Notes under the pieces: model-generated
Seen by the model: the letters and a program-made list of their open reading frames with translations, nothing else
The model's database searches: none
What the model was told of the DNA's origin: nothing
Part shown: positions 1 to 64,000 of the stretch, piece by piece
Layout of the letters: each line of letters starts with the position of its first letter
Position numbering within the stretch: position 1 is the first letter of the stretch
Origin: a bacterium
GTDB lineage: Bacteria > Patescibacteriota > Minisyncoccia > UBA6257 > JAGOQP01
Direction of reading: 5' to 3'
Assembly (NCBI GenBank): GCA_021814695.1
Contig: JAKAHY010000006.1
Location: 49 to 64,048 of the forward strand
Length of the DNA stretch: 64,000 nucleotides
Made by a program: the position numbers and the translations under genes

Positions 1-707
1 GCAAAGATACGGTATTTATATTGACCTCAATACAAAACTCCCCTTATCAGCCAATTATAAGGGGAGTTTTCTCATGAAAAATGCCCTCAGCGCCATTTTT
101 CATCAGCTTGCGATATTTCCGCCACATACCCAATCTTTGCGTCCGGCAGCCCAAAAAATCGACCCCTCACAAGCCATAAAATGGGTACTCGGTTTTTGGG
201 CTTATGCTTTTAGCAACTCAATATACATCAAAAGGATAAAATTTATTTGTGACTACTTGTGCGCAATCCTATATTGGATCGCTCACATCACTCAAATTCC
301 ACCTTGACAGACGACGATAGAAATAATTATACGTCCTCTATCAAGGTAGATTTGATATCGTACTAATAGAAATCTATACGTACGATATATGTTAGTAGGC
401 ATAACGTCTCTTCTCTCCACATTGTACGGGCTGGGGCGTACACGCCCCAGCCCTTGATAAAACAAGCACGCCTGTGCTTGTTCAACAAAAATTCAAGAGA
501 AAATTCTGTTTGATGATAATCGTAGCAAATAGAGTCTGAGTGGTAATGAATGCCGGAAATATAGGTTCCAGTTCTCTTTCTTTAGGGGAAGGAGCCTCGT
601 CGCAGCGCCTTCGGCGCCGCTCCTCGTACAAGATGGAATATGGGGGTACGGAGACGAATTATTTGTTTTTACTCCCATAATTTTTTGTTATATACTGTCT
701 GTGTCGT

Positions 708-825
708 CCCACAATTCAATCTCTTCAAAGGGTTTATTTTTACCGCAGTCCAATCGCGAGCAGTAAGGGGCAACTCGAAACCGCTCACGATTGGAACCCT
801 TTGAGCTAACAATTGTGGGACGACC
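708..825. promoter_or_regulatory. Nested imperfect inverted repeat (tcccacaattcaatctcttcaaagggtt ... aaccctttgagctaacaattgtggga, with inner ccaatcgcgagc...gctcacgattgg) upstream of the nuclease gene
   Basis: Palindromic arms read directly in the sequence; they lie in the 5' region of ORF 791..1330. Confidence 0.4.
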
Positions 826-853
826 GGGAGTAGGGTTGTCCCTTTTTGTTACT

Positions 854-1330
854 ATGATTTCTCCAAATAATCTTATAAAAGGTAGGATCGCTGAAAATAT
901 TGTGAGCGAAATGCTTCAAGAGGCGGGGTATTTTGTGTATCGTTTCGGATATGAAGGAGTTCTTCAGAGTCTTACACAGAAGGGGCTACCCAAAATGAAG
1001 CTAAATACTATTCCAGCTCAAAAAATAAGAACAATGCCAGATTTTATTGTTATGGATAAAGAAGGGAACGTTTTCTTTGTTGAGGTCAAATTCAGAAGCA
1101 ACGGAGAAAAAGACCCAATTTTCAAAGAGTGGCTAAAAAGGGCCGTGCGATATTGGCCAGAAGCTAAACTTCTGCTAGTTCATTTACATGAGCCGTATTT
1201 TCAAATCTCCACAATCTTGGATTATATGAAGTGTAATAAACTTTATCCTTTGGATCGTGACCGTTTTCTGTCAGTTGACAAGCAGTTTTTAGTGAAATAT
1301 TCCAAGCTTATCGGCAAATATATGTCTTAA
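854..1330 (+). CDS. Hjc/Holliday-junction-resolvase-like PD-(D/E)xK nuclease (ORF 791 start probably too early, MISPNN start preferred)
   Basis: KGRIAENIVSEMLQEAGY N-terminal motif and PDFIVMDKEGNVFFVEVKF (PD...E-V-K) catalytic signature. Confidence 0.55.
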   Translation: MISPNNLIKGRIAENIVSEMLQEAGYFVYRFGYEGVLQSLTQKGLPKMKLNTIPAQKIRTMPDFIVMDKEGNVFFVEVKFRSNGEKDPIFKEWLKRAVRYWPEAKLLLVHLHEPYFQISTILDYMKCNKLYPLDRDRFLSVDKQFLVKYSKLIGKYMS

Positions 1331-1901
1331 ACATCCTGCAAAGTTATTCACTCTGTCCAGTTGACATATTATACGAAAGGTATAACATGTAAGAGTCAGC
1401 ACATTGACACCGGTTAAAATCAAGTGGTTATTTATCCGTTTATTTAAGACGCTAAAACGTCTGAACTCCCCTTTATGTGTGGAAGGGAACAGTTCATGCA
1501 CCGGGCATGTATCTTCTTGTCCCATAGACTTTCTGTAGACGATCTAGGTCATATAAGCCGACTGGCTATGAGACTTAGTTTGCAGATAGCTGGTCCATAG
1601 AGATTGTGCACGATACAAGTGGTTATTTAACACCATTCTCGTGGTCGTTAAATTCCTGCGTAATGCTATTTTCGGAATCAATGACCACGGAGAAATGGCG
1701 GGTAACCACAATTTATTATTAAAGTCGTAAGTTTCCCTTACAACATATATGACAAATTCAATTACCACGTTTCGTTTCGGTTTTAGCTGGAGCATTACGC
1801 TTGTGGGGGCGATGAAAAATGTTAATTCGAATTTTACGAATAATCTACAAGATTCTTCGTATATTGTTCGACATCATCGAGTAGTCGCCCACTAACCTCA
1901 C

Positions 1902-2249
1902 ATGCATACATTCACAGAATTATTAAAAAATATTAGGGAAGAAGGAGAGCTAACACAAGAAGAATTGGCGCGTGCAATAGGCGTTTCCACAATCTTAATA
2001 TCCATGGTTGAGAGTGGCCAAAAAGATGTGTCGAAAAATCTTGTAGTAAGGCTTGCGAAAGGACTCGACGTTCATCCCAGCTCAATCGCTCCCTTTGCAT
2101 TCATCGATAAGAGCTCCGAATTGAAAAAGACCACTGGCATAGAAAAAACGCTGGTGTCTTTGGGTGAAAGATTACAAGATCATTTAATCATGATCAAGTC
2201 AAAGAGATTAAAAAAATATGTTTCGCGCCCAGAGATATCCGCGAATTAA
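1902..2249 (+). CDS. HTH XRE-family transcriptional regulator
   Basis: LTQEELARAIGVSTILISMVESGQKDVS helix-turn-helix; overlaps the downstream RT gene by 32 nt (operon). Confidence 0.7.
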   Translation: MHTFTELLKNIREEGELTQEELARAIGVSTILISMVESGQKDVSKNLVVRLAKGLDVHPSSIAPFAFIDKSSELKKTTGIEKTLVSLGERLQDHLIMIKSKRLKKYVSRPEISAN

Positions 2250-3189
2250 TATAAGGAGCAAGAATGAATTAGGGAAGCGCATTTCACCGAACAAACTACA
2301 ATTTCCTAAAACTCTCCAACTCATCAATGATGCATTGTCTAATTTTGATAAACAGTGGTACGACAGTGAACGCTCTGAGCCAGAGAAGGGAAAGTTTGTG
2401 CGAAGCGCTGTGGGAACTTCTCTTGGAAAATTACTTAAGCTTATAGACAGAAAGATTCTTGCTCCATACGATAGCTTAATACCGGATTTTATCTTTGGTG
2501 GTTTGTCTGGAAAAAGTCATATTCAGGCTGGCAGTTATTTATTGGGAAATAGACGCGAGAGAACATTGCTACGCCTAGATGTCTTTAGATTCTTTGAACA
2601 GATCCGGGAGCAAAGAGTTTTCAATTTCTTTTATGCGAAGTGCGGATGTAGTCAAAAAGCTGCTCGATTGATTTCTGGCCTTTGTTGCGTACCTTTGGGC
2701 CAAAAAGGATCTGGGTGTACTCAAAAAAGTTTGGCTCGTGGTTTTGCTACGTCGCCACGTCTCTCTATATGGTGCAACTTGGATATATTTTTAAGGTTGA
2801 GTTGGATGGTAAAGAAACAACTTCGTAACCATGATCCCAAAATTGCTGTTTATATTGATGATATCGGCATTACAGCTAGCCGGGTAAAAAAAGAACAAAT
2901 TGAAAAAGTGGCGCTACTCGCAGTGAAGATACTCACTGATTTTGATAGCAACCAATCACTCCCGATCAATCCTGAGAAAAAGGAAATTCTATCTGGTGCT
3001 GGCAAGATGAAACATCTCGGACTGAAATTGGGTAGAAATAAACTATCTATTGGAAATAAGGCGTTTTCTAAACTATTAGAAGTTAGACGTAAGTTAAAAA
3101 GCTCAGTATCGAAACGAGAGAGGTCGCGGCTAGTAAAGAAATACAAATCATACAAGAAATATAAACACCAGGTTATGAGGGCCAAATAG
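2218..3189 (+). CDS. Small (323 aa) retron/Abi-like reverse transcriptase with basic C-terminal tail
   Basis: RT motifs FGGLSGKS (1), LRLDVFRFFEQI (A), VFNFF...LISGLC (retron-like spacer, cf. Ec86 VFNLF...LTELC), ATSPRLSIWCNLDI (B), VYIDDIGI (C, YxDD), HLGLKLG (E); no maturase or endonuclease domain. Confidence 0.75.
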   Translation: MFRAQRYPRINIRSKNELGKRISPNKLQFPKTLQLINDALSNFDKQWYDSERSEPEKGKFVRSAVGTSLGKLLKLIDRKILAPYDSLIPDFIFGGLSGKSHIQAGSYLLGNRRERTLLRLDVFRFFEQIREQRVFNFFYAKCGCSQKAARLISGLCCVPLGQKGSGCTQKSLARGFATSPRLSIWCNLDIFLRLSWMVKKQLRNHDPKIAVYIDDIGITASRVKKEQIEKVALLAVKILTDFDSNQSLPINPEKKEILSGAGKMKHLGLKLGRNKLSIGNKAFSKLLEVRRKLKSSVSKRERSRLVKKYKSYKKYKHQVMRAK

Positions 3190-3246
3190 CCAATACTTCA
3201 TCACTACATATTATAATATTAATAAAAATAATTAGGATTATTGCTT

Positions 3247-4158
3247 ATGGCAAATAGTCATGATGCGAAATGGAAAAAGTTTGAGAAGGTTGTATATGAT
3301 ATACAAAAAGAATTAGCTCCTGATTCTGAAGTTAAGCTAGATGACGCTATCACAGGAGAAGACTCTAAGGTATCTCGCCAAATTGATATCAGCATCCGCC
3401 GCAATATAGGACAATACTCAATTCTGATTGTTATCGATTGTAAGGACTATGGTGTGCCGATCGACGTAAAAGATCTTGGTGAATTTGCTACTCTAGTCAA
3501 AGACGTAAGAGCTCACAAGGGCGCAATGATTTCTAGCAAGGGTTTTACGCCAGCCGCAGTAAGCTTGGCAAAAGCTCGTGGCATTGACACATTCACATTG
3601 ATAGATACTGAAAGCGTTGATTGGAAGGCATATGCCACAATTCCTGTATTATTGAGGAGTACTAATCTAAAAAGTTTTAGAGTAATATACAAAAACTTCC
3701 AAATTCTTCCTAGGGAGATTGTAGTCGCCGACCACAAGAAGCTGAAATTATATTCTCAGCAGCAAAAATTTATAGGCACCATTGGACGCTTAGTGCTTGA
3801 TAAATGGAATAATAAAGAAATAGAACATGCGTCTGGAGAGCACGAGGTTTTATTATCGGAAAATATTATGTTGGAAATAAATAGTCAGAAGTTTGGGCCG
3901 TTAGATGTAGCTGCTGTTGTATTGGTAGAGGAACACACTTATTTTAGCGATCTCCCGGTACACCTGAAAGGTTTTCATGATGCGCAAAAAGGTGGTGTAA
4001 TTACTAAATCGTTCGAAACGGACAAAATTTGGCCGGCAAAGATAGAGCAGGGATTAGTAGAGGGTTGGAGAGAGCTTAAGAATCCTACCGAACTATCGAT
4101 ACAACCACTTTTAGAATTCTATGTGTATGATTCCTATCCTAAAGAGGAGGTGGAGTAA
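3247..4158 (+). CDS. Mrr-like (restriction endonuclease, PD-(D/E)xK) N-terminal domain protein with unknown C-terminal domain; putative effector of the RT system
   Basis: ILIVIDCKDYGVPIDVKDLGEFATLVKDVRAHKGAMISSKGFTPAAVSLAKARGIDTFTLID matches the Mrr_cat pattern (QCK...V...F.G....KG.F.T.S.FT..A...A...I.LIDG). Confidence 0.65.
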   Translation: MANSHDAKWKKFEKVVYDIQKELAPDSEVKLDDAITGEDSKVSRQIDISIRRNIGQYSILIVIDCKDYGVPIDVKDLGEFATLVKDVRAHKGAMISSKGFTPAAVSLAKARGIDTFTLIDTESVDWKAYATIPVLLRSTNLKSFRVIYKNFQILPREIVVADHKKLKLYSQQQKFIGTIGRLVLDKWNNKEIEHASGEHEVLLSENIMLEINSQKFGPLDVAAVVLVEEHTYFSDLPVHLKGFHDAQKGGVITKSFETDKIWPAKIEQGLVEGWRELKNPTELSIQPLLEFYVYDSYPKEEVE

Positions 4159-4240
4159 AAAATGTAGATTATACTTTATAAATATGCTACGAAGGCATTA
4201 ATTTTCTTACCAACCCAACCATTTTTTGTAACAATTTTAT

Positions 4241-4723
4241 ATGAAATCAAACAATGATTTGGTAAAAGATATCAGAGATAAAATAGTATTCGTAACTGCA
4301 ATTGCAATTTTCTTTTTACCCTTCATGTATTCTGCATTCAGAGCTGTAGAAATGAATGATGCTAAATCGAATAGTGAGGTGCTTCCTTGGGGAGTCGGAA
4401 TTGCTTTTTATATACTCATTTACTTTTTTGTAGGTATGGTAAATGAAAAAACAAACACCCGCTGGCTCGATTGGATTAGGGGATTCATTGTTGCTGGCAC
4501 AATTGCCTTTGTTATACCCATATTTTGCGAAGCTCTCTACTATAACAAGCCACTTCCGGCATACATATATTGGCCCTTTTTGATTTCGATTGGAGCAATG
4601 GCATTATTGCCGCTCTTAACATTTATCTTGGTGCTAGGCTGTCTCTATTTGGAAATAATCCGCAATATTGTCTTAATAATGATTAAGAAAATTAAACACA
4701 AGAAAACAATCAGATTGCAGTAG
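4241..4723 (+). CDS. Small polytopic membrane protein, unknown function
   Basis: 4-5 hydrophobic helices; follows the RT/Mrr pair. Confidence 0.5.
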   Translation: MKSNNDLVKDIRDKIVFVTAIAIFFLPFMYSAFRAVEMNDAKSNSEVLPWGVGIAFYILIYFFVGMVNEKTNTRWLDWIRGFIVAGTIAFVIPIFCEALYYNKPLPAYIYWPFLISIGAMALLPLLTFILVLGCLYLEIIRNIVLIMIKKIKHKKTIRLQ

Positions 4724-4902
4724 GTTGTTATAGGATTGAGACTTTGCATCTACCTGCGTGTTGCGTCCTTTTCATCAAAATAGGTTCTAATCTGTTCCAA
4801 TCCCTTCCGCAGTAAGAACTTTTTATCGGGAGACCCGAGTGATATCGACAAAGATGTGGTCTGTTCGCCTAAGCATTTCAAAAATATCTAAACACTTAGA
4901 AA

Positions 4903-5646
4903 ATGGAATTCAATCAAAACAACAACATTGTTAGACTTTGTCTTCGGGGGATAGGCATGGAACAGAAAGATAAACCAGAAGAAGCAAGCAGATTGTTTCT
5001 TCAGGCCTGGGATGAAGCGACAAACGATTTTGAAAAATTTATTTCAGCTAATTATATAGCCCGACATCAGAAAAATGCTTCCGACAAATTACAATGGCTC
5101 GAAACGGATTTACGGCTTGCATTAAAAATCAACGACGACACAGTAAAGAGTGCTTTTCCTCCTCTCTATTTAAATATCGCCAAATGCTATGAGGAGTTGG
5201 GCAATTTTGATAGAGCGAAAGAGAATTATGCATTGGCAACTTCGTTTAAGGACGAGCCCACAGATAAAGGCCCTTTTTATCACGGGACGAAAGCGGACTT
5301 GAAAGTTGGAGATTTGCTGGCGGCAGGAGGCGATTCTAATTACAAATCCGAAATCAAAATGAACCATATTTATTTTACCGCTCTTGTTCATGGGGCGGGA
5401 CTAGCCGCTTCGTTGGCAAAAGGCGATGGACGAGAACGTGTTTATATCGTTGAGCCAACAGGAGGTTTTGAAAATGATCCTAACGTTACAAACAACTACT
5501 TTCCCGGCAATCCGACGCGCTCGTATCGCTCTCAAGCGCCATTGAAAATCGTCGGCGAAGTAACCAATTGGATGAAAATTACACCCGAGGAACTCCAAAA
5601 ATGGCGGGAAAAGTTAGCTAACAATAAAGGAGAAATTATAAATTAA
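4903..5646 (+). CDS. TPR-like N-terminal domain fused to Arr-family (rifampin ADP-ribosyltransferase-like) domain
   Basis: C-terminal half FYHGTKADLKVGDLL...SNY...HIYFTA...RVYIVEPTGGFENDPNVTNNYFPGNPTRSYRSQAPLKIVGEV is near-collinear with Arr-2 (FYHGTKA..GDLL, IVEPTGPFEDDPNLT, FPGNPTQSYR, PLRIVG). Confidence 0.7.
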   Translation: MEFNQNNNIVRLCLRGIGMEQKDKPEEASRLFLQAWDEATNDFEKFISANYIARHQKNASDKLQWLETDLRLALKINDDTVKSAFPPLYLNIAKCYEELGNFDRAKENYALATSFKDEPTDKGPFYHGTKADLKVGDLLAAGGDSNYKSEIKMNHIYFTALVHGAGLAASLAKGDGRERVYIVEPTGGFENDPNVTNNYFPGNPTRSYRSQAPLKIVGEVTNWMKITPEELQKWREKLANNKGEIIN

Positions 5647-5693
5647 TTTTTGAAATGCCATTGACCGAATCAGGATTCTAACCGAGATTTGAA

Positions 5694-5725
5694 ACAAAAA
5701 TCCGCAAATAGCGGAATTTTTGTTT
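5694..5725. terminator. Bidirectional hairpin between convergent genes
   Basis: caaaaatccgcaaatagcggaatttttg. Confidence 0.4.
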
Positions 5726-5824
5726 ACCAGATAAAAGGAATCAGCGCTTTGGTCCTTTTTTTATATTCCGGATAAGCGTCGGGGAATTGTTCGGTCATTA
5801 TTTTTTCTTCAGCGGGTATTCTTA

Positions 5825-6304
5825 TTAAAAAAATACAGTAGCAATCAAAAATAATATAAACCAGGGAACTCCAATAACCAGAGCTGTTCCAAAAGCCCCC
5901 AAAATCATTCCGGTATAAATCGGATGCCGGACGTATCGGTATGGACCGGAAGTTACCAGTTCGTGATCAATCTTGTGTGTCGGATAATTGCTCCAGTTTC
6001 TGCCCAAATGAATTCTGGACCAAACCGAAAATCCGAGTCCGGCAATAACTAAAATTACTCCGAATATTTCTATATATGTTATTTCACGCGAGGTGAATGA
6101 TTTTACCGCTTGTCCAAAAGACAACTTAGCTTTATCGTTAAATTCCAAAAGAGCAATTACTAAAATCGCGATAATTACTCGTATCCACCACCAATTTTTC
6201 CAGCTTGATTTATCGGCATTCTTTTTAACGTTAAAAGCGGATACCAACCAGAAGATAAGCCAAGCCAGCCACAGGATTCCGACTATCGGACCTAATATTT
6301 TCAT
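5825..6304 (-). CDS. Isoprenylcysteine carboxyl methyltransferase (ICMT)/phospholipid methyltransferase family membrane protein
   Basis: HELVTSGPYRYVRHPIYTG motif, multiple TM helices. Confidence 0.75.
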   Translation of the reverse strand: MKILGPIVGILWLAWLIFWLVSAFNVKKNADKSSWKNWWWIRVIIAILVIALLEFNDKAKLSFGQAVKSFTSREITYIEIFGVILVIAGLGFSVWSRIHLGRNWSNYPTHKIDHELVTSGPYRYVRHPIYTGMILGAFGTALVIGVPWFILFLIATVFF

Positions 6305-6319
6305 AAATGTAATATATTT

Positions 6320-6670
6320 TTAAGCCACGCGGACAACAATAATCAGCGTTCCTATAACCACAAGCCCGAGCCACACTTTTGCGGCATATTTATCGAGGGT
6401 GTCTCCGCCTATCCACTGGAAAAGAGTTTTGTCGTCTCCATAGCGCTGATGGACCGCATTCAATGGGCATTCTCCCTTACTGAACAGAAGAATAATTCCT
6501 TCAACTCCGTGAGCGGTGATCGCCAGCCATGTCCAGAAGGTGGCTATTCCAAACAGCGCGGAATACCAGATGTAAGAAACGGCGGTAGTATAAAAAACTC
6601 CGATTACGGCATGGAGGGCCCTGAGTTTGTAAAACATCGGATGATTATTTTTGTCTTCATTCATATTCAC
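6320..6670 (-). CDS. Small membrane protein (DUF2784-like)
   Basis: Hydrophobic helices, conserved ECPLN motif. Confidence 0.45.
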   Translation of the reverse strand: MNMNEDKNNHPMFYKLRALHAVIGVFYTTAVSYIWYSALFGIATFWTWLAITAHGVEGIILLFSKGECPLNAVHQRYGDDKTLFQWIGGDTLDKYAAKVWLGLVVIGTLIIVVRVA

Positions 6671-6753
6671 AATTATAACTCTATTTTAAAAAAAGTTATA
6701 TTTGTCCCGATATTAATTATGGTGTGGTAATATAAATCAAAACCTATCAGTTT

Positions 6754-7518
6754 ATGTCCGACAACCAAGAATATTTCAATCAAATAAAGCAGGAGTGCAT
6801 CAACGAATGTAAAACACATTCTCTTAAGGAAGTAGCCGAAGGAATGTTTGCCACAGAAGAAGTGGCCGATTTATTTTTGAAACAGGAAAAAGAAGATGAG
6901 GCGTATTCTTTTATTATTGATTTGATCGGCAAATATTTTACCAGAGAGGCAGGGGGTAAGATATATATTCCCGGAAGCGGAACGGGAGGATTAGCGAGAA
7001 GAATTATGGATGATTATCCCAAGATGACGGTTATCCAGATTGATAGTAGCCCAAAGATGAGTGAGGCCAATAAAAAAGCATCTAAAAATTATAAGAACAC
7101 CGATATTTTGCAGGGCGACATCCTTAATTTAAAGCAAAGTCCCAAATCCGTAAGTGCCATAATTTCCTACGGAGTAATGCGATATATTCCGGAAGATAAA
7201 AGAAATAATTTAGTGTCTTCGTGGGCCTTAGCTCTGGTAAAAAATGGGATAGTTATAGTAGGCGAGGGAATAGCAAAAGACGTTATCGATGGGATAAGCT
7301 CTCAGGGATATGCTTCCGAGAAACTCTTTGAAAGAGACGCCAAACTTTTCAGAAATTCTTTATTTTATACGTTATTAAAACGTTATCATTCGGACAATAA
7401 ATTCAGAGGCATCGTGAATGGTGAAGCGTCTGATAATAACCTGAGTTTTGCGGATGTTTTAAATAAAATAGCCGGATATGCTCATGGAAAAATTTATGTG
7501 AAGGTTTTACAAAAGTGA
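6754..7518 (+). CDS. Class I SAM-dependent methyltransferase
   Basis: IYIPGSGTGGLARRIMDDYPKMTVIQIDSSPKM (motif I and post-I). Confidence 0.65.
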   Translation: MSDNQEYFNQIKQECINECKTHSLKEVAEGMFATEEVADLFLKQEKEDEAYSFIIDLIGKYFTREAGGKIYIPGSGTGGLARRIMDDYPKMTVIQIDSSPKMSEANKKASKNYKNTDILQGDILNLKQSPKSVSAIISYGVMRYIPEDKRNNLVSSWALALVKNGIVIVGEGIAKDVIDGISSQGYASEKLFERDAKLFRNSLFYTLLKRYHSDNKFRGIVNGEASDNNLSFADVLNKIAGYAHGKIYVKVLQK

Positions 7519-7983
7519 CCGTCGTCTTTAGTCGGAATTTTGAAACGGTAAAATTCGCCCGAAAAAAAGGGACGCCGGATGGCGCCCTGAGTGGGAGAGT
7601 GTTCGAGTGCTGATTCGACTTGTTTCGCCTCGGCCGTCGCCTTGCTCTAGAGGATGATCACCTTCTTCATTTCTTGCCTCCTTTCCAGGCCCGAACAAGT
7701 GCTCGCGTCCGCCGTACGCGGTCGCCTATTCATATTAATACAATCGATATTTATTTTCAATAAAAAAAGAGAGACGGCCACGTGGGACGTCTCGGTGTAC
7801 TGGGATGGGGCAAAGCCCCGAAAAACGAAACAAGGTGCTGTATATTCGAGAAAGCTCTCGATTGCAGCGCATGGACTAGCCTAAGCGCTTCATAAATCTA
7901 GTATAGCACATATTTTGATTTTGCTGTGGATAACTCGGAGAGGTTGCCAGACCTCGGATTTTCTGATATTCTAAGAACCAATT

Positions 7984-9504
7984 ATGTCTTCTAATAAAGC
8001 CCAAAACGCGGGGCAGGCTCCGCTTAATAACCCGACTCAAAAACCGCTATCTGTCGGAGGCAATACCGGCGCCCTTAAGGCGCGCCCGCCGATTGTGGTG
8101 GTAATGGGCCACGTTGACCATGGCAAAACCACTCTCTTGGATTACATTCGAAAAACGAAAGTAGCCGAACGTGAGGCGGGCGGAATCACCCAATCTATCG
8201 GTGCTTATGAAATAGAAAAAAATGGGCAGAAGATGACATTTATAGATACGCCCGGACACGAAGCGTTTACAAAAATGCGTCAGAGAGGAGCCCATGTTGC
8301 CGATATCGGGATTTTAGTTATCGGCGCCGATGATGGAGTTAAGCCGCAAACCGAAGAAGCGATAGCAATTTTGCAGAATTCGAACACTCCTTTTGCGGTC
8401 GCAATAAATAAAATAGACAAAAACAACGCCGATATTGAGAGAACAAAAAATGACCTGCTTAAACACGGCGTTCTTTTGGAGGGATTTGGAGGAAACATTT
8501 CATGGTGCGCGATATCGGCAAAGCAGGGAGAAGGCGTGGATGAGCTTTTGGATTTGGTTTTGTTAATGTGGCAGGTTGAAAATCTTACTTACAATCCATC
8601 CGTCCCGGCCAAGGGATTTATTATAGAAGCCAAAGTAGACAGCAGGAGAGGGGCCGCCGTTTCGGTAGTCGTTACCGACGGCATTATTCGTGAAGGTAAT
8701 GATATTGCGACGCCGACAGCCTGCGGAAAAATAAAAATGCTTGAAAATTTTTTGGGAAAAAGAGTTACGGAACTTGCTCCTTCCAGCCCGGCTCTTATTT
8801 TAGGATTTGAAAGCCTACCTTCCGTGGGGCAATCTTTCACTGCCGGAGATCTTGAACTTGAAATTGCTCCTAATTTGGCCCCGGGATTGAAACCGAAAAT
8901 GAATCTTAGCGAAACCGAAAAAGAAACCATGATGCCGGTTATGATTAAAGCAGACGTTTCCGGTTCTTTGGAAGCATTGGCGCATGTTATCGGAGCTTTA
9001 GAGATTGACGGGAAAAAATTCAAAATTGTTTCCGAGGAGGTCGGAGAAATTACCGATGGCGACATAAAAGATGCCAGCGCTACGGGGTCTATTGTTGTAG
9101 GATTCAATACAAAAATCATCAAATCGGCTGATAACTTAGCCAGAGGCCAGAATGTCAGAGTTGTAACTTCAAATATCATTTATAGAATTGTAGAGGCTCT
9201 CGAGGAGTCTATTAGAGCCATTGAGGGGGGTGAAAAGGGACCGACAATGGAAGTGCTTGCGATATTCAGCCAGAAAGGAAAAAAACAACTCGTCGGAGGG
9301 AAAATATTATCCGGAATATTTACGCTAAACCAAAAGGTTAATATATTAAGACAGGACAAAGCCGTCGGTGCCGGAAGAATAACCAGTTTGCAGCAGGGAA
9401 AGGCGGTTGTTAAAAAAGTTTCCGAAGGAGAATTCGGGCTTATGGTTGAATCTTCGGTCGTTGTCCAGGTGGGAGATGTGCTTGAAATAGAATATACCAA
9501 ATAA
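7984..9504 (+). CDS. infB: Translation initiation factor IF-2 (short form)
   Basis: GHVDHGKTTLLD, DTPGHEAF, NKIDK GTPase motifs and conserved C-terminal domains. Confidence 0.92.
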   Translation: MSSNKAQNAGQAPLNNPTQKPLSVGGNTGALKARPPIVVVMGHVDHGKTTLLDYIRKTKVAEREAGGITQSIGAYEIEKNGQKMTFIDTPGHEAFTKMRQRGAHVADIGILVIGADDGVKPQTEEAIAILQNSNTPFAVAINKIDKNNADIERTKNDLLKHGVLLEGFGGNISWCAISAKQGEGVDELLDLVLLMWQVENLTYNPSVPAKGFIIEAKVDSRRGAAVSVVVTDGIIREGNDIATPTACGKIKMLENFLGKRVTELAPSSPALILGFESLPSVGQSFTAGDLELEIAPNLAPGLKPKMNLSETEKETMMPVMIKADVSGSLEALAHVIGALEIDGKKFKIVSEEVGEITDGDIKDASATGSIVVGFNTKIIKSADNLARGQNVRVVTSNIIYRIVEALEESIRAIEGGEKGPTMEVLAIFSQKGKKQLVGGKILSGIFTLNQKVNILRQDKAVGAGRITSLQQGKAVVKKVSEGEFGLMVESSVVVQVGDVLEIEYTK

Positions 9505-9548
9505 TCAAACAGATATAAGTTGATATGGGTAGATATTAATGGAGATAA

Positions 9549-9887
9549 TTGAGTAATAGTTTATATCAATTTGTATTGCGAAGCATATATCAACTTTTAT
9601 CAATTTTTACTATGTCTCTTTACAGAAAACCGCGATTAGAAAGCCTTATTGCTCAGCTGCTTTCGGAACAAATTATCAGAACGATAGAATCCGACAAGTC
9701 TCTGATTACCATTACTTCGGTTGAAGTTGACGAGGATCACGACAAAACTATCGTGATTGTTTCTGTCTACCCCGACGAGCAAAAGAAAAACGTCTTAATA
9801 AAATTGAATGCGGAAGCTCCTTCTTTGGCGTGGCACTTGCTCAAAAAAATAAGGATTAAAAAAATACCGACGCTTGTGTTCAAGTAA
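9549..9887 (+). CDS. rbfA: Ribosome-binding factor A (TTG start with GGAG RBS; alternative ATG at 9612)
   Basis: RKPRLESLIAQLLSEQI...ITITSVEVDEDHDKTIVIVSVYPD collinear with RbfA. Confidence 0.7.
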   Translation: MSNSLYQFVLRSIYQLLSIFTMSLYRKPRLESLIAQLLSEQIIRTIESDKSLITITSVEVDEDHDKTIVIVSVYPDEQKKNVLIKLNAEAPSLAWHLLKKIRIKKIPTLVFK

Positions 9888-9911
9888 TTTTTTTGGAAAA
9901 ATAACAATATT

Positions 9912-9983
9912 GGCCTGGTAGCCAAGTGGTAAGGCGAGGGTCTGCAAAACCCTTATACGCGGGTTCAATTCCCGCCCAGGCCT
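9912..9983 (+). tRNA. tRNA-Cys(GCA)
   Basis: Acceptor ggcctgg/ccaggcc, anticodon stem agggt/accct, loop ctGCAaa, T-loop ttcaatt. Confidence 0.8.
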
Positions 9984-10058
9984 CAATACTAGCTGTTAGT
10001 AACTAGTAATCGGTAAATAGTAAATAGCTTTTGATTTAGGCCCTAACGAAAAAAATAA

Positions 10059-10142
10059 GCCCGGGTGCTGAAACTGGTAGACAGTCAGGACTTAAAATCC
10101 TGTGAGGGCAACCTCGTGTGGGTTCGATTCCCACCCCGGGCA
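10059..10142 (+). tRNA. tRNA-Leu(TAA)
   Basis: Acceptor gcccggg/cccgggc, anticodon loop ctTAAaa, long variable arm, T-loop ttcgatt. Confidence 0.8.
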
Positions 10143-10178
10143 CAAACAAAAATACCCCAAGTGGGTATTTTATTTTTT
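10143..10178 (+). terminator. Hairpin plus T-tract after tRNA-Leu (aacaaaaataccccaagtgggtattttatttttt)
   Basis: Stem ataccc/gggtat followed by a T run; the same palindrome recurs at 11011-11050. Confidence 0.5.
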
Positions 10179-10248
10179 GCATTCGGGTAAAATAAAATTC
10201 TTTATAAAAAAGGGCAGAAATGCCGATTTTTTGTTGCCACCGCCACTC

Positions 10249-10277
10249 TTGACATATATATGTATATATGCTAATAT
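10249..10277 (+). promoter_or_regulatory. Sigma70-like promoter TTGACA-17-TAATAT
   Basis: ttgacatatatatgtatatatgctaatat upstream of the GC-rich ORF. Confidence 0.45.
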
Positions 10278-10338
10278 GTAGTTTGAAATATTGCCAACAT
10301 CCAGCACATTCCAAACGGACAGCAGAAAGGAGCAAGCG

Positions 10339-10752
10339 ATGAATAACAAGGTGGAGTCTGTGGACTATCAGGAGTCCCTTTCGATCAAAGTCGGGAAGTT
10401 TCTTCTCTTGAAGGGATTCGATCTTGCCTCATGCACCGGCCTCGCGTTGGATTCGCTGGTCGAGACCTGCTCGCTCGGTATCCTGCGTGAGGATCCCGAA
10501 GCGAGACCGAGAACGTACTTCTTTGGGCTCATCAGGCGAGACCCGCGCCGGGTCTTTCTCGGCACGGTCTGGTTCAGCAACAGTATGCGCGGTGCGACCG
10601 AGCAGAACTGGGTATTCGATGCGTACGGACGCAAGCATGTCAATTTGGTCAGGCAACTGGCCGAAGAGATGGCTTCGGCCTTCAACGTCAAGATCGCCCT
10701 TCGTCTCGTGCATGAGCAGCCCGACGTCGAGACTTACCTCTCCGACTACTAG
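10339..10752 (+). CDS. Hypothetical protein, atypically GC-rich (~58%), inside the tRNA-Leu-associated insert
   Basis: Long ORF with GC3-rich codons, bounded by duplicated tRNA 3' ends; ORFs in other frames and on the opposite strand are likely compositional artefacts. Confidence 0.45.
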   Translation: MNNKVESVDYQESLSIKVGKFLLLKGFDLASCTGLALDSLVETCSLGILREDPEARPRTYFFGLIRRDPRRVFLGTVWFSNSMRGATEQNWVFDAYGRKHVNLVRQLAEEMASAFNVKIALRLVHEQPDVETYLSDY

Positions 10753-11010
10753 TCGCATGGAGAAGCTTCTCAACATGAGCCCCTCGTGGAATCTAACTCC
10801 GCTTGGGGCTCTATCTTTTTCTAAAATTGAAATTTTCATAAAAATAATATTATTCTTTAGATATCCACTCTGATAATTTTTGGGTTGAATATCGCCAAAG
10901 AAAAACTCAAAATTGTCAGCGGTGCGGCTCCGCCACCTTTCCGAATTTTCGCGGAGGGAGTTTTCACCGCCACAGGCGGTGAAACAGGTTCGCACTAATT
11001 CAAGAATAGA

Positions 11011-11050
11011 GCACAAACAAAAATACCCACTTGGGGTATTTTTGTTTGTA
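11011..11050. repeat. Perfect extended palindrome (acaaacaaaaatacccacttggggtatttttgtttgt), inverted copy of the hairpin at 10143-10178
   Basis: Read directly; its reverse complement equals the 10143 hairpin with flanks. Confidence 0.5.
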
Positions 11051-11077
11051 ATTGGTTAGCGGTGAGATAGCGAAGCG

Positions 11078-11093
11078 TCCCACCCCGGGCACA
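11078..11093 (+). repeat. Direct repeat of the tRNA-Leu(TAA) 3' end (tcccaccccgggcaca), putative attR or integration scar
   Basis: 16/16 identity with 10127-10142. Confidence 0.6.
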
Positions 11094-11097
11094 AGAA

Positions 11098-11502
11098 TTG
11101 ACTCTAGATGGTCGCAAGCCTACTATACTAGCAGAACCCAATGAGGCGAGCGTGAGAAGGTTGGCAGACCTACTATTCTCTCTGAATGTCAGAACGGTAT
11201 CGATAAGAGCTGTAGAATCGGAATATTTTCATTCAGCCAGTATTTTTAGTGATGCGGTAGATAGTATTATCTTTGGTGGAAAGTGCATCGGATTCAGGAG
11301 GTTATATTTGAAATGGAGGCGATGGGAAAAGGAATGGGTGCGAAGGGGAGGCAGGCCGATGCCGTTGGAGTGGTTTTCGGAAAGAACCGTCCTCAATCTG
11401 GAAACTATCAGATTGAAATATGTGGACAATCGGCTAAAGCCGGGAGAAGCGCCAACCTATTTTGCTGACGATTACTTTGAGCTCGCTTTTGAAGATGAAT
11501 AA
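11098..11502 (+). CDS. Hypothetical protein (TTG start)
   Basis: ORF only. Confidence 0.35.
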   Translation: MTLDGRKPTILAEPNEASVRRLADLLFSLNVRTVSIRAVESEYFHSASIFSDAVDSIIFGGKCIGFRRLYLKWRRWEKEWVRRGGRPMPLEWFSERTVLNLETIRLKYVDNRLKPGEAPTYFADDYFELAFEDE

Positions 11503-11581
11503 TTTCCGGCATTTGCCGGTCTTTTTATTTTTATGACTTTATGGTAACTTCCGATTAGTTTTTTGACAGGAGGCGGCCAAA

Positions 11582-12262
11582 ATGAGCCGACGGTTCCCGT
11601 TTGCTATCAGCGTGGATTGTACTAAATTGCACGATTTAGTGTCCGATTTCGACAGGCGTCATTCTGTTGAAATAACGGAATTTCAAAATCTGGAATTAGT
11701 CGTCGGGGAACTTCAAAAAAAAGACCCCAGACAGTTCGGGGAATTCGCGTTTTCAACTGAAGGAAATTGGAATAAGACAGTAGTCGATGTTCTTGCCGCC
11801 GTGAAAAGAGCCGGGAAAGAAAAGGATATGGAATCAATGCGCAGAAAAATTCACAAACAGCTGGTTCTTTCTTTAGCTCATGAATCCGGCCACTGGTATA
11901 TGTTCCATACCGATAAAAGGACTCTATTAAATTCCGGTAGGATTCTGGAAAAAGTGTTGAGGATATTTTTTGGATCACTTGCCGGTGTAATGGTTGTTAT
12001 TGCCGGTGTGGTGATTTTTGAGAATTTTTCCGTGATGCATTTTTCTTCGCTGGTCGGAGCCGATGTTTTGGAAGGAGTATTCGGTATTCTTTTGGCCTCA
12101 AGTTTTTATTCGGGGTTGCAATTGGCCCAAACAATGGCCAAAGATCTTACCTACATTCTTTCAAAATCCGAACGTTTTGCCAGAAAATTCGAAAAGTGGG
12201 CCAAGAAAGATACTCGCTGGAATGAGGTAGTATCTGTTAAATGGAATGAACGGCCGCTGTAG
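11582..12262 (+). CDS. Putative membrane-associated Zn-metalloprotease-like protein (HEXXH)
   Basis: LAHESGHWYMFH motif followed by two hydrophobic helices. Confidence 0.45.
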   Translation: MSRRFPFAISVDCTKLHDLVSDFDRRHSVEITEFQNLELVVGELQKKDPRQFGEFAFSTEGNWNKTVVDVLAAVKRAGKEKDMESMRRKIHKQLVLSLAHESGHWYMFHTDKRTLLNSGRILEKVLRIFFGSLAGVMVVIAGVVIFENFSVMHFSSLVGADVLEGVFGILLASSFYSGLQLAQTMAKDLTYILSKSERFARKFEKWAKKDTRWNEVVSVKWNERPL

Positions 12263-12326
12263 AGCGGCTTTTTTGCGAAATTTTTTTTAATTTGCTAATA
12301 TTGGTTCAGTTCGTTGAGAGGCTAAA

Positions 12327-13112
12327 ATGCACGAGGTAGAACCGAAGGTTTTTCTTGTCGGAGAAACGCGAATTATGACGGATGAGTTTATGGAATATTT
12401 GGAGCATATTGAAGTTCCTGGATGGAACTCCGATGCACCATCCGACCCGGAGAAGCTTATCGAGTTTATGGGACGTCTTTGTTACAAGAGTTTTGTTCCG
12501 GGACTGAATCCCAATGTGACAAAAATCCGTGAAGGAAATGACGAATATCTGGCCAATCTTTCCAATGTGAAGCACGGCTCAGTTTTGGAGCACGTTGTGT
12601 TTAACTTCGTATTTTCCGACGTATCGAGAGTATTCACTCATGAGCTTGTTCGCCACCGCGCCGGAGTTGCGATTTCTCAGGAAAGCCTGAGGTATGTTCG
12701 TCTCACCGAGATTGGATTCATGATGCCAAGCGTTTTTGCCAATGACCCCGAGGTTGTGGAGAAGTGTTCCAAGTATGTGGAAGAGGGAGAAAATCTTCAA
12801 CTCTGGTTGGCGGAACATTTTGGTCTGGATAATCCGGGCGTTGGATTTCCTTTTAAGAAAAAGGTCACTTCCGCAATGAGGAGAGTTGCTGTTCTCGGTC
12901 TGGCTACGACTATCGGTTGGTCGGCCAATGCCCGCGCGCTGCGTTGGGTTCTGGAAATGCGTACTCATCCTAGCGCCGAAGAGGAAATTCGTATGGTATT
13001 CGGGAAAGTTGGCGAAATGATGTGTGCTAAATACCCCAATCTTTTCGGAGATTTTGAAGTGGTAATGGAAGACGGACTGCCACACTACAAGCCTCGTAAC
13101 AGTAAAGTATAA
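12327..13112 (+). CDS. thyX: FAD-dependent thymidylate synthase
   Basis: ThyX signature ELVRHRAGVAISQESLRYV (RHRxxSxxxxSxR). Confidence 0.85.
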   Translation: MHEVEPKVFLVGETRIMTDEFMEYLEHIEVPGWNSDAPSDPEKLIEFMGRLCYKSFVPGLNPNVTKIREGNDEYLANLSNVKHGSVLEHVVFNFVFSDVSRVFTHELVRHRAGVAISQESLRYVRLTEIGFMMPSVFANDPEVVEKCSKYVEEGENLQLWLAEHFGLDNPGVGFPFKKKVTSAMRRVAVLGLATTIGWSANARALRWVLEMRTHPSAEEEIRMVFGKVGEMMCAKYPNLFGDFEVVMEDGLPHYKPRNSKV

Positions 13113-13195
13113 AAACAAGGGCACTCTCGCCCTTTTTTGTTGCCAGTTTTTGTGACATCGTGTATTCTTTCTGACAGGACACAAAAGGAGGTTTA

Positions 13196-13516
13196 ATGAA
13201 ACAGCTCGGTTGTGCGATTTTTGGAAACGAAAATATCGGAAAAAATATCAGGGAAGAATGCGCCAGGCTTTTGCTGAAAGCATATGAGGCCGAAAATGGA
13301 TATGTGAGTCCGGAGACGTCCGTTAAGGCTCGCCTTATCGAGGTTGGAGCCGTTGATTTTATCGGTAAAATTTCCGTTCAGATTCTGGTATATCTGGGCT
13401 ATCTGGAGCGTTCCAAGCATTTGAGTGATTCTTACAAGATTACCAAAAAGGGAAGCAATCTGGTTAAACCGTATGTCGATGCCAAAAAGGCACAAGGCCA
13501 TCTGTTCGAAAAGTAA
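13196..13516 (+). CDS. Hypothetical protein
   Basis: ORF with upstream GGAGG RBS. Confidence 0.45.
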   Translation: MKQLGCAIFGNENIGKNIREECARLLLKAYEAENGYVSPETSVKARLIEVGAVDFIGKISVQILVYLGYLERSKHLSDSYKITKKGSNLVKPYVDAKKAQGHLFEK

Positions 13517-13559
13517 CAGTACTCACCGTCACGATGTTTCATCGGGCGGATTTTTTTGT

Positions 13560-13590
13560 CCATGTTATTTCACGATCGTGAAATAACATG
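13560..13590. promoter_or_regulatory. Perfect 14-bp-arm palindrome catgttatttcacgatcgtgaaataacatg
   Basis: Read directly. Confidence 0.35.
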
Positions 13591-13790
13591 GACTGGGGTT
13601 TTGATTGTCTATTCTATTTATCTAAGTGTTGTTGATTATTTTTGCAATTTCAGTTTAAATATAGGTGATTGCATGGCCCTATCGTCTCCTCCTTCGCTTT
13701 CATTGTATTCAAGCTTCGGACGGACAAGTCATAATATTCAATGTTCTGTCTTGCCCCTCGAAGCTCTGATATAATTCAGAGCGTAGTAGG

Positions 13791-13865
13791 GGCCCTATCG
13801 TCTAGTCTGGTCTAGGACACAGGATTTTCATTCCTGGAACTCGGGTTCAAATCCCGATGGGGTCA
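13791..13865 (+). tRNA. tRNA-Glu(TTC)
   Basis: D-arm tcgtctagtctggtctaggac, anticodon stem cagga/tcctg with loop ttTTCat, T-arm tcgggttcaaatcccga; acceptor has two G-U pairs. Confidence 0.7.
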
Positions 13866-13905
13866 CAAAATAAAATTACGCCATAAAGGCGTAATTTTAT
13901 TTTGT
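13866..13905 (+). terminator. Hairpin aaaataaaattacgccataaaggcgtaattttatttt
   Basis: 16-bp stem with T-rich flanks. Confidence 0.5.
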
Positions 13906-14030
13906 GTATCACAGCGGATTTGAATCAGAAGGGGTCGGGGAACCAGTGGTCCCCCGTATAGGAAAAAGTCCGCCCAGGGCGGACGTCAAGAAACCGAGGG
14001 TTTCTTAATCGGGGGTCGGGGGTGAGCGTG

Positions 14031-14048
14031 AAAATCCCTGGGGTCACA
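14031..14048 (+). repeat. Duplicate of the tRNA-Glu T-loop and acceptor 3' end (aaatccc-tggggtcaca)
   Basis: Matches 13849-13867 apart from a 2-nt gap. Confidence 0.5.
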
Positions 14049-14159
14049 CAAGTTATATTTCTTTATATTTTTCACCACAATCCCTAGACGGAGGTTAATT
14101 TGACGCACTATTGATTTTGTGTTAATACGTTATCAGTTCGTTGAATCAAGGGGGATTCT

Positions 14160-14960
14160 ATGAGCCAGCAAAGCTGGTGCACCAATGGACACGGCGCTTT
14201 TACCGGATTCACATGCCCTATCTGCGCCTTGATTGAAGAGTCTCGTGCTCGTGAAGAGCGGGAACGCAAAGAGCGCGAGGAGGAAGATAAGAAGCGTAAG
14301 GCCGAAGAAGAACGACGTAGGTTGGAAGAAGAGGAAGAAGATGAATATGAGGAATCAAAGGAACAAATATTTACCGATATTGGAGAAATGCTCGCTTGTG
14401 CATTTTCAGATCAAAAAGAATTTAAAGAAAAATGCGCAAAAGCGGTTGGGATGATTCTTTCGGGCCAATTTCGTGATGCCGAGTCAGTGCTCCTCACTCT
14501 TATTGGTTGGGCTGAGAGATTTTCATCTGAGGGCCACGCACCAGAATCCTTTTTCTTTCCTCACTTTCTGCTATTTGAAGTTCGTTCCTTTAACGACATC
14601 GATGGGACGCAAGAGCTCGTTGATGGACTGATGAAAGTCAAGAGTGTGTTTGTGATAGGGAGAGGGAATGACTACGACAGCAGTAATTATCTCGGAGACT
14701 CTTTTGCAGATCTTAAAAAGGTACTTGGGCGTGGAGGGTGTCCGCGCAACCTTGAAATTGCGCTGATAGAATTTATCAAAACATATGCGGCGCATAACGC
14801 AGACAAAATGACTGATGCGGAAGCCGAAAGAATTCGGCATTATAACTGGTTTCCTTGGTGGCCAAAGAAAAAGCGTTTACTTTTCCGGCAAGCTGTATAT
14901 GAAAAGGAATTTCTGCGGCTCAAAAATATTCTGGATGCCGCAATAGCGCAAGTCGATTGA
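14160..14960 (+). CDS. Hypothetical protein with N-terminal zinc-ribbon-like CxxxH...CPIC and E/R-rich linker
   Basis: ORF; no family recognised. Confidence 0.45.
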   Translation: MSQQSWCTNGHGAFTGFTCPICALIEESRAREERERKEREEEDKKRKAEEERRRLEEEEEDEYEESKEQIFTDIGEMLACAFSDQKEFKEKCAKAVGMILSGQFRDAESVLLTLIGWAERFSSEGHAPESFFFPHFLLFEVRSFNDIDGTQELVDGLMKVKSVFVIGRGNDYDSSNYLGDSFADLKKVLGRGGCPRNLEIALIEFIKTYAAHNADKMTDAEAERIRHYNWFPWWPKKKRLLFRQAVYEKEFLRLKNILDAAIAQVD

Positions 14961-15127
14961 TTTTTCGCCAAAGCCGATGCTGAGGCGATTTTTTATTACA
15001 AACAAAGCGTTTTAATTGCTTTAAAATATGAGGAAGTTTTGGATTTTAAATTTCTGAATTTACAATGATTGACTCAGGCGTAGATTTGGCGCAAGATTAT
15101 ACACAGGGTCTTTGACCCGTTTTTTGT

Positions 15128-16624
15128 ATGAAACCCCCTACATTTTATCGCCTCATGGATATGGTTCCCGGATCACTTACCTGGGCCACTATTATCCTAA
15201 TGATATTGATTTCGATACTGATACCAGAAGCTGTGGCTGTTTTCATTATCTTATTTGATATTTATTGGCTGCTTAAAACTATTTATTTATCTCTGCATCT
15301 CAGGAGCAGCTTTAAAAAGCTTAAATCTAATATGACCACTGATTGGATTAAGGCATTAAATAGCGATCCAAAAACCAAACAGATCTGGCAGGAAATTTAT
15401 CATCTTGTCATTCTGCCTATGGTTAACGAACCTTACGGTGTGGTTTCCGAAACTTTTAGCCAGCTTGAAAAATCAAATTATCCTTCCGATAAATTAATTG
15501 TTGTTTTGGCTATAGAAGAAAGAGCCGGACAGCAAGCTCAGGATGTCGCTCAGAAAATAAAGCAAAACTTCGGAGATAAGTTTTATAAATTTATTGTTAC
15601 CACGCATCCTAAAGATTTACCTAACGAAATGCCAGGTAAGGGATCCAATGAATCATGGGCGGCTCAACAAGTTCAGAAGGAGATTATAGACGCTCTTAAA
15701 ATCCCCTACGAAAATATCTTGGTTTCTGTTTTTGATGTTGATACCCAGGTTTACTCGGAATATTTCGGAATTTTAACGTACACATTTCTAACCAGCGATG
15801 ATGGCCAGCATTCAAGTTTTCAACCCGTTCCTTTATTTTTGAATAATGTATACAAGGCTCCTGCGCTTGCCCGCATAATAGGATTTTCGTCAACTTTCTG
15901 GCATCTGATGCAGCAGTCTCGGGCAGAAAAGCTCACGACGTTTTCATCGCATTCGCTGCCTTTTAAAGCACTTTCCGAAATAGGCTTTTGGCAAAAAGAT
16001 ATCGTTTCGGAAGATTCCAGAATATTTTGGCAACTCTACGTTCATTTCGACGGTAACTGGAAAGCAATTCCGTTATTTTATCCGGTTTCAATGGACGCCA
16101 ATGCCGCCCCGACTTTCTGGCAGACAATGGTTAATCTGTATAAACAGCAGAGGCGTTGGGCCTGGGGAAGCGAAAACGTCGCTTACATTTTCAGCGGTTT
16201 CAAGAAAAATAAGAAAATCCGGACATCCAAAAAATGGTACTGGGGATTTCATCTTCTTGAGGGCTATCATTCATGGGCTACCAGCTCCATAATACTTTTT
16301 GCTCTCGGATGGCTTCCTATAATTTTGGGTGGGCAGATGTTCCGTCTCACGCTTTTGGCATACAACTTGCCTCAAATTACGAGGCTGATTATGACCCTGG
16401 CTTCTCTGGGAATTGTGAGCTCGGCGGTCCTTTCGATGGCGCTTCTTCCTCCAAAACCGGCAGGGTTTAAAAAAATCAATTCGATTTGGTATTTTGTTTC
16501 CTGGCTGTTAATGCCTCTCACTCTGATAATATTCGGTTCATTGCCGGCGATTGAAGCTCAGACTCGTTTGGCATTATCCGGGAAATTCAGGTTGGATTTT
16601 TGGGTCACGCCTAAACATCGATAA
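15128..16624 (+). CDS. Membrane glycosyltransferase family 2 (processive, cellulose/chitin-synthase-like)
   Basis: DxD (VFDVDTQV), QxxRW (QQRRWAWG), N- and C-terminal TM helices. Confidence 0.75.
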   Translation: MKPPTFYRLMDMVPGSLTWATIILMILISILIPEAVAVFIILFDIYWLLKTIYLSLHLRSSFKKLKSNMTTDWIKALNSDPKTKQIWQEIYHLVILPMVNEPYGVVSETFSQLEKSNYPSDKLIVVLAIEERAGQQAQDVAQKIKQNFGDKFYKFIVTTHPKDLPNEMPGKGSNESWAAQQVQKEIIDALKIPYENILVSVFDVDTQVYSEYFGILTYTFLTSDDGQHSSFQPVPLFLNNVYKAPALARIIGFSSTFWHLMQQSRAEKLTTFSSHSLPFKALSEIGFWQKDIVSEDSRIFWQLYVHFDGNWKAIPLFYPVSMDANAAPTFWQTMVNLYKQQRRWAWGSENVAYIFSGFKKNKKIRTSKKWYWGFHLLEGYHSWATSSIILFALGWLPIILGGQMFRLTLLAYNLPQITRLIMTLASLGIVSSAVLSMALLPPKPAGFKKINSIWYFVSWLLMPLTLIIFGSLPAIEAQTRLALSGKFRLDFWVTPKHR

Positions 16625-16630
16625 TTTTTT

Positions 16631-17713
16631 ATGAGAATACTTTCAATTGAGACAAGTTGTGACGAAACGGCGATGGCGATACTGGATATTTCCGGTTCTT
16701 TATCAAATCCTAAAATAAAAATTATTAAAGACATTGTTGCGTCTCAGATAAAACTGCACGCCAAATTCGGAGGTGTAGTTCCTAATCTGGCAAAAAGAGA
16801 ACATCTCAAAAATCTTCCCATATTACTTTCAAAAGTTGTCACTTCTGAGAAATATATCAAATCTATCGATGTTATTGCCGTCACTGTCGGTCCGGGGCTT
16901 GAGCCGGCTCTCTGGACCGGAATCCAGTTTGCAAAAGATCTGTCCAAAAAATGGAAAAAGCCGATTATCGGGGTAAATCATTTAAGTGGGCATCTCTACA
17001 GTTTTTTACTCTCGCCGAAATCAAAAAAAAGAAAAATATTCCCGGCAATATCCCTGATAGTCAGCGGAGGGCACACGATATTGGCGTATATGAAAAATTC
17101 CGGCGGTTATGAAAAGCTTGGCGAGACTTTAGATGACGCTGTCGGCGAATCATTCGATAAGGTCGCCCGGCTGTTAAACCTTCCGTATCCCGGTGGTCCG
17201 GCTCTGGAGAAATTAGCTCAAAAAGGCAATGAGAAAGCCATTCCTTTTCCTTCTCCGATGATCAACCAAAATAATTACGATTTTAGTTATTCGGGGCTTA
17301 AAACTTCGGTTTTGTACTATCTTAAAAATTTAGGCTCTACGGCCAAAGATTTTTCGCTGTCCTTATCCGACAAAAAATCCCTTAAAAAAATAGAAAGCCA
17401 AAAAAATCTCAAAGCCGATATTGCCGCATCGTTTCAGAGAGCGGCATTTGCCGCGCCGGTTAAAAAAACTTTGGCCGCGGCAAAGAAATTAAAAGCGCGT
17501 TCGATTTTGATAGGCGGAGGAGTGGCCGCAAATCGGATGTTGCCAAAAATGATGAGGGCGGAAATAAAATCCAAAGATTTGGATATTGAGGTTATTGTCC
17601 CTCCGTTAAAATATTGCATGGACAATGCAGTAATGATTGCCCTTGCTTCCCGCCTACAACCCAAAAACAGAAAAAAATATCCGCTACGCGCCGATGGAAA
17701 TCTTAGTTTATAG
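16631..17713 (+). CDS. tsaD: tRNA N6-adenosine threonylcarbamoyltransferase (Kae1/TsaD)
   Basis: MRILSIETSCDETAMAILD, VNHLSGHL motifs. Confidence 0.85.
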   Translation: MRILSIETSCDETAMAILDISGSLSNPKIKIIKDIVASQIKLHAKFGGVVPNLAKREHLKNLPILLSKVVTSEKYIKSIDVIAVTVGPGLEPALWTGIQFAKDLSKKWKKPIIGVNHLSGHLYSFLLSPKSKKRKIFPAISLIVSGGHTILAYMKNSGGYEKLGETLDDAVGESFDKVARLLNLPYPGGPALEKLAQKGNEKAIPFPSPMINQNNYDFSYSGLKTSVLYYLKNLGSTAKDFSLSLSDKKSLKKIESQKNLKADIAASFQRAAFAAPVKKTLAAAKKLKARSILIGGGVAANRMLPKMMRAEIKSKDLDIEVIVPPLKYCMDNAVMIALASRLQPKNRKKYPLRADGNLSL

Positions 17714-17756
17714 AAGGATATTGATACAAACGATTACCGCTGGTAATCTATAACCG

Positions 17757-18830
17757 ATGAACTCTCTATTCAGAAAAATAGATTGGCAGCTTGCGGCAGC
17801 GGTTTTGGTCTTGGCATCTGCCGGACTACTGAGCCTTTTGAGTTCCAGCCCCGATTTATTTTATAAACAACTTTTATGGATCGGAGTCGGTATTCTGGCC
17901 GCCTGTTTTTTTACCTTAGTTGATTTGAGGTCTTTTTTCAGCCATAAGTCGGTTATCAAATGGCTATTTATAATGATGGTTCTGGTTCTGATATTTGCAT
18001 TTATGTTTGCTCCCAAGATTAAAGGCAACCGCTCTTGGATAGTGTTGGGCTCGTTTCAATTTCAACCTTCGGAATTTGCAAAAATTATTCTCATAATCGC
18101 ACTCTCATACTTTTTTTCAAAAGCTCATATAGGAATCGCGCGTTGGAAAACAATAATCTCGTCATTTTTTTATTTTGCGGTTTTGGGATTTCTCGTAGCA
18201 GCACTGCCGGATATGGGGTCGGCCTTCGTTCTGCTCGCTTTGTGGTTCGGGTATGTTCTGGTTTCCGGTATGCCACTCAAAAAAATACTCATTTCCATCC
18301 TGATTTTTGCGATTGCTTTTGCGCTTATGTGGGCAATGGTTTTAAAGGCTTATCAAAAAGAGAGAGTGCTGGGGATGCTTTTTCCGGAAAGAGACCCGAT
18401 GGGAATAAATTATCACGTCATTCAGTCCAAAATTGCCATCGGTTCGGGTGGAATTTTCGGACAAGGTTTCCGTCAGGGCACTCAGGTTCAACTTGGGTTT
18501 TTGCCTGAATCCCAAACTGATTTTATTTTTGCCGCTATTGCCGAAGAAGGGGGATTTTTGGCTGTAAGCGTACTTCTGGTTGCATTTGTCTGGATGCTTT
18601 TCCGTATACTCAAAATAGGCTCTTTAATAGACGGGAATTTCAACAAATTTTTGTGTCTTGGTACGGCAATTCTTTTTTTGACCCAGTTCGCTTTCAATGT
18701 GGGTTCTAACCTGGGTCTATTTCCTGTAGTTGGGGTGACGTTTCCTTTTGTCAGTTATGGAGGCACGAGCATGCTTGCCAACATGATTTTGGTGGGTATG
18801 ATACAGTCTGCCTGGATAAAAAGGAGCTAA
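17757..18830 (+). CDS. SEDS family peptidoglycan glycosyltransferase FtsW/RodA
   Basis: 10-TM protein, FQPSEFAKI and C-terminal SEDS motifs. Confidence 0.85.
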   Translation: MNSLFRKIDWQLAAAVLVLASAGLLSLLSSSPDLFYKQLLWIGVGILAACFFTLVDLRSFFSHKSVIKWLFIMMVLVLIFAFMFAPKIKGNRSWIVLGSFQFQPSEFAKIILIIALSYFFSKAHIGIARWKTIISSFFYFAVLGFLVAALPDMGSAFVLLALWFGYVLVSGMPLKKILISILIFAIAFALMWAMVLKAYQKERVLGMLFPERDPMGINYHVIQSKIAIGSGGIFGQGFRQGTQVQLGFLPESQTDFIFAAIAEEGGFLAVSVLLVAFVWMLFRILKIGSLIDGNFNKFLCLGTAILFLTQFAFNVGSNLGLFPVVGVTFPFVSYGGTSMLANMILVGMIQSAWIKRS

Positions 18831-18839
18831 ATAAATCAT

Positions 18840-19823
18840 ATGAAGCGTTTGATTATAAGTTATGCGGTTTTAATTTCCGTATTAATATTAGTTTTCTGGC
18901 TTGTCGGAGCCTTTTATGCTTCGCAAGGATCGGCGGCGTCGGTTCAATTCACTATATCTCCCGGGGATGGAGTTTTCTCCATTTCCCAAAATCTTGCCAG
19001 ACAGGGCGTACTACAGTCGCCGCTTCTTTTTTTGATATACTCAGTTTTTTCCGGGCATTACGATAAATTTCAGCCGGGGACCTATCTTTTAAAACAACCC
19101 TTGGGGATTAGCAATATAGTAAAGGCGATAACGTCGGGCCCGACCGAAATTTCCGTTATCATAGTTCCCGGCATGACCTTAAAAGAAATTGATTCTACTC
19201 TTGCAAAAAAAGGAGTCATAAAATCCGACTCGCTTATTTCACTGAACCCCGCTCAATTTGGTGACAAATATCCATTTTTGAAAGGAGTCGGTTCGCTTGA
19301 GGGGTTTTTACTTCCCGACACCTATAGATTTTGGCTTTCTATGAAACCAGAAGATGCGGCCAAAATTATGCTTGATAACTTCTACAAAAAAGCCTGGTCA
19401 CAGCTATCTTCTTCGGCTAACCCATATAAAACTCTCATTGTGGCTTCGTATCTGGAAAAAGAAGTAGTTTCAATGCATGACAAGCAAATGGTTGCCGGGA
19501 TAATCAATAACCGCTTGAAAATCGGAATGCCTCTTCAGATAGATGCAACAGTCGTTTATGCCGCTTGCGGGGGAGGATTCCTTAATTGCGGTCAGATTTC
19601 TTCTTCGGATTTTTCGATTCAATCTCCATATAATACATATAAAATAGTGGGGCTGACTCCGACTCCGATAGGAAGCCCGACACCGGATTCAATTAAGGCC
19701 GCTCAAACGCCGATCGCCTCTTCTTATCTTTTTTATTTGTCCGATTCAAAAACTCAAAAAACTATTTTCAGCAAAACTCTTCAGGATCATGCCGTTAATC
19801 GCCAGAAATACCTCGGTTTATAG
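18840..19823 (+). CDS. mltG: Endolytic murein transglycosylase MltG/YceG
   Basis: N-terminal TM, YceG-like domain (GMPLQIDATVVYA). Confidence 0.8.
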   Translation: MKRLIISYAVLISVLILVFWLVGAFYASQGSAASVQFTISPGDGVFSISQNLARQGVLQSPLLFLIYSVFSGHYDKFQPGTYLLKQPLGISNIVKAITSGPTEISVIIVPGMTLKEIDSTLAKKGVIKSDSLISLNPAQFGDKYPFLKGVGSLEGFLLPDTYRFWLSMKPEDAAKIMLDNFYKKAWSQLSSSANPYKTLIVASYLEKEVVSMHDKQMVAGIINNRLKIGMPLQIDATVVYAACGGGFLNCGQISSSDFSIQSPYNTYKIVGLTPTPIGSPTPDSIKAAQTPIASSYLFYLSDSKTQKTIFSKTLQDHAVNRQKYLGL

Positions 19824-20375
19824 TTGTTCAGCATGAAAAAAATATTGCCTCCGAAATTTTTTCAAAAACCCGCATCTGCGGTTGCCCGCGGTCTTTTGGG
19901 GAAAATTATTGTAAGAAAATCGGGACGCAAGATTTATAAAATAATGATTATCGAAACCGAAGCTTATCTTGGCGAAAAAGACCTGGCTTCGCATGCTAGG
20001 TTTGGAAGAACAAAACGAAACGCGGTTATGTTCGGCGAGGGCGGGTGCTGGTATGTTTATTTTGTTTATGGCATGCACTGGCTGCTTAACGCGGTTACCG
20101 AAAACAAAAACTATCCGTCGGCGGTTCTCGTCCGGAGCGGAGTTCTTCTCGGAAAGAATCGGCGGATAATCAACGGTCCGGCAAGGATTACAAAAATTTT
20201 AAAAATTAACGGCCGGATTACGGGAAAGCCCATATCGAAAAAATCCGGGCTTTGGATTGAGGACTGGGGAGTTAAAATTAGCAGAATAAAAAAGAGTCCC
20301 CGAATAGGAGTGGAATATGCCGGAGTCTGGTCCAAAAAATTGTTGCGTTTTACCTTGCAAGAACGCGTGATATAA
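19824..20375 (+). CDS. mpg: 3-methyladenine DNA glycosylase (AAG/Mpg family)
   Basis: IIETEAYLGEKDLASHA...GGCWYVYFVYGMHWLLN. Confidence 0.8.
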   Translation: MFSMKKILPPKFFQKPASAVARGLLGKIIVRKSGRKIYKIMIIETEAYLGEKDLASHARFGRTKRNAVMFGEGGCWYVYFVYGMHWLLNAVTENKNYPSAVLVRSGVLLGKNRRIINGPARITKILKINGRITGKPISKKSGLWIEDWGVKISRIKKSPRIGVEYAGVWSKKLLRFTLQERVI

Positions 20376-20384
20376 TCAAACCAT

Positions 20385-21269
20385 ATGGAAAGAAGAATTG
20401 AGGGAGGTTTTGGGAAAAAAATAGAGAGGAAGGATATAGTGGATAAGGCTTTTTCCCTGGCTAAAGAAATTTTAAGAAGAACTCAGATAAACGAGAGTGA
20501 TTTCGGCGATGTTTATAGTTCGGAAGAAATAAACAAAGACAAGGAATATGTAGAAAAAAGGAATTCGGAATTTAAAGAGTCCCGGGATAAAGAAGGAGGA
20601 GATAATCAAGAAAATTTTAAGCTGGCCACGATTTTTGAGGCCATAGTTGTTATAACCAGAGAATGGTTTGGAAAAAATTGTCAGACATTTAAGACCGCGA
20701 ATTTTGACGATATAGCCAACGGCGTTGATGTGGTTGCGCAATTATCAAAAGGAGAGGGGGATAATTCTTCCAAATCTATCGGATTTGCCATTGATGTAAC
20801 TTTTCATAATGAATTTGAGAACAAAATTGACCGGATACGCAATGAAATAGAAAAGGGCAAGCTGCCGACTGTTAAATATTTCAGACCCGGAAGCAAGAAC
20901 GCTCAAGGTCAGCCGCCGGAAATTGTTCGTGCGGTCATCAGCGCTTCAAAAGATACGGTTATTGAATTGGCCGAAACGTTAATAATGGCAACCAAAAATC
21001 CAAAAATTTTATTTGAAAACCAATTTCAGTTTCAGGCACTTGATGAGATTATTTACCAGCTTAAAACATACGAAGCATATGCCAGAACAATCGGCAAAGA
21101 TTCTATTGCAGAAAAATACGGACAAGCGCTTTCTCAGATTCGTGGAGCAAAAAAAGAGCGTTCTGAATCTTTAACGGACGAACATCAGAGGGATATGCTT
21201 TTTGAAGGGTTGGTTTCTTATCTGAGCTCGTCTTTTAAGCCCAAATCCGAACAGCCTCCGAGGGCTTGA
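20385..21269 (+). CDS. Hypothetical protein
   Basis: ORF only. Confidence 0.4.
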   Translation: MERRIEGGFGKKIERKDIVDKAFSLAKEILRRTQINESDFGDVYSSEEINKDKEYVEKRNSEFKESRDKEGGDNQENFKLATIFEAIVVITREWFGKNCQTFKTANFDDIANGVDVVAQLSKGEGDNSSKSIGFAIDVTFHNEFENKIDRIRNEIEKGKLPTVKYFRPGSKNAQGQPPEIVRAVISASKDTVIELAETLIMATKNPKILFENQFQFQALDEIIYQLKTYEAYARTIGKDSIAEKYGQALSQIRGAKKERSESLTDEHQRDMLFEGLVSYLSSSFKPKSEQPPRA

Positions 21270-21435
21270 TTTTCTTTTTGACATATGGCATCATAGAAGC
21301 GATTACAAGACTGCTGAAATTTAGGGACTTTTTAATGGCCGAGTCAAAATATTTGACAAAGCTACGCCTCGTAGTGTTTAATATTAATTAATTTTAACAG
21401 AGCACTAGACATAATCCTCTAAAAAGAAGGGAGGA

Positions 21436-24400
21436 GTGCTTTTTTTGCATAAGACGACAACCCCTATGCCAAAACAATATCCTGAGGTCAAGACCTTCTC
21501 TACCCATCCGGGCGATTTCACCGAAAAGCCTTTTATGGGCGAAATCCAATTCCACTCGTGGGAGTGGTTTGTTAAGAAAGGAGTTAAGGAGTTATTTAAA
21601 GAAATTTCTCCGATTAGGGATTATACCGGAAAAGAATACGAACTCTATTTTGAGGACTACTCTTTCGATGAGCCCAAATTCAGCGAAGAAGAGTCATGGC
21701 AGCGCGGTTCCACATTTGAAGCCTCTTTGCGGGCGAAGATAAAATTAGTGAATCTTAAAACCAAGAAGGCCATGGTTCAGGAGGTATATCTGGGAGATTA
21801 TCCGATGATGACCGACAGAGGAACCTTTATTATAAACGGAGTTGAGAGAGTAGTTGTCTCTCAGTTTATCCGTTCGGCCGGAGTTTACTTTACAGCCAGA
21901 GCAGTCAAAGGAAAAAAATATTTTGGAGCCAAAATTATTCCTGATCGCGGTAGCTGGATGGAATTTGAGACCGATGCCGATGGCTCAATCGGAGTCAAAA
22001 TAGACAAGCACAGAAAAGTTGCCATAACGGATTTATTTAGGGTTTTCGGCCTTGAAACCAACGAAGATATTTTAAAGGCTTTTGCCGATATTGATGGCCA
22101 GAACAAGCATATTCAGGCCAGCCTTAAGAAAGATAACGCCTCGGACGTTTCTTCTTCATATATAGAAATTTATAAACGCTTAAGGCCCGGAGACCTTGCC
22201 AGCGCCGAAAATGCCAAAGGTTTGATTGATGGCATGTTTAAACGCTCCGATAGGTTCTCACTTTCCGAAGTCGGCCGCTACAAGATGAATCAGAGGCTTG
22301 AAATCAAGGAAAAAGTTGATACTCAACTTGTAAGAATAGAGGACTTGATTTTAATAGCTCGAGAAATTATTCGGCTCAATGATGATGAACAAGCCGAACC
22401 GGACGATATCGACAGCCTCTCAAACCGCCGCGTTCGCTCGGTTGGTGAACTTTTGCAGTCACGCATGAGGGTTGGATTTGCCCGCATGAGGAGAATTATC
22501 CAAGACCGCATGTCTACGCTCGAAGCAGAGCAGCTAACTCCGTTGGTATTAGTTAACCCGAAACCGCTTTCTTCAGTTGCGCGGGAATTTTTGGTTTCTT
22601 CGCAGCTTTCACAATTTATGGATCAGGTTAATCCGCTGGCGGAACTTTCCCACAAGCGCCGCCTCTCGGCGATGGGCCCCGGAGGACTGACACGTGAACG
22701 CGCCGGATTTGAAGTCCGCGATGTTCATGAATCCCACTATGGGCGTATCTGTCCTATTGAAACTCCCGAAGGACAAAACATAGGACTCATCAACCACCTT
22801 GCGACGTTTGCCAAAGTTAATGAGTACGGATTTTTGGAAACTCCTTATGCCAAAGTCAAAAACGGAAAAGCATCCAATGAAATTATTTGGATGGATGCCA
22901 ATGCCGAAAAGAAATATAAGATTGCAGAAGGGGGTGTTGCTTTGGATAAAAGCGGTAAAATTTTAAGTGAGATCGTAGAAGCAAGAATTAACGGAGAGCC
23001 GGGAGTTTGCGCCAAAGAAGAAGTTGATTTTATAGACGTTTCACCGACTCAGGTTGTCAGCGGCGCCACCGCATTGATTCCATTTTTGGAACACGACGAT
23101 GCCAACAGAGCGCTCATGGGCGCAAACATGCAAAGACAGGCGGTACCTTCTATAAGGGCGGACGCTCCTTTGGTCGGAACCGGGGCTGAAGACCAAATAG
23201 CCAAAGATTCCGGCAGGGTTATTATGGCTCCCGAGGACGGAGAAATAGTTGAAGCTGATGCCGCTCATATAGTTTTTAAAAGCAAAAAAGGCGTCAAAAA
23301 GGAATACCAACTTTCCAAATTCAGGCGCTCCAACCAATACACGGGTATTAGTCACAAAACAGTGGTTACTTCCGGCCAAAAAGTTAAGCGTGGAGATGTG
23401 CTGGCCGACGGCCCTTCAACCGAAAACGGTATTTTGGCATTAGGACAAAATCTTCTGGTTTCATTCATCCCGTTTTTTGGAGGTAATTACGACGACTCGA
23501 TCGCAATTTCCGAAAGAGTTGCCCAACAGGACAGATTCACATCCGTTTATATAGAAGACTTTTATTGTGATGTTCGGGATACCAAACTTGGACCGGAGGT
23601 AACGACTTCCGACATCCCCAACGTTTCGGAAGAAAAATTGAGAAATTTGGATGAGGAAGGAATAATCCGAATCGGTGCCGAAGTTCGTGCCGGCGATATT
23701 CTCGTTGGTAAAATTTCACCCAAAGGCGAGACCGAACTTACCGCCGAGGAAAAACTTTTACGTTCTATTTTTGGAGAGAAAGCCAGAGACGTTAAAGATT
23801 CATCACTCTATCTTCCGCACGGAAAATCCGGAAGAATTATCGGAATCAAAATATTTTCTCGTGAAAGAGGAGATAAATTAGAGCCCGGCATAATAAAGAA
23901 AATTCAGGTTGAAGTGGCTCAGTTGAGAAAAATAAGAGCCGGAGACAAACTTGCCGGACGCCATGGAAACAAAGGTGTTATTTCCCGCGTTTTCCCGGTT
24001 GAGGACATGCCTTATTTGGCGGATGGAACTCCGGTAGATATCGTTTTAAATCCATTAGGTGTCGCTTCGCGTATGAACCTGGGACAGATTTTGGAAACTC
24101 ATTTGGGATTGGCTGCCAAGAAATTAGGCTACCGCGCTGTCAGTGAAGTGTTCGTTGGCGCAACCGAAGAGGAAATCAGCGGCGAGCTCAAGAAGGCAGG
24201 ATATCCGGAAAACGGTAAAATGGTTGTCTATGATGGACGTACCGGAAAAAGATTCGACCAGGATGTTATGGTTGGCTACATTTATATGCTCAAACTTAAC
24301 CACCTTGTTGAAGATAAAATCCATATGCGCTCAATCGGCCCCTATTCACTTGTTACTCAGCAGCCTCTGGGAGGAAAGGCTCAGTTCGGAGGACAGAGGT

Positions 24401-24645
24401 TCGGAGAGATGGAAGTCTGGGCTTTGGAAGGATACGGATCGGCACACACCCTTCAGGAAATGCTTACTATAAAATCTGACGACGTCTTAGGGCGTGCCGC
24501 GGCGTTCGAGTCGATTGTTAAAGGAGAGGATTTGAAAATGTCAGCCAGCCCTTCGGCGTTTAATGTTTTAACCAACGAAATCAATGCTTTGGGACTTAAG
24601 GTCGAACCCGTCAAGAAAGAGGATTTACCCGAGGAAAATATATAA
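21436..24645 (+). CDS. rpoB: DNA-directed RNA polymerase beta subunit
   Basis: Full-length collinear RpoB motifs (GEMEVWALEGYGSAHTLQE etc.). Confidence 0.95.
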   Translation: MLFLHKTTTPMPKQYPEVKTFSTHPGDFTEKPFMGEIQFHSWEWFVKKGVKELFKEISPIRDYTGKEYELYFEDYSFDEPKFSEEESWQRGSTFEASLRAKIKLVNLKTKKAMVQEVYLGDYPMMTDRGTFIINGVERVVVSQFIRSAGVYFTARAVKGKKYFGAKIIPDRGSWMEFETDADGSIGVKIDKHRKVAITDLFRVFGLETNEDILKAFADIDGQNKHIQASLKKDNASDVSSSYIEIYKRLRPGDLASAENAKGLIDGMFKRSDRFSLSEVGRYKMNQRLEIKEKVDTQLVRIEDLILIAREIIRLNDDEQAEPDDIDSLSNRRVRSVGELLQSRMRVGFARMRRIIQDRMSTLEAEQLTPLVLVNPKPLSSVAREFLVSSQLSQFMDQVNPLAELSHKRRLSAMGPGGLTRERAGFEVRDVHESHYGRICPIETPEGQNIGLINHLATFAKVNEYGFLETPYAKVKNGKASNEIIWMDANAEKKYKIAEGGVALDKSGKILSEIVEARINGEPGVCAKEEVDFIDVSPTQVVSGATALIPFLEHDDANRALMGANMQRQAVPSIRADAPLVGTGAEDQIAKDSGRVIMAPEDGEIVEADAAHIVFKSKKGVKKEYQLSKFRRSNQYTGISHKTVVTSGQKVKRGDVLADGPSTENGILALGQNLLVSFIPFFGGNYDDSIAISERVAQQDRFTSVYIEDFYCDVRDTKLGPEVTTSDIPNVSEEKLRNLDEEGIIRIGAEVRAGDILVGKISPKGETELTAEEKLLRSIFGEKARDVKDSSLYLPHGKSGRIIGIKIFSRERGDKLEPGIIKKIQVEVAQLRKIRAGDKLAGRHGNKGVISRVFPVEDMPYLADGTPVDIVLNPLGVASRMNLGQILETHLGLAAKKLGYRAVSEVFVGATEEEISGELKKAGYPENGKMVVYDGRTGKRFDQDVMVGYIYMLKLNHLVEDKIHMRSIGPYSLVTQQPLGGKAQFGGQRFGEMEVWALEGYGSAHTLQEMLTIKSDDVLGRAAAFESIVKGEDLKMSASPSAFNVLTNEINALGLKVEPVKKEDLPEENI

Positions 24646-24662
24646 AAATCAAAAATAAAAAT

Positions 24663-27600
24663 ATGGACAATACAGACTTTGATTATTTAAGACTTAAAAT
24701 TCCCTCTCCCGACGAGGTTCTCGCCAATTCTTACGGTGAGGTGACAAAGCCGGAAACCATTAATTACCGAACGCAGCGCCCGGAAAAAGACGGTCTCTTT
24801 TCGGAAAGAATTTTTGGACCTACCAAAGACTACAAATGTTACTGCGGAAAATTTAAAGGCATCCGTTATAAAGGAACCATCTGTGACAAATGTGGAGTTG
24901 AGGTTACCCGCGCCGTCGTAAGACGTGAGAGAATGGGCCATATAAAACTTGCGGCCCCCGTTGCTCATATTTGGTTTCTTAAAACCGGCAATTCTAAATT
25001 GGGAATATTTTTCGACGCTCCGGCACATAAGTTGGAAAAAGTCGTATATTATGCCGCTTATATCGTTACCAATGTCGATGAGGCTAAACGCAAAGAATCT
25101 CTTGAGAGCCTTCAATCCGAATTCAAATCCAGAAAACACGACCTTAAAAACGACGCCAAACTTCTCAAGTCGGTCGAAGAATCATTTTCCAAATCCAAAG
25201 ATTTTCTCTCGTCTCTTAAAGTTGGTTCGGTTTTGGGTGAGGGAGAATATTTTGAACTGGCAAGGAAATTTGGAGATGTTTTTGAGGCCGGAACCGGTGC
25301 TCAGGCATTAAGAAAAATTCTTGAAAAGATAAATATCAAGAAGGAAATTACTGAAACCGAAAAACAAATCAGTGCTTTAGTTAAGCGCAAAGACACGACT
25401 TTCGAGAAAAAACTTTTGCATAAACTTAGAGTCCTTCATGCTTTTTCTAAAAACAATATCAGGCCGGAATGGATGGTAATCATGGTTCTTCCGGTTCTTC
25501 CGCCGGACTTGAGGCCTATGGTCGCATTGGACGGAGGGCGTTATGCCAGCTCCGATCTGAACGACTTATATCGCCGCGTTATCAACAGGAACAATCGTCT
25601 CCAGAAACTTATGGAATTGCGGGCGCCGGAAATTATCGTCACCAACGAAAAGCGCATGCTCCAGGAAGCGGTTGATGCTTTAATCGACAACACTGCTCGA
25701 TTGGGTAGACAACAGGTATCCAGCCAGAATCGCCCCCTTAAATCTCTTGCCGATATTCTTAAAGGAAAGCAGGGAAGATTCAGACAGAATCTTTTGGGTA
25801 AGCGCGTTGATTATTCGGCCCGGTCCGTTATCGTTGTCGGCCCCGATCTTAAACTCAACGAGTGCGGAATCCCGAAAAAAATGGCACTCGAACTTTTCAA
25901 ACCTTTTGTGATAAAGGAAATTTTGGAAAGGGGAATGGCCCATAACATCAAGAATGCAAACAGACTTATAGAGCAGGGAATCCCGGAAGTCTGGGAAATC
26001 TTGGAAGAGGTTATAGCCAACAAATCGGTTCTGTTAAACCGCGCTCCGACTTTGCATCGTTTGAGCATCCAGGCTTTCAAGCCGGTTCTCATTGAGGATT
26101 TAGCTATCCGCGTTCCTCCTATGGCTTGCGCCGCTTTCAACGCCGACTTCGACGGAGACCAGATGGCTGTTCATTTGCCTCTTTCAAAAGAAGCTCAGGA
26201 TGAGGCGTGGAACAGAATGCTTTCTTCAAAAAACATAATTAAGCCGTCTAACGGTGATCCGAGCGCTACTCCGGCTCAGGACGTAGCTTTGGGATCATAC
26301 TATCTGACAAAAATAGTCGGTGATACCAGTGACGATTCAAAAATAAAAGTTTTTAGCGACAAAAATGAAGCTCTCAAAGCGCTTGAATTCGGATATATAA
26401 AAATCAACCAGCCTATAAGAGTCGGCTCTCAGAAATCCGACATTACCTGTGTCGGTCGGCATATATTTAATGAAATTTTGCCCAAAGAATTCGGATTTGT
26501 TAATGCGGTCATGAATAAAAAAGCTCTGTCCAACCTTGTGGCCAGGCACATAGATACATTCGGATCCGAAAACACGTGGGAATTTTTGGACAACGTCAAA
26601 AAACTCGGACTGCAATACGCTGCTCTTTCGGGAATAACTTGGAGTATGTATGACCTCAAAATTCCTGGCGCCAAAAAAGAAATAGTTCGCAATGCCCGCA
26701 AAGAAGTTGAAAATATAACTCATCAATATGAAAGCGGATTTTTGGATTCTTCCGAAAGGAGAGCGAGAATCATAAGAATTTGGGAGAAAGTCAAAGACGA
26801 GATTGCAAAAACCGTTCCCGGAGCTCTGTCGGACACTAACCCGATATTCTACATAATTGATTCGGGAGCAAAAGGCTCTTGGGAACAGGCGGTTCAAACT
26901 ACGGGAATGAAGGGATTGGTCGCCAATCCTCAGGGAGAAACCATAGAATTGCCGGTTGTCTCTTCATATAAAGAAGGCCTCTCGGTGCTTGAATTCTTCA
27001 TTAACTCCCATGGATGCCGCAAAGGTCTTACCGATACGGCTCTAAAGACTGCTCAGGCCGGATATCTTACCCGCAGAATGGTTGATGTTGCTCAGGATAT
27101 AATAATTGACTCTTCCGATTGTAAAACTCAGGAAGGAAGAATAATTGACCGCGCAAGCGGAGAAGCCTACGGATATTCGTTTGCCCAAAGAATTTTCGGA
27201 AGAATCTTGGCTCAAGACGTAAAAGAAGGAAATAAAATTGTCGCCCATGCGGGAGATGCTATCGATAGGGATCTGGCCAGCCATATATCAAAATCCGGAG
27301 TTACTCAAATTATTGTTCGTTCTCCGATAACCTGTAAATCTCTTCACGGAGTTTGTGGTAAATGTTACGGACTTGATTTGGGACGTTTGGAAAATCCAAA
27401 AGAAGGAGAAGCTGTCGGAATTATTGCCGCTCAATCCATCGGAGAGCCGGGCACTCAGCTTACTTTGAGAACTTTCCACATCGGAGGTGTTGCCGGTCAG
27501 GATATTACGTTAGGATTGCCCCGTATTGAAGAGGTTTTTGAGGCCAGGCCGCCGAAGGGTCGCGCCGCATTAGCCGCAGAGGACGGAATTGTTCAGGAAA

Positions 27601-28262
27601 TAGAAGACAGCGGATCACTGCGTATTATCAAAGTCAAAAATTCAAAGAAAACAGGGGTTAAGCCCAAAATAAAAATTGAAGAATATTCCGCCCCAAGAAA
27701 CGTTACGCTTTATGTTGAAGTCGGCCAGAAAGTTAAAAAAGGAGACCAGTTGTTTGAAGGAAGTGTAGACCTAAAAGAACTCTTCTTGCTTAAGGGAACG
27801 GATGTAACTCAGAAATATATAATTGACGAAGTTCAGAAAATTTACGTTTCTAACGGTAACGTTATCAACGACAAACATATAGAAATAATAGTGCGCCAGA
27901 TGTTTTCTCGCGTCATGGTTAAGGATTCGGGAGACGGAGAATACGTACCCGGACAAGTGCTTGAAAAAGGCCAGTTTCTTAAGGCAAATCGCCGCCTGAA
28001 GATTAAGGGCAAAATACCGGCCAAAGCCAAGCAGCTTCTCATGGGTATTACCAGAGCCGCACTTTCCACCGAGAGCTTCCTTTCAGCCGCATCTTTCCAG
28101 GAAACTGCACGTGTTTTGGTTAATGCTGCTACCGAAGGGAAAATTGACAGGCTGCGCGGACTTAAAGAGAACGTTATCATCGGGCGTCTGATTCCGGCAG
28201 GAACCGGATATAAAAAGAAGCTTTCAAAAAAAGAGCCTCAAACAGAGGAGGCCGGAGAATAA
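24663..28262 (+). CDS. rpoC: DNA-directed RNA polymerase beta' subunit
   Basis: Zn finger CxxC...CxxC, NADFDGDQMAVH catalytic motif. Confidence 0.95.
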   Translation: MDNTDFDYLRLKIPSPDEVLANSYGEVTKPETINYRTQRPEKDGLFSERIFGPTKDYKCYCGKFKGIRYKGTICDKCGVEVTRAVVRRERMGHIKLAAPVAHIWFLKTGNSKLGIFFDAPAHKLEKVVYYAAYIVTNVDEAKRKESLESLQSEFKSRKHDLKNDAKLLKSVEESFSKSKDFLSSLKVGSVLGEGEYFELARKFGDVFEAGTGAQALRKILEKINIKKEITETEKQISALVKRKDTTFEKKLLHKLRVLHAFSKNNIRPEWMVIMVLPVLPPDLRPMVALDGGRYASSDLNDLYRRVINRNNRLQKLMELRAPEIIVTNEKRMLQEAVDALIDNTARLGRQQVSSQNRPLKSLADILKGKQGRFRQNLLGKRVDYSARSVIVVGPDLKLNECGIPKKMALELFKPFVIKEILERGMAHNIKNANRLIEQGIPEVWEILEEVIANKSVLLNRAPTLHRLSIQAFKPVLIEDLAIRVPPMACAAFNADFDGDQMAVHLPLSKEAQDEAWNRMLSSKNIIKPSNGDPSATPAQDVALGSYYLTKIVGDTSDDSKIKVFSDKNEALKALEFGYIKINQPIRVGSQKSDITCVGRHIFNEILPKEFGFVNAVMNKKALSNLVARHIDTFGSENTWEFLDNVKKLGLQYAALSGITWSMYDLKIPGAKKEIVRNARKEVENITHQYESGFLDSSERRARIIRIWEKVKDEIAKTVPGALSDTNPIFYIIDSGAKGSWEQAVQTTGMKGLVANPQGETIELPVVSSYKEGLSVLEFFINSHGCRKGLTDTALKTAQAGYLTRRMVDVAQDIIIDSSDCKTQEGRIIDRASGEAYGYSFAQRIFGRILAQDVKEGNKIVAHAGDAIDRDLASHISKSGVTQIIVRSPITCKSLHGVCGKCYGLDLGRLENPKEGEAVGIIAAQSIGEPGTQLTLRTFHIGGVAGQDITLGLPRIEEVFEARPPKGRAALAAEDGIVQEIEDSGSLRIIKVKNSKKTGVKPKIKIEEYSAPRNVTLYVEVGQKVKKGDQLFEGSVDLKELFLLKGTDVTQKYIIDEVQKIYVSNGNVINDKHIEIIVRQMFSRVMVKDSGDGEYVPGQVLEKGQFLKANRRLKIKGKIPAKAKQLLMGITRAALSTESFLSAASFQETARVLVNAATEGKIDRLRGLKENVIIGRLIPAGTGYKKKLSKKEPQTEEAGE

Positions 28263-28307
28263 TCGGCTTGAGTTTGTGTTCATAGTGTGATACCTTAGAA
28301 AAACTTT

Positions 28308-28718
28308 ATGGAAGAAGAAAAAGACAAAAAAGAATACGAATTGGGTTTTTGGGTCAAGGATGATTCGGGACTCGAAAAGGTTAAGGCTTTAATGGCTGAT
28401 TTTGGGTTGGAGCCTACCTATACGGGAGAGTTAAAAAGAATGCAATTTGCCTATCCTATTAAAAAGGAGACGTCGGGAATTTTTGCCTCTTACCACTTTA
28501 AGACCGATATAGACAATCTCAGGGCTTTTGAAAAAGAACTAAAAGTCAGTGGCGATTGTCTTAGGTTTTTGGTTTCCAATAATCCGATGAAGAAAACGGA
28601 AGAGAGGGAATATCGAAGGCCGTCAATGGAAAAGAAGCCGGAAAAAGTTGAACAAAAACCGACCGAAACGGTTACCAACGAAGAACTTGAAAAGAAACTG
28701 GAAGAAATTCTAAAATAA
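28308..28718 (+). CDS. rpsF: 30S ribosomal protein S6 with charged C-terminal extension
   Basis: S6 fold signature, operon rpsF-ssb-rpsR. Confidence 0.8.
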   Translation: MEEEKDKKEYELGFWVKDDSGLEKVKALMADFGLEPTYTGELKRMQFAYPIKKETSGIFASYHFKTDIDNLRAFEKELKVSGDCLRFLVSNNPMKKTEEREYRRPSMEKKPEKVEQKPTETVTNEELEKKLEEILK

Positions 28719-28724
28719 ACTTGT

Positions 28725-29192
28725 ATGAATCTAAATAAAGTTTTTATCATAGGCAGAATAACTTCCGATATTGTTCTCAAGGCGACTCCGAGTAACCAGC
28801 CGGTAACAACCATGTCGGTTGCGACCAATCGTGTCTGGACAGACAAGTCCGGCCAAAAACAGGAAGAAGCCGAATTTCACAATGTCGTTGTCTGGGGAAG
28901 ACAAGCTGAATTGGCCAGCCAATTCCTTTCCAAGGGCAGTCTGGTGCTCATAGAAGGGAGATTGCGTACCCGAAGCTGGAAAGATAATAATAATCAGAAT
29001 CGAAAAGTGACCGAAATTGTCTGTGAAAGAATGCAGTTTGGTCCCAGACCTCAAGGTTCGGCTCAACGCCCATTTGTAGCTAAAGCCAAACCAACAGACG
29101 AACACGAAAGTCTAGAGGAGGAATCATTGCCGCAAATTTCTGTAGATGAGTCGCTTGAAGACGAAATTAAACCCGAAGACCTTCCGTTTTAA
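28725..29192 (+). CDS. ssb: Single-stranded DNA-binding protein
   Basis: OB fold, acidic C-terminal tip DLPF. Confidence 0.85.
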   Translation: MNLNKVFIIGRITSDIVLKATPSNQPVTTMSVATNRVWTDKSGQKQEEAEFHNVVVWGRQAELASQFLSKGSLVLIEGRLRTRSWKDNNNQNRKVTEIVCERMQFGPRPQGSAQRPFVAKAKPTDEHESLEEESLPQISVDESLEDEIKPEDLPF

Positions 29193-29215
29193 TCAGTTTT
29201 TATCAAACAATAAAT

Positions 29216-29416
29216 ATGAAACAGTGCTATTTTTGCTCCCAAAACTTAAAAGACGTTGATTATAAAGAGCCTGGACTTTTAAAGCGCTTTGTTTCGGCAC
29301 AGGGTAAGATTATCGACCCTCAGCATACCAGTACCTGCGCCAAACATCAGCGACGTCTGGCCCGCGCCATCAAGAGATCTCGTGCCATGGGACTCATGTC
29401 GGCAGTTAGAAAATAG
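29216..29416 (+). CDS. rpsR: 30S ribosomal protein S18
   Basis: KRFVSAQGKIIDPQHTSTCAKHQRRLARAIKRSRAMGLM. Confidence 0.85.
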   Translation: MKQCYFCSQNLKDVDYKEPGLLKRFVSAQGKIIDPQHTSTCAKHQRRLARAIKRSRAMGLMSAVRK

Positions 29417-29506
29417 TATCGATACCAATATACAAATTTATACGAATGATGCTAATTTTCTGATATTCGTATAATTGGTACGCATTGGTATATTAGTATC
29501 GCGTAT

Positions 29507-30070
29507 ATGTATTCATTAGATTCAACAATTTTTTATTTTCTGTTTAATATCGGCCACAAGCTTGGCGCTGATTGGCTTTTTGTTTTTTTTGCCAGCTATC
29601 TTCCGTACTTGATAGTGATAGCTTTTTTGTACCTGCTCTATAAAAAAGAGGGTGTTCGTGAAAAGATTTATTTGTCCGGATTTACTCTGATTTCTTTGGT
29701 TTTGAGTAGGGGCATAATTACAGAAACCATAAGATACTTTTTTCCCAGAATCAGGCCTTTTATAGCTCTCGGGTTAACGCCGATGTTGGTGGACAAAGCG
29801 GCCTCATTCCCTTCCGGGCATGCGACGTTTTTTTTCGCGTTGGCTTTTTGTACGTTTCTTATAAATAAAAAATGGGGATGGATTATGACCGGAGCCGCCA
29901 CAATAACAACTGTCGCGCGGGTTGTTGCCGGAGTTCACTGGCCCTCGGATATAGTCGGGGGAGCGATAATTGCCGGATTGGTTTTTGCGGCGATGTATTA
30001 CTGGATTTTGCCTCCCAAAAAAATCCAGCCGCCCCAGGACAAACAGGAAACTTTATTGCCGAATGCATAA
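29507..30070 (+). CDS. PAP2-family membrane phosphatase (undecaprenyl-diphosphatase-like)
   Basis: PSGHATFFFA and SR...GVHWPSD motifs. Confidence 0.7.
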   Translation: MYSLDSTIFYFLFNIGHKLGADWLFVFFASYLPYLIVIAFLYLLYKKEGVREKIYLSGFTLISLVLSRGIITETIRYFFPRIRPFIALGLTPMLVDKAASFPSGHATFFFALAFCTFLINKKWGWIMTGAATITTVARVVAGVHWPSDIVGGAIIAGLVFAAMYYWILPPKKIQPPQDKQETLLPNA

Positions 30071-30100
30071 AACACCCGAAAGGGTGTTTTTGATGATAAA

Positions 30101-31429
30101 TTATTTCAGTTTTGAAACGATTCTGTTGAATATCTCTCCCCGATGATATTCGTTTTTAAACATCCCAAACGAAGCGAATCCCGGGCTAAAAAGGATAACG
30201 TCTCCTTGCTCGGCTGTTTTGCGCGCAAAATTCACCGCATCTTTTAGATTTCCGAATTCGTCGGATATTTTTTTTAGTTGCGGGTTTTCCGAGATTAATT
30301 TATCTGTTCCCGTTCCGGACAAAAGAATAATTTTTTTTGCGTATTTTTTGATAACTCGGACGAGGTCTTTTGTTGAAAGGTTCTTATCGGCTCCACCGGC
30401 AATTAAAATGATGTTTTTTCCGATTCCCACAGCCTTGAGCGCCGCTATTGTCGCATCGGGCGTTGTTGAGTTGGTGTCGTTGTATATTTTTATTCCTTTT
30501 ATCATTTTTATTAATTCCAGGCGCCCCTCAATAGGTTTGAAAGTTGAAAGGGATTTTTTTATCACATTGTCCGGCATCCCCAGAGTACGGGCGGTTTCGA
30601 TTGCGATTGAGGCGTTATATTGGTTGTGTTTTCCCTCCAGATTCATCTTCCAATCGTGGGGCAGATTGCCGCTTGAAACAATCATCCGGCCGTTAATTTT
30701 TCCTCCCCATTTTTTTATGAACGGGAGCGCCTGCTTGCCCGTTATTAATGTATCGTTCTTTTTCTGATATTTGAAAATATTAGCTTTGTCCGAAAAATAT
30801 TTTTTCATATCATTGCCGTAGTAGTTCATATGGTCCGGTAAAAATGTCGTAAAAACAGCCAGTTGTGGGGAAATCTTATCTTCTCCAAATCCCTGCAGTT
30901 GCCAGGAGTCCAGTTCAAGAACGGCAAAATCGTATTTATCGGCTTTGGGCAGAAACGATAAAGTTGAAACGCCTTTTATGTTTCCTCCCATAAGAACTTT
31001 TTTACCGGCTGCTTTTAGTATGTGGGCAATCAAGTGTGTTGCGGTAGATTTGCCGCGGGTTCCGGTAATCCCAATAATCGGCAGTCCGGAAAAACGCGCG
31101 AAAAGAGCCGAGCTCATTTCAACCGGTATCTTATGTTTTTTAGCTTCTTTTATGAAAGGGGAATTTAAGGGAACTCCGGCGGCTTTTAAAATCATGTCCC
31201 GATTTCTGAAATCTTCGGATCGGTGCTTGCCGAGAACAAATCTTACGTTTTTATATTTGGAAAGTTTTTTTAAAGAAGAAGACAGCTGTTTTTTTGTTTT
31301 CAAATCCGTGACTATTAACCTGGCTCCAAGAGATGCTAAAAACGCGGCATCGCCGATGCCGCGCCCAAGCAATCCAAGCCCCATTAAGGTGATTTTTTTA
31401 TTTTTAAAAAATGACTTGTAGGAAACCAT
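30101..31429 (-). CDS. murD: UDP-N-acetylmuramoylalanine--D-glutamate ligase
   Basis: N-terminal GLGLLGRG Rossmann motif, GTRGKST and GGNIG motifs; start taken at MVSYK (the upstream extension of ORF 30101..31804 overlaps a tRNA). Confidence 0.8.
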   Translation of the reverse strand: MVSYKSFFKNKKITLMGLGLLGRGIGDAAFLASLGARLIVTDLKTKKQLSSSLKKLSKYKNVRFVLGKHRSEDFRNRDMILKAAGVPLNSPFIKEAKKHKIPVEMSSALFARFSGLPIIGITGTRGKSTATHLIAHILKAAGKKVLMGGNIKGVSTLSFLPKADKYDFAVLELDSWQLQGFGEDKISPQLAVFTTFLPDHMNYYGNDMKKYFSDKANIFKYQKKNDTLITGKQALPFIKKWGGKINGRMIVSSGNLPHDWKMNLEGKHNQYNASIAIETARTLGMPDNVIKKSLSTFKPIEGRLELIKMIKGIKIYNDTNSTTPDATIAALKAVGIGKNIILIAGGADKNLSTKDLVRVIKKYAKKIILLSGTGTDKLISENPQLKKISDEFGNLKDAVNFARKTAEQGDVILFSPGFASFGMFKNEYHRGEIFNRIVSKLK

Positions 31430-31431
31430 TG

Positions 31432-31515
31432 TGCCGAGGGCGGGGGTCGAACCCGCATGACCTTGCGGCCACAGGATTTTGAGTCCTGCGCGTCTGCCAG
31501 TTCCGCCACCTCGGC
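31432..31515 (-). tRNA. tRNA-Leu(CAA)
   Basis: Reverse complement gives acceptor gccgagg/cctcggc, anticodon loop ctCAAaa, long variable arm, T-loop ttcgacc. Confidence 0.8.
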
Positions 31516-31678
31516 AAATATAATCTCGTCGGACCTCGATCAAAAAAGAGTTTGAGGTGTCGGTCCGGGGAGCTTTTGCTCCCGTTGAAAAGCTCGTCCG
31601 CTTTCCAACCCACCTCGGCAATTCCTGTATCGGAATAAAATTGATAATATCAGCATTTTCCGCTAAAATCAATTTCAA

Positions 31679-32488
31679 ATGGCTCGTGTTATCGCAATTT
31701 GCAATCAAAAAGGCGGAGTCGGAAAAACGACGACCGCAATCAATCTTGGTGCTTACTTGGCCGCGCTTGGAAAAAAAGTTCTTGTTGTGGATTTTGATCC
31801 TCAAGGAAATGCATCATCGGGTTTGGGATTTTCTCCAAGATTTTTAAAGGAAAGCGTGTATCACGCTCTTTTCGGATATTTGCAGCACGATGCCGTTATA
31901 AAACAGGCTCCGCTCATGAATCTTCATGTAATGCCGGCCAGCCCTGATCTTGCCGGAGCATTAATTGAATTAATGGAAGTTCCCGATAGGGAATTTGTTT
32001 TAAGGCGTCTTTTGAATAAATTACGCCATCAATACCATTACATATTAATTGACCTTCCTCCGAGCTTGAGCCTGCTTACGGTCAACGGCCTTGTGGCAGC
32101 CGACGAAGTTTTGATTCCTATACAGGCCGAGTATTACAGTTTAGAGGGATTAGGCCAGCTTCTCGAGACGGTTGAGCTGATAAATAAGAATCTTTTGACC
32201 AATATAAAAATAACCGGAGCGGTTATCACGATGTATAACAAGCACGAGACATTAAGCCGTGACGTTGCCAGGGAAGTCAGGCGGCACTTCCCACATTACG
32301 TCTTTGAAATAGAAATTCCACGTTCCATTTCTCTTGCCGAAAGCCCAAGTTTTTCAAAGCCTGTAATTTTATACGACCCGGGATCTTCGGGTGCTAAGGC
32401 CTACGAACTGCTTGCCCGCGAATTAATCAGGCAAGAACAGGAAGCTTCGGGCGTATTGAACCAAGGCTTTGGAAGCGTTACACTTTAG
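31679..32488 (+). CDS. parA: Chromosome partitioning ATPase ParA/Soj
   Basis: KGGVGKTT Walker A. Confidence 0.9.
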   Translation: MARVIAICNQKGGVGKTTTAINLGAYLAALGKKVLVVDFDPQGNASSGLGFSPRFLKESVYHALFGYLQHDAVIKQAPLMNLHVMPASPDLAGALIELMEVPDREFVLRRLLNKLRHQYHYILIDLPPSLSLLTVNGLVAADEVLIPIQAEYYSLEGLGQLLETVELINKNLLTNIKITGAVITMYNKHETLSRDVAREVRRHFPHYVFEIEIPRSISLAESPSFSKPVILYDPGSSGAKAYELLARELIRQEQEASGVLNQGFGSVTL

Positions 32489-32498
32489 CCATATTTAT

Positions 32499-33473
32499 AT
32501 GTTAGGAAAAGGTTTAGAATCATTGATTCCAAAAAAACAGCCCCCTAAAGACGACACAAATTCGCCTGTTTCTGATTTTTCCGGAAGCCAAAATAATAAC
32601 CGGCCCGCCGACGGTTTTGAGTCGGGCGTAAATGCCGGCGATCCGCCGAAAATATCGGGTCCGATTTTCCATATTGAGGCCGAAAAAATAATTCTCAATC
32701 CTTACCAGCCCAGAAAGGAATTTGACCAGGAAGCGCTAAAAGAATTAGCCATATCGATAAGGGAATTCGGAATATTACAGCCTCTGGTTGTATCCAAAAT
32801 AGAAGAAGTGACGGAAAACGGAACCAGAGTTACCTATCAGCTTATTGCCGGGCAACGCCGCTTAATGGCTTCAAAAATTGCCGGGCTTAAAACTGTTCCG
32901 GTAATAATCCGCAATGCTCTCAAAAAAACCGAAGCGCTTGAGATGGCTATAGTGGAAAATATCCAGCGCGCGGATCTTAATACTTTAGAAACGGCACGGG
33001 CCTACTCGCGTCTTTCGGATGAATTCGGACTGACCCAAAGAGAAATCGCCGCCCGTCTTGGAAAAAGCAGAGAGGTGATTGCCAATGCTTTGCGGCTTTT
33101 ATCGCTTCCGACAGAAATTCAAGAGGCTATCTCCAAAGGAAAAATAAACGAAAGCCATGCGCGCCTCCTTCTGCAGATTGAGGAGCCGGATAAGCAAATG
33201 GAAATTTTTAACCGTATCATAAACGAAAATTTAAGTGTCCGCGATATCAGGCACCAGGTAAAACAACGGACTCCGGATACTACCCTCGAGTCAAAACCGC
33301 TTACTGCCGATGATTTGGAACTCAAACAAGTTGAGCGCGACCTGTCAGAATTTTTGGGCGCTCCGGTTAATGTTGAATTTTCCCGCTCCGGAGGGAAAAT
33401 TGTGATTCATTTCTACTCACCCGAAGAAGCCAAAGGCATCGCTCATCGCATAAAACCCGAAGATTTGATGTAA
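32499..33473 (+). CDS. parB: ParB/Spo0J (start at MLGKGLESLI preferred)
   Basis: GILQPLVV, IAGQRR, HTH region. Confidence 0.85.
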   Translation: MLGKGLESLIPKKQPPKDDTNSPVSDFSGSQNNNRPADGFESGVNAGDPPKISGPIFHIEAEKIILNPYQPRKEFDQEALKELAISIREFGILQPLVVSKIEEVTENGTRVTYQLIAGQRRLMASKIAGLKTVPVIIRNALKKTEALEMAIVENIQRADLNTLETARAYSRLSDEFGLTQREIAARLGKSREVIANALRLLSLPTEIQEAISKGKINESHARLLLQIEEPDKQMEIFNRIINENLSVRDIRHQVKQRTPDTTLESKPLTADDLELKQVERDLSEFLGAPVNVEFSRSGGKIVIHFYSPEEAKGIAHRIKPEDLM

Positions 33474-33499
33474 AAAACCGCCCTAATTTCGGGCGGTTT

Positions 33500-35203
33500 T
33501 TACTCGACTATTTTGTATCCTATCTCTTTAACCCCATTGATTTTTTTCATCTTAAGCATGAGCATTTCGGCTTTTTCTTTGTTTTCAGTGTCGATTACGA
33601 TTTTGATAAACGGATATTTTTCGTTCAAGAAGGTTTCCAATTTTATTACAGGAATGTGATTTCTGGAAATTATGGCGCTCAAATCTTTGATCAGGCCGAT
33701 GCGGGCCTCACATGTAATTTTGTATTCGGTCTTTTTGGGAATTGGGCTGGCTTTTTTTAAGGAGGCTTTGATTTTCTTTTTTGCGTAATGCGTTTTTACC
33801 AAAGCCAGCCATCCCTCGGAAGGCTTTTTATTTTTTTGGGTTAAAACTTCAACGATATCTCCTGACTGCAAGGGGGCGTCGAGTGATACGATTTTATTGT
33901 TAACTTTGGCGCCGACGCACGAATCTCCCACAGAACTGTGAATGTGGTAGGCAAAATCAATCGGAGTTGCTCCAACGGGCATGTCTATAACCCTGCCCTT
34001 GGGAGTCAGCACAAATATCCTGTCGGAAAAGAAATCCACTTTTAAGGCTTCAATAAATTCCTTTGAGCCCGGAAATTGGCTTTGCCAGTTTTTAAGTTGG
34101 CGAATCCAAATCGATTCTTTGGAATCAAGCGCTGCTATTTTTCCCTCGTTATATTCACTAGTGCCTTTTTTGGACTCGTAAAACCAGTGAGCCGCGGCTC
34201 CGTGTTCGGCCTGTTCGTGCATGTCTACTGTTCTTATCTGAAATTCGGTTGGCCTGTCGTCTACACAAAAAACGGTCGTATGCAAACTTTGATAGCCATT
34301 GGGTTTGGGAAGGGCGATATAATCCTTGATTCTTCCGGGAAGCGGGGGCCAAAGCTGATGGATGACTCCAAGCGTTAGATAGCATTCCTCAACCGTATTG
34401 ACTATCAGCCTTAGGGCGACCAAGTCGTAAATATTTTCCAGATTCATATCATAGCGCAGCAATTTTTTGTAAAGGCTGTAAAATCTTTTTGCTCTGTAGT
34501 CCAAAGAGAGAGGTTTTATTCCGGATTTTTCAAGCTGATTTTTTACTACCGGCTCTACATTTTTTAAGTAGCGCATTCTTTCTTCAAAGGTTTCTTTAAC
34601 GTTTTCGGTGACCCATTTGTGCTTATCCGGATATATGTAGGGGAATGCCAGGTCTTCAAGTTCTCCGGCGACGTTCTGCATTCCCAGCCTGTAGGCCAAA
34701 GGGGCATAAATTTCGGCTGTTTCAACGGCTATTCTTTTTTGTTTTTGCTGAGGAACATACCGTAGGGTTTTCATATTGTGCAATCTGTCGGCGAGCTTTA
34801 TAAAAACAACCCGCAAGTCTTTGCTTATCGCAAGTATCATTTTTCTCAACGACTCCAACCCCTGGTCGTCTTCATGGTATTTAAGCGCGCCTAGTTTTGT
34901 AACTCCTTCAACAAGAAATGTTATTTCCTCCCCAAACTCTTTTTTGAGGGATTCGGCCGATATTTTACAGTCTTCAATTGTGTCGTGCAAAAGGCCGGCC
35001 GCTATGGATTGGTAGTCCAGGCGCCACATAGCCAGTTTATAAGCCGTCTCGAAAATATGAGAAAAGTAATTTTCTCCACTGGCCCGCTTCTGATTTTTGT
35101 GGGCGTTTTTAGCGAAAGCAAAAGCCCGGGCGATGACCTGCGCGCCGTTTTCGTCGCTTGGAAAATGTTTTTTGAATTCTTTGATAAGCTTATCCAGCGT
35201 CAT
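33500..35203 (-). CDS. rel: Bifunctional (p)ppGpp synthetase/hydrolase Rel/SpoT (start at MTLDKLIKE)
   Basis: HD domain (LLHDTIED), synthetase domain, TGS and ACT domains. Confidence 0.85.
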   Translation of the reverse strand: MTLDKLIKEFKKHFPSDENGAQVIARAFAFAKNAHKNQKRASGENYFSHIFETAYKLAMWRLDYQSIAAGLLHDTIEDCKISAESLKKEFGEEITFLVEGVTKLGALKYHEDDQGLESLRKMILAISKDLRVVFIKLADRLHNMKTLRYVPQQKQKRIAVETAEIYAPLAYRLGMQNVAGELEDLAFPYIYPDKHKWVTENVKETFEERMRYLKNVEPVVKNQLEKSGIKPLSLDYRAKRFYSLYKKLLRYDMNLENIYDLVALRLIVNTVEECYLTLGVIHQLWPPLPGRIKDYIALPKPNGYQSLHTTVFCVDDRPTEFQIRTVDMHEQAEHGAAAHWFYESKKGTSEYNEGKIAALDSKESIWIRQLKNWQSQFPGSKEFIEALKVDFFSDRIFVLTPKGRVIDMPVGATPIDFAYHIHSSVGDSCVGAKVNNKIVSLDAPLQSGDIVEVLTQKNKKPSEGWLALVKTHYAKKKIKASLKKASPIPKKTEYKITCEARIGLIKDLSAIISRNHIPVIKLETFLNEKYPFIKIVIDTENKEKAEMLMLKMKKINGVKEIGYKIVE

Positions 35204-35269
35204 ATTTGATATAATGCTAACAATATGATAGAAATTAGTCAGTTCGTCAACAATTGAAGGGGGTGGAAG

Positions 35270-35905
35270 GTGGGAGAGTTTCTGCCGGTGGAAACCGAAG
35301 GAGAAAACAAAATAGGATCCAGGTATCCCGGATACAGATGGATTCATTCCAGTTTCGATGATATTGGTTTTGAAAAGGAAGACGGATCGGGGTTTGAGAT
35401 TATTGAGGTTTTAGGAAAGCCGAAACCGGAAGTAAAAGATGGCCAAAGGATTCTAAAGCAGCGGATCATCTGTGTTCTTAAAGACGAAGAGGCGTCTTTG
35501 TATGAAATGCTTCAGTGGGATGATCCCTGGCGACATCATCTTGCCGTGGGAATGGCCTATTTGTTCAGATCGGCAATAGCGTTTTTTATTCTGATTGCGC
35601 TGCAATTTGTGGCCATGAGCTTTATGGTATCGGCAGCCGGAAATTCTTTGTTTTCCGGATTTATAGCAGTGGTCTCGGCTTTGATTGTGTGTGCGGTATT
35701 ATCCGCGCTCGAAATTGCTTTGTTTTGGATAACAAAACCATGGCATTTTCCCAAGATAATCAAAACCATTTTATTTATCCGCTCCCTATCCAGACGCTCC
35801 GGGCGCAATATCGGCTATTACGCGGATATGTTGAAAGTCATCTCGCGTGAAGCGAATTGTTCCGACCGGGCTTCTGCCGCCGGAAAATTGCTTAAATTTT
35901 TTTAA
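35270..35905 (+). CDS. Hypothetical membrane protein
   Basis: ORF with two long hydrophobic segments. Confidence 0.4.
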   Translation: MGEFLPVETEGENKIGSRYPGYRWIHSSFDDIGFEKEDGSGFEIIEVLGKPKPEVKDGQRILKQRIICVLKDEEASLYEMLQWDDPWRHHLAVGMAYLFRSAIAFFILIALQFVAMSFMVSAAGNSLFSGFIAVVSALIVCAVLSALEIALFWITKPWHFPKIIKTILFIRSLSRRSGRNIGYYADMLKVISREANCSDRASAAGKLLKFF

Positions 35906-35946
35906 AAAAAGGACCGCATCACGGCCCTATTTTTATGATTTTGAGA

Positions 35947-38196
35947 TTATTTTCTTTTAGCCGGACGTTTTTTCCCGTCCGGTTTTTCTTTCGGTTTGTT
36001 TTTCCATTGGATATAAAGTTCTCCCAGTTCTTTTTCCGTTTCCGGTTTTTTGTTGATTATAAAATTACAATCCGGCCAGCGGGTGCAGGCATAAAACGGT
36101 TTGCCCCTGCCACGGCCTCTTTTTTCCACTATATCTCCGGGATTGTCCTTCCGTTCGGGAGTATCCAGACACAAGGGGCAAACAAATCCCGTTTTATTCC
36201 ATATTTTTTTAATTCCTTTGCAGGTCGGGTAATCAACGCATCCCAAAAAGTATCCGAATCGGCCTCTTCTGACTTTCATCAATTTTCCGCATAGAGGGCA
36301 CTTTTCCCCCTTGGTTTTTTCCTCGAGTTCTTTGATTTTTGCCGCTTCCTCCGGCATAGGAAGAGTAACTTTGGCGCCTTCGGGACAGGCTAGGAATTTA
36401 CCCATACGGCCGAATTTTATCAGCATCGGTTTGCCGCAATGGGGGCAGGGGGTTTCTGAAATTTGGATATTTTTTTCAACCTCAGCCTCTTTTTCGGTTA
36501 AGTGTTTCTTGAATGGACCATAAAATTCGGCGCAGACATTTGTCCATGGGATTTTGCCTTGGGCGATTTCGTCCAATTCCTCTTCTATATGAGAGGTAAA
36601 GTTGATATCTACAATTTCGGGAAAATGTTCAACCAACATATCGTTGACCATAAAACCGATTTCTGTCGGATGATATTTTTTTTCTATTTTTTCGACATAA
36701 CCGCGCTCCTGAATTGTGGATAGGGTGGGAGCATAAGTTGACGGTCGGCCGACACCGTAAGATTCCAGAGCTTTCACCAGGGTGGCATCGGTATAGCGAG
36801 CGGGCGGTTCGGTAAAGTGTTGCAGGGGATTTATCTCTTTAGCTATTATCTTCTCGTTTTTTGTAAGAGCCGGCAGGACGCCCTCCATCTCTTGGGCGGG
36901 TTCGTCTTGGCCTTCGGTATAAACCCGGATAAATCCATCAAATAATACTACCTGTCCGGTGGCCCTGAAGGTAAATTTGTCATCGCCGGTATTTATATCG
37001 GCCGAAGTCTGTTCCATTTTTGCCGATTGCATTTGAGAAGCGATGGTTCTTTTCCAAATCAAAGAGTACAGTCTCAACTGACTCCTTTCTTTTAATCCTA
37101 TTGAATCCGGCGTTTTTGAAAGATCGGTCGGGCGGATAGCTTCGTGAGCCTCTTGGGCGCCTTTGCTTTTATTAGCAAAATATCTGGGAGAAGAAATCTG
37201 GTATTTACTTCCGAATTGAGAGCCGATTACGTTCTGCGCCTGCGCCAGCGCCGATTGAGCCAAATTGAGGCTGTCGGTGCGCATATAGGTAATAAAACCC
37301 TTTTCATAAAGCTGTTGAGCCACAACCATTGTTTGTTTTGCCGAAAAACCCAACTTTCTGGCGGATTCCTGTTGAAGAGTAGAGGTTGTAAATGGAGGAG
37401 ACGGATTTCTCTGGACTTCTTTTTTTGAAATGTCGGCTATGTGGAATTTAGAACCCTTAAGTTTGCCCATTATCTCTTCGGCCCGTTCACGACCGGAGAT
37501 TGCCATTTTTGAAATTGATTTTCCGTCTATAGCCTGAAGGTATGCATGAAACGTATTGACGCTTTTATCTTTAGAAAATTCTCCCTCAATTGACCAGTAT
37601 TCTTCCTTATTGAAATTTTGAATTTCTCTTTCTTTTTCGACAACCAATCTCAAAGCGACGCTTTGGACTCTTCCGGCCGAAAGTCCGTAACGGATTTTGT
37701 GCCATAAAAAAGGAGAAAGCTCGTATCCAACGAGCCTATCCAGCACTCTGCGGGCCTGCTGGGCGTCTACAAGATTCATATCTATGTCCCGCGGATTTTT
37801 GAGCGCTTCTTGAATGGCATTTTTTGTAATTTCATGGAAAACGATGCGCTTGGTTGGAGGGAGTTTTTTGGTTTCTGATTTTTTACTCCGTTTCTTTTCA
37901 TCGGGTGCCAATGCCTTGGTAAGGTGCCAGGCGATAGCCTCTCCTTCGCGGTCTTCATCGCTTGCCAGAATTATTTCGCTGGCCTTCTGGGCCGCTTCCT
38001 TTAATTCGGCAACGTGTTCCTTGGCTTTAATAGGTATTACATAAGTAGGAGCGAAATCGTTATCTATATCTATTCCTGTTTTGCTTTTGGGTAAATCTCG
38101 CACATGTCCATAAGAAGAAAGCACTTTAAATCCGCTTCCTAGGAATCCGGAAATAGTTTTTGCTTTTGTTGGTGATTCTACAATAATAAGTTTCAT
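35947..38196 (-). CDS. topA: DNA topoisomerase I with C-terminal zinc ribbons
   Basis: TOPRIM MKLIIVESPTKAKTI, catalytic GFITYMRTDS, multiple CxxC...CxxC. Confidence 0.9.
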   Translation of the reverse strand: MKLIIVESPTKAKTISGFLGSGFKVLSSYGHVRDLPKSKTGIDIDNDFAPTYVIPIKAKEHVAELKEAAQKASEIILASDEDREGEAIAWHLTKALAPDEKKRSKKSETKKLPPTKRIVFHEITKNAIQEALKNPRDIDMNLVDAQQARRVLDRLVGYELSPFLWHKIRYGLSAGRVQSVALRLVVEKEREIQNFNKEEYWSIEGEFSKDKSVNTFHAYLQAIDGKSISKMAISGRERAEEIMGKLKGSKFHIADISKKEVQRNPSPPFTTSTLQQESARKLGFSAKQTMVVAQQLYEKGFITYMRTDSLNLAQSALAQAQNVIGSQFGSKYQISSPRYFANKSKGAQEAHEAIRPTDLSKTPDSIGLKERSQLRLYSLIWKRTIASQMQSAKMEQTSADINTGDDKFTFRATGQVVLFDGFIRVYTEGQDEPAQEMEGVLPALTKNEKIIAKEINPLQHFTEPPARYTDATLVKALESYGVGRPSTYAPTLSTIQERGYVEKIEKKYHPTEIGFMVNDMLVEHFPEIVDINFTSHIEEELDEIAQGKIPWTNVCAEFYGPFKKHLTEKEAEVEKNIQISETPCPHCGKPMLIKFGRMGKFLACPEGAKVTLPMPEEAAKIKELEEKTKGEKCPLCGKLMKVRRGRFGYFLGCVDYPTCKGIKKIWNKTGFVCPLCLDTPERKDNPGDIVEKRGRGRGKPFYACTRWPDCNFIINKKPETEKELGELYIQWKNKPKEKPDGKKRPAKRK

Positions 38197-39077
38197 AAAA
38201 TTTTCGAGCTTTTATATTTTCCTCCTTCATCAATTATTATTCCATTAAACATCATCTGCATCAGGGAGGAGGTGATGTCTCGGGGGTTCAGTTTAGTTAT
38301 TTCGCAAATCTTGTCAACCGAAACGGGGTCGCCACTGGATTGTATGATATCAAATATGCGCTTCTGAGTCTCGTTTTCAAAACGGAAGGCGTCGGAAGTT
38401 TTTTCGCCGAGCTCACTACTCCATTTTAAATCATCCAAAACTTCAGATGGCTTTGTCACCAGTCTGGCCCCATTTCGTATGAGTTGGTGGGATCCGGAAT
38501 AAAGACTTGAGGATATATTACCCGGAACCACAAAGACTGGTTTGTTTTGTTTTATGGCAAATTGAGCGGTAGCCAATGCTCCCGATTCCTTGGGGGCCTC
38601 CACTATAATTATCGCCTCCGAAAGGCCGCTTATAATTCTGTTACGCACTATAAATTGGCTGGCATAAGGAGGGGTCAGAGCGGGATATTCCGAAACCAGA
38701 CAACCTCCGGTGTCGATAATTTTTCTGGCAATGCCGGAGTTTGATGATGGGTATATGGAATCCAGGCCATGGGCAAGGACCGCCCAGCTTATTCCATTTT
38801 CATCCAACGCGCCCTGGTGAGCTGCCGCATCTATCCCAAGAGCAAGACCGCTGACGATAGCACATCCATTTCTGGATAGATAACGGGAAAATTCATAAGC
38901 GATTGACTTGCCCGATTCGGATGCTTTTCTGGTTCCGACAATGGCAACCGCTTTTGAATGATTTGGTGCCGTCCCTCTTAAAAATATAGCCTTGGGAGGG
39001 GATGGAATTTTGGACAGTAATTGCGGATAGCCGGCTTCGTTGATGTTTATTTTTATTATGCTCAAATTGTCTTTCAC
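38193..39077 (-). CDS. dprA: DNA processing protein DprA/Smf
   Basis: Rossmann-like DprA core and C-terminal wHTH. Confidence 0.85.
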   Translation of the reverse strand: MKDNLSIIKININEAGYPQLLSKIPSPPKAIFLRGTAPNHSKAVAIVGTRKASESGKSIAYEFSRYLSRNGCAIVSGLALGIDAAAHQGALDENGISWAVLAHGLDSIYPSSNSGIARKIIDTGGCLVSEYPALTPPYASQFIVRNRIISGLSEAIIIVEAPKESGALATAQFAIKQNKPVFVVPGNISSSLYSGSHQLIRNGARLVTKPSEVLDDLKWSSELGEKTSDAFRFENETQKRIFDIIQSSGDPVSVDKICEITKLNPRDITSSLMQMMFNGIIIDEGGKYKSSKIL

Positions 39078-39128
39078 TGTGAATCATTATACAATAATGA
39101 TTAATAAGGGTGTGAGTAATTATTTTTT

Positions 39129-39671
39129 ATGCTTGGAGACGTTTCGGATTATAAGAAGAGTCTTTTTATCAACATAGGCGTTACAATAGGCGCGTTTGCC
39201 GTTTTTGTGGCCTTTTTTGTCCTGCTTCGCATGAATATTTCCCATCAAGTTGATGTTGTAACCGATATCAGGTCTAAACGGGCATATGTTGCCCAATCGG
39301 CTGACGACCTGGCGTCTTTGGTGAAGGATGCGCCTATTGCCAGAAACTACACGAGCGAGTTAACGTCTCTGGTTCCCACTCATGACTATCTGATATCTTC
39401 TTTTTCTAAAGACATAAAAGCAATTGCCCAAAAAGACAACGCATCTCTTGCGTTCACGTTCGGGAACGAGAGCCCGGCAAGTGCCGGGAAGCTTGGCTCA
39501 ATTGCGTTCTCCGCTACAATATCCGGGCCCATGAATTCAATTTTGGGATTTATCGGAGAAATAGAAAGCCGTTACTACGCCATCAAAATCACAACAATGG
39601 ACATTAATAGCGCTTCAAGTAATTCGTCCAATATGAGCGCTAACGGGCAAATATTTTTTGAATCGAATTAA
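39129..39671 (+). CDS. Membrane-anchored hypothetical (possibly PilO/PilN-like)
   Basis: N-terminal TM only; weak. Confidence 0.35.
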   Translation: MLGDVSDYKKSLFINIGVTIGAFAVFVAFFVLLRMNISHQVDVVTDIRSKRAYVAQSADDLASLVKDAPIARNYTSELTSLVPTHDYLISSFSKDIKAIAQKDNASLAFTFGNESPASAGKLGSIAFSATISGPMNSILGFIGEIESRYYAIKITTMDINSASSNSSNMSANGQIFFESN

Positions 39672-39674
39672 TCC

Positions 39675-40028
39675 ATGGCAACCAAAATTTCTTTTGATTT
39701 TATAAAAAAGAACAAGCGGGACATATCCTTCTTTGTTGTGGGTATTATTTTATCGGTATGTTTGATCTATCTTTTCATCGACGGAACCTCTTTTTTGGTT
39801 TCTAATGTCGAAACGTCCCTTAATGTCGGAACATCTCCCTATTCTCCGATGAAATTTAATATCAACGGATTAAAATCTCTGGGTATTTATCAGGGACAGC
39901 CGACGAACTCAGAAGTTCCGGCAAACACTTCTACGCCTTTAGAGCCAAGCGGAAGCTCTTCGGGTATAACATCATCGCCGGTTGACTCGGGCGTCATAAC
40001 TCCCGTCATTCCGCCCGTCACCCCATAA
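39675..40028 (+). CDS. Membrane-anchored hypothetical with S/T/P-rich tail
   Basis: ORF. Confidence 0.35.
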   Translation: MATKISFDFIKKNKRDISFFVVGIILSVCLIYLFIDGTSFLVSNVETSLNVGTSPYSPMKFNINGLKSLGIYQGQPTNSEVPANTSTPLEPSGSSSGITSSPVDSGVITPVIPPVTP

Positions 40029-40079
40029 CTTGCGATTTTTTCGTCTCTTATATAGAATATTAAATCGTAATTGCGTCAT

Positions 40080-40151
40080 GGGCGTATAGTTCAGTGGTAG
40101 AACGCTGTCCTGATAAGACAGAGGTCCCAGGTCCGATCCCTGGTGCGCCCA
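40080..40151 (+). tRNA. tRNA-Ile(GAT)
   Basis: Acceptor gggcgta/tgcgccc, anticodon stem ctgtc/gacag, loop ctGATaa. Confidence 0.8.
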
Positions 40152-40227
40152 CAGATCTTTGCGGTCTTTAAAAATTTATAGGCGCGATTGATTCGAGCGC
40201 CGTATCGGTTCGGTTACTTAAGCTTAT

Positions 40228-40301
40228 GGGCGTTTAGCTCAGTTGGTTAGAGCGTCACATTGACATTGTGAAGGTCAGAGGTTCAACTCCTCTAACGCCC
40301 A
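40228..40301 (+). tRNA. tRNA-Val(GAC)
   Basis: Acceptor gggcgtt/aacgccc, anticodon stem tcaca/tgtga, loop ttGACat, T-loop ttcaact. Confidence 0.8.
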
Positions 40302-40323
40302 CAAAATATATTTATCCAAAAAA

Positions 40324-40638
40324 ATGGAGTCAGAAAATTTTTTTGAAAAAAATAATCAGCAAGAAGGGCTCGATAAAAAGAGATCAGACTTGTTAGAAAA
40401 AGCTTCAATATTGGCTGGTCGTTTGGCCGGTCTTAAAGACCCGGTTTTTATTGAAAAATTTATAAAACTCAGGAGTGATTTAGTTGATAAATACGGCAAG
40501 GATGTTTTCTATCGGTGCGAGCTTTATCATAAGTTAAATAACAGCGGGATCAAAGATGGCGAGCAATCTTTTTTCGATTTGCCCGAGAACGAATTTGAGG
40601 CTTTTATTAACGAAAATATTGATATTAAAGAAAAATAA
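40324..40638 (+). CDS. Hypothetical protein
   Basis: ORF. Confidence 0.35.
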   Translation: MESENFFEKNNQQEGLDKKRSDLLEKASILAGRLAGLKDPVFIEKFIKLRSDLVDKYGKDVFYRCELYHKLNNSGIKDGEQSFFDLPENEFEAFINENIDIKEK

Positions 40639-40643
40639 ACCAA

Positions 40644-40973
40644 ATGACATTTGAGGAATATCAGAAAGAATCGAGAAAGACAGCAATATATCCTAATATA
40701 GGAGATAATTTTGTATATCCGACATTAGGATTGTCCGGTGAATCGGGAGAGGTGTCTGAAAAAATAAAAAAAATTATCCGGGATAAGGGCGGAATTGTCG
40801 ATGACGTTACAAAAAAAGAAATTGCCAAAGAATTAGGAGATGTTTTGTGGTACCTGTCTCAAATAGCGTCGGAACTCGGGATTTCTCTGGAGGATGTTGC
40901 CAATGGAAATTTAGAGAAGCTTAAATCAAGATTTGAACGCGATAAAATATCAGGTAGCGGCGATAACAGATAA
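40644..40973 (+). CDS. MazG-like nucleotide pyrophosphohydrolase
   Basis: EVSEKIKK...LGDVLWYLSQIASELGISLEDV EExxE/D motifs. Confidence 0.65.
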   Translation: MTFEEYQKESRKTAIYPNIGDNFVYPTLGLSGESGEVSEKIKKIIRDKGGIVDDVTKKEIAKELGDVLWYLSQIASELGISLEDVANGNLEKLKSRFERDKISGSGDNR

Positions 40974-40975
40974 TT

Positions 40976-41269
40976 ATGGCAGAAATAGGAGAAATTAATT
41001 TTGATCGCCAAAGACGTGAAAGCACCGCGGATCTTGGCGAAATTTGGCATAAAATCTTTGAGCGTAATCCGCTGGCTTTTTATAACAGAGTCCGAGTTTT
41101 TGAGCGGAATTTAAAGCTCAAATTTCCCGATTACGTGGACTATGAAATGTATCATGTGTTAAACGGAACTTCGGTTAGTCCGTCATTTTCTCTCAGAAAG
41201 GAGGACTTTCCCGGAGAATTTTCTGTACGTCGATTTTTGCACGAGGCAGAAAAAGAATTTGGCAAATAA
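40976..41269 (+). CDS. Hypothetical protein
   Basis: ORF. Confidence 0.35.
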   Translation: MAEIGEINFDRQRRESTADLGEIWHKIFERNPLAFYNRVRVFERNLKLKFPDYVDYEMYHVLNGTSVSPSFSLRKEDFPGEFSVRRFLHEAEKEFGK

Positions 41270-41283
41270 ATCTGGCAATAAAA

Positions 41284-41985
41284 ATGAACAATCCGGAAAT
41301 AATACATTCCGACCAGTCATTGGCGGTTATTAACAAACCTGCGGGACTGCTGGTCCATTCCAGTTCTTATCAAAAAACAAAAGAGCCGACTCTTGTCGAC
41401 TGGCTTTTAAAAAAATTTCCTGAGATAAAAAAAGTCGGAGATGAAACCGAGTATCGCCCCGGGATCGTTCATCGGCTTGATAAGGAAACGTCGGGAGTCA
41501 TGCTGGTACCTCTTACGCAGGAAAAATTTTTTTATCTTAAGAAACTGTTTCAGGAAAAAGGAGTCAAAAAAACATATCTGGCGATAGTTCGCGGATGGCT
41601 TAAGGAGCCCAAAGGAATAATAGAAAAAAGTATCGGAATAAAATCGGGAACAACCAAGAGGACGGTTTATTCGTCCAAGATGGTTAAAGAAGCGGTAACC
41701 GAATATGAGCTGGTCAGAAATTTTGAAAATAACGGTGAAAAATTGGCGCTTGTAAAAGTCTATCCGAAAACCGGAAGAACCCATCAAATTCGAGTTCATA
41801 TGGCTTATATTGGCCATCCGGTGATAGGCGATACGCTTTATGGAGGAAAGGAAAATTCTAAACTTGCCCCAAGACAGATGCTTCATTGTTTTTCGCTGGA
41901 GTTTTCCAAGGAATCCGGGCAGAAGGTGAGATACGAAGCGGAACCGCCGGAAGATTTTAAAGCTATTGTTGGCGTAATTTTATAA
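41284..41985 (+). CDS. RluA-family pseudouridine synthase
   Basis: HRLDKETSGVMLV catalytic Asp motif. Confidence 0.8.
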   Translation: MNNPEIIHSDQSLAVINKPAGLLVHSSSYQKTKEPTLVDWLLKKFPEIKKVGDETEYRPGIVHRLDKETSGVMLVPLTQEKFFYLKKLFQEKGVKKTYLAIVRGWLKEPKGIIEKSIGIKSGTTKRTVYSSKMVKEAVTEYELVRNFENNGEKLALVKVYPKTGRTHQIRVHMAYIGHPVIGDTLYGGKENSKLAPRQMLHCFSLEFSKESGQKVRYEAEPPEDFKAIVGVIL

Positions 41986-42042
41986 GATTTTACTTTTAAA
42001 ATTCTTGTGATAAAATAGGCACAAATTATTAAATAATATTTT

Positions 42043-42738
42043 ATGGGGAAAGAAAGACCGGTTGCATCCGATCAGTTGGCGGAATTGGATAAAGTAATAA
42101 AAAAGGTTAAAAGGGAAACTAAGGCTTCCGAAAAAGCGAAAGCCGAAAGAGGTGGCAAACTCAAGACCGAGTCTGTTGCCGAAAAGAAATCGGAAAAAGG
42201 TGCCGATAATAAATTGGGGAGCGAACAAGCAAATAAGGAATTCAAAAATAAACCCAAAGATAAAGAAATCTCAAGCGAGGAAATAAAAAAATCAGAAAAT
42301 GTCAGCCCGGAGATGGAAAAAGACATGAATGATTTGGTCATCGGTGAACAGGAATTGGCTCAACTTAAAAAGGAGTTGGAAGATATAGTCTCCATAAATC
42401 CTGAAGAGATGATGTTTAAAGGGCTTTCGACCGAGAGGGACCGCAGGAATTTGCATGAAAGTATGTCCAAAAAAGCAAGAAAGAGTTTTGATAAAAAAGC
42501 AAAGGAGGTTGAAAAACTTAAAGAGAGAATCAACGCCAGAAAAGAACTTGATGAAAAAAAGGGAAAACTTGAAGAGTATAAAACCGGACTTGAGAGTGCC
42601 AGCATGAGCGCTAAGCCAATGGAGTCCGCTTACTACGAAGACCTTATAGAAAGTACCGGAAGAGACATAAAAAATCTTAATAAAAAAGTAAAAGGGGGTT
42701 TTTGGAAAAAGTTTTATAGCTTTATCAGCGGTAAATAG
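42043..42738 (+). CDS. K/E-rich coiled-coil protein
   Basis: Low-complexity charged heptads. Confidence 0.4.
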   Translation: MGKERPVASDQLAELDKVIKKVKRETKASEKAKAERGGKLKTESVAEKKSEKGADNKLGSEQANKEFKNKPKDKEISSEEIKKSENVSPEMEKDMNDLVIGEQELAQLKKELEDIVSINPEEMMFKGLSTERDRRNLHESMSKKARKSFDKKAKEVEKLKERINARKELDEKKGKLEEYKTGLESASMSAKPMESAYYEDLIESTGRDIKNLNKKVKGGFWKKFYSFISGK

Positions 42739-42742
42739 AGAT

Positions 42743-43039
42743 TTAATCGAAAATCGGCCGGAGTCTTTGACCCCGCACCTTTTCACTGCTTAGGCTGCGC
42801 CTGGTTATTATTTTCAGTTTAGAATAAACACGGCCATAAGATTTTAGATTTCTTTCCCTATCAATAACATCACCTTGTGAGACATAACCTTCTAGATAAA
42901 TAATTAACCATTTATCGCTTATTTTGGCATACATAGGCTTACCGCTGACATATCCTAATATTCCTCTCGAAACATCGTTTGTATAACCAATATGCAACTT
43001 GTCATAGATTTCATTTTTGAGAACATAAACATAATACAT
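42743..43039 (-). CDS. Small GIY-YIG nuclease (copy 1); the ORF reads through the downstream repeat
   Basis: MYYVYVLKNEIYDKLHIGYTNDVSRG...YLEGY GIY-YIG motif. Confidence 0.7.
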   Translation of the reverse strand: MYYVYVLKNEIYDKLHIGYTNDVSRGILGYVSGKPMYAKISDKWLIIYLEGYVSQGDVIDRERNLKSYGRVYSKLKIITRRSLSSEKVRGQRLRPIFD

Positions 43040-43074
43040 ACATAAATAACAAAGCAGTGGAAAGGTGCGGGATT
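42771..43074. mobile_element. GIY-YIG gene bracketed by inverted repeats ccccgcacctttt (42771-42783) and aaaggtgcgggatt (43061-43074)
   Basis: Repeat family read directly; the same repeat pair brackets the second GIY-YIG gene. Confidence 0.5.
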
Positions 43075-43111
43075 GACACAACCACCACTTTTCTAGTAGT
43101 ATCTTTCCATT

Positions 43112-43438
43112 ATGATAGTTAAAGAAATTGCCGAAAAAATAAAACCGGGGGCTTCAATAATAGTGGTTGAGCGCATTAAGGAAAAAGAAAAGGAGCGCCA
43201 GAGCCAATTTAAGGGAGTCGTGCTTTCGGTTAAGCATGGTAGACAGGGCGGGGCCACTTTTACGGTCAGGGCCATTTTGGGAGGAGTTGGGGTGGAAAAA
43301 ATATACCCATTTAATTCACCTAGTATTACTTCGGTTAAGGTTCTCTCAAGCCCCACAAAAGTAAAAAAATCAAAACTATATTTCTTGCGCAATGTGTCCA
43401 AGAAAAAATCTCGCCAGAAAATCGGAGTAACGGCGTAA
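43112..43438 (+). CDS. rplS: 50S ribosomal protein L19
   Basis: FKGVVLSVKHGRQGGATFTVR...GVGVEKIYPFNSP...KLYFLR. Confidence 0.85.
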   Translation: MIVKEIAEKIKPGASIIVVERIKEKEKERQSQFKGVVLSVKHGRQGGATFTVRAILGGVGVEKIYPFNSPSITSVKVLSSPTKVKKSKLYFLRNVSKKKSRQKIGVTA

Positions 43439-43495
43439 GACGCGGATTTATACGCCTGCCTGCCGGCAGGCAGGGATTAAACGGATTTATGCGAA

Positions 43496-43526
43496 TAAAA
43501 AAAGAGGGCACTGCCCTCTTTTTCAT
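43496..43526. terminator. Bidirectional terminator aaaaaaagagggcactgccctctttttcat
   Basis: Stem gagggca/tgccctc flanked by A and T runs. Confidence 0.55.
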
Positions 43527-43530
43527 TTTG

Positions 43531-43616
43531 TGCGCGGGAGAGGACTCGAACCTCCACGGGACGTAATGCCCGCTACCACCTCAAGGTAGTGCGTCTACCA
43601 GTTTCGCCACCCGCGC
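43531..43616 (-). tRNA. tRNA-Leu(GAG)
   Basis: Reverse complement gives acceptor gcgcggg/cccgcgc, anticodon loop ttGAGgt, long variable arm, T-loop ttcgagt. Confidence 0.8.
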
Positions 43617-43905
43617 ATTATTAACCAAATCTTGAGATATTTTGCCTTAATGGCGGCAAATAATCAATAGGAAAGTGATAAAAACGTCAGATTTTAGTAG
43701 CTTGACAGAATTATTATAGTATGCTAATATATGACCATAATCGGAGTGGAGGAGGAATTGTCCAAGTCCACAATCCGATCAGCACATTGACCGAGAGATC
43801 GTCAGCCGGCGAAAGTTGGCAAGCGATTTCTCACTATCACGTCCCGATTGGAGTCGGGACAGCCCTCCTACGTGCGGGAGCACTACGGAGGACAAGGGAG
43901 ACAAC

Positions 43906-44649
43906 ATGGCCAAGAAAGCGACCAAGCAGAACCCCGCAGTCAACCTGAAGGTGTACGTGAAGCTCGACCCCGAGGCGCAGGTGATGTTCAACCACCAGCG
44001 TCGCGACCAGGCCGTCAGCTTCCCCGCCGTGGTGGCGACCGTCGCGACCATGATCAAGGGCGGCAGCGACATCACCGGCGCGCAGGAGGACGACAAGTAC
44101 GTCGTCACCCTGGACGCCGGACAGCTCGCCGAGGTGTTCGCCGAGGCGCGCGAGTACCAGGCGACGCTCCCGGCCACCGTGGAGATCGCCAAGCAGGCGA
44201 TCTCGACCGCCGATCAGGCGATCGAGTTCGCTCGCAAGAACAACAGCGGGCTCGACCTGTCGCAGGCCGAGGCCAAGCTGAGCACGGCGCAGGCCATGCT
44301 CAAGAGGCTGGTGTTCGGCAAGAAGAGCGACGACTTCCGCGAGGTGGTGGAGACGGCGCACGATGCCGCCAACACCGCCAAGCAGGCCGTCGTCGACCTG
44401 CTCAAGGTCAAGGCCGCCGGCCTCGCCAAGGAGACCGACACGCTCGACGAGTTGTCGCTCGTCCTCTCCGACCTCCCCAGCGACCTCGACCAGGCCCGCA
44501 AGGCCTTGGTCGAGTTCGTCAAGACGGCTCGTACGCTCCGCGTCCCGGCCCGCCCGGCCAACACCAACAAGCCGAACGATGGCCACCTGCGCGAGCGCGT
44601 CGGAACCGGCGTGTTCGGCCGCACCGGCGGCTACACCGGCCGCAAGTAG
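43906..44649 (+). CDS. Hypothetical protein, ~65% GC (foreign), good GGAGGA RBS
   Basis: Strong GC3 codon bias in a 40% GC genome; all six frames are open, the other five taken as artefacts. Confidence 0.55.
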   Translation: MAKKATKQNPAVNLKVYVKLDPEAQVMFNHQRRDQAVSFPAVVATVATMIKGGSDITGAQEDDKYVVTLDAGQLAEVFAEAREYQATLPATVEIAKQAISTADQAIEFARKNNSGLDLSQAEAKLSTAQAMLKRLVFGKKSDDFREVVETAHDAANTAKQAVVDLLKVKAAGLAKETDTLDELSLVLSDLPSDLDQARKALVEFVKTARTLRVPARPANTNKPNDGHLRERVGTGVFGRTGGYTGRK

Positions 44650-44694
44650 GCCCTCTCACCCCTGACGAATCTTTCGTCAGGAACTCCAACAACC

Positions 44695-44742
44695 CGAACC
44701 TCAGGCAATCCCGCCTGAGGTTCTTACTTTTTTCCTGGGAGC
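44695..44742 (+). terminator. Rho-independent terminator gaacctcaggcaatcccgcctgaggttcttactttttt
   Basis: 11-bp stem plus T-tract. Confidence 0.6.
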
Positions 44743-44758
44743 ATAGCTCCAATCGCTG

Positions 44759-44775
44759 AAAGGTGCGGGATTTTT
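44759..44775 (+). repeat. Orphan copy of the AAAGGTGCGGGATTTTT repeat
   Basis: Identical to the right-hand repeats at 43061, 45807 and 47431. Confidence 0.6.
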
Positions 44776-44808
44776 ATTAAATACGGATTTATACGGATAC
44801 GAGAGTAT

Positions 44809-44837
44809 TTGACACAACAATGATTTTGGTATATTAT
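44809..44837 (+). promoter_or_regulatory. Sigma70-like promoter TTGACA-17-TATTAT
   Basis: ttgacacaacaatgattttggtatattat, preceded by direct repeat atacggatttatacggatac. Confidence 0.5.
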
Positions 44838-44857
44838 ATAGACAGTATATTCAAATA

Positions 44858-44921
44858 GTAGGAATGAGCTGACTAACCATATGAATCCGTGTTGCAATGT
44901 GAATAGTCAGCTCGTTCCTAC
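44858..44921 (+). promoter_or_regulatory. 18-bp-stem hairpin in the 5'UTR just upstream of the RBS of ORF 44948
   Basis: gtaggaatgagctgacta...tagtcagctcgttcctac. Confidence 0.5.
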
Positions 44922-44947
44922 AAAGAGCAGAAAGAAAGGAGAATGCG

Positions 44948-45718
44948 ATGTACGACGATAGGAGAGAGGTTAAAGACCCGATGTTCCAGTTTTTTCTGGA
45001 ACAGCAGCGCCACCAGGGTGCCGGATTTGGAATTATGTCCGAGATTTGCACCCTTTCCCGGGAACATCACCAGGCGGTTCTCAAACAGGACTGGCCGGGA
45101 GCTGATGAGCTCGAGGACAAGATGCGGGCCAAGTGGATGGCTTTGACCCAGAAGAACATCATGGGCCGGACCCACATCAAGATTGCCGAAATGTCGGCAA
45201 CCGAGATGCTGGAAGCGTTTTTTGTCCGGGAGGTGTTCTGGGAGATTGCTACAAATCGGACATCGAGTTTCAATCCTTCAGATTTCAAGAAGTACGCGGA
45301 GACATGGTCGGAAGCGTTCCAACTTCCGAAAGATTCTCCCATCGATTACCAGTGGATTATCGCCGGCTGGTTGGACGCCGCCAGTGAGATCTACAAGATG
45401 TTGGTGATTCTGATCAACAGCAGGTATTACTCGGATGGAGATAAATTGTCCATCTGGGAGAGCTACTGCGCGCTCCTCTCTGCTGTTCATGAGGCTTTTG
45501 CTCTCTACGAGCTGATCGCCTCCAGCGTCATCGACAACGGGCAGGGACGTGTGCCCTGGCCAATGACGTTTCGCGGCAAGATGCAAAAGCTCCAAAACCA
45601 CATTACCGAAACTCACGAAAGGATTCAGTATTATCGTGAGCGGACCGCGGACAGGGTGGATCGCGAGGTCCTCATGTCCAAGATCGAAGCCGTGATTGGT
45701 CTCCTTTCCCGCAAGTAA
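44948..45718 (+). CDS. Hypothetical protein (~52% GC)
   Basis: ORF with AAAGGAG RBS and downstream terminator ccgggttgcgaaagcaaccca-T7 at 45726-45750. Confidence 0.55.
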   Translation: MYDDRREVKDPMFQFFLEQQRHQGAGFGIMSEICTLSREHHQAVLKQDWPGADELEDKMRAKWMALTQKNIMGRTHIKIAEMSATEMLEAFFVREVFWEIATNRTSSFNPSDFKKYAETWSEAFQLPKDSPIDYQWIIAGWLDAASEIYKMLVILINSRYYSDGDKLSIWESYCALLSAVHEAFALYELIASSVIDNGQGRVPWPMTFRGKMQKLQNHITETHERIQYYRERTADRVDREVLMSKIEAVIGLLSRK

Positions 45719-45752
45719 GCGGGGCCGGGTTGCGAAAGCAACCCATTTTTTT

Positions 45753-45819
45753 ATCCCGCACCTTTAATTTTCAATTAAAACAGGACGAGTAAAACTCGAG
45801 CAAACTAAAGGTGCGGGAT
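45753..45819. mobile_element. Empty inverted-repeat pair atcccgcaccttt...(41 bp)...aaaggtgcgggat (miniature, gene-less element)
   Basis: Same repeats that bracket the GIY-YIG genes, here with a 41-bp spacer. Confidence 0.45.
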
Positions 45820-45860
45820 AATCCTCCGAAGCTTTATGCAAAGGAGGATTCATAGACCGT

Positions 45861-47060
45861 TTGCCTTTAGGTGATATTTTTCATAGAATAAAACTTACCT
45901 ACACCAGCTTTATGAAAAGAGAACACATTGTCGCCAAAGATCCGGACAGCGAAAAACTCCTTTCCGAACTCAAACAAAGGGAAGACACTAACGGGCTAAG
46001 AATGCGTCGGTTGATTGAACTTCCGGATTTATCCAGAAAAGAAAATTCTCCCATAAAATTTATAGTAGACAGGATTTTGGGGATCAAAGATTTTGAAAAT
46101 TTTGATATATTGGAATTTCCCGAAATTGTCAGTGTGCGGGACAATTTTGACTTGCTTAACGCTCCGGCCGACCACCCCAGCCGAAAAGAAACCGATACTT
46201 ATTATGTGGACAAAGACCATGTTTTAAGAACTCAAACGACCGTAATGTGGCCGTATTATCTCCAGCGGCCGGACACTTTGGATAAACTGAATAACGAAGG
46301 AGAGGTCGGCTTATTGAGCTATGGCAAGGTCTATAGAAAGGACGAAATAGACAGGAATCATTTTCCGATATTTCATCAGGTGGACGGACTTTATATTTGT
46401 AAAAAAGAGAAAAAGATTTTGGGAATTCCCGAATTGCAGGAAGTGCTTTCGGCTATTACTAAAGCTATCTACGGAGAATCGGTTGAATATAGATTTTTGG
46501 AAGACACATTTCCTTTCACGGATCCAAGCACTCAGATTGAAATTAAGGTGGGCGATGCATGGCTTGAAGTTGTCGGTGCCGGAGTTGTTCATACTCAAGT
46601 TTTAAAAAATTTGAATATTGACCCGGAAATTTACAACGGGTGGGCATTCGGTTTCGGGTTGGAACGCCTGGCAATGGTGAAAAACGGAATTTCCGATATC
46701 AGAGTTTTCTGGTCCGATGACCCAAGAATTACGAGCCAGTTTAAGGATATAAACAGTCAATATAAAGAAGTCAGCAAATTTCCGATGACTTACCGTGATA
46801 TTTCATTTGTTGTCAATAAAAATATAAGCCTCAACAATTATTACGAGATTGTCAGGGACTGTGCGGGCAACCTGGTTGAGGAAGTAAAGCTTTCGGACCA
46901 GTATGAAGACGTCATAAAATTCGGCGCGGATAAAATCAGTTATACATTCAGGATTGTTTATCGCTCTCCCGAAAGGACATTAACCAATGAAGAAGTTAAT
47001 CAGATTCAGGACAGGATTATTCAAAAAACAGCCCAGGAGTTGAATGCGACAATAAGGTAA
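45861..47060 (+). CDS. Monomeric (mitochondrial-type) phenylalanyl-tRNA synthetase: PheS catalytic core plus C-terminal FDX-ACB anticodon-binding domain
   Basis: Class II motifs (FPFTDPSTQIEI, WLEVVGAGVVHTQVL, GFGLERLAMVKNGISDIR) and C-terminal FPMTYRDISFVV...YTFRIVYRSPERTLTNEEVN resembling the PheT/mito-PheRS C-terminus. Confidence 0.75.
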   Translation: MPLGDIFHRIKLTYTSFMKREHIVAKDPDSEKLLSELKQREDTNGLRMRRLIELPDLSRKENSPIKFIVDRILGIKDFENFDILEFPEIVSVRDNFDLLNAPADHPSRKETDTYYVDKDHVLRTQTTVMWPYYLQRPDTLDKLNNEGEVGLLSYGKVYRKDEIDRNHFPIFHQVDGLYICKKEKKILGIPELQEVLSAITKAIYGESVEYRFLEDTFPFTDPSTQIEIKVGDAWLEVVGAGVVHTQVLKNLNIDPEIYNGWAFGFGLERLAMVKNGISDIRVFWSDDPRITSQFKDINSQYKEVSKFPMTYRDISFVVNKNISLNNYYEIVRDCAGNLVEEVKLSDQYEDVIKFGADKISYTFRIVYRSPERTLTNEEVNQIQDRIIQKTAQELNATIR

Positions 47061-47062
47061 AA

Positions 47063-47136
47063 TACCCGCACCTTTTTAATAGTGGGTCAATCATCAAAAT
47101 TGAAACAATAAGACATCCCACAAGTGCGGGATTTTT
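47063..47136. mobile_element. Second empty inverted-repeat pair tacccgcaccttttt...aagtgcgggattttt
   Basis: Read directly. Confidence 0.4.
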
Positions 47137-47407
47137 GTCCCGCACCTTTCAGCCACTGAAGGCTACGCCAGATCCTTCTTTTTAGATTTGAATAGGTTTT
47201 TCCATACGCCTTAAGTTGCTGCTCTCTATAGGAAGCATCGTATCGTGAGGTGTAGCCTTCAAAATAAACTAGAGACCATACATTGCTTCTTTTGGTGTAT
47301 ATCGATTTACCGCTATTATGTTCCGAAATTCTTTTAACTAAGTTATTTGTGTATCCTATATATACTTTGTTATCCAACTTATTTTTTAGAATATAAACAT
47401 AATACAT
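47087..47407 (-). CDS. Small GIY-YIG nuclease (copy 2, ~45% identical to copy 1)
   Basis: MYYVYILKNKLDNKVYIGYTNNLVKRISEHN...YFEGY. Confidence 0.7.
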   Translation of the reverse strand: MYYVYILKNKLDNKVYIGYTNNLVKRISEHNSGKSIYTKRSNVWSLVYFEGYTSRYDASYREQQLKAYGKTYSNLKRRIWRSLQWLKGAGQKSRTCGMSYCFNFDD

Positions 47408-47447
47408 ATTATTATAATAACACGTAGCCGAAAGGTGCGGGATTTTT
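47138..47447. mobile_element. GIY-YIG gene 2 bracketed by tcccgcaccttt (47138-47149) and aaaggtgcgggattttt (47431-47447)
   Basis: Same architecture as the 42771-43074 element. Confidence 0.5.
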
Positions 47448-47499
47448 GTTTATTAGCCAATTTGCTATTATGGGTAGTAAGTAATTAATATAAAATTAT

Positions 47500-48522
47500 A
47501 TGAAAGTAGCCATAAATGGTTTTGGTAGAATAGGCCGGTTGTTTTTTAGGCAGGCTTGGGGCAATCCGGATTTGGAGATTGTCGCCATTAACGATTTGGG
47601 AAATGTTGATGACCTTGCTTATTTGTTGAAACGAGACACCGTCTACAGGACTTGGGATGTTGATGTTAAAGGCGACGCCTCAAAAGGCGCTCTGATTGTC
47701 GGAGGCAAGGAGATAAAATTTTTACAGCAAAAAGATGCCACCCAACTTCCTTGGGGCACTCTTGGTATCGATGTTGTTATAGAGTCAACTGGAGTTTTCG
47801 AATCATACGAAAAAGCCAAAGTGCATCTGGATGCGGGCGCAAAAAGAGTTGTAATAACAGCACCGGCTAAAGATGCGGATGGTGAGCTAGGCCAGACAAT
47901 TTTGGTTGGAGTTAACGAAGAAAAACTGGGCGTCTGCAAAATTTCATCAAACGGTTCCTGCACAACCAATTCGGCATCGCCGGTTATTGCCGTGCTGTCG
48001 GAAAATCCCGGAATTGAAAAAGCGATTTTAACCACGGTTCACTCTTATACAGCGACACAATCCTTGGTTGATGGTCCGGTAAAAGGAGAAGATTTCAGAA
48101 GGGGCAGGGCCGCGGCTCAAAACATAGTGCCTTCGACTACCGGTGCGGCCATAGCCGTTTCAAGAGCTTTGCCTGAGCTTGTAGATAAATTTGACGGCAT
48201 AGCGGTAAGAGTTCCTTCGGTAACCGGTTCGACTTCGGATATAACATTTATATCAAAGCGTCCGACAACTGTAGAAGAAATAAATTCAATTTTGAAAGCA
48301 GCTGCCGCTTTACCCCGTTGGCAAGGGATACTTACGGTCAGTGAAGAGCCATTGGTTTCATCCGATATTATCGGCATGCCTTACGGGGCTATTGTTGATA
48401 TGAAGTTTACCAAAGTTGTCGGCGGCAATCTGGTTAAAGTCCTTTCCTGGTACGACAATGAATGGGGATATGTCTCAACTCTCATAAAACATCTTAAAAA
48501 AGTTAAAGACGTAATAAAATAA
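47500..48522 (+). CDS. gap: Glyceraldehyde-3-phosphate dehydrogenase
   Basis: INGFGRIGR, active-site SCTTN. Confidence 0.9.
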   Translation: MKVAINGFGRIGRLFFRQAWGNPDLEIVAINDLGNVDDLAYLLKRDTVYRTWDVDVKGDASKGALIVGGKEIKFLQQKDATQLPWGTLGIDVVIESTGVFESYEKAKVHLDAGAKRVVITAPAKDADGELGQTILVGVNEEKLGVCKISSNGSCTTNSASPVIAVLSENPGIEKAILTTVHSYTATQSLVDGPVKGEDFRRGRAAAQNIVPSTTGAAIAVSRALPELVDKFDGIAVRVPSVTGSTSDITFISKRPTTVEEINSILKAAAALPRWQGILTVSEEPLVSSDIIGMPYGAIVDMKFTKVVGGNLVKVLSWYDNEWGYVSTLIKHLKKVKDVIK

Positions 48523-48537
48523 TCCATTTTTATCTTT

Positions 48538-49845
48538 ATGAGGGATGTGCTCAAGAATAATTTGGGAGTGGTGTTTGTTGCCGCCGCTTGTTTTTTTCCG
48601 GCCGTATTTTGGATTTTTCAGGAACCGGTTAATTATCGTTTCGGAAATCTGGTGGAAACTTTTACCAGCTTCGGCCAGCTTCTTGGCCTTATCGGGATGA
48701 GCATGTTTGCCGTGGTTCTTTTTTTGAGTTCCAGACTTAAAATTTTTGATAAATATTTTGACGGCTTGGGAAGGGCTTATAATCTCCATCATATGCTTGG
48801 GGGATTGGCGTTTATCCTGCTTTTATTTCACCCCCTTACACTTGCCGTCCGCTATATTCCAAGCTCCATTCAAATTGCATCCGGATTTATATTTTCGTTT
48901 GACAATACGGCCATTAATTACGGGAAAATCGCACTTCTGGGGATGATTGCTCTTCTTTTAATTACTTTTTACGTTAAAAAAGTAATCAAGTATCAGACAT
49001 GGAAACTATCGCATAAGCTTCTGGGTGCCTTCTTTTTTATCGGCGGGCTTCACATGCTTTTAATACCCAGCGATGTTTCGGTTAATTTTTCTCTTCGTTG
49101 GTACATGATTTTAATTTCTGCCGTCGGAATTGGCGCTTATTTTTACAGAACGCTTCTCTATCCGCTGAGTATCCGCCGGTTTACCTACAAGGTTGATGAT
49201 ATACGGATGGCCGGAGACGACGTAACCGAGATAACCTTAAGGCCCCTTAATAAGAAAATGAAATATAATCCGGGGCAGTTTGTTTTTATCAGCTTTAAAA
49301 ATAACTTCATCGGATCGGAATCGCATCCGTTTTCTCTCATTTCCAATTTTGAAGAAGACTCGATCCAAGTTGCGGTAAAAATGGCGGGCGATTTTACGGA
49401 CAAGCTTCCTAATTTGAAAATCGGCGATGAGGCAAAAATAGAAGGGCCTTTTGGAAAATTCAATTATGAAAATGCAAAAAGCAGGCGACAGATATGGATT
49501 GCCGGAGGGATCGGCATTACTCCTTTTTTAAGTATGGCGCGAAGCATAAACTGGTCCGAATATAAAATTGACCTGTATTATTCTTTCAGAAATCCAACCG
49601 ACGGAGTTTATTCGGAGGAACTTAAAGATATTTCTTCCAGAAACCCAAACTTTTCGTTTCTGCCTTGGATTTCCGGAAAAGTCGGCCAGCTTAGTGTTTC
49701 GAATATAAGCGCGTTAAGCGGCGGACTACAAGGTAAAAGTATTTTTATATGTGGTCCATTGGTTATGATGCAAGCGATAGAAAAGGGGCTTAAAGACGAA
49801 AAAATTCACTCAGAATACATTCATACCGAAGAATTCAGTATGTAA
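48538..49845 (+). CDS. NOX/Fre-type ferric-reductase-like flavocytochrome (6-TM heme domain + FAD/NAD(P)H-binding domain)
   Basis: HPFSL, EGPFG, GGIGITPF, CGP motifs. Confidence 0.7.
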   Translation: MRDVLKNNLGVVFVAAACFFPAVFWIFQEPVNYRFGNLVETFTSFGQLLGLIGMSMFAVVLFLSSRLKIFDKYFDGLGRAYNLHHMLGGLAFILLLFHPLTLAVRYIPSSIQIASGFIFSFDNTAINYGKIALLGMIALLLITFYVKKVIKYQTWKLSHKLLGAFFFIGGLHMLLIPSDVSVNFSLRWYMILISAVGIGAYFYRTLLYPLSIRRFTYKVDDIRMAGDDVTEITLRPLNKKMKYNPGQFVFISFKNNFIGSESHPFSLISNFEEDSIQVAVKMAGDFTDKLPNLKIGDEAKIEGPFGKFNYENAKSRRQIWIAGGIGITPFLSMARSINWSEYKIDLYYSFRNPTDGVYSEELKDISSRNPNFSFLPWISGKVGQLSVSNISALSGGLQGKSIFICGPLVMMQAIEKGLKDEKIHSEYIHTEEFSM

Positions 49846-49907
49846 TTAGAGGTGAAACTAATTGCCTTTAGATACGTATATAATACTAAGACAATACCTT
49901 TAATCTC

Positions 49908-50429
49908 ATGCTAAAAACCAAGATATTTGTAACAATTGCCCTGGTAATTTTTTGGACCGGTTTGGTGGTTCTTATTACGGCCGGCTTAACTTCCAGGCAA
50001 TTGCCCACATCTTCGGTTTCGGGGGTGTCTGTTTCCGGTGGCAATCTTCAAAGCCAAGGATCGGTTGGCGGCGTTCAAAGCGGCCAACAACAATTAAGTT
50101 CCGCAAAAGGAGTCAATCTTACGGCGGCTGAAATATCCAAACACAATAACGCCGGAGATTGCTGGCTGCTTATCGGAGGAAAAGTATACAACGTCACTGA
50201 ATTTATTCCAATGCATCCGGGTGGCGAATCTACGATCATTCCTTATTGCGGTCAGGATGCCACGGTTGCGTTTGATACCAAAGGAGGTAGGGGGGCTCAT
50301 TCACAAAATGCCCAAAATCTTTTGGCAAGCTATTATATAGGAAATCTAAATTCCAGCGTTAATCAATCGACCGTCCAAAAAACTTCTCAAACATCTCCAC
50401 CTCAAAATATTCCGTTGGGAGACGACTAA
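49908..50429 (+). CDS. Membrane-anchored/secreted cytochrome b5-like heme-binding protein
   Basis: N-terminal TM, HPGG heme-ligand motif (EFIPMHPGGEST). Confidence 0.7.
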   Translation: MLKTKIFVTIALVIFWTGLVVLITAGLTSRQLPTSSVSGVSVSGGNLQSQGSVGGVQSGQQQLSSAKGVNLTAAEISKHNNAGDCWLLIGGKVYNVTEFIPMHPGGESTIIPYCGQDATVAFDTKGGRGAHSQNAQNLLASYYIGNLNSSVNQSTVQKTSQTSPPQNIPLGDD

Positions 50430-50515
50430 TAAAATCAGCTCTATATACGGGGCTGATTTTTTATTTATAGAAAATTGTTTGTTGTAAGTTGCAAGCCGTA
50501 AGTTATAATTAAAGG

Positions 50516-50983
50516 ATGTTAATATACATCGGAGCAGACCACAGGGGATTTGCCCTCAAGGAAGTTATAAAAAGTTTTATCGGAAGTGTCGGTTACGAGG
50601 TTGTGGATATGGGTAATGAAAAACTCGATCCGAACGACGATTATCCCGATTTTGCGATCGATGTCGCCAAAGAAGTGAGTAAAGATCCGTCACTGGGAAA
50701 CGGTATTTTATTGTGCGGTTCGGGGGTGGGAATGGATGTGGTAGCCAACAAATTCAGAAATGTTAGGAGTTCACTATGTTTTTCGGTCGATCAGGCGATG
50801 GCTGCCCGTAACGATGATAATGCCAATGTTCTGGTTCTGCCGGCTGATTTTTTGGACGAAGATAAAGCCAAAAAAATCGTATCGGTATGGATTCAGACAA
50901 AATTTGAAGATATTCCTAAACGCAACCGCCGTCTTAAAAAAATCGAAGAATTGGAATTAAAAACTACGAATTATTTTGAATAA
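50516..50983 (+). CDS. rpiB: Ribose-5-phosphate isomerase B
   Basis: IGADHRGF, LLCGSGVGM. Confidence 0.85.
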   Translation: MLIYIGADHRGFALKEVIKSFIGSVGYEVVDMGNEKLDPNDDYPDFAIDVAKEVSKDPSLGNGILLCGSGVGMDVVANKFRNVRSSLCFSVDQAMAARNDDNANVLVLPADFLDEDKAKKIVSVWIQTKFEDIPKRNRRLKKIEELELKTTNYFE

Positions 50984-50986
50984 ATA

Positions 50987-51619
50987 ATGAGAGTTAACGT
51001 CGGAATAAACACAAAGAATAGGATCGAGCTTAAAACAAAGCTCGATTTGGCTAAAAAATTTTTCCCCAAAAATACTTCGCTCCACGTTGATATTTCCAAA
51101 AAAGGATTCTCTTCCGTGAATTCATTTGTGGATTTTGCCATTCTTAAAAAATATTCCCGGTATTTCAAACTGGAAGGGCATCTTATGGTGACAAAAAAAG
51201 ACGTTCTCTTGCACAAATGGTATTTGTCTCCTTTAAAAACCCTGTTTATCCATTCGGCAATTAGCCCCGATTGGGAAAAAGTTTTCAGATTGGCAAAAAA
51301 ATACCACAAGGAAATAGGAGTTGTCGTGGATTTTGACCAAAGTTTGGACGGCATATTTGTCCCGGTTGGGACAAAAAGGATTCTGGTCCTTGCCGTTGTT
51401 CCCGGAAAATCCGGTCAAAAATTTCACACAAAGGCCTTAAGCGTGATTTCTTTTTTGAGGAAAAAATACCCGCATGCTAAAATATCTGTAGATGGCGGAA
51501 TAACGTTGCAAATCGCTAGGAAAGTAAAATTAGCGGGAGCAAATGGAGTGACTTCTGAGTCATTTATTTGGAAAAACAAAAATCCAGAGTTGGCTTATAA
51601 AAAATTGAGGGATATATAA
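50987..51619 (+). CDS. Divergent ribulose-phosphate 3-epimerase-like TIM-barrel protein
   Basis: HVDI, GHLMV, SVDGGI motifs. Confidence 0.55.
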   Translation: MRVNVGINTKNRIELKTKLDLAKKFFPKNTSLHVDISKKGFSSVNSFVDFAILKKYSRYFKLEGHLMVTKKDVLLHKWYLSPLKTLFIHSAISPDWEKVFRLAKKYHKEIGVVVDFDQSLDGIFVPVGTKRILVLAVVPGKSGQKFHTKALSVISFLRKKYPHAKISVDGGITLQIARKVKLAGANGVTSESFIWKNKNPELAYKKLRDI

Positions 51620-51632
51620 ACAAATTTATTAA

Positions 51633-52208
51633 ATGTCAAAAATAATATCTTTCTTAAATTTAAATTCCATTTTATTTAAAATTATTATTGCCTTATTTCT
51701 TACTGTTTTGTCGGCAATATTTTTTTCCTGGATTCTTAATATATGGTGGGGGGGTGAGCATCAGCTATCTGTGCTTGGGACCTATGTTTCAACTATACAC
51801 TCCGAATCGTCACACTCCGGATCGTCAAATGCAGAGAATTTTATTTTCAATATTTTGAAAAATACAGCAATAAAAGAAACAATAGTGAATTGTACTGGCT
51901 ACAAATATCCCAATATTGATAAAAGCTCCATCAATAACTATAGCAATGATGAAATTAACATATGTAAAAGTTCAAAGCCGCTTAGTTTATTTGGATTATT
52001 TGATTCAGGTGATCCACATGGATTTCCTCTCGGATTTATTATTTATGGAGATTGCCAATTATCTATGGCGGGGCCGACTTACTATTGTTGGCCAACTGTT
52101 GTAGGATATATTAATCTTATTATTGATTTTGTGTTTTGGTTTGTGTTCGTGTATTTAATAGTTTTCATTAAGAATCTTATTTTGAAAAAGAATAAATTGA
52201 AAACTTAA
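51633..52208 (+). CDS. Hypothetical membrane protein
   Basis: ORF with terminal TM helices. Confidence 0.4.
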   Translation: MSKIISFLNLNSILFKIIIALFLTVLSAIFFSWILNIWWGGEHQLSVLGTYVSTIHSESSHSGSSNAENFIFNILKNTAIKETIVNCTGYKYPNIDKSSINNYSNDEINICKSSKPLSLFGLFDSGDPHGFPLGFIIYGDCQLSMAGPTYYCWPTVVGYINLIIDFVFWFVFVYLIVFIKNLILKKNKLKT

Positions 52209-52271
52209 TAATTTTTAAATCTTACATTTCAATTTTACATTTTGATTTTTGAATTTTGATTTATCTATATT

Positions 52272-53129
52272 ATGTATCTTTCCCATCATCGCATAAAAGA
52301 TCTATATGAAGTTGCCAACCGTCTTCGTGAAGATGTGATTGAAATGCTGGTTGAGGCCGGTTCGGGTCATTCCGCCGGTCCTTTGGGGATGGCTGATATT
52401 TTTGCGGCAATGTATTTTTACGTTCTTAACCACAAACCGAAAAATCCGAATTGGCCCTTGCGCGACCGGCTGATACTTTCCAACGGCCATATCTGCCCGA
52501 TTCAATATGCGGCGCTGGCTCGTTCCGGATATTTTCCGCTCAAGGAGCTTTCAACTTTGCGTAAGATAAACTCCCGGCTCCAAGGCCACCCTCACAGAGG
52601 GAGCCTGCCCGGAGTGGAAACTACCTCTGGCCCTTTGGGATCCGGACTTGCGCAGGCGATTGGCATGGCGCTTGCCGCAAAACTTAACAATGAACGGCAC
52701 AGAATTTATTGCATGATGTCCGATGGGGAGCATGATGAAGGCAATACTTGGGAAGCAGTAATGTTTGCCGGGAAAAATAAACTTAACAATCTGACCGCGG
52801 TTATGGACAGAAATAATATTCAGATAGACGGATTTACCGAAAACGTTATGCCATTGGAACCGCTTCGTGATAAATATGAAGCGTTCGGCTGGGAAGTAAT
52901 CGATGTCGACGGGCATAATATCGAGGAATTTATTTCGGCCATTTGGGAGGCAAAGGCAATTTACGAAAAGCCGACTATGATTATTGCCCATACGATTCCG
53001 GGGAAAGGAGTGGATTTTATGGAACGAAAATACGAATGGCACGGAATTCCTCCAAACAAAGAACAGGCAAGGGAAGCACTCAGCCAACTTCGTAAACTGG
53101 GCGGAAAAATTAAAAGCGAGCACGAATAA
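52272..53129 (+). CDS. Transketolase N-terminal (TPP-binding) subunit
   Basis: GSGHSAGPLGMADI, GHPHRG..PGVETTSGPLGSGL. Confidence 0.85.
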   Translation: MYLSHHRIKDLYEVANRLREDVIEMLVEAGSGHSAGPLGMADIFAAMYFYVLNHKPKNPNWPLRDRLILSNGHICPIQYAALARSGYFPLKELSTLRKINSRLQGHPHRGSLPGVETTSGPLGSGLAQAIGMALAAKLNNERHRIYCMMSDGEHDEGNTWEAVMFAGKNKLNNLTAVMDRNNIQIDGFTENVMPLEPLRDKYEAFGWEVIDVDGHNIEEFISAIWEAKAIYEKPTMIIAHTIPGKGVDFMERKYEWHGIPPNKEQAREALSQLRKLGGKIKSEHE

Positions 53130-53168
53130 AATAACATATAAAAATATAAACATTTAAATATCAAAATT

Positions 53169-53504
53169 ATGAGCGCAATTGAGTGGGTTAAAAAAATATA
53201 TATTTATCTTTTTTCGGCAATAGGATTGATTGTTGTTATTATCGGATCCGTCCAGCTGATTAATTTGGGATTAAAGGCGTGGATATTTACTAAAGCCGAT
53301 AATTACTACAATTATCCGATGCCGGTGTCATCTCCGGATAAAGGACAGGTTGTGCAGCAGCCGGACCAGAAAGCAATCGACGAATATCAGCAGAATAATC
53401 TTACGAGCCAGAGGCAGCGCGAAGCGGCTAATGCCATCGCGATGATAATAGTCGGAGCTCCATTGTTTTTATACCACTGGCGTCTTGCCAGAAAACAGGC
53501 CTAA
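53169..53504 (+). CDS. Small membrane protein between the tkt halves
   Basis: Two TM helices. Confidence 0.4.
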   Translation: MSAIEWVKKIYIYLFSAIGLIVVIIGSVQLINLGLKAWIFTKADNYYNYPMPVSSPDKGQVVQQPDQKAIDEYQQNNLTSQRQREAANAIAMIIVGAPLFLYHWRLARKQA

Positions 53505-53522
53505 GCTAATCAATTATTTGTT

Positions 53523-54515
53523 ATGTTGAATCCCGACGCAAAACTTAATCACGATATTTTTTCAAAGCACGTAGAAGAAGCGCCGACACGTGATGGCTAT
53601 GGGCACGGTCTTTTGGAAGCGGGCAAAGAAAAAAATGTTGTTGTTCTTTCTGCCGACTTGGAAGAATCCACCCGCTGCCATTGGTTTGCCAAAGTTTATC
53701 CGGAAAGATTTTTTGAATGCGGAGTGGCCGAGCAGGGAATGACGACAATTGCCGCCGGTCTTGCGGTTGCCGGAAAAATACCTTTCATCAGCTCTTATGC
53801 CAACTTTTGTCCGGGGAGAACCTGGGAGCAGGTAAGGACTACTATCTGTTATAACAATGCCAACGTAAAAATTGCCGGAAATCATGCCGGAATATCCGTC
53901 GGCCCCGACGGGGCAACTCATCAGGCGACCGAAGATATCGCTATTATGCGTTCTTTGCCGAATATGAAAGTCGTTGTACCCTGCGATTCGATTGAGGCCC
54001 AAAAAGCAACGATGGCCGTATCGCAAATTTATGGACCGATGTATCTTCGGCTTCAGCGTGAAAAAACCCCGGTAATGACGACCAAAGAAACCCCGTTTGT
54101 CTTTGGGAAAGCTTATCCGCTCTGGGTCTCCAAAGGAAAGGAAATCGATGTTTTAATAATCGGAGCCGGTCCTTTATTGCACAACGCATTGCTGGCTGCA
54201 AAAGAATTAGAGAAAGAAAGAATCAGGAGCGTTGTATTAAACAGCCATACGATAAAACCGCTTGATGAAAAAGAAATCTTGAATTGGGCCAAAAAAGCCG
54301 GCGCCGTGGTAACCGTTGAAGAGCATAATATTATAGGGGGATTAGGAGGGGCCGTAGCTGAGCTTTTAACCGGGAAACTTCCTTTGCCGCTTGAGCGCGT
54401 AGGCATCCGGGATGTTTATGGCGAATCGGGAAAACCGGAAGAACTGATAAGAAAATATCATTTGGACGTTAAGGATGTCGTTGTGGCGGTTAAAAAAGTC
54501 ATAAAAAGGAAGTAA
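53523..54515 (+). CDS. Transketolase C-terminal subunit
   Basis: Pyrimidine-binding and C-terminal domains. Confidence 0.85.
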   Translation: MLNPDAKLNHDIFSKHVEEAPTRDGYGHGLLEAGKEKNVVVLSADLEESTRCHWFAKVYPERFFECGVAEQGMTTIAAGLAVAGKIPFISSYANFCPGRTWEQVRTTICYNNANVKIAGNHAGISVGPDGATHQATEDIAIMRSLPNMKVVVPCDSIEAQKATMAVSQIYGPMYLRLQREKTPVMTTKETPFVFGKAYPLWVSKGKEIDVLIIGAGPLLHNALLAAKELEKERIRSVVLNSHTIKPLDEKEILNWAKKAGAVVTVEEHNIIGGLGGAVAELLTGKLPLPLERVGIRDVYGESGKPEELIRKYHLDVKDVVVAVKKVIKRK

Positions 54516-54594
54516 AAATATATAAAAATTTAAATATATAAATAAGGAGTTAGCCGCTCCTTTTTTAATACCGGATCTTTATACTTTATACTTT

Positions 54595-55653
54595 ATGTTT
54601 TATACTTATCCTATGTACGACGTTTTAACTATCGGAACGGTAACCGTAGATACCTTTATTAAGGCGGATTTTCTAAAAACCGTGACTGATAAAAAACATC
54701 TTGAAAAAATAGGTTTTGTGACCGGCCAGGCGCAATGTTTTTCGTTGGGGTCCAAAATCGAGATTTCAGAGCCGATAATAGAAATCGGCGGTGGCGCCCA
54801 TAATGCCGCGGTGACTTTTTCCAAGGCTGATCTTGATACTATTTCCATATTTAACGTTGGAGGAGATAGAAATGGCGATATGATAGTGGAAGAATTTATC
54901 CACAAAGGGATAAAGCCGATCGGAATTACGGACAAAAACAAAAAAACCGGAGTCTCATATATTCTTTTGAGTAACAGTGGAGAGAGAACTATTCTGGTAA
55001 ACCGCGGATGTTCGGGAGAAATCAAAAATTCCGAAATTCCTTTCAAAAAACTTGCAGCCAAATGGGCTTATATAGCTCCGGGGAGTATTCCTTATCCGGT
55101 TTTAAAAAAGATATTTTCTTATTTGCATAAAAACGGGACAAAAATAGCAATCAATCCTTCTAAGGACATGCTGCAATTGGGGATTTCCAAATTAAAGCCA
55201 TTTTTAAACACGGCTTCGGTTGTAATTCTAAACAGAGAGGAGGCCGCGTATCTTACCCGCATTCCTTATGACCAAAGCGATAAGATATTTTCGAAGTTGG
55301 ATGATTATGTTCCGGGAATTGTCGTTATGACGGATGGTAAAAAAGGAGCCGAGCTTTCCGATGGTAAAACATTCTACAAGTCGGGTGTTTTTTCGGAGAA
55401 AAAAATAGTCGATAGAACCGGTGCGGGGGATGCTTTTGGAAGCGGATTTATTGCCGGAGTGATTGAGGCTGATGAGCAGTGCATTAAGGGCGTCTGCAGT
55501 CCGCATAAAATAGCCTACGCAATTAGACGCGCTGCAGCCAATTCAACTTCGGTTATAGAGTCCGTGGGAGCAACTCCGGGAGTTATTTCCAGGCATGAAT
55601 TTTTAAAGAGCCGTAGGTGGAAAACATTACCGATCGAAATTAGAAAAATCTAA
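54595..55653 (+). CDS. PfkB-family carbohydrate/ribokinase-like kinase
   Basis: DRTGAGDAFGSGFIAG signature. Confidence 0.75.
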   Translation: MFYTYPMYDVLTIGTVTVDTFIKADFLKTVTDKKHLEKIGFVTGQAQCFSLGSKIEISEPIIEIGGGAHNAAVTFSKADLDTISIFNVGGDRNGDMIVEEFIHKGIKPIGITDKNKKTGVSYILLSNSGERTILVNRGCSGEIKNSEIPFKKLAAKWAYIAPGSIPYPVLKKIFSYLHKNGTKIAINPSKDMLQLGISKLKPFLNTASVVILNREEAAYLTRIPYDQSDKIFSKLDDYVPGIVVMTDGKKGAELSDGKTFYKSGVFSEKKIVDRTGAGDAFGSGFIAGVIEADEQCIKGVCSPHKIAYAIRRAAANSTSVIESVGATPGVISRHEFLKSRRWKTLPIEIRKI

Positions 55654-55654
55654 C

Positions 55655-56926
55655 ATGACTTCCGAAGAAAAAATAGCCAAAATTTTGAGAGCCGATAAGG
55701 ACACTATTATGGATTTGGAGAGCAGGCTTGGAAAAATCACCGGAAAAACCGGAGTCATCGATGAAATTCGAGCCCAAAATGATTCCGCCGTGGAAAACCG
55801 CCTGGAACAAATGAAACTGACAAGGAAGTCTTCGGCAAAAAAAGTATTTGAAGCTCTTATAAAAAAAATAAGAAAAGACGACAGAAGCCTTTCAATGCTT
55901 ATGGGCAGCCCCGACTTTACCTGCAAGAGCGGTTGTGATGTTGTGGCTAAGTTTGTCACTTCGGTAGCGGGAGATATGACCGGTTTTTTCCTGAAAAAGG
56001 AAAAATTTATTGAATTTTTGCACAAGACTCCTCCAAAAAAAGTACTAATGATGCTTGGGTATTCTTCGGTGGATGAGCTTATTGAAAAAGAAGACTGGCG
56101 TGAGGTTGCCGCTTCTCTCAGGTTTGTCGAGGGTGGGGAATGGATAAATGACGTTCTTCTCCCTTCTTACGAGTCCCTCAGTCCGGCCGACTTTGAGCGT
56201 AGAAAATTTGAAATTATCTCACTAAATCCTAAATGGGAAAATCTGGCAAAAAATTTTGTTGAAAAAAAATATCACAATATCAGCCACCTTAAGGAATTGG
56301 GAATAATTTTTATAATACCTACCTCGCTTAACTTACTCGGAGAGCTGATGAGAACGGTTGGACTTTTATTACATTACGTTAACGAAATAAAATTTTACTC
56401 CAACATTTTTCTTCACATAGGCGGGAGGCCGGTAGACTTTTCCAGAAACCTTATGTCCCTGCTCAGGGGGGACGTGGTTGATGATAAGAAACTATCCAAT
56501 CAGGGAGAGTGGCTCATAGTCCAGAGATATCTGGCAAAAGACGACGAAAACGACTGGAGGCTTTTTGTTCCTCACGTAAATCCGGAAGCGATGCATTGGG
56601 AAAAGGCGGAGAGTATGTTGGTTGAACTCGGTAAGAAATATGACGACTTGGGGCACGAATTTTCTTTTTGGAAGGAGATGAACTGGGTGGGTGATTATTT
56701 TGGAACCAATACCGGAGTGGATGTTCTTGTCAGTTTTAACCTTATTGATACCTCAATGGCATTGGTCCAGGAAAAAGAAATGATCAAATATCTATATCAT
56801 CACCAGGAGGCTCTTTGGAACAAAATATTCTCGTCATATTTTGGAGAGGAAAAGATGGAGGAAATGATGCGCGAGGACATAGAGTTCGGATACATAAAAC
56901 TTTCCGATAAATTAACCCAATACTAA
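55655..56926 (+). CDS. Hypothetical protein
   Basis: ORF. Confidence 0.4.
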   Translation: MTSEEKIAKILRADKDTIMDLESRLGKITGKTGVIDEIRAQNDSAVENRLEQMKLTRKSSAKKVFEALIKKIRKDDRSLSMLMGSPDFTCKSGCDVVAKFVTSVAGDMTGFFLKKEKFIEFLHKTPPKKVLMMLGYSSVDELIEKEDWREVAASLRFVEGGEWINDVLLPSYESLSPADFERRKFEIISLNPKWENLAKNFVEKKYHNISHLKELGIIFIIPTSLNLLGELMRTVGLLLHYVNEIKFYSNIFLHIGGRPVDFSRNLMSLLRGDVVDDKKLSNQGEWLIVQRYLAKDDENDWRLFVPHVNPEAMHWEKAESMLVELGKKYDDLGHEFSFWKEMNWVGDYFGTNTGVDVLVSFNLIDTSMALVQEKEMIKYLYHHQEALWNKIFSSYFGEEKMEEMMREDIEFGYIKLSDKLTQY

Positions 56927-56930
56927 TAAT

Positions 56931-57809
56931 ATGATTTCACTCAGGAATCTTATTGCTGATGCCCGCGGTCGAAACGTTGCCATAGGCCATTTCAATATTT
57001 CTGACTTGGCGATGCTTCATGCCATTTTTAACGCGGCTTTTGAGATCAAGGTGCCGGTAATTATCGGAGTTTCCGAAGGGGAGCGGGAATTTATCGGAGT
57101 AAAGCAGGCGGCTGATCTGGTCCATAGTTTCAGAGACGAATACAACTACCCGATTTTTATCAATGCCGATCACACACATTCGTTTGAAAAAATAAAAGAA
57201 GCCGTTGACGCCGGATTTGATGAGGTATTGTTTGATGGTGGCCAAAGACCCATAGAAGAAAACATTGCCATTACCAAGCAGGTTGTTGATTACGTGCGCT
57301 CACACAATGAATCCTACGCTACCGATATTATGGTTGAGGGGGAGCTGGGTTATATAGGTTCTGGTTCGGTTATTTTAGACAGAATCCCCGAAGGTGTTTC
57401 CATAAAAAAAGAAGATCTGACAAAACCGGAAGATGCTCAAAAGTTTGTTAAAGAAACGGGAGTCGATTTGCTGGCGCCGGCCGTAGGTAATATTCACGGG
57501 ATGTTTGCCGATGTTCCAGACCCCAATCTGGACATCCAGAGAATTGTTGAAGTTTATAATGCCGCGAATATCCCCCTCGTTCTTCATGGTGCGTCGGGAA
57601 ATTCGGATGACGATATTCGCCAGGCGATTGGTGCCGGAGCAAGAATAGTTCATGTCAGCACGGAGCTCAGAGCGGCCTGGAAGCGGGGGCTGGATTTGGC
57701 CCTTTTGTCCCACCCGAAAGAAATTGCTCCTTACAAGCTTTTTCCAGAAGTCGTTCATGAAGTTCAAAAAGTGGCGTCGGAAAAACTGAAAATATTCAAT
57801 AATCTCTAG
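56931..57809 (+). CDS. fba: Class II fructose-bisphosphate aldolase
   Basis: HFNISDL, INADHTHSFE, GELGYIGSGS, LVLHGASG. Confidence 0.85.
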   Translation: MISLRNLIADARGRNVAIGHFNISDLAMLHAIFNAAFEIKVPVIIGVSEGEREFIGVKQAADLVHSFRDEYNYPIFINADHTHSFEKIKEAVDAGFDEVLFDGGQRPIEENIAITKQVVDYVRSHNESYATDIMVEGELGYIGSGSVILDRIPEGVSIKKEDLTKPEDAQKFVKETGVDLLAPAVGNIHGMFADVPDPNLDIQRIVEVYNAANIPLVLHGASGNSDDDIRQAIGAGARIVHVSTELRAAWKRGLDLALLSHPKEIAPYKLFPEVVHEVQKVASEKLKIFNNL

Positions 57810-57903
57810 CGTATACTGTATGCCGTATATCGTATACCGGAGGTAAAAATAGAGTAGATAATTTTATTGATTTAGATAATCATAAGAAGCATTAGAATTT
57901 TAG

Positions 57904-59166
57904 ATGACTATAGATATTCTGACTAAAATAAAATACGGTCTACGGCGTACGGTTTATAGTATACGACGTGCGGTCTACGGTATACGATATACGGTATACG
58001 AATCAAACTCTTTCACTCTCGTGGAGCTTTTGGTAGTGGTTGGAATTATAGCGATATTATCGGCAGCGGTAATTGTGCTTCTTAATCCCACCGAATTACT
58101 AAAACGAGGAAGGGACTCTCAAAGAATTTCGGATTTAAAAAGCATCCAGACCGTAATTGAGCGCTATCAATACAGCGGAAACCGCATCGGATCGATGGGA
58201 TTGGCCAATACCATGTACGTTTCGCTAGTAGATGTGGGATCGTCATCCTGTGCCGATTTAGGACTTCCTAAGCTTTCGAATGGGTGGTCATATAGCTGTG
58301 TTACATCGACAAGTACTCTGCAGGATGTGGACGGAACCGGCTGGGTCCCGGTAAATATCTCTAGTACAGGACTGCTTTCTGATCTTCCTATAGATCCAGT
58401 TAATAGCACTTCAACTTCAAATTATTATTTTTATGCCTACAATCCTTCCGGTGGTTTCGTGCTGGGCGCTGCTAGTTTTGAAAGCAGTAAGTACGGCATT
58501 GCGGGTAGCAATGACGCTGTCTCTACCGACGGGGGGGCTAGCGATTATGCATACGAAGTCGGAACGAATACTACGTTTTATCAGACGCCCAATATTGCCG
58601 TAAACGGAAATTTCAATTCCTTAACTTCTCCCTATACGCCCGGATGGGATACGTCGCTGAACGGAACATACAGGCCGACAACAGGATTCAGTTCCGGTTA
58701 CAATGCCGGTGTTACCGCGCCGACTGTAGGATACCATGCCCATGCAACTCCGTCGTGCGGATTGAATAATTCCGGGTGTATGGAATACATCGACCAGAAT
58801 TGCCAGTTCGGATATTGCCACCGGTGGCTGGGAGATTCCCAAAGTTGGAGCAACCCCGCATCACTTTTTGGCTGGGGTCCCGGAACGGTAATCACCGTCA
58901 AAATGATGATCAAAGTGGATAACACAGGAAAGATTCCTCAGTTTGGAATCTATCATTATTCGGTCAGCGGGGGGGCGTACGCTTTTGGGACTGCTATTAC
59001 TCTTGTTACTTTATCCGCGGCAAATAAATGGCAGCTGATTACGCAACAATATACAATTGACAGTGATTGGGAGCTTAGTTCTCATACGGCATCTCTTTAT
59101 ATTTACGGGCACAATGGTACCGAAAACAAAATGTGGATAGATAGTGTTGAGGTCACTTATAAATAA
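57904..59166 (+). CDS. Type IV pilin-like (class III signal) secreted protein, paralogue of the DGR target but lacking the lectin domain
   Basis: SFTLVELLVVVGIIAILSAAVIVLLNP; N-terminal leader contains tandem nucleotide repeats (57925-57990). Confidence 0.6.
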   Translation: MTIDILTKIKYGLRRTVYSIRRAVYGIRYTVYESNSFTLVELLVVVGIIAILSAAVIVLLNPTELLKRGRDSQRISDLKSIQTVIERYQYSGNRIGSMGLANTMYVSLVDVGSSSCADLGLPKLSNGWSYSCVTSTSTLQDVDGTGWVPVNISSTGLLSDLPIDPVNSTSTSNYYFYAYNPSGGFVLGAASFESSKYGIAGSNDAVSTDGGASDYAYEVGTNTTFYQTPNIAVNGNFNSLTSPYTPGWDTSLNGTYRPTTGFSSGYNAGVTAPTVGYHAHATPSCGLNNSGCMEYIDQNCQFGYCHRWLGDSQSWSNPASLFGWGPGTVITVKMMIKVDNTGKIPQFGIYHYSVSGGAYAFGTAITLVTLSAANKWQLITQQYTIDSDWELSSHTASLYIYGHNGTENKMWIDSVEVTYK

Positions 59167-59222
59167 TTCCAGAATACTTGATTTAAACCACTTTTTGGTA
59201 TATCTTATACACACTATAAATT

Positions 59223-59873
59223 ATGCTTAAACTTGAAGTTAAAAAACGCGAAACTTTCGGAAAAAAGGTGAGGGCTCTGTTCGGACAGGGTTATATTCCG
59301 GCTGAAATCTACGGCCACGGATTTGAAAATATCCATGTCAGTTTGCCGGTAAAGGAGTTTGGTAAGGTGTTTAAAGAAGCGGGCGAAAGCTCTCTTATTA
59401 CCATAACCATAGACGGGAAAATGTTTCCGGTCCTTGTCCACGAAGTGAAGAAGGATGTTCTTGGAGACAAAATAATCCACGTTGATTTGTATCGGGTAAG
59501 GATGGACGAGAAAATAAAAACTCAGGTGCCTTTGCATTTTGTCGGCGAGTCGCAGGCGGTTAAAGAGAAAGGCGGAGTGCTTGTTAAATCGGTTGAAGAG
59601 GTGGAGGTTGAAGCTCTCCCAGCGGATCTTCCGCACGAACTTGAAGTGGACCTTTCCAAAATCGTCGAACTTCATCAGAGCTTACACGGAAGCGACATTG
59701 TTGTTCCCAAGGGAGTCAAAATATTTATCGAGCCCGAGATGGGAATTGCTACCGTTATTGAACCGCAGAAAGAAGAGGTGGTTGAAGCGCCTGTAGCTGA
59801 GGTTCCTGCCGAAGGAGCCGAAGGCGCAGCAGCTGCAACTTCTGCCGAGGAAGGGGAGGCGAAAAAAGAATAA
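59223..59873 (+). CDS. rplY: 50S ribosomal protein L25/general stress protein Ctc with acidic tail
   Basis: MLKLEVKKRETFGKKVRALFGQGYIPAEIYG. Confidence 0.85.
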   Translation: MLKLEVKKRETFGKKVRALFGQGYIPAEIYGHGFENIHVSLPVKEFGKVFKEAGESSLITITIDGKMFPVLVHEVKKDVLGDKIIHVDLYRVRMDEKIKTQVPLHFVGESQAVKEKGGVLVKSVEEVEVEALPADLPHELEVDLSKIVELHQSLHGSDIVVPKGVKIFIEPEMGIATVIEPQKEEVVEAPVAEVPAEGAEGAAAATSAEEGEAKKE

Positions 59874-59991
59874 CAGTCGGAAAAAAACAACCATTATAGT
59901 CCCTCTGCTCTTTATCGGGCGGGGGGATTTTTGCTATAATATAATCACATATAGACCATGTATTCGGTGCGGTTTTCCGTACGATTTTTTC

Positions 59992-61446
59992 ATGAAAAGG
60001 ACTTTAGTATCGGACATAACTCAAAAAACCCTTTTAAGACGCTCTGGCAAAAGTGACCAGAGGGTCAATTTGCACAACCAAAAAGTAATAACCGTCCCCG
60101 TCAAAAAGGTTCTGGTTTCGTTGATATTGTCGTTGGCTATCTTTTCTTTCCTTCTTGGCGCAGCCAATGCCCCAATAAGTACCGGTTATCTTTTGGCGGC
60201 TTCGAATGTCGATACTCAAAGAGCGGCTTATGAGGCGCAATTGCAGGATTTGGAAAATCAGATTGCTCAGGATGAGCAGACAATTGCCCAATACAGTAAA
60301 CAAGGCAAGTCGCTTCAGTCGGAAATAAATAAGCTGAATGCCAAAATTGTCCAACTTAATCTTCAGATTAAAGCTATTACCTTGACCCTTAACAGTTTAA
60401 GCCAGGAGATTGATGATACCAAAACAAAAATCTCTCAGACAGAAGGCGATATTACCAAACAAAAGGATTATCTTTCCGCTACTCTTCAGAGCGTTTATGC
60501 CAGCGATAACACAAGTCCGATGGAAATGATGCTGGCCAACCCCAAACTTTCGGATTTTTTTCTTGATGTAAATAACCTGTTGGCCCTGCAAGATGAAGTT
60601 AGAACTACTCTGGAAAACATAGTCCAATTGAAAAGCCAGTTGATTGACCAGAAAGAAACTCTGGCCTCACAGTACGGCGATGCCCAGCAGTTGAAAGCGT
60701 ATCAATTAGCCCAGCAGCAGTCCGCAAAACAAACAGAGACCGATAAAAAAAGCCTGCTTCAGGTTACCAAGGGGCAGCAGTCAAAGTATGAACAATTGGT
60801 TGCCAGCAAACAAAAAACTGCAGCTCAAATCAGAAGCCAATTATTTGAACTTCTGGGTGGAGGAGAGCTTCAATTTGGTGAGGCCTATCGTTTGGCAAAA
60901 ATCGCCCAAGATGCAACGGGAGTTAGAGCTGCTTTAATTCTTGCTGTACTGGATAGGGAGTCGGCTCTCGGGAGAAACGTCGGTAAATGTAAATATAACA
61001 TCAACCCTTACTATCCGACAAAAGCCAGCAATCCGACCACGATGAATCCTAAGCGTGACATTCCTGTTTTTCTCCAGATTGTCCAGTCGCTGAATATCAA
61101 TCCCGACACGGTTACTGTCTCCTGCCCTATTCCACAGGACGGAGCTTACGGCGGAGGCATGGGCCCGGCGCAATTCATTCCTTCGACGTGGAATCTATAT
61201 GCCGATAAAATCGCTTCTTTGAGCGGACACAATCCGCCATCGCCCTGGAATAATCTGGATGCGTTTGTAGCAACCGCTCTTTATCTGAAAGATGCGGGCG
61301 CGACCGGTTCTCTTTACAATGAAAAAGTTGCGGCCGCCAAATACTATGCCGGAGGAAACTGGAAATATTATATAAATACTTACGGAGCGGCGGTTATCGC
61401 CAAAGCCAGCGATTTTCAGGATGATATAAATGTGCTAATCGGGTAA
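59992..61446 (+). CDS. Secreted coiled-coil protein with C-terminal MltB/Slt-like lytic transglycosylase domain
   Basis: N-terminal TM, long Q/L heptads, GPAQFIPSTW motif. Confidence 0.65.
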   Translation: MKRTLVSDITQKTLLRRSGKSDQRVNLHNQKVITVPVKKVLVSLILSLAIFSFLLGAANAPISTGYLLAASNVDTQRAAYEAQLQDLENQIAQDEQTIAQYSKQGKSLQSEINKLNAKIVQLNLQIKAITLTLNSLSQEIDDTKTKISQTEGDITKQKDYLSATLQSVYASDNTSPMEMMLANPKLSDFFLDVNNLLALQDEVRTTLENIVQLKSQLIDQKETLASQYGDAQQLKAYQLAQQQSAKQTETDKKSLLQVTKGQQSKYEQLVASKQKTAAQIRSQLFELLGGGELQFGEAYRLAKIAQDATGVRAALILAVLDRESALGRNVGKCKYNINPYYPTKASNPTTMNPKRDIPVFLQIVQSLNINPDTVTVSCPIPQDGAYGGGMGPAQFIPSTWNLYADKIASLSGHNPPSPWNNLDAFVATALYLKDAGATGSLYNEKVAAAKYYAGGNWKYYINTYGAAVIAKASDFQDDINVLIG

Positions 61447-61455
61447 AATAAAAAT

Positions 61456-62979
61456 ATGTTTGCTGGAAATAATCCGTTTACTCTCATAAAATTATTAGTT
61501 GCCACACCAATCGGAAAGATGCGGCGCATCTTCAAATGGGGCAAGTCGGCATCTTCCTTTACTCTCGTCGAACTCTTAGTTGTAATCGGTATCCTGGCCA
61601 TCCTTACCGCCGCAGTAGTAGTCGTTCTCAATCCCGCCCAGCTTATCGCCCAATCCCGTGATACCACCAGGTTTTCTGACATAGAAACTCTCAACAAAGC
61701 CCTCTCTTTATATCAAACCGATGGAGGCTCTTCTTTTGGCACATCCACTACCGTCTATGTCTCTATTCCCGACACTTCTACCTCCTGTGCCAACTTAGGT
61801 CTAGCTACTCTTCCTTCCGGATGGACTTATGCCTGTGTCACATCTGCCAATCTTCAAAAAACAGACGGTACCGGTTGGATTCCGGTCAATTTCAGTTCCG
61901 TTTCCACCGGCTCTCCCTTGAGTTCTTTACCCACCGATCCCATCAATGCCACCTCCACCAACAATTTCTATACCTACATTACTTCCGGTTCCAACTGGAC
62001 TGTTTCAGCTCAAACCCTTGAATCCACCAAATATGCTTATCGTGCCCAAACCGATGGAGGCACTTCTGCCACCGCTTATGAAGTCGGAAGCAGCTTAACC
62101 CTCTCTCCTTACATCTATCCTTCCAACTGGGTCAAGGTTCCCGGTAACTCTACCTTTGGCACCTCTGACTTCTGGGTTATGAAATATGATGCCAAATGTA
62201 TCCAGGCCTCAAACAGCACTCCTCTGACTGCTCCAGATACCGGATACCATACTTATTCCAATTCTTCTCAACCCTGTGTCGGACCCAATTACTACATCGC
62301 TTCTGCTCCAGGAGGATATCCGATAGCTAATATCTCTCATACCGATGCTCTGACTTATTGTGCTTCCATCGGAGCTCATCTTTTGACCAATGATGAATAT
62401 ATGACTATCGCCACCAACGCCATAAATCAAAACTCCAACTGGTCATCTGGAACTGTTGGAACCGGATATATCTATTCGGGGCATAACGACAATACTCCAC
62501 CCAATGCTCTAACTGCCGACTCCAACGATTCCAACGGTTATTCAGGAGAGACCAATACCGGAGGCAACCAAAGAAGAACTCTTACTCTCTCCAACGGCTC
62601 TGTTGTCTGGGATATGGCTGGAAATGTCTGGGAGCATGTTCAGCGAAGCGTAAATAACATTGGTGATCTTTCCACTACAATGACCGTTCCCGCCTGTACC
62701 GGAGGGACGGCAACCTGGCAATGGTGCGAGTTTCCCAATGTCTCCGCCTGGACATCCGATGTTGTTCAATCCAAAGTCGCCCCTCCTAATTCTTCCTGGA
62801 ACTCATCTCAAGGAGTTGGACAAGTGTTGACTTATGGTACCGGAGGAAATCAAGGGACAACCGCTTTCATTCGCGGCGCGGGTTGGGGCAACGGCTCTAG
62901 TGCCGGGGCGTTCGCGCTCCACTTGAGGTGGGTCACGGGCAGCGCAGACTCCTCTGTCGGGTTTCGTTGCTCTCGGTAG
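61456..62979 (+). CDS. DGR target: pilin-like N-terminus plus C-terminal C-type-lectin/FGE-fold variable domain (likely true start MRRIFKWGKSASS-FTLVELL at 61522)
   Basis: Prepilin-like SSFTLVELLVVIGILAIL; C-terminus FIRGAGWGNGSSAGAFALHLRWVTGSADSSVGFRCSR with GFRC ending typical of CLec variable regions. Confidence 0.7.
   Translation: MFAGNNPFTLIKLLVATPIGKMRRIFKWGKSASSFTLVELLVVIGILAILTAAVVVVLNPAQLIAQSRDTTRFSDIETLNKALSLYQTDGGSSFGTSTTVYVSIPDTSTSCANLGLATLPSGWTYACVTSANLQKTDGTGWIPVNFSSVSTGSPLSSLPTDPINATSTNNFYTYITSGSNWTVSAQTLESTKYAYRAQTDGGTSATAYEVGSSLTLSPYIYPSNWVKVPGNSTFGTSDFWVMKYDAKCIQASNSTPLTAPDTGYHTYSNSSQPCVGPNYYIASAPGGYPIANISHTDALTYCASIGAHLLTNDEYMTIATNAINQNSNWSSGTVGTGYIYSGHNDNTPPNALTADSNDSNGYSGETNTGGNQRRTLTLSNGSVVWDMAGNVWEHVQRSVNNIGDLSTTMTVPACTGGTATWQWCEFPNVSAWTSDVVQSKVAPPNSSWNSSQGVGQVLTYGTGGNQGTTAFIRGAGWGNGSSAGAFALHLRWVTGSADSSVGFRCSR
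62840..62976 (+). repeat. Putative DGR variable region (VR)
   Basis: GC-rich, adenine-depleted (~9% A over the last ~96 nt vs ~30% genome-wide) 3' end of the target gene. Confidence 0.5.
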
Positions 62980-63042
62980 TATTACCGTAGTTCACTGACC
63001 CACTAAAACCACAACATAGAACGGGCATAATTTAATATAACT

Positions 63043-63387
63043 ATGGACTATCAAAAACTTGTCACTTTCCAAAAATCATACGATTTTACAATCTGGCTGG
63101 TCCCGCTTCTTAACAAATTTCCCAAAAACCAGAGATTTACTCTTGCCCAGCAGATTGAAAACGCTTTAATAAATCTTCTTAAATTTCTGCAAAACGGGGT
63201 TTTATTGCAAGGACAAAAAAGATTAACCAACTGGCAGGAGGCCAGTCGTGAACTTGATGAAATTAGGTTACTTGTGAGAATTGCCAAGGATTTGCGTTTA
63301 TTGAGCATCAAGCAATATGGTCTGTGCGCCGAAAAAATAAATGAAATAGGCAAATATCTAAACGGTCTTGTAAAAAGCGCGTCATAA
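63043..63387 (+). CDS. avd: DGR accessory variability determinant (Avd, four-helix-bundle protein)
   Basis: ~114 aa helical protein between target and RT; YDFTIW...FPKNQRF...L..QI N-terminal pattern typical of Avd. Confidence 0.65.
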   Translation: MDYQKLVTFQKSYDFTIWLVPLLNKFPKNQRFTLAQQIENALINLLKFLQNGVLLQGQKRLTNWQEASRELDEIRLLVRIAKDLRLLSIKQYGLCAEKINEIGKYLNGLVKSAS

Positions 63388-64000
63388 AAAATTTGTTTTA
63401 TTTGGGCGTTTTAGCAACAGCGAGTTTAGTTTTTGATTGAGCCGAAATGAATCGGCATGTTTGGCATAGCCATGCCAGGCGGAGGAATATGGAGTGGAGG
63501 CGGTTAATTTCATCCGCCGGAATGCTCGGGAAACGGTGCTTTTGCGCAGGCGAGTGTGGTGTCTAAAAAGAGTCAGGCCGAGAAAATCAATCCTGTCTAT
63601 CGGCTGGACCCCGCTTCTTTTTTGATGAAGAGTAAGCTTTAGTTCTTGCTCTAAAAATATTTTTATATCCGATTGCCACGCGAGCAATGTCTTGGGTTTT
63701 GCATGAAATAAAATAAAATCGTCCATATATCGGATATAATATTTAGCGCGCAGTTTTTCCTTGATAAAATGGTCCAGTTTATTGAGATAGATATTGGCAA
63801 AAAGTTGGCTGGTCAGATTACCTATTGGCAGACCTTTTTCCCCGCGCTTGCTTTCTATAATTTTTTTGATGACAGCCAATAACAGTTCGTCTTTTATCTT
63901 ATCTTGAATCAAACTTATTAAAATTTTGTGATCAACGGAGTCAAAATATTTTTTGATATCAAATTGCAGAAAATACGCCCGACTTTTGAAATTAAGAGAA
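63382..64000 (-). CDS. DGR-type reverse transcriptase, C-terminal part (gene continues beyond the window)
   Basis: GLPIGNLTSQLFANIYL (motif B), YIRYMDDFILF (motif C), IDFLGLTLF (motif E/7). Confidence 0.8.
   Translation of the reverse strand, partial: SLNFKSRAYFLQFDIKKYFDSVDHKILISLIQDKIKDELLLAVIKKIIESKRGEKGLPIGNLTSQLFANIYLNKLDHFIKEKLRAKYYIRYMDDFILFHAKPKTLLAWQSDIKIFLEQELKLTLHQKRSGVQPIDRIDFLGLTLFRHHTRLRKSTVSRAFRRMKLTASTPYSSAWHGYAKHADSFRLNQKLNSLLLKRPNKTNFL

Follow-up and report, generated by a model that had tools for sequence, protein, structure and literature searches.

Within the window, the 64,000-nucleotide stretch of DNA that we analyzed, a 571-nt gap (1331-1901) precedes two overlapping genes, which encode a Cro/C1-type HTH protein and a reverse transcriptase (RT). 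The gap contains a promoter, a structured leader RNA and two nested small ORFs, termed ORF-A and ORF-B; genes for an Mrr-like nuclease, a small membrane protein and an Arr-like protein lie downstream of the RT gene (Table 1). The host is a Patescibacteria bacterium with a tiny genome.

Table 1. Features at the retron locus and in its surroundings (positions are those of the window).
Feature	Position	Strand	Remarks
Sigma-70-type promoter	1361-1388	+	TTGACA 1361-1366, 16-nt spacer, TAACAT 1383-1388
Palindrome TATAC-N5-GTATA	1370-1384	.	In promoter spacer; probable HTH operator
Structured leader RNA, hyRNA type, ~500 nt	1393-1901	+	nhmmer, fold z-score, covariation
Closing helix, 5' arm CCGGUUAAAAUC	1410-1421	+	Pairs with 1779-1790
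Direct repeat, copy 1 CAAGTGGTTATTTA	1421-1434	+	Alternative partner of 3' arms 1680-1689 and 1702-1709
Conserved hairpin AGACG/CGUCU, agacgctaaaacgtct	1447-1462	+	RNAalifold pairs, 3/5 with compensatory changes
Hairpin, C/U-rich 5' arm, purine-rich 3' arm	1463-1495	+	Co-evolution delta -3.4; coordinates from fold
Long hairpin, variable middle	1502-1612	+	Candidate msd template, by analogy only
Direct repeat, copy 2 CAAGTGGTTATTTA	1616-1629	+	1619-1626 form helix P_out with 1702-1709
Helix P_in (element 1640-1689)	1640-1649 with 1680-1689	+	Loop carries pseudoknot arm
Pseudoknot arm, in P_in loop	1658-1667	+	Pairs with 1791-1800
ORF-A	1749-1895	+	48 aa; kept open, peptide not conserved; stops 6 nt before HTH ATG
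Helix P_SD, 5' arm	1807-1813	+	Pairs with 1884-1890; overlaps ORF-B ribosome-binding site GGGGG 1805-1809
ORF-B, MLIRILRIIYKILRILFDIIE	1819-1884	+	21-aa cationic amphipathic peptide, nested in ORF-A (+1 frame); candidate toxic effector
HTH protein, Cro/C1 type, type VI retron partner	1902-2249	+	115 aa; without own ribosome-binding site
RT, type VI retron clade (by profile)	2218-3189	+	323 aa; YIDD motif intact
Mrr-like nuclease	3247-4158	+	N-terminal Mrr_cat, 3.1e-10
Small hydrophobic ORF (membrane protein)	4241-4723		Absent from 67/67 RT loci
TPR + Arr-ms protein	4903-5646		4.9e-46

An earlier note on this DNA had described a retron-type RT defence module, with an HTH regulator gene that overlaps the RT gene by 32 nt and an RT that carries a set of quoted motifs and a lysine-rich tail. 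We found all of these features, and the YIDD motif of the catalytic site is intact. That note had also proposed a comparison of the RT with retron, UG and Abi RT clades. Profile RT_VI (PADLOC) was by far the best match (5.8e-28, 96 bits, profile positions 2-272 of 279), with the next model at 50 bits. The best DRT, UG or Abi matches were Drt3a (29 bits) and UG26 (27 bits), and we rejected such an identity; NCBIfam Drt3a scored 27 bits, below its cut-off of 200. The RT also matched Pfam RVT_1 (7.7e-12). Similarly, the HTH protein matched HTH_VI (PADLOC, 7.8e-13) and HTH_3 (Pfam, 2.6e-12); described type VI HTH proteins measure 91-110 aa, compared with 115 aa here. All 26 sampled members of the RT family matched RT_VI in a profile search, and this model gave the lowest best E-value of any in the sample, followed by RT_IV, which fits the published type IV/V/VI grouping. 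A Cro/C1-type HTH gene that directly precedes or overlaps the RT gene is characteristic of type VI (Mestre et al. 2020), and this arrangement is present here. On profile scores, not phylogeny, we provisionally assign the RT to the type VI clade. A Candidatus Levybacteria retron has already been classed as type VI.

We found 253 RT homologues, with identities of 49-66% among the 120 matches listed. Of 67 related RT loci, nearly all from Patescibacteria, roughly 45-60 keep the HTH-RT pair together with ~540 nt of upstream sequence (the HTH gene itself is present in ~60), and beyond this unit no flanking gene family recurs. The loci are patchily distributed and adjoin recombinases and methyltransferases. 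Conservation in the family alignment is highest in a block formed by a cTTGAC box and a TATAAT-like box, and the corresponding promoter in the window scored 10/12 matches in a promoter scan. The palindrome in its spacer occurs once in the window, versus 0.03 expected. In 43 of the 67 loci, distant Saccharibacteria among them, a single copy sits at this same place, and the arms are nearly invariant across the alignment. By these sequence comparisons, the palindrome is probably the operator of the HTH protein.

The gap upstream of the HTH gene had been described as a 570-bp noncoding leader, without a convincing ORF, that might hold an RNA component. The structured RNA was borne out, but the gap is not purely noncoding, as two small ORFs within it are conserved across ~50 loci. 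We placed the 5' end of the leader RNA from the promoter and set its 3' limit at the HTH start. Iterative nhmmer searches aligned the leader end to end in ~45 loci (60-313 bits), and the gap folds far better than shuffled sequence (z = -6.07); in Rfam, retron families included, the leader had no match. In a helix alignment, 81.9% of cells were paired, versus 31-45% in slid controls, and 0/500 shuffles reached the observed values. We also scanned for co-evolution with a home-made statistic, not R-scape, in which delta compares within-locus with between-locus duplex energy; its peaks stood 6-10 sd from background. Together, these comparisons indicate that five helices and a pseudoknot are kept through compensatory changes. 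The exception is the long variable hairpin, for which no covariation could be demonstrated.

Helix P_SD gave the highest co-evolution peak of the scan (delta -7.2); 91-100% of its cells are paired, with compensatory changes. The closing helix, of 7-14 bp, forms in 42/42 loci, each time from a different set of arm sequences; duplexes between arms of one locus exceed those between loci in stability by 6.1 kcal/mol (background sd 0.7), and the helix also appears in the unconstrained minimum-energy fold. The pseudoknot arms, a 10-nt perfect inverted repeat in the window, are paired in 93-98% of cells across the family with many compensatory changes (delta -6.8), one pair reading GC in 22, CG in 11, AU in 5 and UA in 3 cases. 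Helix P_in, with 86% of cells paired, gave the same delta of -6.8, and 9/10 of its pairs have changed on both sides. The MAFFT alignments were rough in the 5' domain of the leader, where RNAalifold recovered one hairpin only. The AGACG/CGUCU hairpin picked out in the earlier note is present, and the arms of the hairpin that follows it covary visibly in the family alignment.

The 14-nt direct repeat, which had likewise been reported at 1421 and 1616, reflects two competing RNA pairings. Copy 2 contributes to P_out, which is paired in 71% of cells and has changes on both sides at each of its 8 pairs (delta -4.5). Copy 1 can pair with the same 3' region (delta -4.2): these duplexes average -12.7 kcal/mol within a locus versus -9.4 between loci, a difference reached in 0/5000 permutations. 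The two resulting conformers of the leader RNA are near-equal in energy (-150.3 and -150.1 kcal/mol). Between these domains, the long hairpin is the least conserved part of the leader element; this variable middle spans 37 to 179 nt across loci and mostly forms hairpins. By analogy with the variable SL3 of Retron-Sen3 and the long stem-loop of Retron-Vpa2, which it resembles, this hairpin is a candidate template for reverse transcription (msd). In retrons generally, msDNA synthesis on the msd template starts at a branching G beside an a1/a2 helix.

ORF-B and the frame of ORF-A are both without stops in 52/52 loci. The ORF-B peptide, 19-31 aa across the family, has a hydrophobic moment of 0.66 and a net charge of +3.4, and 59% of its second codon positions are T. 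Its pairing to the 16S rRNA 3' end averages -7.3 kcal/mol, versus -2.1 for background genes, and this strong ribosome-binding site is locked in covarying helix P_SD. We consider ORF-B a candidate toxic effector. In the 5' part of ORF-A, the two frames other than frame A contain stops in 45 and 46 of the 52 loci, and the two ATGs lie 58-79 nt apart, at distances that differ by multiples of 3; given the ORF-B peptide, a resampling test put the chance of an open frame A at 0.23 per locus. ORF-A in the window itself has no detectable ribosome-binding site (-0.1 kcal/mol). The HTH gene is similarly poor in this respect (+0.1 kcal/mol), and its homologues reach -4 in 2% of loci only.

The closest known systems are two type VI retrons. 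Retron-Vpa2 from Vibrio parahaemolyticus has a ~470-nt hyRNA, a translationally repressed small protein (SP), a wrap-around helix and conserved repeats (Zhang et al., bioRxiv 10.1101/2025.10.22.683967); Retron-Sen3, described along with the cl2075 lineage, has a constitutive, single-frame SP of 79 aa (Garcia-Rodriguez et al., bioRxiv 10.64898/2026.04.27.721009). The locus studied here shares with Vpa2 the order structured RNA, small ORF, HTH, RT; an effector ORF located within a leader RNA of ~470-500 nt; stems that sequester the start codon and ribosome-binding site; a long-range wrap-around helix; conserved short direct repeats; and a small effector with a hydrophobic helix. Judged by covariation, its leader is a putative hybrid RNA, a structured transcript that combines ncRNA and effector ORF with a sequestered ribosome-binding site and a closing helix. 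With Sen3 and cl2075 it shares the SP-HTH-RT organization, a covarying ncRNA with a variable long stem-loop, a sequestered ribosome-binding site and long-range pairing between the ncRNA and the small-protein region; the Sen3 long-range stem lacks significant covariation, whereas the long-range helices here covary strongly. A third relative, the type VI retron of Shewanella phage vB_SspS_MuM16-1 (MZ568827; PMC8541194), has a ~730-nt leader gap and an HTH gene that overlaps the RT gene by 26 nt, and likewise carries a small ORF just 5' of the HTH gene. Its protein, 48 aa in a single frame, is polar at the N-terminus and has a hydrophobic C-terminal helix. The ORF ends 46 nt before the HTH gene, and an ORF-B profile did not match its product significantly (E = 1.3).

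[quoted passage not shown] The architecture is not undescribed, as the earlier note had suggested, because the RT and HTH protein match type VI profiles and the order of RNA, small ORF, HTH and RT is that of Vpa2 and Sen3. What differs is the effector region. Described type VI SPs are single-frame proteins of 55 (Vpa2) and 79 aa, and an SP of the four recognized clusters is present in ~27% of the type VI entries that encode an HTH protein; at the expected place here lie nested ORFs of 21 and 48 aa, and the hydrophobic peptide is read in the +1 frame relative to a second, conserved open frame that surrounds it. In further contrast to Vpa2, the HTH gene lacks its own ribosome-binding site, and the hosts are CPR bacteria. 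Khan et al. reportedly detected no RT-DNA from the single type VI retron of CPR origin that was tried in E. coli.

Type VI retrons differ in mechanism, as Sen3 pairs a constitutive peptide with neutralization by the HTH protein. The same might hold here, with the peptide made constitutively and neutralized post-translationally rather than placed under translational control by the RT, and the HTH gene is indeed closely linked to the small-ORF region, with translation of the two probably coupled. We consider this reading unlikely. The ORF-B ribosome-binding site sits in the helix with the strongest co-evolution in the RNA, and a second CCCU element (1735-1738) gives a weak co-evolution signal with that site (delta -2.1); together, the locked site and the CCCU signal point to translational repression, as in Vpa2.

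If the effector were instead the 48-aa frame-A product, it would be a conventional single-frame SP, and ORF-B a by-product of sequence constraints. Frame A has a conserved ATG, its product (47-61 aa across loci) is close in length to the Vpa2 and Shewanella SPs, and a strong ribosome-binding site, AAGGAGG, precedes it in several Saccharibacteria loci. The pattern of conservation, however, follows frame B, which shows coding periodicity: column information by ORF-B codon position is 0.73, 1.31 and 0.45 bits, and the most conserved position (1.31 bits) is third in frame A. Over the same 57 nt, peptide identity is 0.29 with a BLOSUM score of +0.88 per site in frame B, versus 0.126 and -0.32 in frame A. 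Moreover, the composition of the frame-A product (rich in N, D, H, S and Y) is that expected from out-of-frame reading of a hydrophobic helix, and frame B, which begins with a conserved ATG, has the strongest ribosome-binding site by a wide margin. We thus regard a frame-A effector as very unlikely.

The two frames could also be joined by a programmed +1 ribosomal frameshift that fuses the ORF-A N-terminus (~23 aa) to the ORF-B helix. The product, of ~45-50 aa, would mimic the Shewanella protein in length and would recreate the polar N-terminus and hydrophobic C-terminal helix of proteobacterial SPs, and a G-rich element resembling a ribosome-binding site lies just 5' of the junction. We find this highly improbable: ORF-B starts with ATG in nearly all loci and with a start-type codon (TTG, GTG or CTG) in three others, the family alignment shows no conserved slippery site, and frame A remains open as far as its own, conserved stop codon, though a fusion would not require it.

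The earlier note had paired the RT with the Mrr-like nuclease as its effector. The N-terminal Mrr catalytic domain that it described is present (residues 9-122, counted from the ORF start at 3241); numbered from the 3247 ATG, E13 and K66 are invariant, D47 is conserved in at least 90% and D64 is the consensus, and a structure model and fold search confirm the PD-(D/E)xK fold. The small hydrophobic ORF and the Arr-like gene were also as described, whereas the supposed Hjc-like nuclease (854-1330) gave weak hints at most (PHROG endonuclease family, E = 0.0011; UPF0102, E = 0.077). A new defence system of HTH, RT and Mrr-like nuclease, perhaps with the membrane protein, is scarcely credible: although the RT and nuclease genes adjoin on one strand (57-nt gap), identically in other assemblies of the same genome, and the nuclease motif is intact, 0/67 homologous RT loci carry Mrr-like, membrane or Arr homologues, the nuclease belongs to its own family of ~300-aa proteins with 0/5 examined homologues beside an RT, and a conserved effector candidate already lies upstream of HTH-RT. 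The pairing was seen in this genome only, and we rejected it; the note itself had named absence of the trio from homologous loci as evidence against its proposal. The five Mrr homologues adjoin integrases or resolvases, a Mu-like prophage, a Y1 transposase or DUF1156/DUF499 genes. We conclude that the three downstream genes are unrelated neighbours of the retron.

The preferred reading, a type VI retron with ORF-B as its candidate effector, suggests the following mode of action, modelled on Retron-Vpa2. The HTH protein would act on the palindrome to repress the promoter and would, together with the RT, bind the leader RNA, part of which the RT would copy into single-stranded DNA, with the variable hairpin as candidate template. 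Upon phage infection, this DNA may accumulate and the leader RNA be remodelled, the competing repeats supplying the two conformers. Remodelling would free the ORF-B ribosome-binding site, and the peptide would then damage the membrane and arrest growth. Three helices, namely the closing helix, the pseudoknot and P_SD, have their 3' arms inside ORF-A (P_SD its 5' arm as well), and translation of ORF-A would therefore be incompatible with the folded RNA; it would also feed ribosomes to HTH-RT by termination-reinitiation.

A functional analogy is offered by the hok/mok/sok type I toxin-antitoxin system, in which the ORF of a membrane-active toxin is overlapped by mok, whose translation the toxin needs, and the mRNA is closed by long-range 5'-3' pairing. 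The likeness ends there, as no antisense RNA is evident here and the module is a retron with RT and HTH genes. Family membership and the patchy distribution beside recombinases and methyltransferases suggest that the locus provides anti-phage defence by abortive infection. The retron is a known kind of anti-phage system with a variant effector layout, in which a short membrane-active peptide would be encoded within a second open frame, a nested arrangement not reported in the Vpa2 or Sen3 studies of type VI.

The RT of this locus belongs, by profile scores and not by a tree, to the type VI retron clade. In PADLOC searches the RT matched RT_VI over nearly its full length (5.8e-28, 96 bits; runner-up model, 50 bits), and the adjacent HTH protein matched HTH_VI (7.8e-13); DRT, UG and Abi models scored far below RT_VI in profile searches of the RT. 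All 26 sampled family members likewise matched RT_VI. There are 253 RT homologues, and the 120 listed show 49-66% identity and derive nearly all from Patescibacteria. A tblastn search of plasmids and phages returned distant retron RTs only (23-29% identity), and a PDB sequence search with the RT gave no match. As defined by Mestre et al. (2020), a type VI retron consists of a clade-3 RT, a small HTH protein of the Cro/C1 type and small auxiliary proteins; a Candidatus Levybacteria retron is already among the listed type VI entries. Two preprints describe comparable layouts: Retron-Vpa2, in which a hybrid RNA (hyRNA) of about 470 nt, comprising the msr-msd and the coding region of a toxic small protein (SP) whose translation is repressed, is followed by HTH and RT (Zhang et al., bioRxiv 10.1101/2025.10.22.683967), and Retron-Sen3, with the order SP-HTH-RT, a covarying ncRNA and long-range pairing (Garcia-Rodriguez et al., bioRxiv 10.64898/2026.04.27.721009). 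Given these organisations and the Levybacteria entry, the architecture is not undescribed, contrary to what the earlier note had thought possible.

That note had also paired the RT with the downstream Mrr-like nuclease. The ORF map bore out its gene positions (HTH, RT, Mrr-like, hydrophobic and Arr ORFs), but the pairing did not survive comparison of neighbourhoods. Among 67 genome loci fetched around RT homologues, about 60 retain the HTH-RT pair, and none contains the Mrr-like, membrane or Arr gene. The HTH gene was unmatched in five loci (L019, L026, L053, L054 and L062; such handles denote individual loci among the 67), and in three of these (L026, L054 and L062) the contig runs out immediately upstream of the RT gene. 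Clustering of all flanking ORFs from the 67 loci yielded no recurrent partner gene. It did reveal, within 4 kb of the retron, large serine recombinases in seven loci (L002, L009, L012, L021, L031, L037 and L061) and DNA methyltransferases in seven (L023, L026, L027, L039, L041, L054 and L066), a pattern suggestive of variable or mobile surroundings for the retron. Separately, L002, L010, L017, L033, L041-L043 and L045 come from bins labelled Planctomycetota, Micrarchaeota, Gammaproteobacteria or Bdellovibrionales, in a family otherwise restricted to Patescibacteria; these could be mis-binned CPR contigs or real transfer.

For the Mrr-like protein, 60 homologues were found, each about 300 aa long; some lie on contigs of several megabases, a size beyond that of CPR genomes. 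None of the five homologue neighbourhoods examined contained an RT; the neighbours were integrases/resolvases, a Mu-like prophage, a Y1 transposase or DUF1156/DUF499 genes. Its PD-(D/E)xK residues, whose absence would by the earlier note have counted against the proposed module, are conserved in the family. The structural model is confident (pLDDT 91): the N-terminus matches Mrr/MspJI-type catalytic domains, with a PD-(D/E)xK core resembling those of AF1548 and MspJI/AspBHI, and the confidently modelled, beta-rich C-terminal domain found no counterpart among solved structures in a Foldseek search. A PDB sequence search with the Mrr-like protein gave no match. It forms a two-domain family of its own, with homologues in mobile or defence contexts of unrelated bacteria. 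We conclude that the Mrr-like gene is independent of the retron, and probably mobile, and that the supposed new architecture is a known system adjoining unrelated genes.

Other features of the window can be noted briefly. ORF 791-1330, upstream of the retron, is shared among the 67 loci with the closest relative only (a 64%-identical homologue in the same position, L001 273-806); the "Hjc-like" nuclease read at 854-1330 has weak hints alone (PHROG endonuclease, E = 0.0011; UPF0102/YraN, E about 0.08). The Arr domain scores 153 bits against the NCBIfam rifampin_ARR cut-off of 130, is fused to an N-terminal TPR region, and is unexpected in a CPR-type genome. GC content jumps to 0.60 at 44001-46000, compared with about 0.42 elsewhere, and an Rfam search of the window found no rRNA there. 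The homologue of translation initiation factor IF-2 (7984-9504) is just 506 aa; together with intergenic gaps mostly below 100 bp and the relatives of the RT, this fits a Patescibacteria host.

Features of the retron locus and its downstream neighbours, with positions in the window
Feature	Position	Remarks
cTTGAC box	1361-1366	5' edge of aligned region
Palindrome TATAC-N5-GTATA	1370-1384	in promoter spacer; near-invariant
TATAAT-like box		promoter; downstream of palindrome-bearing spacer
Closing helix	1410-1421 / 1779-1790	duplex-energy scan, delta -6.1
P_out (leader helix)	1619-1626 / 1702-1709	71% of cells paired
P_in (leader helix)	1640-1649 / 1680-1689	86% of cells paired
Pseudoknot	1658-1667 / 1791-1800	93-98% of cells paired
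ORF-A	1749-1895	
P_SD (helix locking ORF-B ribosome-binding site)	1807-1813 / 1884-1890	91-100% of cells paired
ORF-B	1819-1884	peptide MLIRILRIIYKILRILFDIIE
HTH gene	1902-2249	
RT gene	2218-3189	32-nt overlap with HTH gene
Mrr-like protein	3247-4158	N-terminal Mrr_cat domain (Pfam)
Hydrophobic ORF	4241-4723	160 aa
TPR + Arr-ms protein	4903-5646	Pfam

The gap upstream of the HTH gene (1331-1901, 571 nt) contains the hairpins quoted in the earlier note and its 14-nt direct repeat at 1421 and 1616, and its proposal that an RNA component resides there holds up: the region folds much more stably than shuffled sequence (z = -6.07) and helices covary across loci. With iterative nhmmer, about 540 nt could be aligned end to end in about 45 loci. 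The promoter spacer carries a palindrome that occurs once in the 64-kb window (0.03 expected) and that 43 of the 67 RT loci carry as a single copy at the same position. Judged from this sequence pattern, the palindrome is the putative operator of the HTH protein. A permissive Rfam search of 1-8000 and a gathering-threshold search of the whole window gave no retron or other match to the leader.

RNAalifold, applied to the nhmmer alignment and to a MAFFT alignment of the 5' domain, returned only fragments of structure because of indels, and was replaced by explicit pair counts and a comparison of duplex energies. Across 42 loci, 81.9% of cells were paired, as against 31-45% when the partners were slid, and none of 500 shuffles reached the observed pairing. 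A scan of within-locus against between-locus duplex energies, a statistic of our own construction (background sd 0.7 kcal/mol), recovered the pseudoknot, P_SD, P_in and P_out from the pair counts and added the closing helix. The last was examined by per-locus duplexes, because the MAFFT register shifts between subfamilies; it is present in 42 of 42 loci, with 42 different arm sequences. The middle of the leader (about 1497-1612) ranges in length between 37 and 179 nt and folds largely into hairpins. The analogy to SL3 in Sen3 and to the Vpa2 long stem-loop is what suggests it as a candidate reverse-transcription template.

Across loci the 14-nt direct repeat is not preserved in exact form, and we dropped the idea of a conserved exact repeat. 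There is an enrichment only: the two repeat regions share 8 nt or more in 27% of loci, compared with 7.9% between loci. Copy 1 (at 1421) does show co-evolution with the 3' arms in 1676-1712: duplexes average -12.7 kcal/mol within loci and -9.4 between them, a result that none of 5000 permutations reached. Folded without constraints, 1393-1901 has copy 1 paired to 1680-1688 (-150.3 kcal/mol), whereas the covariation-constrained fold forms P_out and P_in (-150.1 kcal/mol). As both alternatives carry co-evolution signal and their energies are nearly equal, the repeats can be read as rival strands in a bistable element. Such a reading fits the conserved repeats of Vpa2, which its authors tie to a riboregulator (Zhang et al., bioRxiv 10.1101/2025.10.22.683967).

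The earlier note saw no convincing ORF in this gap; we found, in locus after locus, a pair of nested frames preceding the HTH gene. ORF-B lies in the +1 frame inside ORF-A. Its information content by codon position is 0.73, 1.31 and 0.45 bits, T occupies 59% of second codon positions, and its ATG is conserved, with a mean ribosome-binding energy of -7.3 kcal/mol versus -2.1 for background genes. The encoded peptides (19-31 aa) are strongly amphipathic, and cationic, with a hydrophobic moment of 0.66 and a net charge of +3.4. Over the same 57 nt, peptide identity is 0.29 in frame B (BLOSUM +0.88 per site) and 0.126 in frame A (-0.32 per site). ORF-A is stop-free in 52 of 52 loci, while the other two frames of its 5' part contain stops in 45 and 46 of the 52. 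The distance between the two ATGs, 58-79 nt, always varies in steps of three, and resampling gave a probability of 0.23 per locus that frame A stays open given the ORF-B peptide. ORF-A ends 4-38 nt (median 11) before the ATG of the HTH gene, which lacks a ribosome-binding site of its own (mean +0.1 kcal/mol; -4 reached in 2% of loci). A frame that stays open without peptide conservation and ends just before the HTH gene argues that ORF-A is selected for translation itself, not for its product. P_SD falls inside ORF-A with both its arms, the pseudoknot and the closing helix each with the 3' arm.

Two further elements touch ORF-B. A hairpin within it (1835-1846 with 1850-1861) is paired in 72% of cases across loci and co-evolves, so that the coding sequence of the candidate toxin is under RNA-structure constraint too, as has been reported for the SP region of Sen3. 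A conserved CCCU element upstream of ORF-A (1735-1738) shows weak co-evolution with the ORF-B ribosome-binding site (delta -2.1) and may be a second, alternative sequestering element.

From this conserved anatomy of promoter, helices and nested frames, we infer a mechanism. The HTH protein would repress the promoter, and the leader, folded and bound by RT and HTH, would hold ORF-B silent. When the cell is infected, either reverse transcription itself or a build-up of msDNA would cause the RNA to switch, exposing the ribosome-binding site of ORF-B; the peptide then made would bring about cell arrest. HTH and RT would be supplied through translation of ORF-A, which would be incompatible with the folded RNA. 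Alternatively, it is possible that the HTH protein neutralises the peptide post-translationally, as in Sen3. Returning to control at the RNA, we advance as a serious but tentative possibility that in this CPR retron clade the toxin is the 19-31-aa, +1-frame peptide within a conserved "transit" ORF; that transit translation unzips the closing helix, pseudoknot and P_SD and delivers ribosomes to HTH-RT; and that the transcript serves either as RT template or as messenger, the choice setting toxin release.

The retron is thus already known in kind; in the searchable literature we came across no description of the effector-coding variant or of the RNA map, and searches on retrons in Patescibacteria and on "hyRNA" gave nothing past the two type VI preprints. 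The type VI retron of a Shewanella phage is laid out alike, except that its SP is a single-frame protein of 48 aa, and the ORF-B peptide profile gave no significant match to that SP. Of the retron types, type VI is understood least: the original classification overlooked its RNA, and the published hyRNA model covers 81 of 779 type VI loci. The present clade, with more than 50 diverged loci and unusually clear covariation, yields a full helix map and a probable operator; the bistable element would account for the conserved repeats, and the two-frame arrangement allows a direct test of how RNA folding, translation and toxin release are linked. If the transit model is true, a hok/mok-like translational-coupling switch is built into a retron. 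The clade as such is a widespread candidate for abortive-infection-type defence in CPR bacteria with very small genomes.

Follow-up and report, generated by a model that had tools for sequence, protein, structure and literature searches.

Small GIY-YIG nuclease genes enclosed by hairpin-forming repeats in ultra-small bacteria resemble the Ssn/NTS system

Introduction

A patescibacterial contig, of which 64,000 nucleotides (the window) were analysed here, contains two small GIY-YIG nuclease genes amid a family of short inverted repeats. This raises the question of whether gene and repeat form one unit, and whether such a unit moves as a transposon, serves its host or spreads in some other way. 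A preliminary description made from the sequence had suggested a possible miniature mobile element, with the repeats as nuclease recognition sites or transposition ends.

Repeats and GIY-YIG genes in the window

The motif AAAGGTGCGG occurs without mismatch at 42773(-), 43061(+), 44759(+), 45756(-), 45807(+), 47066(-), 47140(-) and 47431(+). These eight copies, as counted earlier, all fall within 42771-47447, and the remaining 59 kb of the window hold no exact copy. Allowing up to one mismatch gave 17 matches versus 4.3 +/- 2.2 in shuffled sequences, a number reached in none of 100 shuffles. The copies are arranged as inverted pairs, two around small GIY-YIG open reading frames (ORFs) and two around approximately 40 bp, and the arms run past the common core into element-specific sequence (Table 1). 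Both ORFs match the Pfam GIY-YIG family, and their products are 47% identical, close to the previous estimate of ~45%. The 3' end of each ORF contains the downstream arm, and the core of the upstream arm begins 21-23 nt 5' of the ATG, matching the arrangement first described. The downstream arm is read in two frames (KVRG and KGAG). Both tails are found again in homologues, where the motif also occurs 3' of the stop codon; the two frames and this position support a feature of the DNA rather than of the peptide.

Table 1 Features of the repeat region, in coordinates of the window
Feature	Position	Strand	Description
E1	42771..43072	-	hairpin arms (left 42771-42791, right 43052-43072), GIY-YIG ORF in loop
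E1 inverted repeat	42772-42791 / 43052-43071		20 nt, 95% complementary
E1 ORF	42743-43039	-	98 aa; Pfam GIY-YIG 25.7 bits
TTGA direct repeat flanking E1	42767..42770 and 43073-43076	.	read from sequence
Host rplS promoter	43073..43102	+	TTGACA-18-TAGTAT, promoter scan; directly adjoins E1 right arm
Stub of a third element	44735..44772	+	~22 nt like GIY-YIG gene 3' end, plus right arm AAAGGTGCGGGATTTTT
E2	45751..45821	.	gene-less hairpin; 20-nt arms, 31-nt interior
E2 inverted repeat	45751-45770 / 45802-45821		20 nt, 95% complementary
E3	47063..47132	.	decayed gene-less pair; direct-repeat family D3
E3/E4 junction hairpin	47124..47147	.	GTGCGGGA-TTTTTG-TCCCGCAC, from fold
E4	47138..47442	-	hairpin arms (47138-47156 and 47424-47442), GIY-YIG ORF in loop
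E4 ORF	47087-47407	-	106 aa, intact; Pfam GIY-YIG 64.1 bits
TTTTTG direct repeat flanking E4	47132..47137 and 47443-47448	.	read from sequence

The protein of E4 consists of a conserved domain of ~85 aa and a tail that is read-through of the arm. Its inverted repeat (19 nt, 89% complementary) forms a long-range stem in the single-stranded DNA (ssDNA) fold (z = -3.7), and the 13-mer GCGGGATTTTTGT lies at 47126-47138 and 47437-47449 (direct-repeat family D3). With a TATAAT box located 3 nt 5' of the ATG, transcription of the gene probably excludes the upstream arm. The long-range stem of E1 appears in both the minimum-energy ssDNA fold and the centroid. Near-invariant residues of the family alignment are changed in its ORF (Y16 to H, R26 to G, H30 to Y), and from these substitutions the E1 nuclease is probably inactive. 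The TTGA repeat flanking E1 is a possible 4-bp target duplication; its right-hand copy is part of the -35 box TTGACA of the rplS promoter, and an equivalent promoter (TTGACA-17-TATTAT) stands upstream of rplS in the relative L209 without any element. TTGA...TTGA flanks are also present in L008, L130, L131, L133, L135, L156 and L208.

The copy at 44759 had been taken for an orphan. Aligned with E1, E4 and L008 at their 3' ends, it instead proves to keep ~22 nt that resemble the conserved end of the gene and is thus a stub, which shows 88% complementarity to the left arm of E4 over 24 nt (inverted-repeat family I1). Two gene-less pairs had also been proposed, of which the one at 45753-45819 stands as E2. 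Its interior contains a small CGAGT-AAA-ACTCG hairpin, its two strands fold as ssDNA with -19.5 and -20.4 kcal/mol (z = -6.8 and -7.0), and an Rfam search matched it to no family. The other, at 47063-47136, has decayed: E3 retains a left arm (ACCCGCACCTTTTT, 47063-47076), while its right arm is a ninth, degenerate motif copy with one base deleted (AAG-TGCGGGAT, 47122-47132) that is predicted to pair with the left arm of E4 in a compact hairpin.

Architecture of homologous loci

When the region just 5' of the ATG was compared with the stop-codon region and an inverted-repeat score of at least 13 was required, the GIY-YIG gene was bracketed by a repeat of 13-30 nt in 50 of 77 homologous loci, mostly from Patescibacteria, and in 0 of 77 after shuffling. 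The constant polarity noted for the window recurs in these loci and also at L008, where a homologue of 80% identity in a different gene context is flanked by the identical motif in identical polarity. Hairpin-bracketed GIY-YIG genes are thus widespread in ultra-small (CPR) bacteria, and the architecture is conserved in ~50 species. In most loci a few nt separate the upstream arm from the ATG, and the stop codon falls within the downstream arm. The outer end of the repeat (CCCCNCAC) is conserved; the inner part differs by locus yet remains complementary, with pairing at 953 of 985 arm positions. Mismatches show no strand bias (12 G.T versus 12 A.C), which favours a constraint on DNA rather than on RNA. 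Covariation between protein and arm is weak (rho 0.17, reached by 35 of 2000 permutations).

Further copies of a locus's own 12-mer arm were found in 18 of the 50 loci. In L156, L178, L195, L140 and L166, gene-less hairpins have their outer 11-18 nt in common with the GIY-YIG arms nearby. The gene-less derivatives suggested before do exist in several genomes and carry the arm variant of their host; those in L195 stand repeatedly in tandem. Direct repeats of at least 6 nt lie outside the inverted repeat in 18 of the 50 loci (2.8 expected). Flanking direct repeats overall range from 3 to 11 nt, many being attributable to neighbouring hairpin halves, and L151 and L173 show a duplication of the initial 7-10 nt of tRNA-Ala(CGC).

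Empty sites and unrelated contexts

Comparison with related genomes, which had been proposed as a check, identified three (L209, L211 and L213) that keep the order RluA-rplS-pheS-gap-ferric reductase. The GIY-YIG gene is found at neither of the two sites, E1 is missing, and their 13-kb loci contain no copy of the motif; the pheS-gap spacer of L209 and L211 measures 38-60 bp and is motif-free. PheS of these relatives is only 77-79% identical, so loss from their genomes would also be possible. A link to foreign-GC genes was not borne out, as motif-free relatives also carry a 63% GC ORF at the corresponding place. Element pairs from different loci are 82-90% identical over ~300 bp, and their 1.2-kb flanks lack blastn or tblastx similarity apart from a single small match in one pair. 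No near-identical copies were seen at separate places within one genome. The E1 and E4 units (~300 bp) look like insertions; absence from syntenic relatives and presence in unrelated contexts support the mobility suggested at the outset, and transposition as such does not follow from them.

Gene-less hairpins

Gene-less pairs with exact cores and conserved interiors were found at no fewer than 120 metagenome loci, with no GIY-YIG gene within a few kb at 109 of 120. The preliminary description had named copies abundant apart from GIY-YIG genes as speaking against its proposal, and part of this was indeed observed; such GIY-YIG-free surroundings also count against reading the hairpins as parts of a module. 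GCGAAGC or its complement lies inside 9 of 126 gene-less pairs, and mini-hairpins with a GAA loop of the d(GCGAAGC) type are very stable in DNA. In L259, L323 and L289 the stem is the ORF-less P3 helix of RNase P RNA, and in L148 an ORF is located in the P3 loop of this RNA (rnpB). Because some hairpins are functional RNA helices, the hairpin may be older than the nuclease and serve independent functions.

Possible explanations

Ssn proteins are site-specific ssDNA nucleases that bind hairpin repeats (NTS) around their own gene (PMC11893778). We consider the chances about even that the region consists of copies of a selfish module of nuclease and cognate hairpin whose mode of action is like that of Ssn/NTS and whose gene lies within the hairpin, a layout that is new although Ssn nucleases and NTS repeats provide a published precedent. 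The hairpin of such a module would have the 5' strand (A/T)YCCCGCACCTTT and the 3' strand AAAGGTGCGGGR(T/A), and the loop of a full module would carry a gene for a single-domain GIY-YIG nuclease of 85-100 aa. E4 would then be an intact copy, E1 a copy that lost catalytic-site residues, the segment 44735-44772 a 3' stub, and E2 and E3 gene-less hairpins. From homology and analogy with Ssn/NTS, we infer that the nuclease most likely recognises the hairpin in ssDNA and cuts beside it. A break or stalled replication could subsequently be repaired from a gene-bearing copy, which would copy the ORF into gene-less hairpins and amount to homing into hairpin loops. To our knowledge, GIY-YIG enzymes cleave DNA by hydrolysis and are unable to reseal it, which leaves any copying dependent on host repair. 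Homologous repair would have 13-30 bp of arm to work with, a short length that counts against copying.

Alternatively, a domesticated and non-mobile Ssn-like host nuclease could cut incoming or exposed ssDNA at dispersed hairpins and thereby control transformation or recombination, the hairpins at its own gene being autoregulatory or historical remnants. This would match the role demonstrated for SsnA/NTS in N. meningitidis and the control of transformation or recombination proposed for Neisseria (PMC11893778), the great excess of hairpins over nuclease genes and the clustering of hairpins in the variable rplS-pheS region. It is unlikely given that the gene is missing at orthologous sites of three relatives, related elements occupy unrelated contexts, degenerate and truncated copies lie adjacent, and one ORF sits within the rnpB P3 helix and others at tRNA gene ends with target duplication. 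A true cut-and-paste or ssDNA peel-and-paste transposon, with the inverted repeats as terminal repeats, the GIY-YIG protein as transposase, TTGA or TTTTTG as duplicated target and the gene-less pairs as MITEs, appears slightly less probable again. Its appeal lies in the terminal-repeat-like arms of 13-30 nt, the enrichment of short flanking direct repeats, the TTGA found on either side of E1, L008 and many further elements with or without a gene, and the IS-like architecture pointed out by the Ssn authors (Chenal et al., Nat Commun 2025, PMC11893778). The variable length of the direct repeats, many explicable by adjoining hairpin halves, and the lack of dispersed identical copies in any one genome fit it poorly, and a freely varying inner arm suits a stem better than a protein-binding end. 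We also know of no GIY-YIG transposase, nor of strand-transfer chemistry in this fold. Rather than classical transposon ends, the repeats are better regarded as the paired strands of a single hairpin stem whose loop contains the gene.

A further reading places the element at the RNA level: arms in the 5' leader and 3' end of the transcript would pair and so regulate how the mRNA of a toxic nuclease is translated, how stable it is or how RNase III processes it, and gene-less hairpins would serve RNAs as structural or processing modules, the P3 helix being an example. The position of the arms close to the ATG and over the stop codon in most loci agrees with this, as do the identical stem that is a genuine helix in RNase P RNA and the TTGAC/GTTGA flanks, which could lengthen the stem via G.U pairs. 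With no wobble bias, an upstream arm of E4 that probably lies outside the transcript, no Rfam matches, and presence/absence and unrelated contexts left unexplained, we regard it as improbable. Least of all do we expect ordinary host palindromes (bidirectional terminators or uptake-like signals) lying near two GIY-YIG genes by chance. Some copies have A-runs before or T-runs after the arms, 39 of 121 hairpins have a T-rich tail on one side, and a terminator scan returned a terminator-like match at 47115-47132, but 82 of 121 lack a T tail, and the loops, at 20-50 nt or 280 nt, do not resemble those of terminators. The gene association in 50 of 77 loci, the locus-specific arms and the confinement of exact copies to one part of the window largely refute this explanation.

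Comparison with known systems

The closest solved structures belong to UPF0213 proteins (BH0048, PDB 1zg2; EF2693, PDB 1ywl; E. coli YhbQ type), with profile matches of E = 1.5e-13 to BH0048 and E = 2.5e-9 to EF2693. They are of equal size and likewise have one domain, but have no assigned function or reported association with repeats. A CPR-type HMM scores Ssn-type proteins at a median of 65 bits versus 52 and 40 bits for 68-residue fragments of BH0048 and EF2693.

As in REP/REPIN systems with RAYT (IS200/IS605 relatives), BIMEs and Neisseria NIMEs, inverted short hairpin repeats flank a nuclease gene. Further parallels with REP/REPIN/RAYT are the scattering of the repeat in doublets and mosaics that lack the gene, the likely use of ssDNA hairpins as substrate, and a particular repeat variant in each genome. 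RAYT, however, is an HUH tyrosine transposase and the enzyme here a GIY-YIG hydrolase, and unlike REP/REPIN the copies in the window are few and clustered. Homing endonuclease genes that reside within loops of structured RNA genes (group I intron ORFs, rRNA intervening sequences and CPR rRNA insertions; PMC11270868) share with L148 the position of an ORF in a peripheral hairpin loop. Presence/absence at conserved sites and the GIY-YIG catalytic fold are further likenesses, and the decay series of the window, with intact, active-site-mutated, stub and gene-less copies side by side, resembles the life cycle of these genes. Unlike them, the elements have neither intron nor DNA-binding domain, and their copies mostly lie between genes instead of within RNA genes.

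The elements most resemble the Ssn nuclease/NTS repeat system. Profile alignment shows homology of the protein family with the NTS-flanked Ssn nucleases: the CPR-type alignment matches an NTS-flanked proteobacterial family, whose genes adjoin canonical CGTCATTCCGGCGAAAGCCGGAATCCAG hairpins, with 99.1% in hhalign (E = 4.5e-19). Pairwise, window protein 2 reaches only 39 bits and 29% identity with an NTS-flanked Ssn homologue, and window protein 1 gave no alignment with it. Both systems have a single-domain GIY-YIG protein of ~95 aa whose gene sits among cognate hairpin-forming repeats that are also found without it, and the stem core TCCCGC/GCGGGA is common to the NTS (ATTCCCGCG...CGCGGGAAT). 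Differences are the identity of only 25-29%, which with the NTS-flanked protein as proxy falls short of the BLAST criterion of the paper, and the published SRM search motif, which matches nowhere in the window and twice across 673 kb of CPR loci. Moreover, Ssn/NTS loci have a complete small hairpin on either side of the gene in direct orientation (L216), whereas here one long stem surrounds the entire gene as its loop, and PMC11893778 makes no mention of the hosts found here, which belong to CPR, Omnitrophota and similar groups. Beyond this precedent, the present analysis adds evidence for insertion and loss.

Repeat family and nuclease genes in the window

The 10-mer AAAGGTGCGG is present in eight exact copies, all of them in the interval 42773-47440 of the 64-kb window, and a ninth, degenerate copy (47122-47132) has one G missing. 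When one mismatch is allowed, 17 matches are found in the window vs. 4.3 ± 2.2 in shuffled sequences. With L (CCCGCACCTTT) and R (AAAGGTGCGGG) both given as on the + strand, the copies follow each other as L42772, R43061, R44759, L45755, R45807, L47065, R'47122, L47139 and R47431, which confirms the family of paired motifs proposed in the preliminary description. Each L...R pair forms an inverted repeat (IR) in which the shared core is prolonged by the pair's own sequence. Minus-strand GIY-YIG ORFs lie inside two of the pairs, elements E1 and E4 (Pfam: 25.7 bits for ORF 1 in E1 and 64.1 bits for ORF 2 in E4), and the other two pairs, the gene-less hairpin E2 and the decayed E3, have 31-45 bp between their arms. 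Proteins 1 and 2 share 47% identity, and the Pfam match covers residues 1-67 of 98 aa and 1-66 of 106 aa, respectively, with no second domain. The contig is of low GC content (~42%) and Paceibacteria/Wolfebacteria-like, within the ultra-small bacteria of the CPR (Patescibacteria), and its gene order is RluA, a hypothetical gene, E1, rplS, tRNA-Leu, two ORFs of odd GC content, E2, pheS, E3, E4 and gap.

Translation of the 3' arm gives KVRG for ORF 1 and KGAG for ORF 2, and homologues of 45-80% identity have a KVRG or KGAG tail or a stop codon right before the arm. Judged by this use of two frames, the motif is a DNA feature rather than a peptide, as had been argued earlier. ORF 1 carries the substitutions Y16H, R26G, H30Y and A58V at positions where conservation across the family reaches at least 90%, and its product is probably inactive. 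The R copy at 44759, first taken for an orphan, is the stub of a third element, as the ~22 nt before it can be aligned to the gene's conserved 3' end (GCGTAGCC...). As ssDNA, E2 is predicted to fold with -19.5 and -20.4 kcal/mol for its two strands (z ~ -7), and in the predicted ssDNA folds of E1 and E4 the long-range stem is closed. Direct repeats occur at both gene-bearing elements: the right arm of E1 adjoins the -35 box of the rplS promoter exactly, with TTGA found again at the other end, and TTTTTG is present at both flanks of E4.

Searches with Rfam 15 covariance models over 41-49 kb and over the whole window returned tRNAs only, the weakly scoring matches to MIR8007 and the L20 leader being noise. 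In the NCBIfam search nothing reached a cut-off, and tblastn against plasmids gave only weak, uninformative matches (≤41% identity). A 14-mer scan of viral contigs returned 120 single matches, which is chance-level noise for too short a pattern, and the 12-mer CGGATTTATACG (three copies) was rejected as an att site since about as many would be expected by chance in 7 kb. Six copies of a related 10-mer, AAAGATGCGG (once AAAGTTGCGG), which may be coding, lie at 28087, 30235, 47869, 61288, 61324 and 61515, three of them within 61288-61525. The leader of the second odd-GC ORF contains a strong inverted repeat, with a near-consensus promoter upstream of it.

Coordinates of elements and associated features, in the window or in the locus (L, from other genomes and metagenomes) named
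Feature	Sequence	Position	Details
E1 arms	window	42772-91 / 43052-71	20 nt, 95% complementary
E2 arms	window	45751-70 / 45802-21	20 nt, 95% complementary
E4 arms	window	47138-56 / 47424-42	19 nt, 89% complementary
Stub of third element	window	44735-44772	+ strand
Two-ORF locus	window	43906-44649 + 44948-45718	
Two-ORF locus	L209	4007-4750 + 5132-5803	
Two-ORF locus	L213	4102-4878 + 5091-5921	
Promoter	window	44809-44837	TTGACA-17-TATTAT
Inverted repeat	window	44858-44921	25 nt, 84% complementary, 14-nt loop
LAGLIDADG-like ORF	L211	4686-5336	after rplS
LAGLIDADG-like ORF	L213	2888-3553	after rplS
Element	L151	4977-5346	adjoins 5' end of tRNA-Ala(CGC)
Element	L173	4269-4625	adjoins 5' end of tRNA-Ala(CGC)
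Element	L195	4878-5276	adjoins 3' end of tRNA-Pro(GGG)
Palindromes around GIY-YIG gene	L176	3817-4260	
tRNA-Trp (ARAGORN)	L176	4140-4212	
Tandem GIY-YIG homologues	L252	9131-9906	
Composite element	L239	~8330-8570	
RNase P RNA gene	L148	~4946-5720	GIY-YIG ORF 5001-5264 in P3 loop
RNase P RNA gene	L323	202-731	
RNase P RNA gene	L289	666-1195	
Canonical Neisseria-type NTS	L159	4862-4889	

Genes within hairpins in other genomes

On a different contig, an 80% identical homologue (P0002) has a GtrA-like gene on one side and murB on the other, with ATCCCGCACCTTTTT upstream and AAAAGGTGCGGGGTTGACA across its stop codon; in 16 kb the 11-nt core has just these two exact copies. Sampling one genome per GTDB species yielded 80 homologous loci, 77 of them usable, mostly from Patescibacteria with some from Omnitrophota, Planctomycetota, Bdellovibrionales and others, and the homologues measure 83-100 aa. 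Inverted repeats, scored as the best match between the 120 nt preceding the ATG and the sequence around the stop codon, reached the threshold (at least 13) in 50 of the 77 loci vs. none of 77 in the shuffled control, and the suspected link between motif and GIY-YIG genes thereby extends well beyond the window. In most loci, the upstream arm stops a few nt short of the ATG, and the stop codon is spanned by the downstream arm. The outer arm end is conserved as (A)CCCC[G/C/T]CAC(C), while the inner 5-20 nt are locus-specific yet complementary (953 of 985 positions paired). Coevolution between protein and arm was weak (rho 0.17). One locus (L252) has a tandem pair of GIY-YIG homologues beside a gene-less motif hairpin.

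Gene-less hairpins

Extra copies of the locus's own 12-nt arm are present in 18 of the 50 loci. Five loci (L156, L178, L195, L140 and L166) contain gene-less L...R pairs, 10-130 nt apart, whose outer 11-18 nt equal the arms of the local GIY-YIG gene. A metagenome scan for CCCGCACCTTT-N(20-50)-AAAGGTGCGGG found at least 120 loci, with 126 pairs among the matches listed, where by our own estimate ~2 pairs would be expected by chance in a collection of that size. The interiors of these hairpins fall into recurrent families (ATTCAAG...CTTGAAT; ATGCCAAAGGCAT with TTGACGAAGTCAA; ...ATGCGAAGCAT...), and GCGAAGC or its complement occurs in 9 of the 126 listed pairs. Triloops of the d(GCGAAGC) type (C-GAA-G) are very stable in DNA. 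Among the matches listed, a GIY-YIG gene is also present in 11 of 120 loci and a T-rich tail is absent from both strands in 82 of 121 gene-less pairs, so that the hairpin is an independent dispersed repeat rather than a terminator. Loops of 20-50 nt or ~280 nt, vs. the 3-8 nt required, likewise exclude an intrinsic terminator. Integron attC sites, suggested by the appearance of the 67-bp imperfect palindromes, were rejected because the GTTRRRY core is absent and no integrase is found among the called genes around the region on the source contig.

Ten loci (L231, L239, L248, L292, L294, L300, L327, L286, L218 and L224) carry a composite palindromic element of 140-320 nt with conserved junctions (TTAATGAGC - hairpin 1 - GCGAATTAAY - motif hairpin - RTAAGTTCGGAC - hairpin 3 - GTCCTCACTTA), in which the sequence changes of hairpins 1 and 3 are compensatory. 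This three-hairpin element had no Rfam match, and a role as cis-regulatory leader was discarded because the genes just downstream (yebC, glmS, ilvC, rpsT, dnaB) are unrelated. Two GIY-YIG loci, L177 and L199, have outer flanks like those of the composite element.

Hairpins in RNase P RNA

At three loci (L259, L323 and L289) the motif pair constitutes helix P3 of a bacterial RNase P RNA, with GAGGAAAGUCCG directly after the R arm. In an Uhrbacteria MAG (L148), 30-nt arms around a GIY-YIG ORF form the P3 stem, P4 follows the R arm, and the stretch leading up to the L arm can pair with the 3' strands of P1 and P2. The same P3 stem thus exists with and without an ORF in its loop. Towards its 3' end, the L148 gene contains another motif hairpin. 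The RNase P RNA genes of L323 and L289 are ~160 nt longer than the Rfam model, and their CCCGCACCUUU/AAAGGUGCGGG stem appears at both P3 and P12 and once more in an additional hairpin ahead of the 3' strand of P1.

Empty sites and unrelated contexts

Three syntenic relatives (L209, L211 and L213), with PheS 77-79% identical to that of the window, keep the order RluA...rplS...pheS-gap-ferric reductase-cytochrome b5. Neither site holds a GIY-YIG gene in these relatives, and the 11-nt core is absent at up to one mismatch from 13 kb of each. The pheS-gap distance is 38 bp in L209 vs. 440 bp in the window, and L209, which has no E1, possesses the rplS promoter (TTGACA-17-TATTAT). Elements of ~300 bp are 82-90% identical between L136/L150, L170/L172, L130/L133, L154/L195 and L166/L170, while 1.2 kb on each side showed no blastn or tblastx similarity except one small tblastx match for L136/L150. 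The mobile character suspected from the window alone is supported by these empty sites and unrelated contexts.

Junction-spanning direct repeats of at least 6 nt were found in 18 of 50 loci vs. 2.8 expected, and flanking direct repeats vary in length from 3 to 11 nt. Three elements adjoin tRNA gene ends exactly; at two of them, L151 and L173, whose hosts belong to different phylum-level lineages, the first 7-10 nt of tRNA-Ala(CGC) are duplicated upstream. Among the loci examined, near-identical gene-less copies within one locus were found only in tandem, in L195. In L176, the 26-nt perfect palindrome ACCCCGYCGCTCGCGAGCGACGGGGT occurs twice around the GIY-YIG gene, each copy within an apparent tRNA-Trp anticodon arm (GGTCTCC...CCAAAACC), and ARAGORN calls a tRNA-Trp there.

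Between rplS/tRNA-Leu and pheS, three related low-GC genomes carry an ORF of 63-68% GC (247-258 aa) followed by one of 43-52% GC. The high-GC ORFs of the window, L209 and L213 have no BLASTP similarity to one another, the second ORFs are distant homologues (24-27% identity), and neither odd-GC ORF of the window had a Pfam or NCBIfam match at cut-off. Judged from these sequences, the two-gene locus looks hypervariable. The earlier idea that the motif is tied to these foreign-GC genes has to be dropped, as motif-free relatives carry high-GC ORFs at the same place. A LAGLIDADG-like ORF in L211 and L213 (69% identical to each other), absent from the window and L209, is a further presence/absence gene of this interval. 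In six independent assemblies of this locus from the same organism (L002, L003 and L004-L007), the sequence breaks off within pheS, at 750-1020 nt from the 3' end of that gene, which suggests strain heterogeneity or a repeat there.

Possible mechanism of spread

Anatomy, conservation, empty sites, unrelated contexts and homology are shown by the data. The most likely reading, to which we would give an even chance, is a nuclease-plus-cognate-hairpin module behaving as a selfish element. The nuclease would recognize the hairpin, presumably in single-stranded DNA, and cut at a putative site, and repair from a gene-bearing copy would move the ORF into gene-less hairpins by a copying route. The window shows the decay series expected of such a module, with E4 intact, E1 mutated in its active site, a stub, and E2 and E3 gene-less. 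From the mobile-element reading of the preliminary description, the DNA motif, the link to the gene and mobility stand, while the hairpin is also an abundant independent repeat (109 of the 120 listed loci have no GIY-YIG gene) and there is a close published precedent in Ssn/NTS, GIY-YIG ssDNA nucleases with hairpin repeats. Perhaps, although this is rather doubtful, these are the smallest autonomous bacterial mobile elements yet seen (~300 bp, a hairpin with an 85-aa GIY-YIG gene in its loop), spread by nuclease-triggered copying into matching hairpin loops (REP-like intergenic hairpins, RNase P RNA helices and tRNA gene ends) across CPR and other phyla, with proteobacterial Ssn/NTS as domesticated relatives.

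Alternatively, a domesticated Ssn-like system could control recombination or DNA uptake; next to the empty sites and unrelated contexts it appears improbable. A true TIR transposon, with a slightly smaller probability, would share the inverted repeats of MITEs, and direct repeats are enriched; their length varies from 3 to 11 nt, where a MITE is defined by a target-site duplication of fixed length and by many near-identical copies scattered over one genome. To a stem at the RNA level we leave a slim chance; arm mismatches are without strand bias (12 G.T vs. 12 A.C), and this lack of wobble bias speaks against an RNA-only stem. Palindromes that are merely incidental are scarcely credible beside the 50 of 77 loci with locus-specific arms and the lack of exact copies in the rest of the window.

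Thousands of tiny stand-alone GIY-YIG proteins are annotated merely as 'putative endonuclease'. The CPR branch provides comparative evidence that such units insert and decay, given the empty orthologous sites, unrelated contexts, P3-nested ORF and tRNA-end duplications, and it offers a simple geometry, with the target's own loop housing the gene. Should the selfish module be confirmed, it would be a new kind of minimal selfish element, would explain a common repeat of CPR and Omnitrophota genomes, and would supply new nuclease-hairpin pairs for ssDNA tools.

Comparison with known systems

SsnA of N. meningitidis, a 94-aa single-domain GIY-YIG protein of CDD family cd10448, is a site-specific nuclease that acts on ssDNA only (Chenal et al. 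2025, PMC11893778). The enzyme binds the NTS hairpin CGTCATTCCCGCGMAVGCGGGAATCYRG and makes its cut upstream of that hairpin, SRM-type repeats (SRM being the published search motif) flank most Ssn homologues, and NTS-ssnA-NTS was likened to an insertion sequence by its authors (PMC11893778). That study, the first biochemistry of one branch of these small proteins, left the mobility of the gene-plus-repeat unit open and does not mention CPR bacteria (PMC11893778). The window proteins have in common with Ssn a single GIY-YIG domain, a size of ~90-100 aa and no separate DNA-binding domain. As in Ssn/NTS, hairpin-forming inverted repeats lie on both sides of the gene and are also found elsewhere without it. 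The layout differs, as one stem brackets the gene in the window type, whereas Ssn-type L216 has complete small hairpins, directly oriented, to either side of it. No description of a GIY-YIG gene within a hairpin was found in the literature searched.

Compared by hhalign with a proteobacterial Ssn-type family composed of database sequences only and gathered with an approximate probe, the CPR-type family matched at 99.1% probability (E = 4.5e-19, 80 columns). Two proteobacterial Ssn-type genes, from Comamonas and Microbulbifer, have canonical NTS-like sites adjoining the gene. The Ssn-type HMM gave 39 bits for protein 2 vs. 11-15 bits for UPF0213 proteins, to which the nearest solved structures, the uncharacterized BH0048 and EF2693, belong; with the CPR-type HMM, Ssn-type proteins had a median of 65 bits vs. 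52 and 40 bits for 68-residue fragments of BH0048 and EF2693. Ssn membership is defined by BLASTP to N. meningitidis SsnA (E < 1e-10, at least 75% cover) and the cd10448 clade. Against P0277, an NTS-flanked proxy for SsnA, protein 2 scored below this level (39.3 bits, 29% identity over 70 residues) and protein 1 gave no BLASTP alignment. The SRM expression HGTCWYN(0-2)YYVSBRHN(0-5)WNVSBRGN(0-2)RNCYNB had zero matches in the window and two in 673 kb of CPR-type loci, and as positive control it recovered canonical sites beside the proteobacterial genes of L215 and L216. Given the profile match on one side and the weak BLASTP and lack of SRM on the other, the element is filed as working like Ssn/NTS, with no claim to Ssn clade membership. 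A CPR-type GIY-YIG gene with flanking IR in a Phycisphaerae MAG (L159) is preceded, at ~110 nt, by a canonical NTS of the Neisseria type, CGTCATTCCCGCGAATGCGGGAATCCAT.

GIY-YIG homing endonuclease genes reside in group I introns or free-standing in phage. Unlike these enzymes (I-TevI, I-BmoI and Seg, with an N-terminal GIY-YIG and a C-terminal DNA-binding domain), the proteins described here are of ~85 aa and one domain; the window protein scored 19 bits against TIGR01453 (cut-off 56), and Rfam found no intron RNA in the window. REP/REPIN-RAYT systems rely on an HUH Y1 transposase of the IS200/IS605 type, whereas the protein here is GIY-YIG, and the resemblance in repeat layout is one of analogy only.

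Follow-up and report, generated by a model that had tools for sequence, protein, structure and literature searches.

The window (the whole stretch of 64,000 nucleotides analysed here) carries, between a tRNA-Leu(GAG) gene and pheS, two adjacent genes of anomalous base composition, ORF1 and ORF2. They appear to form a lineage-restricted, hypervariable two-gene cassette that some Paceibacteria-type (Wolfebacteria-like) CPR genomes carry (Table 1). We infer that the region is a polymorphic nuclease cassette in which selection keeps the mRNA of the partner gene free of A/U tracts, and we give this reading a probability of roughly 0.4. The first unit is a fixed expression chassis, made up of promoter, leader and two-hairpin 3' UTR, that takes alternative, unrelated coding sequences, either ORF1-A (the family in the window) or ORF1-B. 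The second unit has a separate promoter, leader hairpin and terminator and would encode a divergent protein of the translin/TRAX (C3PO) fold.

Table 1. Features of the cassette and its flanking genes, in window coordinates.
Feature	Position	Strand	Basis or detail
tRNA-Leu(GAG), left anchor of slot	43530..43616	-	ARAGORN and Rfam
Promoter P1	43702..43730	+	TTGACA, 17-nt spacer, TG-extended TAATAT
Structured 5' leader RNA of ORF1, about 150-170 nt	43734..43905	+	fold, covariance model
ORF1 (ORF1-A family), 247 aa	43906..44649	+	GC3 0.956
Two-hairpin 3' UTR of ORF1	44661..44733	+	hairpin 44661-44681; intrinsic terminator 44696-44723 and U-run
Repeat debris in spacer	44759..44799	+	half-site AAAGGTGCGGGAT plus ACGGATTTATACGGATA
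Promoter P2	44809..44837	+	TTGACA, 17-nt spacer, TATTAT; 11/12 consensus positions; kept in relatives
Long hairpin in ORF2 5' leader, 25-nt arms	44858..44921	+	z = -6.4
ORF2, 256 aa, predicted 'long' type translin/TRAX (C3PO)-fold protein	44948..45718	+	AlphaFold, Foldseek, alignment
Intrinsic terminator of ORF2	45727..45754	+	GGGTTGCGAAAGCAACCC then U-run
Solo inverted-repeat hairpin, 20-nt arms, 95% complementary	45751..45821	.	two GIY-YIG-unit terminal repeats
pheS, right anchor of slot	45912..47060	+	

The compositional anomaly claimed for both genes in the original prediction is borne out. ORF1 is 67.6% GC, with 0.66, 0.41 and 0.956 at the three codon positions, and only 11 of its 247 codons end in A or T. 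ORF2 is 52.5% GC with a GC3 of 0.685. Of the 43 open reading frames of at least 200 aa, taken in six frames, all those outside the island have a GC3 of 0.36–0.47, barring two antisense shadow ORFs (0.57 and 0.53). A 1-kb GC profile of the window reaches its maximum, 0.596, at 44,001–45,000; the rest runs at 0.35–0.50. The enrichment ends at the transcript edges: within the cassette, GC is 22–26% in the promoters, which are AT-rich as is typical of the lineage, 31–38% in the spacers, 55% in the leader, 68% in the coding sequence and 55% in the 3' UTR.

At the level of the message, ORF1 contains no trinucleotide made up of A and U alone other than one AAA, and its mRNA has a folding energy of -0.49 kcal/mol per nucleotide, against -0.20 to -0.32 in 32 control genes. 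When synonymous codons were shuffled, z was -1.5 to -2.8 for ORF1-A, -3.4 and -4.9 for ORF1-B and -5.0 for ORF2, compared with a mean of -0.8 (sd 1.3, minimum -4.4) in the same 32 controls, values that are only suggestive of mRNA structure in excess of composition. Of the 42 four-fold sites conserved among six ORF1-A orthologues, 37 vary, 20 of these by C<->G exchange only, and A occurs in two. The synonymous sites of ORF1 have turned over heavily and yet have stayed persistently G/C over the long term.

ORF1 and ORF2 are separate transcription units, the 298-nt spacer between them holding the ORF1 terminator, and each has a near-consensus sigma-70 promoter and a long structured leader, neither of which the original prediction had mentioned. 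P1 is kept as TTGACA-N17-TGCTAATAT upstream of ORF1-A and ORF1-B cassettes alike. The ORF1 leader opens with a stem (AUCGG...CCGAU) that encloses an inner hairpin, followed by a long middle hairpin with a GAAA loop; its 3' part comprises the hairpin GUCCCGAUUGGAGUCGGGAC, an extra hairpin specific to the window and then the Shine-Dalgarno sequence. This fold scores z = -6.3 against shuffles. A covariance model of the leader recovered the L091 locus, absent from its training, at E = 9e-31 and the ORF1-B locus L022 at E = 4e-9, with no further matches over 706 kb. In the alignment 95% of cells are paired (30–51% in slid controls), and two-sided changes occur in 13 of the 38 pairs, a level matched by 0 of 500 shuffles. 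A search of Rfam 15 gave no match at the gathering score and, at E <= 5, chance-level matches of which none lay in the leader. The leader is a new structured RNA with strong covariation. The GGAGGA sequence earlier taken as the ribosome-binding site is present (43,888–43,893), but it lies within the window-specific extra hairpin, and the Shine-Dalgarno sequence kept in relatives is AAGGGAG, just 3' of it.

Both hairpins claimed downstream of ORF1 exist: the first is without a U-tract, and the second, followed by TTACTTTTTT, is a canonical terminator. The 3' UTRs of ORF1-A and ORF1-B share this architecture, the linker ACUCCAACAACC and the terminator loop GCAAUxxCGC. The ORF2 leader hairpin has conserved arms (GAGCUGACUA/UAGUCAGCUC), in which the changes seen in L019 compensate each other; its loop is variable, often with CGGATTTA-type repeats.

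The tRNA-Leu(GAG) gene lies between rplS and pheS in all relatives, whether the cassette is present or absent, and is inverted in the window and in L019 compared with the others. The cassette occupies this same site in at least nine Paceibacteria-type (Wolfebacteria-like) lineages (the window, L007, L008/L009, L015, L017=L021, L022, L019/L020, L090 and L091). In close relatives without it, tRNA-Leu(GAG) directly precedes pheS. Missing from most close relatives and sporadic in its distribution, the cassette is accessory DNA. A search of the called genes found no integrase, and the borders showed no tRNA-derived direct repeat of the kind left by att duplication; lacking both, as well as phage-like matches, the region was rejected as an integrase-mediated tRNA-adjacent island or prophage remnant.

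The adjoining tRNA gene could also be taken to gate translation, ORF1 depending on particular tRNAs such as tRNA-Leu(GAG) for its 13 CUC codons, by analogy with bldA and TTA codons in Streptomyces, where tRNA supply is the control. CTC is indeed the commonest of the ORF1 leucine codons (13 of 22). We regard this as extremely unlikely, since the tRNA gene has the same position in relatives that lack the cassette, and G/C-ending codons make up ~40% of the codons of ordinary genes here and so are not rare.

As an alternative to recent transfer, the original prediction had named an assembly chimera, in which a fragment of a high-GC organism was joined to a CPR contig. The composition boundaries are sharp, and many homologues sit on contigs of about 1 kb, as a chimera would have it. 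The segment 43,600–45,900, however, is identical in six assemblies made independently, with different samples and assemblers (two from ENA, NCBI GCA_027423255.1 and three Logan runs), and single Logan contigs span both boundaries. Because the six agree base for base across the junctions, and with the same architecture recurring in at least nine lineages, a chimera is for all practical purposes excluded.

A gene whose GC3 reaches 0.96 while its genome is 42% GC shows the textbook sign of recent horizontal transfer, and a phage or an actinobacterium had been put forward as the source. This did not hold up, for orthologous CPR genomes keep the genes, the locus and the composition, which is the very finding that the original prediction had named as counting against it: in the cassette-bearing lineages ORF1 is 62–68% GC, with a GC3 of 0.81–0.96, and the host genomes are 34–47% GC. 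When 1.84 billion representative proteins were searched exhaustively by HMM, only 21 relatives of ORF1 came up, and all six family members with contigs readable beyond the gene lie on CPR-type contigs of 34–47% GC. Neither those proteins nor the GTDB representative genomes yielded a homologue in an identifiable high-GC taxon. ORF1 and ORF2 had no tblastn match in phages, no IMG/VR relative and no significant PHROG match, and ORF1 had no fold match in BFVD. Recent acquisition from a high-GC donor was rejected on the missing donor homologue, the anomaly shared by relatives and the 22–38% GC of promoters and spacers. What stands of the predicted horizontal transfer is that the cassette is accessory DNA exchanged among related CPR genomes.

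This exchange is clearest between L008 and L091, in which PheS is 99% identical, ORF1 just 56%, and the ORF2 genes belong to different deep types. dS is 0.064 in pheS and 0.12 in gap, against 0.70 in ORF1 (dN 0.43, GC3 0.87–0.90), and dN/dS is about 0.6 in ORF1 compared with 0.05–0.08 in pheS and gap. High identity returns 13 nt upstream of the pheS start codon. With cassette alleles so deeply different beside near-identical PheS, this is a hypervariable locus at which recombination exchanges alleles. The diverged block also holds a 131-aa gene (41% GC, GC3 0.35) whose dS, 0.67, is like that of ORF1; the genome that donated the block was therefore low in GC, too.

These observations bear on a subtler form of import, in which the cassette or its ORF1 would have arrived repeatedly and recently from a high-GC pool, its composition not yet drifted to that of the recipient. 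Candidate pools are high-GC Paceibacteria, an unsampled GC-rich CPR plasmid or phage, or a high-GC host organism. Horizontal exchange of the locus is clear and its distribution sporadic, and the same broad, pheS-defined group includes Paceibacteria genomes of 53–61% GC (L047, L065, L071 and L073), so that a GC-rich home pool is possible, a point that also weighs against selection on the transcript. P0023, a distant relative of ORF1, lies on short contigs of unknown origin that are 64–65% GC, and it is GC-elevated at all three codon positions. The diverged L008/L091 haplotype, however, points to a low-GC donor, and homologous replacement requires similar flanks, that is, low-GC relatives. The AT-rich, lineage-typical promoters and spacers inside the cassette, the missing homologue in identifiable high-GC taxa, GTDB representative genomes and phage collections, and the four-fold sites, near saturation between orthologues with A almost absent, likewise argue against such a source, and the two unrelated coding-sequence families would each need GC-rich pools. 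We consider repeated import unlikely.

GC-biased gene conversion, or some other local mutational bias at a recombination hot spot, could raise GC in a locus that recombines and would fit an effect greatest at synonymous sites. It would also be expected in the spacers and promoters of the cassette, which are unenriched, and in the 131-aa gene of the same recombining block, which has the low GC3 given above; the effects reported for biased gene conversion in bacteria are far below a GC3 shift of about 0.4 to 0.96. This explanation is very unlikely.

We read the GC richness instead as kept by selection on the transcript and not as inherited from a donor. The region resembles an unameliorated genomic island in its composition contrast, accessory distribution and tRNA neighbour, but here the anomaly spans at least nine lineages and saturating synonymous divergence, intergenic DNA is spared and no donor lineage was found. 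The age and conservation of the anomaly, its confinement to the transcript and its recurrence in unrelated coding sequences of one slot point to selection on RNA rather than ancestry, a caution for genome analysis. Against this reading stands the ORF2 mRNA, which is only moderately enriched in GC and has many A/U tracts.

The two families that alternate in the first unit, ORF1-A and ORF1-B, have no detectable homology (hhalign probability 0.2%), and both are GC3-saturated and sit in the same chassis of promoter, leader and 3' UTR. Their proteins are fast-evolving, with basic or R/G-rich tails. The ORF1 of the window is predicted to have a small alpha/beta N-terminal domain followed by a helical bundle and a conserved, R/G-rich C-terminal tail (LRERVGT..GRTGGY.GRK) that is predicted to be disordered. 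Against PADLOC-DB v2, ORF1 gave only noise-level matches (E = 0.007–0.02, over short stretches), and ORF2, the short ORF2 type, ORF1-B and the L039 protein gave none. Known toxin-antitoxin families in Pfam, NCBIfam and PADLOC matched neither ORF1-A nor either ORF2 type; for ORF1-B there was no such match in Pfam or PADLOC, the NCBIfam scan covering the L019 ORF1-B protein only. In the public assemblies of L008, L009 and L091 gene callers put the GC-rich gene on the wrong strand, and the ORF1 family is therefore under-annotated.

The AlphaFold model of ORF2 is all-helical (pLDDT 88, pTM 0.81), and its top 16 PDB matches in Foldseek were exclusively NeC3PO, AfC3PO, human C3PO and mouse or human translin, each at probability 1.0, with TM-scores of 0.50–0.56 (query-normalised) and 0.59–0.75 (target-normalised). 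The model thus has the all-alpha translin/TRAX (C3PO) fold, which is characterised by some seven bundled helices. Residues E86, E89, D143 and E147 are invariant in 11 of 11 family members, in an ExxE...DxxxE tetrad spaced like the catalytic residues of NeC3PO, E82, E85, D117 and E121 (PMC5100593). At the level of sequence the support for translin membership is weak. In a profile of eight short-type relatives, the ExxE (aqElvE) and DaGsEl motifs align to AIELLE and DAVGEL of AfTRAX, and these columns hold E86/E89 and D143/E147 in the 11-member alignment; with a profile of all 11 members, only DxxxE aligns. AfTRAX was the top PDB sequence match of the ORF2 profiles at an E of only 0.14–0.8. The ORF2 of the window had no Pfam match at E <= 1, and Pfam Translin (PF01997) gave weak, sub-threshold matches in 6 of the 11 family members (best E = 7e-4). 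The family falls into two deep types of about 20% identity, with sizes of 221–256 aa, the long type having a C-terminal helix extension of roughly 35 residues and an insert at residues 120–135. One relative carries the JGI label 'predicted translin family RNA/ssDNA-binding protein'.

A divergent translin/TRAX fold that keeps its four acidic, metal-binding residues suggests that ORF2 is probably a Mg2+-dependent nuclease acting on single-stranded nucleic acid. It resembles the archaeal homo-octamers AfC3PO and NeC3PO in fold, acidic tetrad and size, and differs in its extreme sequence divergence, accessory and hypervariable status, two deep types and constant pairing with a GC-rich partner gene, the long type also by its extension and insert. 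Prokaryotic translin/TRAX proteins had been reported from five archaeal phyla and Chloroflexi and not from CPR/Patescibacteria (PMC5100593). ORF2 would place such a fold, with an intact predicted catalytic tetrad, in Patescibacteria, and its hypervariable, paired and accessory context suggests a testable role for prokaryotic translin/TRAX.

Under selection on the transcript, G/C saturation of codon position 3 would remove all A/U runs of three or more bases while leaving the protein unconstrained and would double the folding energy per nucleotide; nucleases directed at single-stranded or A/U-rich RNA would then act poorly on the ORF1 mRNA. More tentatively, the pair may be a conflict module, whether defence or toxin-antitoxin-like, with ORF2 as the nuclease effector and ORF1 as its variable partner, be it an inhibitor, a sensor or a specificity factor; the ORF1 message would stay translatable while ordinary AT-rich RNA is degraded. 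Separate transcription units, unlike the operons of classic type II toxin-antitoxin systems, speak against a conflict module, and PADLOC, PHROG, NCBIfam and Pfam gave no supporting matches. A type II toxin-antitoxin module in the strict sense was rejected, each gene having its own promoter, leader and terminator and no match to a toxin-antitoxin family in the profile scans described above.

Known systems offer partial parallels. In the case of MazF and 'ACA-less' mRNAs, a message without the preferred sites of the nuclease stays translatable while bulk mRNA is destroyed; ORF1, free of A/U-only triplets but for one, may by analogy be protected similarly. Such shielding would be compositional, through GC3 saturation and structure, rather than the avoidance of one short motif, and ORF2, at about 250 aa and with a predicted translin fold, is unrelated to MazF/PemK; the genes here are not a bicistronic, autoregulated operon as in MazF systems. 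The mixing of unrelated partners with one nuclease family recalls toxin-antitoxin evolution. Hypervariable islands of defence genes or polymorphic toxins at conserved hot spots, such as tRNA-adjacent defence islands and the cdiA-CT/cdiI and rhs-CT/immunity modules, resemble the cassette in its fixed tRNA-side slot between conserved genes, presence or absence, non-homologous swaps and deeply diverged alleles in near-identical genomes, but the cassette is without an integrase, att duplication or known defence or toxin domain. The variable modules of such islands are usually lower in GC than the host or foreign in composition throughout, whereas in the cassette GC richness is limited to what is transcribed, and alternative coding sequences share conserved promoters and UTRs.

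In its fullest form, which we rate as quite unlikely, the conflict reading would make this an undescribed class of polymorphic RNA-conflict cassette in CPR: a C3PO-like nuclease directed at AT-rich single-stranded RNA of host or phage, and an interchangeable partner with an 'armoured' message, GC3-saturated, without A/U tracts, heavily base-paired and flanked by a structured leader dedicated to it and a double 3' hairpin. Composition and structure would tell self from non-self at the RNA level. If true, a bacterial translin/TRAX homologue would for the first time have a functional context, and the extreme codon composition would be an adaptive trait of a single gene, held against genome-wide AT pressure.

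The pair may instead be ordinary accessory genes with no role in conflict, ORF1 being an abundant nucleic-acid-binding or structural protein made from a stable message (for example in dormancy or slow growth) and ORF2 a housekeeping translin homologue for RNA processing, with GC richness serving mRNA longevity only. Near-consensus promoters, a near-5' hairpin and double 3' hairpins are typical of stabilised, strongly expressed messages, the R/G-rich tails of ORF1 would fit, and translin/TRAX proteins have a part in RNA processing in eukaryotes and archaea (PMC5100593). Housekeeping genes, however, are not normally swapped for non-homologous alternatives or missing altogether from most close relatives, and the ORF1 dN/dS and 44% residue difference beside 99% identical PheS are abnormal for them. 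We hold this account to be unlikely and continue to favour a polymorphic nuclease cassette.

Homing-endonuclease genes (GIY-YIG, LAGLIDADG) are frequent around the slot. Flanking copies of a host repeat family had been predicted; repeat copies are present, but small GIY-YIG gene units have AAAGGTGCGGGAT as their inverted terminal repeat, and it is clustered, with 8 of its 10 copies in the window lying within 42.7–47.5 kb, against 2.2 expected by chance. In the spacer, ACGGATTTATACGGATA lies immediately 5' of the P2 -35 box. The solo hairpin between ORF2 and pheS looks like an empty unit or the footprint of a GIY-YIG unit.

The two genes of the cassette, ORF1 and ORF2, which lie between tRNA-Leu(GAG) and pheS, do have the deviating composition that the original prediction ascribed to them. 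ORF1 is 67.6% GC, with a GC content at the third codon position (GC3) of 0.956 and only 11 of 247 codons ending in A or T; ORF2 is 52.5% GC, with a GC3 of 0.685. The background GC3, taken from the 43 six-frame ORFs with a length of 200 aa or more, is 0.36–0.47 outside the island, the exceptions being two antisense shadow ORFs (0.57 and 0.53). A 1-kb GC profile of the window shows one spike, at the cassette. Each gene has its own near-consensus sigma-70 promoter and terminator, with predicted transcription starts near 43737 and 44844. The ORF1 protein has a conserved C-terminal tail (LRERVGT..GRTGGY.GR). An antisense ORF opposite ORF1 (43837–44586, minus strand, 249 aa) was rejected as a real gene: with GC1 at 0.93 and GC3 at 0.65, it mirrors the true frame.

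Features of the cassette and its surroundings (window positions)
Feature	Position	Strand	Details
Small GIY-YIG gene	42743–43081	−	Pfam E = 1.5e-5
tRNA-Leu(GAG)	43530–43616	−	
P1, promoter of ORF1	43702–43730		TTGACA-17-TAATAT, TG extension
ORF1	43906–44649	+	247 aa; GC1/2/3 = 0.66/0.41/0.956
P2, promoter of ORF2	44809–44837		TTGACA-17-TATTAT
ORF2 leader hairpin	44858–44921		25 bp; z = −6.4
ORF2	44948–45718	+	256 aa
Small GIY-YIG gene	47087–47407	−	Pfam E = 1.5e-17
AAAGGTGCGGGAT repeat copies	42770, 43061, 44759, 45753, 45807, 47063, 47137, 47431		

An assembly chimera had been raised as one explanation for this composition. It is ruled out by six independent assemblies (two from ENA, NCBI GCA_027423255.1 and three Logan single-run assemblies) that are base-for-base identical to the window across 43600–45900, and by short Logan contigs that bridge both composition boundaries. 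The exact ORF1 protein is encoded by 13 contigs. The source samples come from digesters and include those behind SRR13241953, SRR13240876 and ERZ27237563.

The explanation favored in the original prediction was recent horizontal transfer, possibly from a phage or an actinobacterium. By PheS-based retrieval among GTDB representative genomes, the organism falls among the Paceibacteria/Parcubacteria, with Candidatus Wolfebacteria as its nearest named relative (77% PheS identity); Paceibacteria also include lineages of 53–61% GC. A word-indexed search of 5.8 billion protein clusters returned seven relatives of ORF1 and three of ORF2, and a profile run exhaustively against 1.84 billion representatives gave only 21 for ORF1. 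Of the six relatives whose context could be read, five share the gene order rplS, tRNA-Leu(GAG), ORF1, ORF2, pheS, gap. The cassette host genomes are 34–47% GC, and the ORF1 orthologues of five related loci (L007, L014, L016, L008 and L091) are 64–67% GC with a GC3 of 0.87–0.96. Orthologous genomes of candidate phyla radiation (CPR) bacteria carry both genes at like composition, which the original prediction had itself named as counting against recent transfer; recent import from a phage, an actinobacterium or another high-GC organism is therefore unlikely. A phage source finds no support in the searches either: ORF1 had no matches in IMG/VR or GenBank phages, sequence searches of viral sets with ORF2 were likewise negative, and nothing in BFVD matched the AlphaFold model of ORF1 (pLDDT 75) at E ≤ 0.001. 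At that threshold the model had no PDB match either, and GTDB representative genomes held no match to ORF1. Comparison of ORF1 with Pfam, PHROG, PADLOC and NCBIfam gave nothing beyond noise, and no integrase or tRNA-derived att repeat was found at the locus. A scan of JGI metagenomes with the ORF2 alignment yielded only the already known L009 contig, confirmation being against a divergent first sequence.

A distant ORF1-family member, P0025, occupies another site on a CPR-like contig (L088), where its GC3 is 0.67 and that of its neighbor genes, which are ~35% GC, is 0.23–0.32. Two strong promoters lie 5' of it (L088 4044–4437); the first (TTGACA-N17-TGCTAATAT) leads into a GC-rich structured segment of ~200 nt that ends in a terminator-like hairpin and could be a small RNA or leader. 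Public gene calls place the ORF1 homologue on the wrong strand in L008 (7632–8447), L009 (3–275) and L091 (3660–4577), all called minus, with products of 271–305 aa and a GC1 of 0.8–0.9. The true homologues are on the plus strand (GC3 0.86–0.89; GTG start codon in L008), and the family is therefore mis-annotated in databases.

In four other loci (L017 = L021, L022, L019 and L090) the first slot of the cassette holds a different protein, ORF1-B, of 213–261 aa, with a Cys/His-rich center, a coiled region and a basic tail. Homology between ORF1-B and the family of the window's ORF1, ORF1-A, was rejected (hhalign probability 0.2%), yet ORF1-B genes are also GC-rich (62–65%, GC3 0.81–0.86). Cassettes of both kinds share a non-coding frame consisting of a TTGACA-N17-TGCTAATAT promoter, a structured leader and a two-hairpin 3' UTR, in which the linker ACUCCAACAACC and the terminator loop GCAAUxxCGC are conserved. 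The GC content is 22% in P1, 55% in the leader, 68% in the coding sequence, 55% in the 3' UTR, 38% in the spacer and 26% in P2, so that the enrichment ends at the transcript edges. Circularization of the mRNA by pairing between the 5' and 3' UTRs was considered and rejected, with RNAduplex z-scores of −3.0 to +1.4 against shuffles and inconsistent positions among eight loci.

The cassette locus is hypervariable and exchanged. Cassette-free relatives (L035, L036, L032 and L028) have tRNA-Leu(GAG) immediately before pheS, and the cassette is present in just two of 65 GTDB relatives, L021 and L022. ORF1-A is paired with the long type of ORF2 in the window, L008 and L015 and with the short type in L007 and L091; ORF1-B is paired with the short type in L017, L022, L019 and L090. 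The decisive comparison is that of L008 with L091. Their PheS proteins are 99% identical (dS 0.064), the gap gene has a dS of 0.12 and the flanks are 94–98% identical in DNA, whereas ORF1 is only 56% identical (dN 0.43, dS 0.70) and the ORF2 genes belong to different deep types and have no similarity in DNA. From 13 nt upstream of the pheS start codon, identity is high again. The dN/dS ratio is ~0.6 for ORF1 versus 0.05–0.08 for pheS and gap.

Several side observations concern the same slot. In the L008/L091 lineage only, an orphan gene of normal composition (131–150 aa; L008 6863–7258, L091 2836–3288) lies between tRNA-Leu and the cassette and shares the diverged haplotype block of ORF1 (dS 0.67, dN 0.05). 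In L039 (Go_SlDig_bin_86, 2285–4835), another GC-rich island, lacking a translin-like gene, occupies the slot. It carries a 434-aa orphan (63% GC, GC3 0.78) and a 185-aa Cys-rich protein, and a gene of metallo-beta-lactamase fold (RNase J-like, 508 aa) lies 5' of it. The pre-pheS slot seems to attract several kinds of GC-rich cargo. The window and L019 have the tRNA-Leu(GAG) gene on the minus strand; in the other relatives examined (L008, L017, L021, L022 and L035 among them) it is on the plus strand, like rplS and pheS, which implies small local inversions at the left border of the cassette.

We also asked why the gene is GC-rich. Of 42 four-fold sites conserved among six ORF1-A orthologues, 37 are variable; 20 of these toggle between C and G only, and A is present in two. 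Synonymous turnover has therefore been extensive under retention of G/C. The diverged L008/L091 haplotype includes a normal gene of 41% GC with a dS of 0.67, on par with ORF1, and the alleles therefore diverged inside low-GC genomes. A donor signature is argued against by the transcript-limited enrichment, by the compositional convergence of unrelated coding sequences and by the lack of any donor lineage in our searches; the first of these speaks against a regional mutation bias and against biased gene conversion as well. Together the three argue for selection on RNA as the cause of the GC richness. A GC3 near 1 guarantees that A/U runs are capped at two bases: ORF1 contains one AAA and no other A/U-only triplet, and pheS contains hundreds. 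High GC3 also about doubles the folding energy per nucleotide, which is −0.49 kcal/mol in ORF1 versus −0.20 to −0.32 in control genes. Excess structure in ORF1-A mRNA beyond this composition was rejected, as the z-score of −6.2 under dinucleotide shuffling fell to between −1.5 and −2.8 under the fairer synonymous-codon shuffle, inside the range of 32 control genes (mean −0.8, sd 1.3, minimum −4.4). ORF1-B (−3.4 and −4.9) and ORF2 (−5.0) gave lower values, which are only suggestive of structure beyond composition.

That the ORF1 leader is a structured RNA is well supported. The window's copy has a folding z-score of −6.3, and across seven sequences 95% of cells are paired, with changes on both sides in 13 of 38 pairs, a level that none of 500 shuffles reached; in slid controls, 30–51% are paired. 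A covariance model trained on five sequences recovered the left-out L091 (E = 9e-31) and L022, which holds ORF1-B (E = 4e-9), scored L017 and L019 weakly (E = 0.015) and found no further matches in 706 kb, the rest of the window included. The leader has no match in Rfam. The hairpin in the ORF2 leader likewise has conserved arms, with compensating changes in L019, and the ORF2 promoter is also conserved. We rejected CGGATTTA as a cassette-specific operator, since it occurs 15 times across the whole window versus 4.4 expected. Short CGGATTTA(T/A)NCG-type repeats are present around the cassette (43442–43497 and 44783–44799) and in the variable loop of the ORF2 leader hairpin (L007, L015, L017 and L022). 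In L019 alone, a C-rich tandem array of ~300 nt (5430–5720; units like CACCTCACCCTCCA) separates the ORF1-B terminator from the ORF2 promoter.

ORF2 is, judging from its modeled fold and catalytic motif, a translin/TRAX-fold protein. A profile including the 19%-identical L007 gene ties it to a set of 221–247 aa proteins, one of which carries the JGI label translin family. Its AlphaFold model is all-helical (pLDDT 88), and the best 16 PDB matches are only NeC3PO, AfC3PO, human C3PO and translin, each at probability 1.0. All family members keep E86, E89, D143 and E147, with the spacing (ExxE ... DxxxE) of the NeC3PO catalytic residues E82/E85/D117/E121 (PMC5100593), and the profile of the short-type relatives aligns ExxE and DxxxE, at the columns of these four residues, to AfTRAX. 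Sequence profiles support the assignment weakly: Pfam gave no match for the window protein, and the best among its relatives is E = 7e-4. Prokaryotic translin homologues are known from archaea and Chloroflexi (PMC5100593), and a full-text literature search found no relevant paper linking translin to Patescibacteria. Its modeled fold and its motif make ORF2 a new member of the superfamily, in a new and divergent bacterial branch.

We hold with high confidence that this is a conserved, swappable cassette whose composition is maintained rather than inherited and whose second gene encodes a TRAX-fold partner. It is a hypervariable accessory cassette at a tRNA-adjacent hot spot, with a predicted nuclease role. 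The anomaly is genuine and of greater interest than a recent transfer: it behaves like an adaptive trait and is tied to a divergent bacterial translin/TRAX branch and to an undescribed structured leader RNA. As to mechanism, the region may be a polymorphic nuclease cassette in which ORF2 would act, like C3PO, as a nuclease on single-stranded nucleic acid. Its fast-evolving and exchangeable partner, either ORF1-A or ORF1-B, would serve to inhibit it, to sense or to confer specificity, and has a basic tail that looks suited to binding nucleic acid. The ORF1 message could then be armored against single-strand or A/U-directed cleavage by its saturated GC3, its structured leader and its two 3' hairpins. 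Hypervariability and patchy presence resemble those typical of conflict systems such as defense or toxin-antitoxin-like modules, and the nearest conceptual precedent for a shielded message is MazF with its ACA-less messages. Against this reading stand the separate transcription of the two genes, the lack of any match to defense or toxin-antitoxin profiles, and the A/U tracts in ORF2's own message. We propose the shielding and conflict mechanism only tentatively and with rather low confidence.

Beside the cassette, inverted AAAGGTGCGGGAT copies bracket each of the two small GIY-YIG genes, and the repeat also forms a gene-less solo hairpin (45751–45821). This arrangement suggests a mobile GIY-YIG unit that ends in inverted repeats and leaves empty footprints. 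GIY-YIG or LAGLIDADG genes also occur, at varying positions, near the related loci L009, L019, L008, L090 and L091. Elsewhere in the window, an orphan ORF of 137 aa (10339–10752; GC 56%, GC3 0.75, no Pfam match) is the second GC3 outlier and lies in a region (10249–10752) immediately 3' of tRNA-Cys and tRNA-Leu(TAA). It has the cassette's TTGACA-N17-TGCTAATAT promoter type and a leader of ~60 nt, and may be another instance of the same GC3 phenomenon.
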